Assembly: GCF_963506605.1 (NCBI RefSeq)
Contig: NC_083288.1
Coordinates: 42,966,001 to 43,030,000, forward strand
Direction: 5' to 3'
DNA from: Zootoca vivipara
Taxonomy: Eukaryota
Length of the DNA stretch: 64,000 nt
The first letter of the stretch is position 1. Every line of letters starts with the position of its first letter. Shown piece after piece: positions 1 through 64,000 of the stretch. The position numbers and the translations under genes were made by a program. The notes below the pieces were generated by a model. The model worked only from the letters and a program-made list of their open reading frames with translations. It was not told where the DNA came from and searched no databases.

Positions 1-221
1 TGCTTCTTAGTCATTTTGGCAGACTCTCTGAGTGTTATTTCTACAGAATCTCACCATTTACCTTTCTTGTCAATTCCTGATCTCGCAACCAAATCTATGG
101 AAGATAGGTTTGGAAGGGAGATAGCATTGCCCCATTCCCTGCTTTCCCATGGCCAGCTGGAAAAATCCAGTCAAAGGTTTGTGCATCTGTGATGGAAGGG
201 AACCATTTCCAGTGGGGTTTG

Positions 222-415
222 TCAGATGCAACTCAAGCAGCATGTCTGAGAAATAACTGTGTGGTAGAAGCTGCCCTCCTGGCTGGGCATTGGCTCTGCT
301 CTCACATGTGATCTGTGGAGGAAGAGTGCTTCAAAACAAAGTGTGTTCTTTATCAACGAGAAGACAACAAGGAGCCACCAGTGAAGAATTCCTTTTGTTA
401 ACTGCGCAATAAGAC
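222..415 (-). CDS. Candidate terminal (TM plus cytoplasmic) exon of the Ig gene
   Basis: Acceptor gttgcag gives in-frame GLIAQLTKGILHWWLLVVFSLIK...SFYHTV...CI*; the hydrophobic stretch is short and the acceptor is weak. Confidence 0.3.
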
Positions 416-652
416 CTGCAACTTTAAGAACCTTTACTTCAGCTTGCATTTTCCTTCTCCCCCCGACTCCCGTTTTCTTTGCATGTTGTGTCTTTTTTGT
501 TTTTGGATTGTAAGTCTGGGGGCAGGGCCCATCTTAATATTGATCTTTCCCCCCCTAAGCAGCCCTGAGAGCCTTTATTGGCTAAAGGCAGGTAAATAGA
601 TAAATTAGATAGATGATAGATAGATGAATAAATAAATAAATCTGGAGATTAC

Positions 653-949
653 CTGTGTGAACAATGGTGACAGAATTACTCTTCTTTGAAATAACCTTTC
701 TTCCAAAAAGATGCACTACGTAGCCACACCTGAAGCTCCCCACATCTTTGGGTTCCATGATGCTCATGTTGTGAATGTAGATGTTGCCATATGGAGGCAC
801 AACTGATATTTCCTCTTTGTCGCTATAAAACTGGAACTCCTTTACTTCCTTTCTTTCAGGCGGAGCTGAGCACACAAGGCTGACATTATCTCCCAGGTTG
901 TACTCAAGGAGGCTGGGGCTTGAAGAGAGGGAGGGGGCTTCCGGGGCTT
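653..949 (-). CDS. Ig gene exon 4: second C2-type Ig domain
   Basis: Acceptor ttctttcccag, donor CACAG|gtaatc, 297 nt; paired Cys in VSLVC...GSFRC; overlaps ORF 582..875. Confidence 0.85.
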
Positions 950-3900
950 CTGGGAAAGAAAGATAAACACCCAGGGTTGAGATTGCTTCGTGTAACAGAG
1001 ACAGCGGCGGCTAGCTAAACTCCTCCACCCTCAAGTATGCTTGCAATGGTTGGTTGGGTGGAGAGAGAGGGTGGGAAGAGAGAGAGAGATAGGGTGAGGG
1101 CAGGGAAGCATTTTTAGACATCAGATTTTAGGCTTGCAATGAAATAACTGAAGGGTGGAGGAGAAATGTGATTTAGTTCCCATTTAAAGGTGAACCTAAC
1201 TGATTTGCACTTTCTAAAATGACAGAAAAACTAAAACACACTTCTCTGAATTTTTCAGTGCAGCTCTCTAGCCAAGGGATGTGTACAAAAATACATACAT
1301 TAGGGCAAAGTGTGCCTAAAGATGCTGATAAAGACCAATATCTTGGGTCAGGATGTCGCTAGCACTCCATGCATCAGCACTGGTGACCACACACTTGAGG
1401 TGGTAGACAGTGTTGGGTTCCATCTGGGTTCCACCATAACAAGCGTACTGGCAAGGCAGCTATGGCAATGGCTTGCCTCTCCAAAAGCGTACCAAGAAAA
1501 AGGTCTATCAGGCTTGAGTGTTGAGCATGGTGCTTTATGGAAGTGAGCCGTGGGCAACTTACAGCCGTCAGCGGTGATGCTGTGTCAGGAGGATTTTGGG
1601 TACCACATGGCAGGATAGAATTCCAAACAAAGATGTGCTCTCCCAAGCCCACATTCCCAGCATGTTCACACTCCTGTCTCAGAGTTGCACTAAAATGTTC
1701 CTATCCAGCTTTGTACATACAATGAAAGGGATCTGAGGGTTTTATTCAACGCTAGTACTACTCAGAATAGCTAATTAACACAGCTCATTGGGGCTCATTA
1801 AATAGTTGGCCACAACCCGGAAATCTGAATTTGAAGCTTAGCAGGGAAGAGTCAAAAGCAGCATTCAGGTTGCGCTTTGCTGCCCCTTAGTGGCTTTGGT
1901 GCTCCATTCCACATTTCCCCAACAAGTTTGGTTTCTTTTCACCAAAACTGATAACTAAGAATGAAAGTAATTGCCTAAACATTTTTTTATTTGGGCAGCC
2001 GGGAAACTTTCTGCGAACTCAGTTTTTCTTCTCTGCAGTAAAAAAAAAATGAAAATATAAAAGGGGATAATATTCAACTAAGTCATAGTGTGCAGAGGCC
2101 ATTGAGCTCTTGGAGAGATTGTTCCAGTTAGAGAAGAACATATATATACAGCAGAGCTTCCTCCCCTCCATCATATTGACTGGGGGCAACTTGCAGGCAC
2201 AACACTTCTGCACTGTGTTTTTCTGCTGAAAATAGCCACCTGAAGCTATAATTTTCCCAAAATGTGGTGGTTGTTGTTTTGCTTTATTTTTGCAGCAAAT
2301 GAGTGCATTTGCAATATGTTTGCTCAGTCTACAATTTCAGGGCTACAAAAGTACAAAAAAGATCTTCCTTATAGCGTGTTAGATAACAGCAAGAGGTTTC
2401 CCCATCCGAAAGCTAATAGTGCTGAGACTGTTTCTAGGAAGGGAAAGATTAAGCTGATGGGTGTCACCTCCCACCCAAGGCATTTATTTTGTTCTTTATT
2501 TTAAAGCTGTGATTTGCTAATCATGTCATTTGTATTTTGCATAGTTATCCACCCCTACCCTGCCCTGAGCAAGGCTGTAGATTTTTAACACTGGGGTCCC
2601 CAAACTTTCTGGGTCCAGGCTCACATTGGGAAACGGCAGTTTCTTAGTCATGAGCAACATAAAAAGTATCGCATTTCACAGGGGAGGAATGGTCAAAGTC
2701 TAGACAACGTCTACCTCCCCCCCCCCCAAGCCATGCAAAAGAAACAGGCCACCGGCTAGCAATGAGGACACTCCCAACCAAACAACCCACTTAAAAAAGA
2801 AAGAACGATAAAATTGGGAGGGCATGGGCCCTTGCCAGTCATCAAGAGGGGTGTCAGAGGACATCAAATTGGGGACTCCAGGTGTAGCAAGTGGCAGTGG
2901 AGAAGAAAATTAATCGGACAGACCATCACTGAGGCTTCTCAGCATCGGAACAGACCACCAAAATCCCAGGAACTACCGTAGAAACCTACCTTTCACTTGA
3001 AGGGAGATGGAGTTGCTCCGTGTAGATGTGACCTCTGTATCAGCTTTCCCCATCCAGTAATCACAGCTGTAATTTCCCATCTTGCTCATTTCAGCCCTAA
3101 AAACCAGTCTGCCCTTTTGATAAGGGTCGGCAGCCATTTTGACAACCTGTTGCCCGTCCTGATCGAAGAACCTGTATCCCTCCACCGTCCCATTTGGGAA
3201 AGCTGAGCATATGAGCACCACCTTCTCACCTTCAAAGTATTCAGGGTACTTTGGCTGTACCGAGAGTTCGGGGGGAGGGAGAGATCCTGGAAGAAAAGCA
3301 GAGGGATCTCAGTGGCAGGCACACAAGTGGAACCTGAAATGAACTGTCACAGAGTGGGGTGCTCTGTTTTAGCCTTGCCCTGTTCCAGGTTACTCCACCC
3401 CACCCCACATACTTTTTAAATTTATTCTGTGTGTTTCTGCAACCTGTGTTATTCAGTCCAGATCTGTTTCAGGACTTTCTATCCCCTCCCCTCATAAATG
3501 ATTTTTTTTTTGTACAGTGGTACCTCGACTTACGAACGACTCGACAACCGAATTTTTTGACTTGTGAATGGGGGTAATGGCCGCGCACTTATGAATGTCT
3601 CGACATCCGAAAGCAAACCGCGGTGGTTTTACATAGGGATTTTTCGACTTACGAATTTTTCCGTTTTCAATGCATTCCTATGGGAAATTGTGTTTCCAAT
3701 GGCGTTTTTCGACTTATGAATTTTTCGACCTACGAAAGTGCCTTCAGAATGGATTAAATTCATAAGTCGAGGCACCACTGCACTTCTGCAAACCTTGCAG
3801 TTTTCCCCAACCATGCCAGTAACTTTGCTCCTAAACATGGGTGTGTGTTTCATTTTACCTACATAAGGATCCACCCTTAGAGGGTGACTTCGCTTTTGTA

Positions 3901-5723
3901 ATACACAATGGTGTTGCAAAAGGGGTGGGAAAGGTGGCACTGGGATATGTAAGTTTGCTACAGTTTGCTCCTGGAAAGTACCCACGTATAAGAGCGGAGT
4001 TACTACCATACTTGGGGGAACCACAAGTCAGCTGGAGGGGAGTGTTAGATTGCTAAACAATAGCACAAAACAGACAAGCATTCTCCTCTAGAGACACTCT
4101 GGTCTTCTCCACATCAGCAACTCACGGGGGAAGAAGATGGAATGTTACCTGCAGGTGATGCTGGCTGCGGAACGAGATGCAGGAAAACTGAAAGAGAGAA
4201 ATAAAAAGGAGGGATGGAACTGGTTAAATAGGCCTGGAAGTTTGAACTGATTTGATCTGAAGATTATTTAAAGGTAAAGGGACCCCTGACCATTAGGTCC
4301 ATTAGGTCCATTAGGACGACTCTGGGGTTGCAGTGCTCATCTCGCTTTACTGGCCGAGGGAGCCGGCATACAGCTTCCGGGTCATGTGGCCAGCATGACT
4401 AAGCCGCTTCTAGCCACATGACCCGGAAGCTGTACGCCGGCTCTGTACGAACCAAAGCAGTGCACGGAAATGCTGTTTACCTTCCCTCCAGAGTTGTACC
4501 TATTTATCTACTTGCACTTTGACATGCTTTCAAACTGCTAGGTTGGCAGGAGCTGGAACTGAGCAATGGGAGCTCACCCCGTTGCGGGGATTCGAACCGC
4601 TGACCTTCTGATCGGCAAGCCCTAGGCTCTGTGGTTTAGACCACAGAGCCACCCTCACCACCTGAAGATTATTTACATGTTATATTTGTCTCAAGGGACC
4701 ATATGTAAGGTAGGCTCCCATCCAAGCATTGACCAGACCCCTGACCTGCATAGCTTCAAGAAGGCTGCATGCAACAATATATTGCTTTAGACCTTAGGTC
4801 TTCAGCCAATGGGGCTGTACCCACAGATGAGCTGCACGGCCATGCCAGGCGGGTCACAACAAAACTGCCATCACCACGCAAACCCTTCAGTGCAACCTGG
4901 AGGCTGCAATCTTTTATTCCCCTGTCTTATGTCTCACCTTCCAACTTCTTCCGATGCAAAACTGGAATGTGCATCTTCCAGGACGTGTTCCTGGGAGACT
5001 CACATGACATGCGCCTCTCAGGATATTGTGCAGTGTCTCCAAAGCATGCATTTTGGGGAGCTATGGCCCCGGGAAAAGTGCTTCTTTGAGCTGAGAGCGT
5101 GACAGATCACGACACCCAAAATGGCCACAGGGGTCGTGTGAGAAAATACGGGATGTGCCGCTTTTTCCAGGGCATTTGGAAGGTATGTTATGTGAGAGAG
5201 TTTCCTCCTCATTTTGCACCAGCCCAGCCTTGCTCCCACGTAGTGGAAACATACTGCCTGGCTTGAGAAGAGGCTATCTACCTGACTATTGCAGCCTCGC
5301 TGAATCACATAAAGCTGGTTATGGTGTGAAGCCTAGAAGCCACAGGACTCCTCTGCATAGAAAAGAAGCACCAGAATGGCTGAAGAGCTGCTGCTGGTGA
5401 AACACTCAGGGAGGAATGAATCCAGGCAGCCCCAATTCTAGAGAGGAAGCCTTGCAATGTAAGGACTGCTATTCCAGGGCTTCTATTTGCTTGGAATAGA
5501 AGGACTGGGCTGGGGAAAATGGTGTGAGGATTCTAGCTGAACTTAATGGGCAAACATGCCTAAAATACTGGATAAGATGAAGTGTGTTTGTTTGTTTGTT
5601 TGTTTGTGTAGATATGTATGAACTCTACCTATGTTCAGTTCTGTTGAGGTTTTTATATCTCCTCCCCTCTCCACTTCTGCCTATATTACGTTCTGAGGGT
5701 GCTAAGAAAAAAATTAGATTCAT
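653..5723 (-). CDS. LRC-like immunoglobulin-superfamily receptor gene (split signal peptide plus two C2-type Ig domains); exons 5690..5723, 4149..4187, 2990..3286, 653..949; 3' end uncertain
   Basis: Four phase-1 GT-AG exons (34, 39, 297, 297 nt) join in frame: MNLIFFLAPSELFLHLVPQPASPAGSLPPPELSVQPKYPEYFEGEKVVLIC...GNYSCDYW...SNSISLQVKEAPEAPSLSSSP...NVSLVC...GSFRCGY...SNSVTIVHTG. A leader split over two mini-exons and LPxPxL..P / GxYxC motifs match LILR/FCAR/CHIR/A1BG-type architecture. Confidence 0.8.
1325..1690 (+). mobile_element. Old degenerate LINE fragment (RTE-like)
   Basis: TLEVVD...F.HLGSTIT resembles an RTE RT C-terminal region. Confidence 0.4.
2990..3286 (-). CDS. Ig gene exon 3: first C2-type Ig domain
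   Basis: Acceptor ttttcttccag, donor GAAAG|gtaggt, 297 nt; VVLIC...GNYSCDY; overlaps ORF 2973..3221. Confidence 0.88.
3515..3780. mobile_element. Non-autonomous Tc1/mariner (Tigger-like) MITE
   Basis: Terminal inverted repeats (TIRs) CAGTGGTACCTCGACTTACGAA / TTCATAAGTCGAGGCACCACTG; TA flank on the left. Confidence 0.8.
4149..4187 (-). CDS. Ig gene exon 2: 39-nt signal-peptide mini-exon
   Basis: ttctctctttcag|TTTTCCTG...CCTGCAG|gtaaca; phase 1-1; encodes FLHLVPQPASPA. Confidence 0.72.
4271..4655 (+). mobile_element. Sauria SINE with internal inverted duplication
   Basis: AAGGTAAAGGGACCCCTGACC...TATTTATCTACTTGCAC...GATTCGAACC; homologous to three other copies in the window; strand nominal. 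Confidence 0.85.
5690..5723 (-). CDS. Ig gene exon 1 coding part (34 nt)
   Basis: ATGAATCTAATTTTTTTCTTAGCACCCTCAGAAC|gtaata; 34-nt phase-1 leader exon as in LRC genes. Confidence 0.55.
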
Positions 5724-7153
5724 TTTCTGTACATCTGAGTTCTGATACATGGAGAGGGCAGGTAGACCAGCAGCTGTGAGAAAGGGAAAGAAAGGCACCC
5801 ACAGACGGTAGCAAAAAGGAAACAAAACCTTCAGGAAAGGGAAAGGAAATGCAGCTGACCAGGGAGAGAGAACCATAGTTAACCGTAATTAAATTAACAT
5901 GCAAATCCTATGCATGTCTACTCAGAAGTAAGGCCCATTTATTTTAATCGGACCTGTTCTCAAGTAAGTTTGCATCTTTAATATTTCAATGTTGATTTGG
6001 ATTGAAGGTTAGTTTTATTTAGTTGCTATTAAAAAGAATTATAAAAAGGTGTTATTTAGCAAAAGAAAAAAGAAAAAAAGTTTTTTTGTTTGTTTGTAAC
6101 AGATCTACAAGAATATGTTGCTTCAGTGTAGGAGAATCTGGGAAGTTTCCTCAAACTTCAACCAAGGAGCAACAACTAACAACTGCCGACTGTATTAGGT
6201 GCTGAGGGCGATGAACCTTCTCAGAAACCCTGTTCATTTTTATTTCAGGAAAGCTGATATTAGGAGAGGACCTAAACGACAGAGAGGTGATTTAAAGGCA
6301 GCAGTGAAGATGACACGAGATGGAAGAAAGTGAGCAAAGGAAGAAGGGGAACGAGAGGGAAATAAAAAGGCAATAATGAGCAGGTGAATTGAAGTAGAAG
6401 GCTGAAGTACAGAAAAGTTTGAGAAGGTAGAGAGAATGTAGAAAACAGTATGAGTGGAGAGGGAGAGGAAACAGGAAGATTGTGAAAAGTGAGATGACAG
6501 TAAGTGACAACAGAGAAAGAACAGAAGAAGTGGAAAGTGAGAGGAGAGAAAAAACAAAGACAAAGCTGGTGATGAAGGACAGAGAGTGAAAGATGATAAG
6601 TAAAGAGAAAGATGACACCAGTTGACAGAAAAAGAAAGGAAGTGATGAAATTGATAGAATTGATAGAATTGATAGAATTGAATTCTGGTAACCGAATGCA
6701 AGCATAAATGCTGACAGACAATGACTTTCCCTCTTGCTCAATATAAGCCACAGCTTAACTCAGGAGAAAACCTCCAGAAATCAAAGAGAGGATACGACTA
6801 AGTATAAATAAGAAATGAACATGTGAAAGCTGGTCTCATGTTCCTGGCTGGGATTTTTCTGTCTGGACTTAAGATCATGTATTTGTTTGAAAAAATCATA
6901 TACAGCCAACATTAAAGAAAATAAATCATCGTAGTGGTGAAAAACATAAAACAATAATAACATTTCATTCCTGAAATAAGTACAAATTGCATCAAAAATC
7001 AGTAGCTCAGATCAATTATACATCAATTTAGATCACACACACACACACACACTCGCCTGGGCACACTGATGAGTTTTAAGCATGCAACTATACAAGGCAC
7101 CACTGCCCAAACCCTTTTCCTCTGAGGCAGCTGAAGAAGAAGAGGAATAGGAG

Positions 7154-7386
7154 TTTGGATTTGATATGCCGCTTTATCACTTCCCGAAGGAGTCTCAAAA
7201 TGGCTAACATTCTCCTTTCCCTTCCTCCCCTACAACAAACACTCTGTGAGGTGAGTGGGGCTGAGAGACTTCAGAGAAGTGTGACTAGCCCCAGGTCACC
7301 CAGCAGCTGCATGTGGAGGAGCGGAGACGCGAACCCGGTTCCCCAGATTACGAGTCTACCGCTCTTAACCACTACACCACACTGGC
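7154..7386 (-). mobile_element. tRNA-derived squamate SINE (Squam-type)
   Basis: Reverse strand starts GCCAGTGTGGTGTAGTGGTTAAGAGC (A-box-like) and has a GGTTCG B-box-like motif; second copy at 22585..22757. Confidence 0.7.
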
Positions 7387-8362
7387 ACACTGATGTGTTT
7401 ATTGCTGCTGTTATCGCTGATTCTCACCAATGCTTCTCTATTCAGATATGGTAAGTGGACAGAACAGAGTAGAGAAAGTAGCAAGACATACCTAGCACAG
7501 GAATGAGAAGAACTTCCATGTTGAGAGGGGTCTCTATCCACCTTGACCCCACCTCCTTAGAAACTCTCCTTAGATACCTCTAGCTTTGAATTTGATCTTC
7601 CCCCTCCAAGGCAGCCTCTACAAGAGTCTTCTACAGACAGTCACAAGAATAGGCAGAGAAGCACGTATTTTCACAATCACCTTACTGGGAAGTCTGAACC
7701 AATCTCGGCTGCTGGACCATGGGAACTTACTGCTCAAAAGAGAAACTGGAAATGGTTTGCCCAGATTGGAAGAGTCAGCAGACAGTATGAGCGGTCAGCC
7801 ACTTTAGTATTTCCTGTTTTATTGCTACACCCAGCAAATTGGGTACTGCTCCACCAAGCTCAGCTTGCCATCAGCCAGCCCCCACCTTACTTCCAGCTGG
7901 CTGTCAACCTTTACCTCCTTAGTCGCAGTGTAGTTATCTCCATCTATTATTGGCCCTGGCTTCTCCAGCAATAGACTCTGACTCCACCTACTGTTGGTCT
8001 CCTTGCTTTCTGCCCTATCAGTCCCAATGGGCGCAGACCTTCACTGACTGAGACAGTTCTACATACCAGCTGTAGATCCAGGGCATGTGAGAATGTCAAA
8101 GTGCTGGATCAGACCCAGGTCAACCAGACCTTGCACTTTGGAATGGGGTAGGAATATGTTTGGCTTGTTTTCCATAGAGGACGGCCTTGATCCTATGCTT
8201 ATTGTGGATCAGAACACAACCCCCAGTCAGATGATGCACTTCTGCAGACTACGGAATGTATTTTCAATGCACAAAACAAGGTATTTTATATAGAAGATGC
8301 ATACAAAATGCCTGTTTTAATGGTGAATGCTTTGAAAAGTGTATACCTTGAAACTTTGAGCT

Positions 8363-9091
8363 GTGAGGACTGTAACGGATTAGCCCTAGTATGGAAGATT
8401 CATGGATTAGAAAGAGTTCATCCATCTCCAACTTAACGGACAGTGCATCTTTTGGAGGCGGGACGCTTCCCGGTTCAAAAGAGGAGGGAATAGCCATTTG
8501 GGGGGAGAGTGGAGGGTGTGGGGACAAAAGGAGGGAAGGAGGAGGGTGTGAAGTGAGGTTAGTGGTGGTTTGGGTTAGGCTTAAGTTATCTTGGAGTTAA
8601 AGTTTGACAGTTAGCATACAGCTGTAACTCAGTTTGTAACCTTATGAATCATTAAGAAAAGAAGAAGAAAAAACTATGTTCTCAAGAAAATAAAATTCAT
8701 CTTTGTTGTGCCAAGGAGAATCGTCTCAGTTGTTCCAGCAGCGTATAAAAAGGTGGAGACTCAGAAGAGGGCAAAACTTACCTTAGGGAAAAGGGGAATA
8801 GTTTGTGTCCTAGAGTCACACAAAAGGGGCAATAGGGTGAAAACCTAGTGCCACAAATTTGCCAAGATGAAAAGGCAAACTGATACAGTTGGGATCCTGG
8901 CTGAGGGGCCCCCCTTTACTGTAGGAAAGAGGTTGTTCATTTAAGGAGCCCTGAGTTTTTATGAGATCAGGCCACGAAAGCTAGAATTAGACTCTCATTA
9001 CTAAGAAGCCCAGAAGTAGTGAGGGGTTTATTTTAAGGCGAAAGGAGTGGAGTGGGGGATTGCTCCATCCCCTGGACCCCCTTCGTCTCAT
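8363..9091 (+). mobile_element. Interspersed repeat, possibly LTR-derived
   Basis: 8700..9090 matches 24945..25330 in reverse complement; left boundary approximate. Confidence 0.5.
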
Positions 9092-9173
9092 AATTTATTG
9101 ACAGCGCTGGAGTTTCGTCGCAAGGATATGCGACTGCTTTTACATGCTTTAATTTGTATATTTTAAAATCTGT

Positions 9174-9484
9174 TTACAGGTAGGTAGCCCTGTTGGTCTG
9201 CCATAGTCAAAACAAAATAAAATTTATTTTATTTTATTTTTTAAATTTTGTTTCGACAAACTTAGTTGGTCTCTAAGGTGCTACTGGAAGGATTTTTTAA
9301 ATTTTGTTTCGACTATGGCAGACCAACATGGCTACCTACCTGTAACTAGAACTATGGAAGGCACCACATTGAGCATGAAATGGAAGTCCATCAACCTCAC
9401 CAAGAAACTTGCACAGGTACAGACTGATATCTTCACAAACTTAGTTGGTCTCTAAGGTGCTACTGGAAGGAATTTTTTATTTTG
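9174..9484. mobile_element. Penelope-like retroelement remnant (direct plus inverted pseudo-LTR)
   Basis: Inverted arms 9175..9218 and 9301..9345; direct repeat ACAAACTTAGTTGGTCTCTAAGGTGCTACTGGAAGG twice; flanking repeat TTTAAAATCTGT at 9162..9173 and 9485..9496. Confidence 0.7.
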
Positions 9485-10205
9485 TTTAAAATCTGTGTTG
9501 TTTTATCTCTGTGTTGTTTGCTGCCCTGGGCTACTTTGGAAGGAAGCACAGGAGAAAAAATTACCAACAGTGGCAAGAATAATAAACAGGGCTGCTTAAG
9601 AGGAAGATAATAAGCCTTAACAGAAGCCCCACCATAAGACTCCAGCAGGGAAGTCTGCAGAAGGCAAAGGCACCTAGAACCTGCCTATTTCACTACAGCC
9701 ATGCTTTGGGACTGCATCAATTTATGTGCTTTGAGACCTGAGATTCGACTTGAGACCTTGTTGGACTTCAGATGAGATTCATAAATGTACATATGAAGAG
9801 GAAGTCCTCCCCCCCCCCTTAATACCTGGCTGTCAGTGTTTCTCTGCTTGTTCTTCTACTTTCTATTTTATGTTAGGATCCAGATTCCTCTCCCACCTCA
9901 GGTTCTAACACAAATTCTTTAGGTCTTGTATGATTTGGTTCAGACAGTATTGCTGTAGGTTTGGAGGAGTCAGTCCACATGATAGCCTGAGTTCCTTGGA
10001 ATTCTTAGGGTCTAGTATCTAGTAAGGGTTAAAAGCGGATAGAGGATTCTATTGTTAAACAAGGCAATTGTCATTGCTGGCCACTTAAGTACCTTCATCA
10101 GCATAACTAAAGAGGTTGCTCTGTGCCATAGGGCAAATGGGTGGGCTTTCCCCCCTCTCACCTAACTGCCAGCTGGAGAGAATTATAGGAGAGTATGTTG
10201 TGAGT

Positions 10206-10659
10206 ATAGTTAAAGCTATGGGTTTTCCCAGTAGTGATGTATGGAAGTGAGAGCTGGACCATAAAGAAGGCTGATCGCTGAAGAATTGATGCTTTTGAAT
10301 TATGGTGCTGGAGGAGACTCTTGAGAGTCCCATGGACTGCAAGAAGATCAAACCTATCCATTCTTCAGGAAATCAGCCCTGAGTGCTCACTGGAAGGACA
10401 GATCGTGAAGCTGAGGCTCCAATACTTTGGCCACCTCATGAGAAGAGAAGACTCCCTGGAAAAGACCCTGAGGTTGGGAAAGATGGAGGGCACAAGGAGA
10501 AGGGGACGACAGAGGACGAGATGGTTGGACAGTGTTCTTGAAGCCACCAACATGAGTCTGACCAAACTGCAGGAGGCAATGGAAGACAGGAGTGCCTGGT
10601 GTGCTCTGGTCCCTGGGGTCACGAAGAGTCGGACACGACTAAATGACTAAACAACAACA
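10206..10659 (+). mobile_element. BovB (RTE clade LINE), 5'-truncated 3' end
   Basis: LRVPWTARRSN...YFGHLMRR...GRQRTRWLD; (CAA)n tail; TSD ATGTTGTGAGT. Confidence 0.92.
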
Positions 10660-11059
10660 ATGTTGTGAGTGAGCTGAGCAGAAAGCAGGCTGAGAAGCTG
10701 GGGAGGCAGAGACATGCCTGATCAGTGCTGGATCCTGTTGTTGTCATCCATCTATCTTGGGAGACAATGGATCCAAAGCTGTGACTCTAATTGAGAAGCA
10801 AGATCTGTTGAGGTGGTAATGCTGAGAGCCGTTCCATCTTAGCTAGGGTTGCCACCTGTCCTGTGTAATACAGGATTGTCCGGTATTGCAATGTAAAATG
10901 CTAAGCCCTGTATTTATGCAGTTTTGTCCTGTATTTCAGGTCTTCTCCCCCACCCCCCCATGCCAAGTTAAGAATCCTCTCCAAATGCAGGTGTTTGAAA
11001 GGGTGTGTTAAAGGTCATGTATTTAAGTTCCAGGGAGCCAAGCACGGACAGAGTTACAA

Positions 11060-11060
11060 A

Positions 11061-11115
<55 letters not shown>

Positions 11116-11131
11116 GTGTGTGTGAGAGAGA
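11060..11131. repeat. (TG)n(AG)n compound microsatellite
   Basis: Seen directly. Confidence 0.9.
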
Positions 11132-11236
11132 TATATTCTAGAGGAGCCCTCCTGTTAGGGTGCCACAGATTGTAATGGATTGCTTTGAAGTCACTTCAGT
11201 ACAAGATGGAAGTAAAAATAATTGTTTGTTAATTAT

Positions 11237-11348
11237 TAGGGTTGCCATACACCTGGAATTTCCCGGACATAGCCGGGATTCAGCTGTCATAAACTATTTG
11301 GGCAGGAATCGCTGAGATGTCCGGGAAAATCCAGACATATGGCAACCT
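11237..11348. mobile_element. Small hAT-type MITE
   Basis: TAGGGTTGCCATA ... TATGGCAACC inverted ends; a related end lies at 10844. Confidence 0.55.
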
Positions 11349-11734
11349 GTGTTGGTAGTGTAGATTTGGGCGAATTTCCATCCAATTTTGACTCCAGTCC
11401 TGCTCACCACTGATGAGTGGCCCCCAAGAAGGAGAGGAAATGAGGGAATATGACCCTCCTCCATTGTGCTTTCAAGTTAGCTTATGAAGGTTAGCTGACA
11501 ATAAACTGAAAATTCCGAATTCGAGAGGGCACCATTGACTCCCTTGGTCTGCCCTAGTTTGCTAAAAAGTGGAACCTTCTGGTAGTACCCAGAGGAGGAC
11601 AGTCACCACAGACTGCCTAATAAGGGCACTAGTCTGGGACACCTTCTCTTGGTGCTGTGCCTAACTGCAGTGTTTTTCATCATGCTTCTTTCTGTGTGAG
11701 GACATGAGAAGAGACAGGTGGCACTTCAGGTCAG

Positions 11735-12636
11735 TTATTTCTTTCTCTTTATTAGCTGTCCTCTGTTGTTCAGCTCAGGCCTCATCATAATGACAAAGCA
11801 TTTGGGGAAAAAGATACAGCTCAGCAGTCCAGCCCCAGAGGCCAAAATGGAGAAGATCTCTACTGCCACCATGTATTTCCCCTTCGTGGTCAGGTAGGTT
11901 GGAACAAAGGATACCCAAACACTGCAGAAAACCAACATGCTGAAGGTGATGAACTTGGCTTCGTTGAAAGCGTCTGGAAGCTTCCTGGCTAGGAAAGCCA
12001 AAGTAAAGCTGACGACAGCTAGCAAACCCATAAAGGCCAGTAGGCAGTAGAAGAAGGTGGCATAGCCTTCATTACATTCCACTATGACCTCACCTGCCAA
12101 TGAGTGCATGTCAAAATCTGGGAAGGGGGGAGCCGATCCCAGCCATGCTGTCGAAATGCCAACTTGAACAAGGGAGCAACAAAGAACAATAGGAGTTGCT
12201 ATCCTTTTCCCCACCCATTTGCTCATCCTGGAACCTGGTTGAGTGGCCAAGAAGGCAAGAAGCACTGTCATGGTTTTGGCCAAGACAGAAGAAACAGCCA
12301 CAGAGAAGGTGATACTGAACGATGTTTGCCTGAGCATGCAAGTCACTTTCCCAGGTTGGCCAATGAACAGCAGTGGGCAGAGGAAACAGAGCAGGAGGGA
12401 GACGAGGAGAATGTAGCTGAGGCTCCGGTTATTGGCTTTGACAATGGGTGTGTCCTGGTGTTTAATGAAAGTTCCCAACACTAAGGAAGTTACCAGGGAA
12501 AAAGAGATGGCAAACAAAGCCATGCTGATCCCCAAAGGTTCTTCGTAAGAGAGGAAGCTTACAACCTTAGGGATGCATTGATTTTGAGCCTTGTTTGGAT
12601 GCTGATCTTCAGGGCACTGGAAACAGGAGTCCGTGT
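11735..12636 (-). CDS. V2R-A exon 6 (end of CRD plus 7TM)
   Basis: ttttcccag|AC; [11 protein letters not shown]...TPIVKANN...[11 protein letters not shown]...stop. Confidence 0.96.
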
Positions 12637-15600
12637 CTGGGAAAAGAAGGAGTTGAAAAGTCTCAGTGACAATTCATGTATTTACATATTTGTAGAAGTG
12701 ACCAGGGAGGGACTTCCCTGGTTGCTACAAGCATAGCTGTAGGGTGACTGGGGATAGGGTGGGGATTCCTGCATTTCCCTGTAAGTGCCAGAAGGTGCTA
12801 GAAGGGAGCAATTACCTTTTGGTGACCTCTGCACAAACTCATGCTTGCTAACTTTATTATTATTATTATTATTATTTTATTTTATTTTAAATAAACTTTA
12901 TTGATTTTCAAAATGTACATTACATAAAAACAAAACAATGTAACATTGATGGATAAATAAAACTTCAATACATATTATAAATTCATTGTCTGAATCTTTA
13001 TTTACCTCCCCCCTCCCCTCCAACACTGTCTCTCCCACTACTTCTCAGCCTTCACTACACTATGCAATAGATTTTCTATTTTCGTCTGCACACTATAACT
13101 ATTTTTTTGGTTTGTTGTTACTTTTGGTCCTACTTGATTCTTTCTTAAACTTTGATTTCATTTCATTTCTTTTTCTTTTCTTTTTCCTCTTTTCTGTCTC
13201 TCATTTATTTGGGCCTTTAATATTCTGGAAAGAGATTGGGCTTTTCCACCTGGCACTTAATATAGTCTATAAACAATTTTCAATTTTTCCACTTTCTTCT
13301 TTCTTTATCCCTTTAACTTCCTCATATTTTATTCATGCTTGCTAACTTGATAGATAACTTGTTAAATCCAGCAGGCTAAGCCCATGCCAGAAGAAACTAT
13401 CCATTTGCCAGTGGTGTGCTTACATTGATTGATTTAGAAAATCCATATGGAAAGAAATCTCAAAGTGGTTTACATGAAATATAATCGGGATGAGGAGGAA
13501 TCAAGTCATATTAAAATACAACAACAAGGTAATCGAAAATTTCTTGTATGCTGGCCATCCTCATATTCTTTTGAATTCTTTCTGTGAAGGCCAGACAGAT
13601 TCTCAAATGGGAAAGAATGGGTTCCAAAGCACCCAAGAAATGTTCTCCACTGTCATCATCTATCGTGATGAGACCTACCCATCTCCACCCAAAATGCAAA
13701 AGCAGGTGGGCAATTCCTCGATATTGAAGTGCTTCATTGGGAACCATGTGGTAAAAGGAAGGAAAATGAGATTCACCAACAACAATCTAATAAAACTTCT
13801 TAAATGAAAACATAAAGCAAATATTTACCTTAGATTTTTTTAAAAATAGTTTGAAAAGAAGGAATCTGACTCCAGGAAAGCATATGTAAGCATATATGCT
13901 TTTAAAGAGGCATTTAAAGCTGGTTACTGTAGGTGCCTCTCAAAAAATCACCCAGGGGAGGATACAAGGGTGGGTGCTACCACCAAGAAAGTCCACTTCT
14001 GTGTTGCCACCAAGCAGAGCTGGCAGGGTGAGGGTGCTGCATCTGGTGGTAGAAGATCCCCAGGTGGCACTTTTATGCCTTTGCTAGCAGCGGAAAAGCG
14101 CCATCGCCATTGGTGCTGATTTGGGGCCAGATTGCATCTACTTGGGGTGAGATCTAATGCAAACTGGTGCTGCCTGGAAGGGCACACAGTAGCAGTAGAG
14201 CGGGCATTGTTGGCAGCACTTCCCTCTTCACCTCTAGTGGCAAAAGAGGACACTAAGCCCCACCCACCAAGCTGATTGTGGAATAGCCAGCCATGGTTTC
14301 CTTGGAAGATCTTAAGACTGAACTTGGTCTGCACTGCCCCTTGAGGTGTTGCTGGACTACAACACCCCTCACCCCTGACCATTGGCTGTGCTGCCTGGGC
14401 CAGATGGGAGTTGGAGTCCAGGAGAATCTAGAGGGCCACAGGTCCCCCATCCCTGCCTTAAAAAAGGTAAAGGTACCCCTGACTGTTAGGTCCAATCGCG
14501 GACGGCTCTGGGGTTACGACGCTCATCTCGCTCTATAGGCCGAGGAGCCGGTGTTTGTCCGCAGACAGCTTCCGGGTCATGTGGCCAGCATGACTAAGCT
14601 GCTTCTGGAGAACCAGAGCAGCACACGGAAACGCCGGTTACCTTCCCACTGTAGCGGTCCCTATTTATCTACTTGCACTTTGACCTGCTTTCAAACTGCT
14701 AGGTGGGCAGGAGCTGGGACCAAACAGCGGGAGCTCACCCCGTCGCAGGGAGTCGAACCGCCATCCTCCTGATCGGCAAGCCCTAGGCTCTGTGGCTTAG
14801 ACCACATGTCTTCTCACAATGATGGTTATGATTTGACAGGCTGGAGTTCTGGGGTTGAGGAATGGTGGCTCCCTCTATGCAGATGTGAGATTTGAGTGCC
14901 TCTCAGTTTTCCGGACATCTTTGGTTCTCACTTTTCATTTGCTTAAGAATACTGTGTTCTTTGTCACTTACCCTCCAGAGCTGAAATTTCCCCTTCTTCG
15001 CATGGAGAACAGTCGTAGCAGCAAGATGGTGCACCTTCCTTTGTGATCTTCTGATAACCAGGCTGGCAGCAGTCATTGCACACAGAGACGGGGGGCAGCT
15101 GTCCATAAACAACAGAAAACTGAGGAAAATGGTATTTTGTTTTCAAGCTGGCATACAGTTGTGTTTTTTAAACAACAACCACAACCACAATGTATTTTTA
15201 TTAAAGATTTTTTTGTTTACAGAAGTATTTGCAATGTCTCTTTTTTCAAGTTACATTTTCTACAGATCAGTTTCATTTGTTGAGACATTAGTGGTACATT
15301 AGGAAGAAAGGAGGGAAAGAGGTGGAGGGGGGAATGGTGGGTGGGGTGGGGTGGCAATGCTTCTATTCAGCTTAGTGTATGTGTGGGGTTTTGTATCAGC
15401 ATCGCTTGTGTAGGTTCTGTTTACTATTCACTTGTATTCCTTTGGTGGTGAGAGAGGTCAATGGCAGGTCAAATGGTTATTTCTCAAATGGGACAGTGTG
15501 ACTGTCCATCTGTCCATCAAATTTGGGTGCGACTGTCCACCTGTCAATCACCTAACATCATAGCGATATCAGATGCTGATGCTGTTTGTCAGGACTATGA

Positions 15601-18600
15601 AGTACAACACAGGAATGTTTGAAACCCTTTTGCAAGCAGCCTCACCCTGCTCTTTTAAACCTCCTAATTCTTATTTCTAATTGTTATTACCTTGTTGTTC
15701 TCTTCATGATCATCATTGCTAGTTGCCACCACAACTGCTTAATTTTTTTAAAAAAATTATTTACCTGGCAAAGGATGAATACATGCTTCATTTCACCCAC
15801 TTTAAATCTGTTGTCCACCCATTTTACGCTGCAATCCTCTACTCACTGACCTGAGAATGAGCCCCGTTGAATTTGGACTTAAACCTGAATAGATACAAAG
15901 ATTGTGCTGCTAGTGCATAACCTTTCTTTTCATATTAGAGAGGGTGTGTCTCTAATTTTCTTACCTTGGTGAATTCTCCATGCCACTGGATTTTTTCCTC
16001 ATGAATGATGAACACTTTCTCTGGAGGAGCCTGAGGATCCAGACTTCCTACTTTGATCCTGACATAGGAGTTATTTGGGAAAGTGACCAAGTTGGTAACA
16101 TCAAAACCAGCTTCTAATTCTCCACATTCATTAAATCTAATTTCATCTCCAGCACTGTTGTTGAATGAGATTCTCTGAAGAAATGAGTGGAGCTTCGCAT
16201 GAAAGAATTGAAGAACCCTTTAAGTCTTGGAATACACTCAGTGATATATCCCCCCCCCCTGATAATTTTGTAACATGGCATGCTAGTCATAGGGATGGGG
16301 GATTCAGTTTAATTTGGATTTTAATGCGAATCTCCCCAAATCACACTTCCTAAAATAACATATAATTCGAAACACAGCTTTTCTTCTAAATTTGCTCTTC
16401 CTTGAATTTTGCAATGCGGTTCCTCCCAAAATGTGTGTACATTAGGGGAAAGTATGTGCAAAAATTAATATATTAGTGTACATTATATACAGAATGCTTC
16501 TGTCAGGGGAAATCATTTGCATGTGTAGACCTTTTAACCACCTCCCCCCCCCCCAAATAAATTCAGATAAGACTCAAATTTTTGGTTTGGTTTTTGGCAG
16601 AATTTAAGCCACAACTTTGTTGATTACAATCAAGTGAGTGTTTGTGTAGGCTCTGGTTCAACTAGCTCCCTGCACCCTTGCAGGCAGCGCTGACCCTGGG
16701 CACCAACCATAGGTCAGCCTCTGGTGAACACCTGGGACAATGGCAAGCAGGACCCTGCTAGACCTCCACCCAGATGTCACCTGGACTCTGGCTCCAGGCA
16801 CAACCCCTCACAGGGAAGACCAACCAATGAGTCCGTGGATTCCTTTAGTGGAATACCCATTGCATAGGGATGGCCAGAGCGCTCTGCCACTCCTATCACC
16901 TGAACCAGAGCCTATCCGCAACCTTACAAGTTGTGACGATTTGCTACGTGGCAGGAGAAACCGAAATGGCACCAGCCAATCAGCCAAGTGGGGAAAATTC
17001 CTGCTGTGCCCCTGTCCCAATGACAGGCAACACACGATGACATAGCAAAGTCAAGCGCGCAAGCCCTAAATATAGGGAGAGGTGAGCGGGTGTTCCGATG
17101 CACAGAGCCCAAAAGAGAAAGCTCAGCGACACATGCATGGGCTTATATAAAGGTCCCTCGATCGATTTAACTGGCATCTCATTGGTCAGATTGCACCCAG
17201 GATTGAACGACCTCCAATAGGGTGTGGTGGCCATCCAAATGTTCCCACCCACAACACAGGGTCTGGTTGCCAGGTCGCACCACAACACATGCCCTCTTTA
17301 AGGGAGGACCCGATCTGCAAAAAAAAAATAATAGGGGGGGGGGATGCATGCTAAAATGCGGGTGAACTTTCATGAAGACTTTTTTATTATTGCAAACTGA
17401 TGGTGAATGGAACTTAAGATTGGAAAAATGTGTATCTGAGAAAAGGTGAAATTGATGGATTCTCCCATCCCTAAGCAGAACTTTTCACACCATACCACAT
17501 GACATACAGGGACACTGGGGAGACATTACCTTCCAGGGTTCCATATTTAGATGTGTCAGGCTACCTTCATATTTCATTGCTCTGTGACTGGATCTAGATC
17601 TGTACATATTATGTATGGCATGTGCCAGGGCATAAACTGCATTGTAGATACTGTAGCTGTGGCCCGTCATGCTCATTTCAAAATAAGGTGCAGGGAGATT
17701 CTCCAGACTCTCTTCTCCGGTACATGTGCCAATGATGTTTGGTGGCTTAATGGCATTTGAAACAGAGCAAATAAATGCTTGTTCCCATAAATTCTTGATA
17801 AAACCATTTCCGTTTGCATAATAAGGGTTTGCACCCTGAACAAATTCTTGGAAGCCTTGAAGTTCCATCGAGTGAATTGTGAAGGAGATCGAACCGTCGA
17901 ACATTCGCATATCAATAACCCTTTGGAAAGGATCAAATGTGAAATCGATTTGGGCTGTTGTAATCCACACCTTTCCTGCACAATACTTCTCTACAGAACC
18001 AAGAAGTATTAGAGGAATCAACTCCATTGTCACCCACACAATAGCTGCCACCCCCCGCAGGGTTGCAGATTCTCCATATACAATAATAACATTGGCTTTG
18101 CTTTTCATGAAAAGTGGGATATCATTAAGAAGGTAATCGAAAATTTCTTGTATGCTGGCCATCCTCATATTCTTTTGAATTCTTTCTGTGAAGGCCAGAC
18201 AGATTCTCAAATGGGAAAGAACGGGTTCCAAAGCACCCAAGAAATGTTCTCCACTGTCATCATCTATCGTGATGAGACCTACCCATCTCCACCCAAAATG
18301 CAAAAGCAGGTGGGCAATTCCTCGATATTGAAGTGCTTCATTGGGAACCATGTGGTAAAAGGAAGGAAAATGAGATTCGCCACTCACTCCTGGTTCAAAT
18401 GAGCCATATGACAGCTGGGCAGAGTGGGCAGAAATTTCAGAGGTGAAATAGAAGAAGCACCTCATCACATATTATACTTTTGATTATTTATTTACTCTTA
18501 TTACTCTGTTTTTTTAAAACAGAGCTGCAAAATGACGGCGGAGGCTCTATTTTGACGGTGCCAAGGAAGGAGATATTAGCAGGCTTGGAGAGACTCCAAG

Positions 18601-21258
18601 GTTTACAAAAGAACAAAAACCATCAGGAAAAGACATGTGATGGCGGGAATGAGGAGCTTACCATGTTCTGACTCCCACATTGTTCCAGGAGTTGCAGAGC
18701 AGAAAGCATAAAACACTGGAATTATTATTATCCCTTATCTGTACTCTTGAGTAAGCATGCATACTGCAGCCTAAGTGAATATCAGGGCAGCAAATTTCAC
18801 TTTGCCATGAACCTCTGTCAGATAAAGCAGGCAAGACAGTTTTCTGGGATGAATATGGATATTAAACAGGCACCCTTGAGATCCCCTTTATAAAGAGCCA
18901 TATGCTCAAAGCTCCATTTTGTACCTCTCTGCACATATTTTTTCTCAAACCCCACCCAACATTATTCTTCCTCCTGCTTCTAATTAATGGACATGCCAGC
19001 AGAAAGAAAAGGGAAGGGTGTGAGATAAGAGGAAATCCCCACAGCCCAATGCCCTACCTGGGGAATCTTGTAAAGGCTCAAGACCTTTGCTATGTGTGCG
19101 GTCGTAGCAGAGCTAAGTCCTCCGATGACGCCCACTAGTTTTCTCTGGATGCCACAATTATAGTTCGGGAAGAACTGGAGTGAATTGAAGAGCAGGTCCA
19201 ACGTGGCCCGGTAGATAATCCTTGCAATGGAATTGCTGTCATAGATGTGGAATCCAAGAGTGACATTAAGCAAGATGCTGGGATTTTCATTGATCTCTTC
19301 TACAGCAAAAACCATGGCCAGGATGTGCTGGTAGAACTTTGTCACCACTCTATAAATAAAGCCATTCAAGAATTCACGGAAATGGTTCGTTGTGCCTCTA
19401 AAACACCCTTTGCCAGCCTGATGCCCTCTGGATGTTTTGGACTACAACTCCCATCAGCCTCACATAGTATGGTCAATGGACAAGGGTTGCAGGAGTGGTA
19501 GTCTGGAGGGCACCAGGCTGGGGAAGGCTGTTGTAAGAGATTCAGATGCCTGAACCTAAGGAGGTGATGCAATGTAGGAGCATCATTGAAAATGAGGGAA
19601 AGGGGCATCTCCTGCCCAGTTATGCCCATATAGTTGCATAATGTGTGCCATGCAGTGTGTTTTTGTGCAGTAAGAAACTGTCCTCTCTTTGGGCCAAATC
19701 TTATTTATAGTGGGGTTTGCTTAAAAAATAAATATCCCTGCCTCCTTCTCCTTATTTTGAGATTTGCCAAGGCTGTACCCCTAAACGGGAAGAATCCTAA
19801 AACATGTGTTGGATTCAAAACTCCACTCCCTAACATCTCCAGTCTTAACAGCACTGCAATTTTCTGTTATTGTAAGGCACCTTTTGCTGTTGGGCAGAAA
19901 TATGGGATACGACACTTTCTACTGACTAAATAATCAAAGGAGTGGTTACTGATTTTCCATGCATTATTATTATTTTTTGAAACCCCAACTGGAAATGGGA
20001 TACCCCCAACCTATTGGATCTAGCCTGCTTTGTGGGCAGGGGGAGAAAAATATATATGAATTCCTCAAAACATTCCCCAGAGAACAGTCAGTATAATCCT
20101 TAAGAAAGCTTTTACAAGTAATGGTTCTTAACACCATCAAGCCATGACCATATACAGTATAGCGAGTGATGCCAATAGGAGGTGCAAAGAAGCAAATGCC
20201 AGCTTGTAGCATATTCTGGATGTATCCTAAAATCAGAATTTTTTTTGGGGGGGGGAGGGTGATACAATCACATTAAAGTAATAACAAGTTATATCTTACC
20301 AATGGACCCTGTAACTTTGTTATTTGGATATAATAAAGATCTTGCACTAATAGAAGATTAGGTACTATTACCACATCTTTTGACCGCTATGATCATCTGC
20401 GAGGACCAGAAGAAAATGAGAACATCATCCCCGAGAGAATGGATAACCAAACTTTGGGACACTGTGTTAAGCATACGGATATGGTAAGAACTAGAGGAGG
20501 TAGACACCCAGAGAACAGTTTCATGGAAAAATCTAGTCTTTTAAAAATTTAGTGTCGCGATAAGGTTCAGCACAACGTAAACCCTTTTGCATTGCTCAGA
20601 ACTTCAATGTGCTCTATTTGAATTTGGTATGTAGGTGGCAGCAGAGGTGAGGCAGGCTGGGGAAGTGCTCCCCTCTCCAAACAAACAAACAAACAAACAA
20701 ACAAACAAACAAACAAACAAACAAACAAACAACTCGCCCGCCCAGTTGCCTTGCTCTATTGCTGGGCTACTGTCACTAACACATACTAATATTTTTTTTC
20801 TTTCAGAAATCTTAATATGGGGGGGGACACACACACTCACATACCTAGAAATATACCGTACTTTTCCATGTAAAAGACGAGGTTTTTTTCCCCTCTTTAC
20901 TGTAAAATAATGTTAAAAAAGGGGCTTGTCTTATACACAGATAGTGCATGGAGATGGACGAATGATTGGTTGTGGGTTAGTGATTTTCAGCATGCCCCCC
21001 CAAAAAAACTCAACAACTCTGAGTCAACACCCCCCCCCATTTTCTTAAATTTGTGTTCTCCAAAATAGGAGGCGTATTATACATGGGTGTGTGTTATACA
21101 CAGAAAAATACAGTACTTTTCTGGTCCCACCACTGATTTGGTATGGAATCCTGCTTTTTTATTTCAGTCCTGAATATCTGTTTTCTTCTCTTTTGAGACT
21201 TGTTAATTTATTCATGTTTTTTTATTCCATATCCTTATTTTTAATAATGATAGTAGTA

Positions 21259-21306
<48 letters not shown>

Positions 21307-21529
21307 TTTCTTACAATGGAAAATAAACCCAGTCTTTAGAAGGGTGCTGCTTGAAGGACACGTTGGGCAAAATGTAAACGATGTGAGAGGCAATCCCACC
21401 GATGAGGATTTCGCCAGGTTGGTACCACTCCGATGGGACATGAATGGGATTGTTTCCGGTGCACGTCACAGGGTGTCCTTTTTGCACCATCTGAGATAGC
21501 AGCAGCAGCAGCAACAACAACAGCAACAT
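11735..21529 (-). CDS. Vomeronasal type-2 receptor V2R-A (class C GPCR), 6 exons, 882 aa
   Basis: Exons 21315..21529, 19058..19349, 17530..18414, 15965..16192, 14972..15098 and 11735..12636 sum to 2649 nt in frame. Motifs include [48 protein letters not shown] and [11 protein letters not shown]. Confidence 0.95.
12855..13332 (-). mobile_element. LINE (L1/Tx1-like) 3' end in V2R-A intron 5
   Basis: 16-bp TSD TCATGCTTGCTAACTT (12839..12854, 13333..13348); A-rich tail on the minus strand. Confidence 0.7.
13526..13778 (-). pseudogene. 253-bp copy of part of V2R-A exon 3 (18130..18382) inserted in V2R-A intron 5
   Basis: Colinear with no indels and 2 mismatches; flanked by CAACAACAA direct repeats (13519..13527 and 13777..13785). 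Confidence 0.93.
14463..14806 (+). mobile_element. Sauria SINE
   Basis: Homologous to 4271..4655. Confidence 0.85.
14972..15098 (-). CDS. V2R-A exon 5 (cysteine-rich domain, CRD)
   Basis: 127 nt; [15 protein letters not shown]...[14 protein letters not shown]. Confidence 0.93.
15965..16192 (-). CDS. V2R-A exon 4
   Basis: 228 nt; [15 protein letters not shown]...QWHGEFTK; not present in the ORF track, translated by hand. Confidence 0.93.
16524..17319 (-). mobile_element. Probable solo LTR in V2R-A intron 3
   Basis: TG...CA ends; homologous in reverse complement to 46331..47095. Confidence 0.6.
17530..18414 (-). CDS. V2R-A exon 3 (VFT core)
   Basis: 885 nt; LSYGSF...KVWITTAQ...[11 protein letters not shown]...PWK. 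Confidence 0.95.
19058..19349 (-). CDS. V2R-A exon 2
   Basis: 292 nt, same length as in the three paralogs; [11 protein letters not shown]...YKIPQ. Confidence 0.95.
20679..20730. repeat. (AAAC)n microsatellite
   Basis: Seen directly. Confidence 0.9.
20856..21113. mobile_element. Degenerate Tc1/mariner-type MITE
   Basis: TA|CCGTACTTTTCCATGTA ... TATACACAGAAAAATACAG|TA. Confidence 0.55.
21243..21306. repeat. (AAT)n microsatellite next to the V2R-A exon 1 donor
   Basis: Seen directly. Confidence 0.9.
21315..21529 (-). CDS. V2R-A exon 1 (signal peptide, start of Venus flytrap domain, VFT)
   Basis: [13 protein letters not shown]...[12 protein letters not shown]; donor TT|gtaaga. Confidence 0.85.
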
Positions 21530-22018
21530 TGCAGAACCTCAGCTTCCTGTTGGTAAAGGCTCCTGTCTGTCTCTCCGGACAGCAACACCCTGGGTTGAAA
21601 TTACATGGCTCGGAGGACAGCTGATTCTGCCAATACATGTATTAAAATGGCACATATGTGCTTTACTTTGAGCATCAACTGGAGAACAGAAGTACACATT
21701 GGATACCAATCTAGTGACACTTATCTGAAGCATGACCAGTGCTACTTAAAGGAGAAACTGCCCAGTTCAGAAGGACAGAGCTCTGCCAAATTTAGTCCCT
21801 GGAACCATAGCCCCAATTGGCACTGCTGGGGGTTTATATAACAATTTCAGACTTGTTTTCAGACAATTTTTAATGTGCTGTAAGCCAGGTGGATGGGGTA
21901 TAAATAATAAAATTGTTTCTTGCTTTTTTTCTTTTTCTTTTAGAGCCGTCTGGAACTTTGTCCAGGCAAATAAATGACAATTATTTGGATAATTACAGGG
22001 GTGGTAATAGCTCACCCT

Positions 22019-22476
22019 AGAATCATAGAATCATAGAGTTGGAAGAGACCACAAGGGCCATCCAGTCCAACCCCCTGCCAAGTAGGAAACACCATCAAAG
22101 CATTCCTGACATATGCCTGTCAAGCCTCCGCTTAAAGACCTCCAAAGAGGGCGACTCCACCATACTCCTTGGAAGCAAATTCCACTGCCGAACAGCTCTT
22201 ACTGTCAGGAAGTTCTTCCTAATGTTTAGGTGGAATCTTCTTTCTTGTAGTTTGAATCCATTGCTCCATGTCCGCTTCTCTGGAGCAGCAGAAAACAACC
22301 TTTCTCCCTCCTCTATATGACATCCTTTGATATATTTGAACATGGCTATCATATCACCCCTTAACCTTCTCTTCTCCAGGCTAAACATACCCAGCTCCCT
22401 AAGCCGTTCCTCAGAAGGCATCATTTCCAGGCCTTTGACCATTTTGGTTGCCCTCCTCTGGACACGTTCCAGCTTG
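22019..22476 (-). mobile_element. CR1 LINE 3' fragment
   Basis: KLERVQRRATKM...LEKRRLRGD...WNLLP; (ATTCTATG)n tail. Confidence 0.93.
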
Positions 22477-22584
22477 GAAATTAAACAAAGGGCCTGCTGG
22501 TTTCTCTTTAAGGTTTCCAGACTCAAAAGAGAGCAGGGCAATTAAAGGCACAGAAGTCCTGTCGTCTATTGAGTCTGGCAACCC

Positions 22585-22757
22585 TATCCCTTCCTCCCCC
22601 TCAACAGACACCCTGTGAGGTGGGTGGGGCTGAACGACTTCAGAGAAGTGTGACTAGCCCATAGTCACCCAGCAGCTGCATGTGGAGGAGCGGAGACACA
22701 AACCCAGTTCACCAGATTACGAGTCTACCGCTCTCAACCACTACACCACACTGGCTC
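22585..22757 (-). mobile_element. tRNA-derived squamate SINE fragment
   Basis: Homologous to 7154..7386. Confidence 0.7.
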
Positions 22758-23139
22758 TCGAGTGGTGTAGTACTGCTTTAGATGCATAGCACAGGTTTGG
22801 CCTCAGAGGCCGTATCCCTCTGAATGACAGTTGCTGTGAATCACAGGCAAAGATTTGTGGCGCTCATTTCCTGCTTGCAGGCTTCCCACAGGCTTCTGGC
22901 TAGTCATTTCAAGAACAGAAGGCAGAACCAGATGGGTAGTTCGCCTCATCTAACAAGGCTTTTTAATGTTTTTAGTTCTGCATTTATTTATTTTTGCCAT
23001 TTTGGTGGCATAGTTGGTAGCAGAACCACTGAAAGGAACATTGAAGGGCTAAGAGGAAATGTATCACTTGGAAAAAAGAGAAATCAGATTTGCATAGAAA
23101 TATCTTGATTTATATATCTAGAAAGAGATCTAATTCCAA

Positions 23140-23292
23140 GGGTCTTCTGGCGGTTCCCTCTCTTCGAGAAGTGAGGTTACAGGGAACCAGGCAAAGGATC
23201 TTCTCAGTAGTGGTAGCCACCTTGTGGAACGCCCTCCCACCAGATGTCAAAGAGATAAGTAATGATACAACCATTGGAAGACATCTGAAGGC
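23140..23292 (+). mobile_element. L2 LINE 3' fragment
   Basis: LLAVP...R.FSVV.ATLWNALP...RHLK, an L2 ORF2 C-terminal motif. Confidence 0.65.
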
Positions 23293-23454
23293 AGTGGTTT
23301 CCTTGGGAGGTTGTGGACTCTCCTTCCTTGGAGGTTTTTAAGCAGAGGCTGGATGGCCATCTGTCATGGATTCTATAGTTGAGATTCCTCCATTGAAGGG
23401 GGTTGGACTGGATGACCCTGAAGGTCCCTTCCAACTGTACAATTCCATGATTCT
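23293..23454 (+). mobile_element. CR1 3' fragment
   Basis: GGGGTTGGACTGGATGACC...ATTCCATGATTC tail. Confidence 0.75.
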
Positions 23455-23784
23455 TAATGAAGGGGTATACCATTGCTGCCTTCAAGGGGGATACTACCCC
23501 CCCCCCATGCAGTGAAGCATTAATCAATTAACCAATCCTGGCCCAATTGTACTGACTGCAAATTGGGTTCTGGGCCCAATTTGAAGTGCTGGTTTTTTTA
23601 CTTATATAGTCTTAAATGGCTCAGGACTACAATACCTCAAGGTCCGCCTCTCCCCATGTAAACCTACCCGGACCCTGAAATCATAATCTGAGGCGAACCA
23701 CAAAATAGAGTCCCCACCACCCACCAGGGTAGAATAAGTGAATATCTACATCAGGAACAAGGGAACTACATTGGCAACTATTTA

Positions 23785-23881
23785 CCGTGTTTCTCCGAAA
23801 ATAAGCCATACCCCGAAAATAAGCCATATCCCGAAAATAGGTGATAGGCGGTTTAACCTTGTAGGTGAAACTGTACCATAC

Positions 23882-23923
<42 letters not shown>

Positions 23924-24012
23924 GTAAAGACATCCCCTGAAAATAAGCCACCGTGTTTTTTTTTTGAGGAAAAATAAATATAAGACGGTGTCTTATTTTT
24001 GGAGAAACACGG
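23785..24012. mobile_element. Tc1/mariner (Tigger-like) MITE
   Basis: TA|CCGTGTTTCTCCGAAAATAAG ... CTTATTTTTGGAGAAACACGG|TA. Confidence 0.82.
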
Positions 24013-24241
24013 TAGGTAGGGGCAGTGCTTTTTTCTGCTGGTACGCAGGGATATACAAACCCCTAAACATTTTATGAATCTTCATACTTTTGTCCATTTA
24101 CTGTATTTATTTTCCCTGATTTAAACGATAAAATGGTGATTTTCTTGAGTCAAAATGAAAGTACCCCTAAGCATTCTTTTTTTATATAGAAAAAAAGGAC
24201 TGGGTAGTGTCAGGAGTCCAGGTACCCAGTTTGATAACACA

Positions 24242-24815
24242 GTAAAGGTAAAGGTAAAGGGACCCCTGACCGTTAAGTCCAGTTGCGGACAATTCTGGGG
24301 TTGCGGTGCTCATCTCGCTTTACTGGCCAAGGGAGCTGGCATTTGTCTGCAGACAGCTTCCAGTCCATGTGGCCAGCATGACAGAGCCGCTTCTGGCAAA
24401 CCAGAGCAGCGCACGGAAACACCATTTACCTTCCCGCTGTAGCGGTTCCTATTTATCTACTTGCATTTTGACGTGCTTTCGAACTGCTAGGTTGGCAGGA
24501 GCAGGGACCAAGCAAAAGGAGCTCAGCCTCAGGGCCGTCTTAAGCCAGCCAGTTTCCCAGCGCGGTGGGTGGGTGGGCGGGCGCAGCGCGGCTGCCACAG
24601 GCGCTGCTGCGCGCCGTGGCGGCGGGTGGGCAGGCACAGCGCGGTTGTCGAACCGGCGGACCGGGCGGGCGCAGCTCGCGGCGCCTTCCTGGCGGGCCTC
24701 CGGGGGTCTACCTAGAGCCGGCCCTGCTCACCCTGTCACAGGAATTCGAACCACCAACCTTCTGATCAGCAAGCCCTAGGCTCTGTGGTTTAGACCACAG
24801 CACCACCCGCGTCCC
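24242..24815 (+). mobile_element. Sauria SINE interrupted by a hAT MITE
   Basis: SINE sequence resumes after 24726. Confidence 0.85.
24530..24726. mobile_element. GC-rich hAT MITE inserted in a Sauria SINE
   Basis: TIRs CAGGGCCG / CGGCCCTG; 8-bp TSD CTCAGCCT / CTCACCCT. Confidence 0.8.
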
Positions 24816-24944
24816 TGATAATTAAAAAAGGTCTATTTATTACAAAAACAAACAGATATCTCTGGACGACCCTAACAAAGTATCCAACACCATTATTTAA
24901 GATGACCCTGCGACAAACCCCCTCGCCGACGTTGCCAATAGATT

Positions 24945-25330
24945 ATGAGACGAAAGGGTGCAGGGGTAAAGCAATCCCCACTCAATTCCTTACACCTTAA
25001 AATAAACCCCTCAATTCTGGGCTTCTCAGTAAAGAGAGTCTAATTCCAGCTTTCGTGGCCTGATCTCACAAACACTCAGGGCTATTTGAATGAACAACCT
25101 CTTGCCTACAGAACAGGGACTCCCTCAACTCATGTCCCCACTGTATCAGTCTGCCATATCACCCTGGCAAACTTGTGGCACTCTAGGTTTTCACCATACT
25201 GTCCTTCCTGTGTGACTCTAGGACACAAACTATCCCCTTTTCCTTAGGTAAGTTTTGCCCTTTTCTGAGTCTCCACCTCGGTGAGTTTTAATACGCTGCT
25301 GGAATAACCAAGACGATTTCATTGTTGTTG
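24945..25330 (-). mobile_element. Partial second copy of the repeat at 8363..9091
   Basis: Reverse-complement match, e.g. GACTCTAGGACACAAACTATCCCCTTTTCC. Confidence 0.55.
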
Positions 25331-26064
25331 AACTTTTGAAAGTGCAAATAAATTGGTGGGCCCTGGTTCTCGCAAATCGATTTTCATATATAGATATGAC
25401 AGCTCAAATTCCTAAAGATTGGGGACTGGCCATAATTGTTCCTATACTTAAAACCCCCTGCCATGGGGGTTGGTTCCTCTGCTACCTGACATCAAGGTGT
25501 TATATGGTTCTCACACTATCCAAACTACTCTATAAGACATGAACTTTCTGTATAGGTTTCATTTTCGAAAATTGACTCACTATAAGTATGTATACTTATA
25601 GAACCAGTATGGCACCATATGGCGCTGTGCAATTCCATTTTCTCACACAATGTTTACAACGCATTTTCCAGAAATGCTTCTTGGATGTGTCTAGATCCAG
25701 CCTATGTTATGATAATCCAGTCATTACTGCTCAGTCTTATGTACAACCCGCCCTGGGTTGCTGTGAGAATAAAATGGGAAGCAGGAGAATGATGTAAGCC
25801 ACCTTGAGCTTCTTACAGGAAAAGAGGGATAGAAATGCAATAATGCAAACATGATAAATATGTAATGTACCGAATGCTGAAAACTTTTGGTATTCAATTT
25901 CTATGCTTACGAGTATGTTTTTAAATCCTTTCTTAAATTATGTTTGAATTGCCATAAATATTATTCAGAGTATATAAACATTTCAGCTTCCACGAAAAGC
26001 AATATGGAAAACAGCTTTCTTAAAAAGTCTGGTTTATGCAAGGCTTATGATTTCCACATTCTTT

Positions 26065-26483
26065 TTTTTTTGAAAATATTTTTTTATTCATTTTTCATAA
26101 ACATATTAACAGTCATTCAAATTACATGTGATCCAAACTATTTGACTTCCTTCCTTCCCATAGGTGGTAAATTCTGTCACTCCTAATTCCTATTTTCTAT
26201 TTACATCAGATTCGTAACATTGTAGAGGTTATGTTACTACCCCTAATGCTCTCATACCCATGTAATTGCCCTTAGCATATTCTATGAATTTACTCCATTC
26301 AGCTTGGAACTTCGCATCATCTGAATTGCGTACTCTGTGTGTTAATTTGGCAAATTCCATAAATTCTAAGACCTTCGATTGCCACTCACTAATAGATGGT
26401 ATTTCATTTGTTTTCCATTTCTGGGTGATAAGAATCCTAGCCGCCACTGTGGCATACATAAAAAATCTTAAGTCGGATTTTGG
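26065..26483 (-). mobile_element. L1/Tx1-like LINE 3' end
   Basis: FFMYATVAARILITQKWK...EW (ORF2 C-terminus); A-rich tail; 16-bp TSD GATTTCCACATTCTTT. Confidence 0.85.
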
Positions 26484-27262
26484 GATTTCCACATTCTTTG
26501 GGTGATATTCATCTTAGTCCTGCTCAAAGTGGAACCACAAAAATATATGGGCCTAAGTAATATATATTGTTAGGCAAGCACTCCCCTGAATTGAATTTGT
26601 GAATGAACGGTTTTAAATGTTTTAAAACTGTTTTAATTACCATGCTTTTAATTGTTCATGTTATTGTATGCTTTAATTAAGAATGTTCTAATGTTGCTCT
26701 GTAGTATTATTATGAATTGATTTTAAAGTTTTAAACCACTTGGAAGCCATTTGGGCATTTAAGTGGTATATAAATTAAAAGTAAATAAACTGGTAACTTT
26801 TAAGGCAAATGCAGACTTCTTTTGTGGTACTTCTTCTTCTTAGCTTCTCATTATTCTGAAGGCTTTTTTTTTTAAAGTCATTCATTATAAGGCTCTGTAT
26901 CGCTTGTCATCCAATTTAGGTGGACTAGAAGTAGATGTGATAAACACTGTTATTTCTGCGATGTCTCAGAGTACGTGCATTTCCAAATTGGTGATTATCT
27001 CCCTTGTAATTAAATAATTAGTCATGATTACACTACTACTTCTTCAAGTTTCAAGGGAGCTGTAGTAACCACCAGCAAAACTACAAGGCAGAAGGATGCT
27101 ATTGCTATGTTCTTTGCTCTTCTTACAAGGAGCTTAAGACAGTGAGGGCTCTGCCAGTCTGATCATGAACATTTTAGTCTGCATAGTGTGAGACCCACAC
27201 CATACAACAGTGTACGGCCCTTTAAATCAGGCTGTGCTGTTCATCACAGAACTCAGCGAGGG

Positions 27263-27531
27263 ATGATGTGGGGACAAGTGAATGGGTGTAGAGACAGAAT
27301 TCTCTCATGGAAACTGGTTGCATTTGTAGTCCTGCTTCTAGTCTTTTTGCCTCATATGGCGTGCAAGATTCCTGACATCAAATGTGGCGTCAGCAACTCT
27401 CTTCCCATTCTTCACAAGTTTCACCAGCCTGGAGACCTCATCATTGCTGGCATTATGTCTCAGATATACAGATTCTCCAGTCCAATAGCTTTCACAAAAT
27501 GCCCTTCCAACGACCTCTTTGAAGACACTGT
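27263..27531 (+). CDS. V2R-B exon 1
   Basis: MMWGQ...[13 protein letters not shown]...[11 protein letters not shown]; donor GT|gtaaac. Confidence 0.88.
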
Positions 27532-30500
27532 GTAAACTATTTTTGTTGTTGTAAAAATATTATATATCTGTCCTCTATTCCTCTACCCTTCAGCATTGTG
27601 ATCATCATACTGTTCTCATTTTAAGACTCTTAAATATTGAAGAATCTCCTGGCTGTAACAAAGGTAACAGTGATTGGAGCAGAGAAATTCATTTTTAATT
27701 TTAGTCCTCAATGACTTTTGGATTACTATCTTTATTGCTTTCTTTGAGTAGTTCTTCCTGCTCTTGGCCATATGTTCTCAACAAGTATTGATGAGGGGAA
27801 GGGCTGTAGTTTAGGGGTAGAGGATCTGATTTTAATGCAGAGAGTCTCTGACTCCTCCAGAATCTTAGAGAGAAATTGGGATGAGGAGTATTTCAGAGAT
27901 GTACTGAATGAGCACAGAGCACAGAGGACAAAACTGCTCTGGGCAACAATATTTCATCATGCTTACCTAGATCGTGTATGATTCAATAATGCTTTGAACT
28001 GAACGGAGGTATATGCCATATTTTGTAGTAAATCACTGTCGCACTGCATATCACTCTAATTACAGGGTGATGACCCAGATCTACCAGCATATCCTGGCCT
28101 TGATATTTGCTATAAAAGAGATCAATGAAAATCCCCAGATCTTACCCAATGTCACTCTCGGCTTCCATATCTATAATAGCTATTTCACTCCAAAATGGAC
28201 TTATCATGCCTCATTGGAACTCTTCTCTACACAGGGCAGATTCACCCCCAACTACAAATGTGATAGTCAGAACAATCTAGTAGCAGTCATTGGGGGACCT
28301 ATCTCTGAAGTCTGTCTCTACATGGCAGATATCCTGTGCAGCTATAAGATTCCACAGGTATGATGTATGCATGCAGGAGGAGAGGGCAACAAGCCATTTG
28401 CTAATCTCTTTCCTTTTTAACTGTTTTTAAAAGTTGCATTTGCAATGTCTGCTCCTTTGAGGCTTCCAGAAGTAAGAATGAGAGAACACACACACACACA
28501 CACACACACGCCAAAAGCCTGTCTAGTCCTGCATTCTGTTCTCAAAGTGGCCAACCAAAAGCCTTTGGGGATTCCTCAAGCAGGACATGAGCACAGCATC
28601 ACTCTCTGCACTTGCAATTCCCAGCAATTGGTATTCAGTATCTAATCCAAAATGCTTCCTGCTTATACATAATGCTCTGTGTTCTGTGATCAGCATAGGC
28701 TGCTGTCTTGTAGAAGTTTAAGGCTTAAGCCAAGGATACATCTTTCACTCAAGAGATTGCTAAATTTTAGAGTTCCTCCCTGTTTACAGAAGAACATGCA
28801 ACAATACTTTATTGCAGTCCAAGGACCCACAAAACAATTTCAAAACTTGTTGTAGCTTAGTTGTTTAGTCGTGTCTGACTCTTTGTGACCCCATGGACCA
28901 GAGCACGCCAGGCACTCCTGTCTTCCACTGCCTCCCGCAGTTTGGTCAGACTCATGTTGGTAGCTTTGAGAACACTGTGCAACCATCTCGTCCTCTGTCG
29001 TCCCCTTCTCCTTGTGCCCTCCATCTTTCCCAACATCAGGGTCTTTTCCAGGGAGTCTTTTCTTCTCATGATGTGGCCAAAGTATTGGAGCCTCAGCTTC
29101 AGGATCTGTTCTTCCAGTGAGCACTCAGGGCTGATTTCCTTCAGAATGGATAAGTTTGATCCTCTTGCAGACCATGGGACTCTCAAGAGTCTCTTCCAGC
29201 ACCATAATTCAAAAGCATCAATTCTTCAGCGATCAGCCTTCTTTATGGTCCAGCTCTCATGTCCATACATCACTACTGGGAAAACCGTAGCTTTAACTAT
29301 ATGGACCTTTGTCGGCAAGGTGATGTCTCTGCTTTTTAAGATACAGTTAAAATGACCAGACATATAGACGAGAGAAACCAAGGCAGTCATTTTGTTTTAT
29401 CTAGGGCATAATGATCTTGCTTTCTTTATAACCTCCAAAAGAAACTTTGCCACGGCCAGTGTAATATCATTTGACCTGTCTTCCAAAAGATATTTAATAT
29501 TGGAAACTTTGGATTTTCCTGGCATATTTGCTAGTAAGGGTTTGATCAGTTGATCCCTTTAAAAAAGAACATAAGGAGAACCTGCTGGATCACCTCCCAA
29601 CCACACCTGAGAATCAATCTTGACTAGTTGGACGGAAAACATTAATATACAAAGAACAACTAATAAATGAAGTAGGTTCTAAACTCTAGGTCAACATTTT
29701 GTGGTCATATCTATTCTGCTGAGGTATCTCTGCTTGTAGAACACCAAATAATATTGGTTAGGGGTAGATGGAGTCTTTACCTGGCCTTCCCATACTGGAG
29801 TCACTTCAGTGCACCAGGTAAGAGAGGTGGTAGGTAGCAGCACTTATGGAAGTGTCAGATTGACCCCAACAGTATATTTACAGTATATTACACCAAGCTC
29901 GCAGCTGCCTCACAACTACCACTTGCATTCATGATGCACCACAGAGTCTTCAGTGCACGGCAGTCAGGTGAGTACCACTTGCCCGCTACACTGATGGTTA
30001 ATGGAATCAGCCTACGTCTTCCCTGGAGTAATGATAAAAGATTGGTCCTTCCCCCCCTCATTTAATTTTTAATCATTTCCTTTAGTTCATATATGGTTCT
30101 GCTCCAGTGATAGATAAGAAAACCCAAGCTGCTTTCTATCACCAAATGTTCCCAAATTTGGAGCATCAATATAATGCAATTCTCCAGATACTGCTATATT
30201 TCAAGTGGACATGGATTGGTGTGATGTCTGGGCATGATGACAATGGAGAGAGGTTTGAACAGAATGTGATCCCCATGTTTGCACAGAGAGGTATCTGTTT
30301 TGATTTCATAATGAGAATTCCCAAAATGTCATATTCCACTGAAATTGATGACATGGTGGAAGAGGGATTTGAAATAAACAAAATTCTTATGAGAAGCACG
30401 GTTAATGCATTGGTTATTCATGGTGAAATCGATACCATGATCATCCTGAGGATGTTCCCCAGGGTTGCAGAACATGAGGATATGCCAGCAAAGAAAAATG

Positions 30501-33500
30501 GTAAGGTCTGGATCATGACAGCTCAGATGGATTTCATTTCCATTCCACTTCAAAGAGATTGGGACATAGACTTCCTCCATGGTGCTATATCCTTTGCCAT
30601 TCACTCCAGTGAGGTTGTAGGATTCCAGAAATTTCTTCAGGTGAGAAACCCCACCTCAGAAAAAGAAGATGGCTTCATTAGGGTCTTCTGGGAACAAGCA
30701 TTTGGGTGTTTGTTCCCCAACTCCATGGTAGACCTACAGGATGAAGAAATCTGCAGTGGAGAGGAGAAGCTGGAGGGTCTTCCTGCGTCTGTTTTTGAAA
30801 TGAGCATGACTGGCCACAGCTACAGTGTCTTCACAGCTGCCTTTGCAGTAGCACATGCATTGCAGGCCATGCATTCAACTAGATACAAAGGCAGAATGGT
30901 AGTAGATGGAGGAGTAAAACTTCAGAATCAAGAGTTATGGAAGGTAATGTCCTGAATATAGTAAGAACAAAGGAAGGGTCCAAAATGTTTCACAAGACCC
31001 CTGGGCAAAGTTCACCATTCGTGAGGATGCCATTTTATGGCCCAGCAGGTGTAACCAGGTTTGACTCCGGACACATTTTTGCAGGCCATTTTGCCAGTCT
31101 TCAAGAAGTGTCATGGAAATACTTCTGTCTCTAGTCCTAAGGCAGGGATGGGGAACCTTCAACCCTCCACATGTTTCTGAACTGCAACACCTATACTCCA
31201 AGCAAGCATAGCCAATACCTGTAGGTCCCACAGCCTACAACTACAATGTCTACATAGAAGTCTATGTGGATGCACACACTTTGCATGTCATGCATTCAAC
31301 TAGCTTTTTTTAAAAAAAAGAATGATAGTGAATGAAGGAGTAAAATTTAAGAATGAACGGTGATGGAAGGTAATGTCCTGAGCAAGCTAAAAGTAGAGTA
31401 GAAATGGTGATGGATAAGTACAAAGGTTTCCCAAGGCAGCCAACTTCTGCTTCTGCCTTCCACCACGTCAGGGTCATAAATGTAGTGGTGGCTATACCAT
31501 TCTGACCTGTTCTGTGGCTGCCCAGTCATTTCCTTCATTAGTACTACTGTTACATTTTATTATTGTAGTTTATTACTCTATCTGTTTATTGTATGTATCT
31601 CTCATCGTTCCTGCCCTAGGGCTCTTTCCCTCTCCATATCTATTCTTACTTGATATAAAGTTTTTAAACAGTTCAGTAAACAAGTGGGAATGATCACCAG
31701 TCTTTTGTATATCCTTATGAATTTGCTTTCTTTTATTTTCTCTCTGATTCTATCCATTTTTTCTCCCTAAACAGCTCAACTACTTTGTTAAAAGCATCTC
31801 ATTTAATAATAGTGGTGGGGGGAAAGTTTCCTTCAACCAAAATGGAGAGTTAGAGTCTGGATTTGATATTATCAACTGGGTCACATTTCCAAACCAGTCC
31901 TTTTGGAGAGTGAAAGTTGGAAAGATCGACCCCATGGCTCCCCAAGAAGAAGCGTTCAGCATTAGTGAAGAAGCCATTGTGTGGCCAAGCAGGTTTAACC
32001 AGGTGAGATTAAATTCATATTTTGTAGCCTATCCATCACTTCTATAATGATTTGCAGTTCAGATACTCACCTAGCTCTGTGCTACATTCATCCATGTGCT
32101 TAGTGTAGGAGTGAGGGCATGGCTGTAGAGATCTTCCATGTTTTGCCAATTAAGTGACATTCATCAAACCCACTGTTGAACTACTACTGCCAAATTTGCT
32201 ATTTGGAAAAAAGTAAAACTTTTTTAAATTTACAGAGGGTCATATTCATGTAGGGCAAGGCAGCATAAGGATTCCCTCTATCACAATGGGGCTTGCTTCT
32301 TTCCTTTCCCTACCCAAATTTGTGAAATATGGCTCTCCGTTCCTTTGGACCACATCAGTGAGGTAGGCAGGGGTGTCTTTTTGTCTGGGTAACCCAGGAG
32401 CTAGACACACACCGCCCAGATTTTGTACTGCTAATGTAGCAGGTCAACTTCTCCCTCAGAGGTGTATTACAATGGATGACAATAACAACAGTTGCCTCCA
32501 ACTGTGGAGAAAGAGCATAGCCATCATGGCAAGTAGCCCTTGATTGCCCTTTCCTACTTGTCTCTTGCTTCTTCCACCATAAAAGGAGATAGTTCAGTAA
32601 GTTAAGAGAATATAATACATTGTGGATACACAATATTGCAAAATAGAAAACATTCTCCTCTTACATTTTTGGACAGGCACAACCCCTTTCTCTTTGTAAT
32701 GCCAATTGTCCTTTGGGTTATCAGAAAACAAAGAAGGAAGGGAAACCATTTTGCTGCTATGATTGCATTGCATGTCCAGAAGGGAAGATTTCTAACCAGA
32801 CAGGTAAGAGACATCATGGATACAGCCTTAAAGATATACTGACACTAAGATGTTCAGACACTCACTTCCCTTGTGATGTTCAGTTGTTCAAAAATTCAGG
32901 AAGGTTTTTCAGAATTCAGTGAAGGTTGTGGTTCCTGATATGGGGGTATAGCCTGATATATTCAATAATTTCAGTCCAAGCCATTGACAGCTGGTAATTA
33001 TATACAATAAATAATAATAAAATAAAATAAAATCAGACGAAGGAGGTATCATAAGTGGGGGTAAAACAGAAACCTTCAGAAACATGGAAGGAATTCAGGA
33101 AAAAGCTAAGGGTGCAACAGCCTCTCTCTCTTAAAACAAGACCCAAGAACCGTGTCTCATAATTCAGAGAAGAGTTAAAACTGAAATACAACTGTCCACA
33201 TATTAGTCTGTAATTGTAAATCGGGTGATAATGGACAAATGTAATATCCAAAAAGGAACAAGACAAGGATGTCCATTGTCACCACTGTTGTTCATTCTGG
33301 TACTGGAAGTGCTTACGAGAAGGGTAGGAGAAGACAGAGAAGTGTCTAGGATAAAAGTTTTTTTTTTAAAAAAAAGAACATAAATTGAAAGCATTTGCAG
33401 ACGATACAGCAATAACAGTGGATGATCCAAAAAACTCTCCCCCATATTGTAGTCTGGAAGATCCAATCGTGTTCGGATGTTAAAAGTTGTGAACACGTAA

Positions 33501-34658
33501 AATCTTCTAGAATCCTGACCGTAAGTGATAACATTGAGCTTCGGAAGCTGAGTTAGATCCTAACATCTGGTGGTGGGTGGGAATTAAACCTTTCCTGAAA
33601 ATGGCATGTTGCTAATAATATATATGAGAAGTGTGACAAACTGTCTCTCCCCCTTCCCCCCCCCAAGATATCAACTTGGTAGCCCTTATTTAAGGTTTTT
33701 CATTTTGATCATTTTAGTATCATTCATGTGGTGGTGCTCCTATGGCTTCTATTTTTCAGACATGGATGAGTGCTTTCGGTGCCCACAAGATCATTACCCA
33801 AATGTGGAAAAGGATTCTTGCATTCCAAAAGATATAAGTTTCTTGTCTTATGGAGAACCACTGGGGATCTCTTTGGCCTGCTTTGCTCTTTCTTTTTCTT
33901 TCATCACAGGGTTGGTGCTTTGGATTTTCATAAGGCACCGGGACACTCCCATAGTCAAAGCCAACAACCGCAACCTCTCCTACACTCTCCTCATCTCCCT
34001 CTTGCTTGCCTTCCTTTGTGCTTTGCTATTCATTGGTCAACCTGAGAAAGTGACATGTCTCCTTCGACAAACAGCTTTTGGCATCATCTTTTCCGTGGCT
34101 GTTTCTTGTGTGTTGGCCAAGACAATCATCGTGGTCCTTGCTTTCATGGTCACCAAACCAGGTTCCAGCATGAGGAAATGGGTGGGGAAACAACAGGCCA
34201 CCTCCATTGTTCTTTCCTGTTCTTTGATTCAAACTGCTCTTTGTACTGTGTGGCTGGCAACTTCTCCCCCATTCCCAGCTTTAGACATGCACTCAATGAA
34301 GAACGAAATTATTCTGCAATGTAATGAAGGGTCAGTTACCATGTTCTACTGTGTTTTGGGGTTTATGGGCTTGCTGGCCATTGTCAGCTTCTCTGTAGCC
34401 TTCCTAGCCAGGAAGTTACCAGACAGCTTTAATGAAGCCAAGTTCATCACCTTCAGCATGCTGGTATTTTGCAGTGTGTGGCTGTCCTTTGTTCCAACTT
34501 ATTTAAGCACAAAAGGAAAATATATGGTGGCTGTGGAGATCTTCTCCATCTTGGTCTCTAGTGCTGGTTTACTAGGCTGTATATTTTCACCAAAATGTTA
34601 TATTATTGTGGTGAAGCCTGAGTTGAATAGCAAGGAGCAACTCAGAAGGAAGAATTGA
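27263..34658 (+). CDS. Vomeronasal type-2 receptor V2R-B, 6 exons, 890 aa
   Basis: Exons 27263..27531, 28066..28357, 30086..30943, 31775..32002, 32677..32803 and 33760..34658 sum to 2673 nt in frame, all GT-AG. Confidence 0.95.
28066..28357 (+). CDS. V2R-B exon 2
   Basis: 292 nt; [18 protein letters not shown]...YKIPQ. Confidence 0.95.
28847..29341 (-). mobile_element. BovB (RTE) 3' fragment in V2R-B intron 2
   Basis: ORF 28857..29186 is nearly identical to 10321..10650. Confidence 0.92.
30086..30943 (+). CDS. V2R-B exon 3
   Basis: 858 nt; FIYGSAP...LWK. Confidence 0.95.
30980..31369 (+). pseudogene. Relic exons in V2R-B intron 3: 3' part of a decayed exon 4 (30980..31058) and decayed 3' end of an exon 3 (31228..31369)
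   Basis: ...ATTCGTGAGGATGCCATTTTATGGCCCAGCAGGTGTAACCAG|gt, then CCACAGC..GTCTATGTGGATGCACAC..TGGAAG|gtaatg. Confidence 0.82.
31775..32002 (+). CDS. V2R-B exon 4
   Basis: 228 nt; [15 protein letters not shown]...WPSRFNQ. Confidence 0.93.
32677..32803 (+). CDS. V2R-B exon 5
   Basis: 127 nt; [11 protein letters not shown]...[17 protein letters not shown]. Confidence 0.93.
33211..33442 (+). mobile_element. Internal L1/Tx1 reverse-transcriptase fragment in V2R-B intron 5
   Basis: [21 protein letters not shown] motif; absent from the paralogous V2R-D intron (~60010). Confidence 0.8.
33760..34658 (+). CDS. V2R-B exon 6 (7TM)
   Basis: ttttcag|AC; DMDECFRCP...QLRRKN*. Confidence 0.96.
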
Positions 34659-35562
34659 CTAATTCTGGGTCCTTCATCCATCTCATATTTTAATTAGAAA
34701 TGGGCTCTATGGTACCTTTTGTGTTTTTCATTTCTTCAGCAAAATGCAAATGTAATTTAAACTGTCAGTGCTATATTGGAGTAAGCCTTTTAAAATCTGG
34801 GATATATTATTGTTCAATTCTCCTCACAAAATGAAGTGCAAAGTGAGGAGGTGTACATCTCTTAAAAGGGGTGTTCCTGGGTGTGGCGGCATGGGGTGAG
34901 GCCAGGAGGGACATAGCTATTTCATGCCTTTTGCTTAGTTACATGAGCTGGTAGACCCATGAAAACTATGCCAGCAAAATTTGCCCTGTAAGTAAACTCC
35001 AGTTCTCCATTATCATCAGAGGTCACCATATAATTGTCAACTCCATAATACTACTTTTGTAATTGCTGTGAAAATGTGCTATGTGAAATAGATGAGAATT
35101 ATGGCATGAATGCTTTTTGAGAAGACAATATTGCTGAACCAACTTGCAGTGGTCAATGACCCTCTGACTTTTTAATACTTTGTTTTCTCAGTCACATGTT
35201 TGTACTGCTTTTCTTTACCGTCAGGACAATAAATAGATATTCTTAATCCTCATCTTTTTTTGTCTGCTTACTTGGAAAGAAAGTGAGCTGATTAATGTGT
35301 GGATCTGCATCTTAAATTTAGCCCTTTTCGTAAGGAGCACCATACTTTCCAACCTCTTCAATGCAACAAACTGTGTTGCTGAGTTGCCCCATTCTCCCTT
35401 GCTGTTTAATTAAATCCTAGTAATAAAGATATTAATTGATTGAATGAAATGTTTCTATAACCTTGAACAACCAGACTAAAAGCTTAGTCTCCTGATTTAG
35501 ATGAGATGTGAAACACATTTCAAACATAATTTCACATGACTTGCAGGTGGAATTGTAATGCA

Positions 35563-35889
35563 CAGTGGAACCTTGGTTTATGAACACCTCGGTTTACGAA
35601 TTTTCGGTTTACAAATGCCGCGGACCATTCTGGAACGGATTAATTCACTTTCCATTACTTTCAATGGGGAAGTTCGCTTCAGTTTATGAACGCTTCAGTT
35701 TATGAACAGACTTCTGGAACCAATTACACCCATGCTTCGGGTTAAGTACGCTTCAGGTTGAGTACTCCGTGGACCCATCTGGAACGGATTAATCCACTTT
35801 CCATTACTTTCAATGGGAAAGTTCGCTTCAGTTTATGAACGCTGCAGTTTATGAACAGACTTCCGGAACCAATTGTGTTCATAAACCAA
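35563..35889. mobile_element. Tigger-like MITE with an internal ~150-bp-period duplication
   Basis: CAGTGGAACCTTGGTTTATGAAC ... GTTCATAAACCAA; 35620..35725 repeated at 35770..35875. Confidence 0.7.
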
Positions 35890-36536
35890 TATTGTAATCA
35901 ATATTGAAACATATAGTGTCCAACATCTTTCACCCCCTTTTTATGAATTCTTAACCCCTGAACTGAGAGCCAAGTAAAATGTTTAGAAAAAACGTATTGT
36001 TGCAGGAAATTCCAATACTGAGTGACATCCACCAAGATTATCTAGATGTCACTATGCAGATTGCAGTCTCCCATTGCTCTTAAACGTAACAACTATTCTC
36101 TTTCCTTTGGTGATGCTTTTAACACTCCCATTTCATGAAGACCAATGAGATATGCATGTAGCCTAATTCTGCTGACAAGCACATTGTATCTAGCAAACCT
36201 CTTGTGTTATTCTTTCAAAGACCTGCATATTCACTACTAGTACAGTTCGAGATATTGTTGTTAGCATATGAGGCTAAAACCCTTAGCGACTTGAAAGCCA
36301 AACACTTAAAGGAGAACCACTCCCTTTATGAATGTGTTAAGACAGGAAGACGCCTTTCTTGTTTTCCCACTGCTGGAGGGAGCTCATTCTGAGGTGATGT
36401 TGGACAGGTCTTTCTCAGAGTTGCAAACTAGGTTGTGAATACCAATGCTCCCCAAAAAAGCACTACTGCAATAATCATTGTTTTGTAGGGAGAGAATTGC
36501 CAAGTCTGATCATAAGTCTGATCATATAGTCTGCAT

Positions 36537-37083
36537 TGTATAATTCTGAGTGCATGGCTTAGCCGCCACCCCCCACTGCTCTCTTTGCCTCTCTGTGTGC
36601 CAAAGGGTAAGCCAGACAGAATGCCCTGCTAAGCTATCAAGGCCGGATGACTGTCTTGTCTGATGCTATCGCGCTGTCAGTCTGATGCACAGAGAACAGG
36701 CACTCAAGGCTGAGTGAGGATGCTACCGGGGCAGCATGAATCAGCATGTGTGTATGCACAGGACCGGACACAGGAAGATCCATATGTGTACTTGTGACCC
36801 CCTTGCATGCGCACATTTACAGAGAAGGGGAAAAGGAGCCCAAGGAGTGTATAAGAAGCTTTGCAATTTGTGTTTCTTTACTCTTGTCGTGAGCTGATCA
36901 CCTTGAGTCTCTTATTAATAAGAAATTAAATCCTTTCTCTGAAATTCAAGCCCCGGTGTCATTATTGACTATCTCTGTCCTGCCTGGGTGCAACTTAAAG
37001 GACCCTTAGTAGCTGATAAGGCTACATTTTATTTTTTGTTATTATAATTACCCCTTTGCCTAGCCCTTTGCAGAATTTCAACA
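36537..37083 (+). mobile_element. Possible solo LTR upstream of V2R-C
   Basis: TG...CA ends, TATAA at ~36850, ATTAAA downstream; no clear TSD. Confidence 0.3.
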
Positions 37084-51158: not shown

Positions 51159-53317
51159 CTTAGATTTGACAAATGTAGTGGCATAATTATCTGCCACCTT
51201 GAGTGGATATGAAGATACCCCTCCTTAGGAGCTATCCTATGTTTATTCATTATTTCACCCCCACATCCAACAGCCAAACAACATACAGTGGTACCTCTAC
51301 TCATGAATTTAATGCGTTCCGAACGCACATTCGCAAGTCAAAAAAAATTGTAAGTCGAATCCCATAGGGATGCATTGGGAGAAAAAATTGGTAAGTCGAA
51401 GCAACCCTATCTAAAAATTTGTAAGTAGAAAAAATCCTATCTAAACAGCATCCAAGATGGCGGACGGAGCTCCGTTCGTAAGTAGAAACATTCGTAGGTG
51501 GAGTTATTCGTAAGTAGAGGTACCACTGTATAGCATACACAAGAATGTAAGCTTTGCCCTTCCATTCTGAATGCCACAGATTTGCCATTTATTTGCTGAA
51601 TGCAACATTTCAAACAATAAATAAAAGTTATTCAGAGCCCAGGATTTGTGGGAAGTTTATTTTGTCTGCCTACATGCAAATGGGCCATATCGTTTGACTA
51701 GTTGCTATGTGGAGATTCAAAGCTCCCAACTGCAGAAAACACTTTGAGCTGTATCTGACTGCTTCATCCCATGAGCGCAAGCTTTTCTGCTTGTACAATG
51801 GATTTTATCCCGTCTCCTTACCCTGTGTGGGCCTCATATCCATCCAATCTTGGCTCCAGAATGTTGGGGGAGGGGGAACCTAGAAGGGATTTAGAGTTCA
51901 CATGGGGGAGGGGGAAATCAAATCTTTTACAAAAGGCAATGAGAAAAAGTTCCAGAACAGGCTTCCAGAGGCCACTTGCTGGTCACACATGGGGCCAGAG
52001 GCAAAAGAGTGAGCAGCAAAAAAAAATTAGTTTTGCATCTGCATAGTACACAAGTATGTGCACACACTCACAAGTCAAGTAAGGGGAATTATCGGAGTTG
52101 AAGGACACATTCCGGTGAGGCAAAATATATCCGGGTGTGGAGCTGGCTAGTAAGGGGTTTCACCTGGGGGGAATTCCAAATATCAGCATAATATTCAGCT
52201 CCCAGATCTGGAATTCCCAAGCCCTGTTCCCAAGCTAGAAAGGTCTGCACTCAGCACCCTGTCTAGCTCTACTGATGAGTGCATTTCATCTAGCAAAGCT
52301 TTTCATCTTGTGTTATTCCCCAGAACGGATTGTTTGTCGGTATAGCTTGGGTTTAATGCTCCGGCTTGTATGATGCTGTATCTACACCATCTATTACAGC
52401 CACCATATAGTCAGCAGGGTGTTGTGGTTAGAACAGTGGTTCTTTCTACTGTTTCCAAGAGGTGAAATGCTATTAATGTAATTTGGCTATATTTATTACA
52501 CTAAAATGTTGCTTTTTCTATGTTGTTACATTTGCTATTCTGTTGTTCTTTTATTCTGAAATTGTTCTTGACACTGTTGACTTTGAGATGTGTTCCTGTA
52601 TTCTTGTTGTTAGCTACTTGGAGGAAGATTCTTTCAGTGGAAGTGCAGTGTACAAATAAAATTATGAATGAATGATTGAACTGTACTTTCAGTCTTTCCA
52701 GGACAGATGTTAAGCTAACCAGTCTATAATTCCTAGGGCCTTAAGGTCCATTGAAGGCAAACTCATCTTAAGTGAACTTGGAAGTTTCTGCAGTACAGCC
52801 CTGGGCAGGGAATGAATAGTCCCTGGCAGACATTATAAGATGGGCAACATCTGCAATGGGAAGAGGTGGACAGTCAGCTGGGATGACGAGTTGCTTCTTG
52901 CTCTCTGGGTATCTCATTAAAAATCAAGAGAAGTCCTACAGAGAAGATGCAGGAGCAAAAAGTTAATAAAGGACCCACAACGGAGACGAGGGAAGTCCAT
53001 GGGGATCCATGGAATACCTTTTATGGGGGAGGGGGTTGTTTGAGGTTTTTTTGTAGATTTGAAAGTTTGAAAAAAAATAGTTTTATTAAAAAACACAACA
53101 AAAGCAAATGAACAGAAGTCAGGAGAAACTTAGGGTGGGTTTTCAACGACATTTAACTCTTTCCACACATATTTTTTCAAGGGGAATTCTGACATCATCA
53201 TATTAATCTGTCAGTTTGTTAATACCAATGAGACCTGCACAGACCAAGCTGAGTAACTTCACTTTCAAGTGTCATGCATCTAGCATAGTATTTGCTCAAT
53301 GGTCCCTGGTTGTGCAA
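51159..53317 (+). repeat. Segmental duplication copy A (upstream of V2R-D)
   Basis: Colinear with 61452..64000 apart from copy-specific insertions. Confidence 0.92.
51286..51528. mobile_element. Tigger-like MITE specific to duplication copy A
   Basis: TA|CAGTGGTACCTCTACT ... AGTAGAGGTACCACTG|TA; empty site at ~61578..61583. Confidence 0.9.
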
Positions 53318-53747
53318 AGCTGTGAATATAAATACCATCTGGTCCTAACTATGATAGTTACATCCACCTAGTTTCCTGCTACATTATCTGGGACTCTTAA
53401 TTCCCATAACACAATCAAATGATCACACGAGCCGGATGATTGCAGCCGTCACATCTAAGTGCCTGTAAATCTCAATGATATTATTATCCTCTCTGTAATT
53501 ATGAAATTAAGCATGGAAGCTTCGTTTCCACATATCAACGAGCTTCAAATATGAGCTGCATTATTATCAATGAAGATAGGAGGGTGCTGTGAATATTGCC
53601 TGTACAATTCCAAGGTGTAACAAGAGATAGCCAGGGCTTGGTCAGGCTAATAACAGATGCTTTACACTGCACAATCTGACTCACAAATCAATGTAGTGTT
53701 GACTTAAGTTAGGCTACCCAACGCAGCAAAGGATTTACTGAAAGAGA

Positions 53748-54010
53748 ATGTGGGGACAGGAGAATTTAGGCAGAAGAGGAATTGTTTCATGCAAGATAGT
53801 TGGATTTGTCCTATTGCTACCAGTGCTTCTACTTCAGGGGATGTGCAAGATTCCTAACACCTGGAGCACATGCAGTCCCCTACCTTTTCTTCACAAGTAT
53901 TACCAGCCAGGAGACCTCATCGTTGCTGGTATTATGTCTCAGATCTCCATATTTTTCAACCCAATAGACTTTGATAAATGTCCTTCTAATGACCTCTTTG
54001 ATGACATTGT
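53748..54010 (+). CDS. V2R-D exon 1
   Basis: MWGQ...[12 protein letters not shown]...[11 protein letters not shown]; donor GT|gtaaga. Confidence 0.88.
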
Positions 54011-56786
54011 GTAAGATTTGTTTTGTAAAAACCTCTGGTACCATATATTTGTTATATTAATTTTCTCTAGGAGTGCCAGGCCCATAGTTCAATATTAGAT
54101 GCAGTGAATGAGAGAAGTAGGACATATTCCTTTGCCCAATAATGGCATCATCCCTGTAGCTAAACCATATAGTCATCATCTGTTATCTTTTTAGTTGTGT
54201 CAGGCATGAATCTAATATTGGCTTAAGGGGTTTCAGGACTGCAATACCTCAAAACTGCCAGGCCCCATATGAACTAACCCAGACCAAGCAATCATAATCT
54301 GAGGCCTTTCTTTGTGTGTCTCCCTCACAAGAGGTTCAGGGCCTTTTTCTGCAGTGGCTCCCCATTTGTAGAATACTCTGCTAAGGGAGGCTCACCTGGT
54401 GCCTTTGTTACATTTCTTTAGGTGCCTTATGTATTTTTGTACTTTTATGTTGTAAAAAGCCCTGGGATCCTTCTGTGAACACTAGTATAGAAACACGAGT
54501 ATATATACCTGAATTGAGATTGATCAGAATTATAGTATTGGTTCAGCTGAGGTGTAGCAATTGTCCAATGCAGAAGGAAATCAACGTCTTACAGCATGTA
54601 ACTATCCTTTCAGGGTTATGACACAGCTCTACCAACATATCCTGGCATTAGTATTTGCTGTAAAAGAGATCAATGCAAACGTCCAAATCTTACCCAACCT
54701 CACCCTGGGCTTCCACATCTACAACAGCCATTTTAGTCAAAGCTGGACCTATCGTGCTGCCTTGGAACTCCTCTCTACGTACAGCAGATTCATCCCCAAC
54801 TACAAGTGTGACACCCAGAATTATCTAGCAGCAGTCATTGGAGGTTCACACTCTGAGGTTTGTCTTCATATGGCAAATATACTGAGCAACTACAAGATTC
54901 CACAGGTAACACTCTCGCAGAGCACGTCTCCTGATGCAAAAGTACCCAGACCATTCAGTCTTCTTTTCAGGCAAAAGTGTCGATGAAAAGTTGCCCCTTC
55001 GCAACTGTTAGTATGTCGATCCTTTCTCCGTTCTTTTTCATTTGATATCCCCCCTTGTTGCTTAATATAGAATGTTATTAACTGTCATGGAAAAAATGTT
55101 GAGGAGATGGATATATATCTTAATACAAATAATTGAAATAAGCTGGCTGAGGGGCTACAGATAGGTGACCTTCAGATGTTATTGAAATCCAACTTTCATC
55201 AGCCCCAGCCAGCAAGGGCAATGTGCTCATAGATTATGGGGAGTTCTTATCCTACAATGGAATATGGTGGAAGCCCTTTTATGCCAGCGTAATGTAAGAC
55301 ATGACACTACCAAAAAAGGTAACTGAGAATAATTTCTTGAGTAGATTGCCACAACCCTCGACCATCATATACTATGTGCTACTACAAATTCAATGGTGAG
55401 AACACTCTTCTACCTTTAGTGGATTGCTCAGTGTATCTGTGCCTTTGAATTATTTAAGTGTGAGGAAAAAGCAACAAGCTTCCATGTCAGCAGCACTCCC
55501 CCAAAACAAAATCTGAAATCTAGATTGTATTTTAACTGCAGTCAATACAAGTTAACATAGAAAACTATTGCATTATTAAAGAAAATTTCTCTTCTCCTCA
55601 TTTCCTGTCTTTAATTTAGCTCGTATATGGTCCCGTTCCAATGAGAAATATTAAAACTGAAGTCGCTTTCTATAACCAAATGTTCCCAAATATAGACCAT
55701 CAATATGAAGGGATTCTGAAGTTACTGCTACATTTCAGGTGGCTATGGACTGGTGTGATGATTGCGGATAATGAGAATGGAGAGAGGTTTCTACAGAGTG
55801 TGGTTCCAAAATTTATTCTGAGAGGAATCTGCTTTGATTTCATAGGAAGATTTCCATCCATTTCTTATTCTAGTGGTATTGCGGACTTGGTTGCAGATGG
55901 GCTCAAGACATTTAATGTTGCCATGAGAAGTACTGATAATGTGTTGATCATTCATGGGGAAATTGATTCCATGACACTTTTGAGAATGTCTCCTGATATT
56001 TCAGAATATGAAGATATACCAATAAAGGCTCAAGGTAAAGTTTGGGTCATGACGCTTCAGATGGATTTCACATCACTTCCCTTTCAGAGAGATCAGGACA
56101 TAGACTTCCTCCATGGTTCTCTATCCTTCACCATTCACTCAAAGGAAGTCTTGGGATTCATGGAATTTGTTCAGATGAGAAATCCCATTTTGGAAAAAGA
56201 AGATGGCTTTATGAGGCTATATTGGGAAAAGGCATTTCAGTGTCATTTCATTGACTCTGAGGAAAATATGCAGGATGGAGATATTTGCACTGGGGAGGAG
56301 AAGCTGGAGGCTCTTCCTGGCTCTATTTTTGAAACAAGCATGACTGGCCACAGCTATAGCATCTACAATGCCGTCTATGCTGTGGCACATGCCATGCATG
56401 TCATCCATTCATCTAAATTCAAGCGCAGAGTGAATGAAGGGCGGCTGAAGCTTTGGAATCAACAGATGTGGAAGGTAATATCATGAGCACAAGAATGCAG
56501 GAATGCTGACCATAGCCCTGGGAATAGTAATAGAAATAAAGAATCCAGAGTGTTTGAAAAGTTTATGTTTCTACCAAGGGTGGTTAGCATGTAAACACCA
56601 AATTACATGTGACATTGAAAACATACTGTAGCTCACTGTCTGTTCTACATCTGCCAAGAGAAGATGCTCGGGATCTCACTCAGGACTGCGACTGACTCAT
56701 ACTGAATGGGGTTAGGTCTTTCATCTCACTAATAGGGGATTACACCAGGATTTTCCATTTAATACCAAATGGCAGCATTTCAGGAG

Positions 56787-56865
<79 letters not shown>

Positions 56866-59800
56866 GCTCTTCATGAAAATAGCTTATTAAAAAACCCCCT
56901 AAGTGAAATTAAATGCCCATATGTATGTAGAGAAAGGGAATATACAGGAGGTAATTGTTCTGCGTTCACTTAAGGCCATAAGAAGATCCTGCTGTACCAG
57001 GACATTGGCCCATCTCTTCCAGCATCCATTTTCGTCAAAAGAAAATGATGGTGATGTAGTGCTAAATGACTTCTATTACATCCATTACTGGTCTTTATGA
57101 ATCTTTTGAAGGGCCCATTGCTCATATCCCTCAAGCAGGAAGGTTCATCATCATCCTGTTATATTTTCTTATGTAATACCCTTCGTTTCCCATCTTTCCT
57201 CCTGCCCAATTTAGCTTAGCCACCTGGTGAGAAATAGCTTCTTTAATAATTGTGCTGGGGGTGGGGTGGGGAGTTTATTTCAACCAAAATGGTCCACAAG
57301 ACACCTGGGCAAAGTTCAACATTCATGAGGATGCCATTGTATGGCCCAGAAGGTTCAACCAGGTTTGACTCCAGAAACATTTTTGCAGGCCATTTTGCCA
57401 GTCTTCAAGAAGTGTCATGGTAATACTTCTGTCTCTAGTCCTAAGGCTACTTTGGCCACCTCATGAGAAGAGAAGACTCCCTGGAAAAGACCCTGATGTT
57501 GGGAAAAATGGAGGGAACAAGGAGAAGGGGACGACAGAGGACATGATGGTTGGACAGTGTTCTCGAAGCTACCAACATGAGTCTGACCAAACTGCGGGAG
57601 GCAGTGGAAGACAGGAGTGCCTGGCGTGCTCTGGTCCATGGGGTCACACGACTAAACGAATAAACAACAACCAAGTCCTAAGGCAGGGATGGGGAAACTT
57701 CAGCCCTCCAGATGTTTCTGAACTGCAACACCCATATTCCCAGCAAGCATAGCCAATACCTGTAGGTCCCACAGCCTACAACTACAATGTCTACCTAGAA
57801 GTCTATGTGGTTGCACATGCTTTGCAGGCCATGCATCCATCTAGACTCAAAGGCAGAATGACAGTGGATGAAGACATAACATTTCAGAATGAGCAGTTGT
57901 GGACGGTAATGTCCCGAGCATGCTAAAAGTGGAGTAGAAATGGTGATGGATCAGTCCAAAGGTTTCCTAAGGCAACCAACTTGATACCTGTGGGAAGTAC
58001 TCAATCAGGGCATTATGGCAATAGGCCACTCCCAACAGTCTGGTGTTCAGAGGCACAGTGCCTCTTTTTCTGGAGCAAGTATAAAGTCTTTGTGGCTAAC
58101 AGCCATAGATATCCAATTTCTTCCACGACTTTGTCAAATCTCCACTGCTCACCAGATGCAAAGGAATAAAGAGAGAATCTAGATTCTCTGGGAAGTCCAA
58201 AAGGTGATAATGTTAAGCATGGAGCAGGATTTTTTTTCTGCTTCTGCCTTCCACCACATCACAGTTATGAATGTAGTAGTGGCTATACCATTCTGACCTG
58301 TTCCGTGGCTGCCCAGTCATTTCCTTCATTAGTACTACTGTTACATTTTATTATTGTAGTTTATTACTGTATCTGTTTATCGTATGTATCTCTCAATGCT
58401 CCTGCAATAAGCTCAAGGTGGCCTATAGTCCTCTTCCTCTTTCTGTATCCATTCTTCCTTTATATATAGCTTTAAAAAAGTTCAGTAATCAAGTGTGAAT
58501 GATCACCAGCCTTTTGTATATCCTTATGAATTGGCTTTCTTTTATTTTCTTTTATTTTCTACTCATTTTCCTGGAAAAAAAAACTATAACAGCTCAACCA
58601 CTTTGTTAAAAGCATCTCATTTAATAATAGTGGTGGGGGGAAAGTTTCCTTCAACCGAAATGGAGAGTTAGAGTCTGGATTTGATATTATAAACTGGGTT
58701 ACATTTCCAAACCAGTCCTTTCGCAGAGTGAAAGTTGGAAAGATCGACCCCATGGCTCCCCAAGAAGAAGCATTCAGCATTAGTGAAGAAGCCATTGTGT
58801 GGCCCAGCTGGTTTAACCAGGTGAGATAAATTCATATTTTGTAGCCTATCCATCACTTCTGCAATGATTTACACTTCAGATACTGACCTAGCTCTGTGCT
58901 ATGTTCATCCATGTGCTTAATGTAGGACTGAGGGCATGGCTGTAGAGATCTTCCATGTTTTGCCAATTAAGTGACATTCATTAAACCCACTATTGAACTA
59001 CTACTGCCAAATTTGCCATTTGGAAAAAAGTAAAACTTTATAAATTTACAGAGGGTCATATTCATGTAGGGGAAGGCAGCATAAGGATTCCTTCTATCAC
59101 AATGGGGCTTGTTGTTTCCTTTCCCTACCCAAATCTGTAAAATATGGCTCTCCTTTCCCTTGGACCACATCAGTGAGGTAGGCAAGGGTGTCTGTTTGAC
59201 TGGGTAACCCAGGAGCTAGACACACACTGCCCAGGTTTCGAACTGCTAATGCAGCAGTTCAACTTCTCCCCCAGAGGTGTATTACATTGGATGATAATAA
59301 CAACAACAGTTGCCTCCAACTGCGGAGAAAGAGCAAAATCATCATGGAAAGTAGCCATTGATTGCCCCTTCCTATTTGTCTCTTGTCTCTTCCACCCTAA
59401 ATGGAGATAGTTCAGCAAGTTAAAAGAATACAATACGCAATATTGCAAAATAGAAAACATTCTCCTCTTACATTTTTGGACAGGCACAACCCCTTTCTCT
59501 TTGTAATGCCAATTGTCCTTTGGGTTATCAGAAAACAAAGAAGGAAGGGAAACCATTTTGCTGCTATGATTGCATTACATGTCCAGAAGGAAAGATTTCC
59601 AACCAGACAGGTAAGAGCCTTAAAGATATACTGACACTAAGAAATTCAGACACTACTTCCCTTGTGGTGTTCAGTTGTTCAAAAATTCAGGAAAGTTGTT
59701 CAGAATTCAGTGAAGGTTGTGGTTCCTGATATGAGGATATAGCCTGATATTTTGAATAATTTCAGTCCAAGCCATTGACAGCTAGTAATGATGTACACCA

Positions 59801-61204
59801 AAAAAAGAAGAAGAAATGAAATGAAATGAATTACCACTCAGACGAAGGAGGTATCATAAGCTAAAAAAACAGAAACCTTCAGAAATATGAAAGAACTTAA
59901 GGGGAAAGCTAACAGTGCAGCAGCCTCTCTCTCTTAAAAACAAGACCCAAGAACCATGTTTCACATTTCAGAGAAGTGCTAAAACTGAAATACAACTGTG
60001 CTCCAGTCGACATAATGGTCTGAAAAGTTCAAATCGTGTTCGGATGTTTAAAAATGTGAACAAGTAAAATCTGCTAGAATCGTGACCGTAAGTGACAACA
60101 TTGAGCTTCAGGAGCTGAGTTAGGTCCTAAGATATGGGGGTGGGTGGGACATTAACCATTCCTGAATATGGCATTTTCCTAATAATATAATTACATGAGA
60201 AGTGTGTCAACCTGGCAGCCCTTATTTCAGGTTTTGTTGTTTTCATTTTGATCAATTTCGTATTATGCATATTTTGGTGCTCCTACACCTTTTCTTTTTC
60301 AGACATGGATGAATGCTTTCAGTGCCCACCAGATCATTACCCTACTGTGGAAAAGGATTCATGCTTGCCAAAGGACATACATTTCTTGTCTTATGGAGAA
60401 CCACTGGGGATCTCCTTGGCCTGCTTTGCTCTTTCTTTGTCCTTCCTTACAGCTTTGGTGCTTTGGATTTTCATAAGGCACCGGGACACTCCCATAGTCA
60501 AAGCCAACAACCGCAACCTCTCCTACACTCTCCTCATCTCCCTCTTGCTTGCCTTCCTTTGTGCTTTGCTATTCATCGGTCGACCTAAGAAAGTGACATG
60601 TCTCCTTCGACAAACAGCTTTTGGCATCATCTTTTCCGTGGCTGTTTCTTGCGTGTTGGCCAAGACAGTCATTGTGGTCCTTGCTTTCATGGTCACCAAA
60701 CCAGGGTCCAGCATGAGGAAATGGGTGGGGAAACAACAGGCCACTTCCATTATTCTTTCCTGTTCCTTGATTCAAGCTGCTCTTTGTACTGTTTGGCTGG
60801 CAAATTCTCCCCCATTCCCAGCTTTAGACATGCACTCAATGAGTAAAGAAATTGTTCTGGAATGTAATGAAGGCTCGGTCACCATGTTCTACTGTGTTTT
60901 GGGCTTTATGGGCTTGCTGGCCATTGTCAGCTTCTCTGTAGCCTTCCTAGCCAGGAAGTTACCTGACAGTTTTAATGAAGCCAAGTTTATTACCTTCAGC
61001 ATGCTGGTATTTTGCAGTGTGTGGCTGTCCTTTGTTCCAACATATTTAAGCACAAAAGGAAAATATATGGTGGCTGTGGAGATCTTCTCCATCTTGGCCT
61101 CCAGTGCTGGTTTACTAGGCTGTATATTTTCCCCAAAATGTTATATTATTGTAATGAAGCCAGAGCTGAACAGCAAGGAGCAGTTAAGAAGACGAAATCA
61201 GTGA
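53748..61204 (+). CDS. Vomeronasal type-2 receptor V2R-D, 6 exons, 888 aa
   Basis: Exons 53748..54010, 54614..54905, 55620..56474, 58593..58820, 59484..59610 and 60303..61204 sum to 2667 nt in frame. Confidence 0.93.
54614..54905 (+). CDS. V2R-D exon 2
   Basis: 292 nt; [15 protein letters not shown]...YKIPQ. Confidence 0.95.
55620..56474 (+). CDS. V2R-D exon 3
   Basis: 855 nt; LVYGPVP...MWK. Confidence 0.95.
56790..56862. repeat. (TC)n microsatellite
   Basis: Seen directly. Confidence 0.95.
57215..57905 (+). pseudogene. Relic exons in V2R-D intron 3: internally deleted exon 4 (57215..57362) and decayed 3' end of an exon 3 (57769..57905)
   Basis: cccaatttag|[15 protein letters not shown]...[17 protein letters not shown]|gt; then [35 protein letters not shown]|gtaatg. 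Confidence 0.85.
57448..57673 (+). mobile_element. BovB (RTE) 3' fragment in V2R-D intron 3
   Basis: 11-bp TSD AGTCCTAAGGC (57437..57447, 57674..57684); empty site in the paralog at ~31133..31143. Confidence 0.92.
58593..58820 (+). CDS. V2R-D exon 4
   Basis: 228 nt; [15 protein letters not shown]...WPSWFNQ; A-rich acceptor. Confidence 0.88.
59484..59610 (+). CDS. V2R-D exon 5
   Basis: 127 nt; [11 protein letters not shown]...[17 protein letters not shown]. Confidence 0.93.
60303..61204 (+). CDS. V2R-D exon 6 (7TM)
   Basis: ttttcag|AC; DMDECFQCP...QLRRRNQ*. Confidence 0.96.
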
Positions 61205-62760
61205 AGCATCTAAAATTCTATGGCCCTGGTCCATCTTAATTTGAATGCACGTAAAGGGATTTAAGCCAGCCACAACTGATTAGTTCAACTGGATTGCAGT
61301 TTAGATTACAGTTTCTCCCTTAATTCCCTCATTAGGCAGTACATATACATTGCAACATATGGATTGAATAGAGGAACCATCCTATGTTAATATAAACTCC
61401 CTACCCGAAGTCTGCCAACCAAACAAGATATGGGAGCCAAAAGCTTTCTTCCTTAGGTTTGACAAATGTAGTGGCATAATTATCTGCCACCTTGAGTGGA
61501 TATGAAGATACCCCTCCTTAGGAGCTATCCTATGTTAATTCATTATCCTCCCATCCCACATCCGACAGCCAATCAACATATAGCAAACACAAGCATGTAA
61601 ACTTTGCCCTTCCATTTTGAATGCCACAGATTTGCCTTTTATTTGCTGAATGCAACACTTCAAACAATCAATCAAAATTATACAGAGCCCAGGATTTGTG
61701 GAAAGTTTATTTTGTCTGTCTACATGCAAATGGGCCATATCGTTTGACTAGTTGCTCTGTGGAGAGTCAAAGCTCTGAACTCCAGAAAACTCCTGCCCCA
61801 ACACTTTGAGTTGTATCCGACTGCGTCATCCCATGAGTGCAAGCTTATCTGCTTGTACAATGGATTTTCTCCCCGTCCCCACCCTGTGTTGGCATCATAC
61901 CCATGCAATATCAGCTCCAGAGTGTCAGGGGACAACAGATTTAGAGTTCATATGGGGGAGTTAGAAATCAAACCTGTTACAAAAGGCAATGAGAAAAAGT
62001 TCCGGAACAGGCTTCCAGAGGCCACATGTGGGGCAAGAGGCAAAAGAGTGAGCAGCAAAAAATTTAAGTTTTGCCTTTGCATAGTACACAAGTATGTGCA
62101 CACACTCACAAGTCAAGTAAGGGGAATGATCGGAGTTCAAGGACACATTCCAGTGAGGCAAAATATATCCGGGTGTGGAGCTGGCTAGTAAGGGGTTTCA
62201 CGTGGGGGAAATTCCAAATATCAGCATAATATTCAGCTCCCAGATCTGGAATTCCCAAGCCCTGTTCCCAAGCTAGAAAGGTCTGCACTCAGCACCCTGT
62301 CTAGATCTACTGATGAGTGCATTTCATCTAGCAAAGCTTTTCATCTTGTGTTATTCCCCAGAACGGATTGTTTGTAGGTATAGTTTGGGTTTAATGCTCC
62401 GGCTTGTATGATGCTGTATCTACACCATCTATTACAGCCACCATATAGTCAGCAGGGTGTTGTGGTTAGATCAGTGGTTCTTTCTACTGTTTCCAAGAGG
62501 TGTAATGCTATTAATGTAACCTGGCTATATTTATTACACTAAAATGTTGCTTTTTCTATGTTGTTACATTTGCTATTCTGTTGTTCTTTTATTCTGATAT
62601 TGTTCTTGACACTGTTGATTTTGAGATGTGTTCCTGTATTCTTGTAGTTAGCTACTTGGAGGAAGATTCTTTCAGTGGAAGTGCAGTGTACAAATAAAAT
62701 TATGAATGAATGATTGAACTGTACTTTCAGTCTTTCCAGCACAGATGTTAAGCTAACCAA

Positions 62761-62919
62761 TTTGCTACCAAGGAGTGTGGTGGAGTCTCCTTCTTTGGAG
62801 GTCTTTAAGCAGAGGCTTGACAGGCATATGTCAAGAATGCTTTGATGGTGTTTCCTGCTTGGCAGGGGGTTGGACTGGATGACCCTTGTGGTCTCTTCCA
62901 ACTCTATGATTCTATGATT
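62761..62919 (+). mobile_element. CR1 3' fragment specific to duplication copy B
   Basis: (ATTCTATG)n tail; empty site GCTAACCAGTCTATAAT at ~52714..52730. Confidence 0.88.
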
Positions 62920-63511
62920 CAGTCTATAATTTCTAGGGCCTTAAAGTCGATTGAAGCCAAACTCATCTTAAGTGAACTTGGAAGTTTCTGCAGTACAGCC
63001 CTAGGCAGGGAATGAATAGTCTCTGGCAGAAATCATAAGATGGGCAACATCTGGCATTGGAAGATGTGGAGTGTCATCTGGGATGCCGAGTTGCTCCTTG
63101 CTCTCTGGGTATCTCATTACAAATGAACAGAAGTGCAACAGAGAAGATGCAGGAGAATAAAGTTAATAAATGAGCCACAAATGGGAGGAGGAAAGTATAT
63201 GGCAAATTATGGAATACTTTTTTGGGGGGGGGGTTGCTTGAGGATCGTCTGCAAATTTGAATATTTGAAAATAAATAACTTTATAAAGAATACAACAAAA
63301 AACAAATGAACAGAAGTCAGGACTGCAGAGAATACAAACTTAGGGTGGGTATTGAACTATATTTAGCTCACTCCACAAACATCATTTTTAAAGGGGATTT
63401 CTGGCATCATCATATTAATCTGTCAGTTTGTGAATACCAATGAGACCTGCACAGACCAAGCTGAGTAACTTCAGTTTCAAGTGTCATGAATCTAGCATGG
63501 CATTTGCTCAA

Positions 63512-63984
63512 TGTTGGGATTCTGGTGAACACAGAGAATCACTGGAACACAGAAACACTGGAGGCGTTCTGATTCTATGGGTGTCTGCCTACAAGTGATA
63601 CGTGCAATTTCCCTTGTTCTGAGTTCAGTTTTGATTTTGAGTCTGAGAGTCCGAGTATGAGTCTCTGCCGGAGAGGAATGTGTAGGAGAGAGTTCTAGAG
63701 ATAAGAGCTGCAAACATGCAGCTAGCTTCTGTTGGTTTTGCTGTTTTTTATTATTCTTCTGTCATAAAGTTGAGTTAGATTAGAAGCCACTGAGTTTAGT
63801 GTGTTTTATTGAAGACACAGACTGCCATTGTTCCAGCTGCGCTGCAACTCTGCTGGGTCTGAACAAGAAGAAGCTTTGCAGAGCGAGCTGGGGAGCGTGC
63901 TGGGCAGCCATTGAAGATTGGCTGTGTGGGTCTAAGGATTTATGACCCACTAATGAACTTTACAATACTACATTTACTACAACA
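63512..63984. mobile_element. 473-bp insertion with TGTTG...CAACA ends (probable solo LTR)
   Basis: Absent from copy A at ~53301; flanks resume colinearly. Confidence 0.6.
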
Positions 63985-64000
63985 GTCCCTGGTTGTACAA

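What the first reader, a model, noticed from the sequence alone, without database searches (positions are those of the whole stretch)
13519..13785. A V2R gene carries a recent copy of its own ligand-binding exon inside intron 5
Seen: 13526..13778 equals 18130..18382 (offset 4604, same orientation, no indels). The only 2 mismatches are both CpG transitions in the copy (ACGG>ATGG, TCGC>TCAC). The insert is bracketed by a 9-bp direct repeat CAACAACAA, with 2-bp microhomology to the donor at each junction, no poly(A) and no exon boundary. Established: microhomology-flanked templated insertions are a signature of double-strand-break repair by template switching (polymerase-theta end joining or synthesis-dependent annealing). 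Inference: a local DNA- or pre-mRNA-templated repair patch of VFT sequence that could act as a gene-conversion donor or cryptic exon.
Basis: partly seen in the sequence, partly recalled or inferred. Interest (0 to 1): 0.7.

Follow-up and report, generated by a model that had tools for sequence, protein, structure and literature searches.

The report
Exon scrap pasted into own intron
A 250-base piece of a lizard scent-receptor gene's main exon sits in a later intron of the same gene, is present in some individuals and absent in others, and is likely a harmless scar left when DNA copying briefly jumped off track.

Summary
Real, young and polymorphic. A 249-bp sense copy of V2R exon 3 lies in intron 5 between two 9-bp repeats; no other donor was found in the assembly. 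Three of 4 sequencing runs show the empty site with one 9-mer, so the repeat is a true target duplication; two samples appear to carry the insert. One 'CpG mismatch' is not decay in the copy: other samples' donor exons match the copy there. No usable splice sites flank it, so a cryptic exon is unlikely. Best mechanism: microhomology template switch on DNA (0.55), with a similar 349-bp event in the same cluster. Rival (0.27): a LINE reverse transcriptase copying the gene's own RNA; the sense 3' end matches the Sauria SINE tail over 7 nt (0.03-0.4% by chance), but the target fits the Bov-B signature poorly. It was the only such exon insert among about 95 V2R genes. The scan noted similar own-exon scars in other genomes. 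Ordinary class, low interest.

The parts
13519..13527 (.). Target-site duplication, copy at the sense 3' junction; last 2 nt (AA) shared with donor, 6 of 9 nt match the donor flank 18123-18131
   Evidence: single copy in empty allele
13528..13776 (-). Inserted 249-bp piece of exon 3 (253 bp with junction microhomologies, 13526-13778), sense to the gene, frame open, encodes part of the ANF_receptor domain, no flanking splice sites
13777..13785 (.). Target-site duplication, copy at the sense 5' junction; first 2 nt (CA) shared with donor
13526..13532 (-). Sense 3' end TTACCTT, identical over 7 nt to the Sauria SINE tail repeat
13792..13795 (-). T run at -10..-7 before the duplication (sense); Bov-B/SINE sites here have it at -12..-9
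18130..18382 (-). Donor segment inside exon 3; assembly letter at 18222 differs from the allele seen in other samples
17530..18414 (-). V2R exon 3 (ligand-binding domain)
19058..19348 (-). V2R exon 2 (approximate coding limits)
15965..16192 (-). V2R exon 4 (approximate)
14970..15098 (-). V2R exon 5 (NCD3G)
11738..12637 (-). V2R exon 6 (7tm_3)

Best explanation
The insert is a young, polymorphic 249-bp copy of this gene's exon 3 lying in intron 5 between two copies of a 9-bp target, and it was likely made by a DNA polymerase that jumped by microhomology to the exon 4.6 kb away and back, leaving a likely neutral scar. Inferred steps: a 3' end ending in CAACAACAA (a stalled nascent strand or one overhang of a staggered break) annealed to exon 3 through a 6-of-9 match ending in AA, copied about 250 nt, then re-annealed through CA at the first unit of the same CAA repeat, so the 9-mer was copied twice. 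Shown: structure, uniqueness of the donor, empty allele, polymorphism. Inferred: enzyme, template and neutrality.
For: Template is 4.6 kb away in the same gene; in human complex variants local templates within 10 kb (871) far outnumber distal ones (41, of which 17 RNA) (PMC4617611, passage; that count is for deletions with insertions). Same-topology event in this cluster that cannot be target-primed reverse transcription: a 1,875-bp duplication with a 349-bp piece of the gene's own intron at its junction, template 3.56 kb away, 99.7% identical (not checked with reads). Microhomology at both junctions; the left match (6 of 9, terminal AA) occurs at 1.05% of gene positions. Breaks with 3' overhangs give short tandem duplications by end joining (PMC8355091, passages). 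Target lacks the TA seen at 32 of 43 Bov-B/SINE sites; it scores no higher than 7 of 43 real sites' range bottom and 17.6% of background scores as well. No likeness to the Bov-B/SINE 3' region beyond the tail (137 of 161 and 141 of 161 exon-3 windows score as well). No spliced V2R copy among about 95 genes in 1.66 Mb. snRNA retrocopies here are dispersed far from their genes.
Against: A clean 9-bp duplication without target loss is what LINE endonucleases make (8-14 bp here) and is absent from class-2 repair patches (PMC5110952). The sense 3' end matches the Sauria SINE tail over 7 nt: 1 of 865 exon-3 positions, 56 of 165,317 V2R exon positions, 0.4% if five tail units and both strands are allowed; the DNA model must call this chance. 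Sense orientation with the template upstream in transcription is exactly what a nascent transcript would give. Bov-B is intact and young here (open frames of 1036-1069 aa in 3 of 5 long copies).
Confidence: 0.55

Rival explanations
1. Target-primed reverse transcription by a LINE (most likely Bov-B, else an L1-type element) on the gene's own pre-mRNA: the endonuclease made a staggered cut in intron 5, the freed end primed inside the transcript where it reads like a Sauria SINE tail, and 250 nt were copied (a tailless retrocopy landing in its own gene).
For: 9-bp duplication in the local LINE range; duplication starts with T as at 16 of 21 SINE sites; T run upstream fits well with a 1-nt shift (26 of 43 real sites score no higher, 6% of background). 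7-nt SINE-tail match. Stronger pairing at the sense 3' junction, as in tailless retrocopies (PMC5322556, passages). Bov-B machinery does copy non-cognate RNA here: 3 snRNA-Sauria SINE chimeras among 60 snRNA loci fetched. Tailless U2 copies whose duplication overlaps the RNA end: 2 of 22 non-gene U2 loci.
Against: No TA at the cut; after the 1-nt shift the cut reads TG, seen at 0 of 35 T-starting sites. All 3 chimeras still start on a true SINE tail; by eye no stand-alone snRNA copy had the Bov-B signature. No L1-type TT/AAAA target. Tailless copies were tied to L1, not RTE, in PMC5322556 (passage). Landing 4.6 kb from the source needs tethering to a nascent transcript, and germline transcription of this gene is not shown. 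The tail match was noticed after the fact and 2 of its 7 letters are the junction microhomology.
Confidence: 0.27
2. Hybrid: a LINE or Penelope endonuclease made the staggered cut, retrotransposition aborted, and host repair filled the break by copying nearby DNA.
For: Explains both the duplication length and the local template; L1-made breaks in human cells gave 3 insertions with sequence templated from nearby DNA (PMC11702581, passage).
Against: Target fits the measured Bov-B site poorly; in the cited cases retro-sequence was also present; Penelope site preference was not tested.
Confidence: 0.12
3. Assembly artefact, or a copy from an unassembled near-identical paralog.
For: Only short-read contigs were laid; the X4 junction contigs carry 28 insert letters, just short of the tool's 31-letter bridging rule; sample S1 may be the assembly's source.
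Against: The empty allele has the exact single 9-mer in 3 of 4 runs; X4 (another study) has contigs chained with 30-nt overlaps at exactly 13526 and 13778; X2 depth is 16.4 inside against 10.1 in the flank and 5 at the joint, i.e. three copies. No paralog above 81%.
Confidence: 0.03

Closest known systems
Locally templated insertions at structural-variant junctions (template switching, FoSTeS/MMBIR type; PMC4617611, passages)
   Same: Short insert copied from within 10 kb, microhomology at template boundaries, polymorphic in the population.
   Different: No deletion at the site; a 9-bp duplication instead.
Templated sequence insertion polymorphisms, classes 1 and 2 (PMC5110952, passages)
   Same: Polymorphic insert of unique genomic sequence, donor intact; duplication of at least 5 bp as in class 1; microhomology and no poly(A) as in class 2.
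   Different: Donor is local, not distant; no poly(A), polyadenylation signal or TTTT/A target (not class 1); has a duplication (not class 2).
Tailless retropseudogenes (PMC5322556, passages)
   Same: No tail, flanked by an 8-35 nt duplication, partial complementarity between target and RNA at the 3' end; reported in anole lizard.
   Different: Target is not TT/WAAAA; source is a chemoreceptor exon rather than an abundant RNA; copy lies in its own gene.
Bov-B LINE / Sauria SINE insertions with the Tn-TA signature (PMC13295347, abstract, passages, sections 3.3 and 4.1)
   Same: Duplication length, first letter T, T run upstream, 3' end reading like the (ACCTTT)n tail.
   Different: No TA at the cut, T run 1-2 nt too close, no Bov-B 3' region in the insert.

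Membership tests
Locally templated insertion (template switch) | Template within 10 kb, intact donor | tested here: met
   4604 bp, donor exon intact
Locally templated insertion (template switch) | Microhomology at both template boundaries | tested here: met
   AA and CA; left extended 6 of 9
Locally templated insertion (template switch) | DNA rather than RNA template; polymerase identity | not testable with these tools
   Fragment lies within one exon, so splicing cannot tell
TSIP class 1 | Target duplication of at least 5 bp | tested here: met
   9 bp, single in empty allele
TSIP class 1 | Poly(A) tail after a polyadenylation signal; TTTT/A target | tested here: not met
   Neither at either end
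TSIP class 2 | No target duplication | tested here: not met
   9-bp duplication present
TSIP class 2 | Microhomology, no poly(A), polymorphic | tested here: met
Bov-B/Sauria SINE-type insertion (Tn-TA) | Duplication of 8-14 bp | tested here: met
   9 bp against 43 local sites, which were selected at 8 bp or more
Bov-B/Sauria SINE-type insertion (Tn-TA) | TA at the cleavage site | tested here: not met
   TT (or TG after a shift); TA at 32 of 43 real sites
Bov-B/Sauria SINE-type insertion (Tn-TA) | T run one helical turn upstream | tested here: inconclusive
   TTTT at -10..-7 against -12..-9; fits only with a 1-nt shift
Bov-B/Sauria SINE-type insertion (Tn-TA) | 3' region shared with Bov-B | tested here: not met
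   Local alignment no better than other exon-3 windows
Bov-B/Sauria SINE-type insertion (Tn-TA) | 3' tail repeat (ACCTTT)n | tested here: inconclusive
   7-nt templated match, not a repeat
Tailless retropseudogene (L1) | TT/WAAAA target | tested here: not met
   Target reads A/TTGTT (sense) or A/CAACA (antisense)
Tailless retropseudogene (L1) | Germline-expressed source RNA | not tested
   No RNA run was laid
Cryptic exon | Usable acceptor and donor bracketing the piece | tested here: not met
   Best 3.0 and 1.5 against real 5th percentiles 5.3 and 5.8; no RNA data

The most novel reading that the evidence does not exclude
Bov-B reverse transcriptase primed on the host gene's own nascent pre-mRNA at a chance mimic of the Sauria SINE tail and wrote the piece back into the same gene: a cis, co-transcriptional tailless retrocopy by an RTE-clade LINE. 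It would show that the SINE tail motif alone can recruit priming, and that V2R genes are transcribed in the lizard germline.
Probability: 0.2. Interest if true: 0.65.

Novelty: new member of a known kind. Interest (0 to 1): 0.3.

Why it matters
As it most likely stands it is a neutral presence/absence marker and a clean snapshot of how receptor-gene clusters pick up local scraps. It also creates two 253-bp direct repeats 4.6 kb apart, so unequal recombination would delete or duplicate the end of exon 3 with exons 4 and 5 (inference, untested). If the Bov-B reading held, it would bear on an open point in PMC13295347 (section 4.1), the function of the microsatellite-like 3' tails of RTE LINEs and SINEs, and give a simple test substrate.

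Tried and rejected
Cryptic exon: rejected on splice scores; expression itself is untested, no RNA holder was listed and no RNA run was laid. Distant-paralog donor: none above 81%. Repeat as a split microsatellite rather than a duplication: rejected, empty allele has one 9-mer. Bov-B priming through its own (CAA)n tail on the plus strand: the antisense registers score no better (16-39% of background). Recurrent class in V2R genes: of 899 low-copy segments 8 had a flanking repeat of 7 bp or more; besides this insert one was a Bov-B fragment and the 6 inspected were two LTR-like, two inverted-repeat elements and two paralogous flanks. Other orphan exon fragments inspected (4) had no duplication. 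A paper recalled for a 2-6 kb template distance was not held and is not used. Searches for Bov-B mRNA retrocopies in squamates (7 papers holding at least 4 of 5 terms, listing only) and the words 'retrocop' and 'pseudogene' in the main text of PMC13295347 (0 hits) showed no report; supplements were not read.

Full report
Observation. The window holds four class C GPCR genes of V2R layout; the first lies on the minus strand with exons 2-6 at about 19058-19348, 17530-18414, 15965-16192, 14970-15098 and 11738-12637. Bases 13526-13778 equal 18130-18382 with two mismatches and no indels, and the 9-mer CAACAACAA brackets the copy. The copy is sense to the gene, in intron 5, from inside exon 3. In the 1.44-Gb assembly the next-best match is 81% or less (40 of 99 candidates scored). 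Sauria SINE and Bov-B with (CAA)n tails mark the host as a squamate lizard (PMC13295347).

Population evidence. Four runs were laid as short-read contigs on 12900-14330 (4 samples, 3 studies, out of 24 runs listed). A joint skipping 258 bases with 9 letters fitting either side appears in X2 (depth 5), X3 (24.6) and X8 (60.6): the empty allele with one 9-mer. X2 looks heterozygous (flank 10.1, joint 5, interior 16.4, contigs break at the junctions) but may be the assembly's source. X4, from another study, has contigs 13397-13555, 13526-13778 and 13749-13902, chained by 30-nt overlaps at the exact ends of the repeat, and no empty joint; they carry 28 insert-only letters, short of the tool's 31-letter bridging rule, at depth 4-8. 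X8 and X3 appear to lack the insert (flank and donor contigs unbroken at the left junction), though an X3 contig break at 13777 is unexplained. So 2 of 4 samples appear to carry it. In X4 the right flank carries three variants (13813, 13821, 13841) shared with the empty X8 haplotype and not with the assembly; contigs cannot phase this firmly.

The mismatches. At 13618 the donor contigs of X3 and X8, and the merged contig of X2, match the copy, and X4's three T>C places all lie elsewhere; paralogs have T in 35 of 54 alignments. The assembly's donor is the outlier. At 13775 the X4 graph suggests copy and donor are identical, but the row was hidden. The copy is therefore 0-1 changes from its donor allele.

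Function. Splice matrices from 316 donors and 351 acceptors of V2R exons give the insert's best acceptor 3.0 and best closing donor 1.5, below the 5th percentiles of real sites (5.3, 5.8). A near-identical copy cannot diversify the exon by conversion. It is a possible substrate for unequal recombination (inference). No RNA was examined.

Test of a Bov-B origin. PMC13295347 (abstract, passages, sections 3.3 and 4.1) describes a T run about 10 nt upstream, TA at the cut, and SINE tails of (ACCTTT)n. In 1.66 Mb (window plus 1.6 Mb of the cluster) I found 79 SINE and 64 Bov-B copies with complete 3' ends; 25 and 29 had a duplication and a clean tail; 43 remained after dropping those under 8 bp and three sites (microsatellite, tandem repeat, paralogous duplicate). 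These show Ts at -12..-9 and TA at 32 of 43. The insert's site has TTTT at -10..-7 and TT; only 7 of 43 real sites score as low and 17.6% of background scores as high. With a 1-nt shift the T run fits but the cut reads TG (0 of 35). The insert has no likeness to the Bov-B/SINE 3' region. Against this, its sense 3' end matches the SINE tail over 7 nt, which 1 of 865 exon-3 positions and 56 of 165,317 V2R exon positions do, or 0.4% with five tail units (three of them recalled) on both strands; allowing for three possible end points, about 0.1-1%. Bov-B is young and intact here. Among 30 of 43 U2 and 30 of 48 U6 loci fetched, three are snRNA-SINE chimeras, two are tailless U2 copies with overlapping duplications, and many have A tails: LINE copying of host RNA happens here, but dispersed, and Bov-B cases start on a true SINE tail. 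PMC5322556 (passages) ties tailless copies to L1 and reports them in anole.

Test of a DNA template switch. Both junctions have microhomology; the left is a 6-of-9 match ending in AA (1.05% of gene positions), the right only CA (7.8%). A search for isolated local near-identical pairs gave 12, including LTR pairs, this insert, and a 349-bp intron-2 piece at the junction of a 1,875-bp duplication in another V2R gene. That event has the same topology (jump back, copy, land short of the departure point) with a 1.9-kb instead of 9-bp overlap, and cannot be target-primed reverse transcription; it was not read-checked. Local templates dominate complex human variants (PMC4617611, passage), and staggered breaks yield short duplications (PMC8355091, passages). 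No spliced V2R copy was seen among about 95 genes (94 exon-3 and 98 exon-2 full hits; smallest inter-exon gap 105 nt), and this was the only V2R exon piece with a flanking duplication among 899 low-copy segments.

Weighing. Geometry cannot separate the models: both use two 3' ends 9 nt apart. Locality, the poor endonuclease motif, the in-cluster precedent and the lack of shown germline transcription favour DNA (0.55). The duplication length, sense orientation and tail match keep LINE copying of the gene's own RNA alive (0.27), with a hybrid at 0.12. These odds are judgement, not computed. RNA-templated repair in human cells is in print (PMC12065846, search listing only); local DNA-templated additions at L1 breaks also (PMC11702581, passage). 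Two further preprints (2025.04.01.646716, 2025.02.02.635956; passages) gave no evidence on V2R germline expression or on cis retrocopying.

Novelty. It falls between the two published TSIP classes (PMC5110952, passages) but within known templated insertions. Earlier scan notes record own-exon scraps in introns in other genomes, one with a duplication (unchecked); none matched this sequence. Verdict: real, young, probably neutral; new member of a known kind; interest 0.3.

Noticed in passing
G000:C13:43354507-43360287 (L026-L027): V2R gene with a 1,875-bp tandem duplication (end of exon 3 to intron 5, 99.95%) and a 349-bp piece of its own intron 2 at the junction; a template-switch scar or an assembly artefact.
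   Followed up: partly
window 31237-31381 and 57778-57917: Old fragment of the end of exon 3 with its splice donor in intron 3 of the second and fourth V2R genes (74-77% to 30816-30955); shared, so older than their duplication; no flanking repeat.
   Followed up: partly
G000:C13:43984009-43984174 and 43372229-43372443: Orphan exon-6 fragments without flanking repeats: 166 bp, 96% to the next gene's exon 6 13.7 kb away; 215 bp, 94% to its own exon 6 450 bp away.
   Followed up: partly
L189, L211, L219 (around base 1500-2000): U2- and U6-Sauria SINE chimeric retrocopies with target duplications, showing Bov-B machinery switching onto snRNA; L211 has an unusually long duplication of over 30 bp.
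   Followed up: partly
L191 (around base 1500-1800): A U2 copy directly followed by a U6-like start: possible U2-U6 chimeric retrocopy.
   Followed up: no
G000:C13:43956364-43959582, 46674908-46678126, 43092593-43095811: Full-length Bov-B copies, 98-99% alike, with open frames of 1036-1069 aa inside the V2R cluster.
   Followed up: partly
G000:C13:43319412-43326192 and 44881814-44887355: LTR pairs 99.5% and 100% identical: young LTR elements in the cluster.
   Followed up: no
window 13813-13841: In run X4 the filled allele seems to sit on a right-flank haplotype otherwise seen with the empty allele of X8, unlike the assembly; recombination close to the insert or a contig chimera.
   Followed up: no
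window 16192-16200, minus strand: Exon 4 appears to use an AAG acceptor with a weak pyrimidine tract.
   Followed up: no
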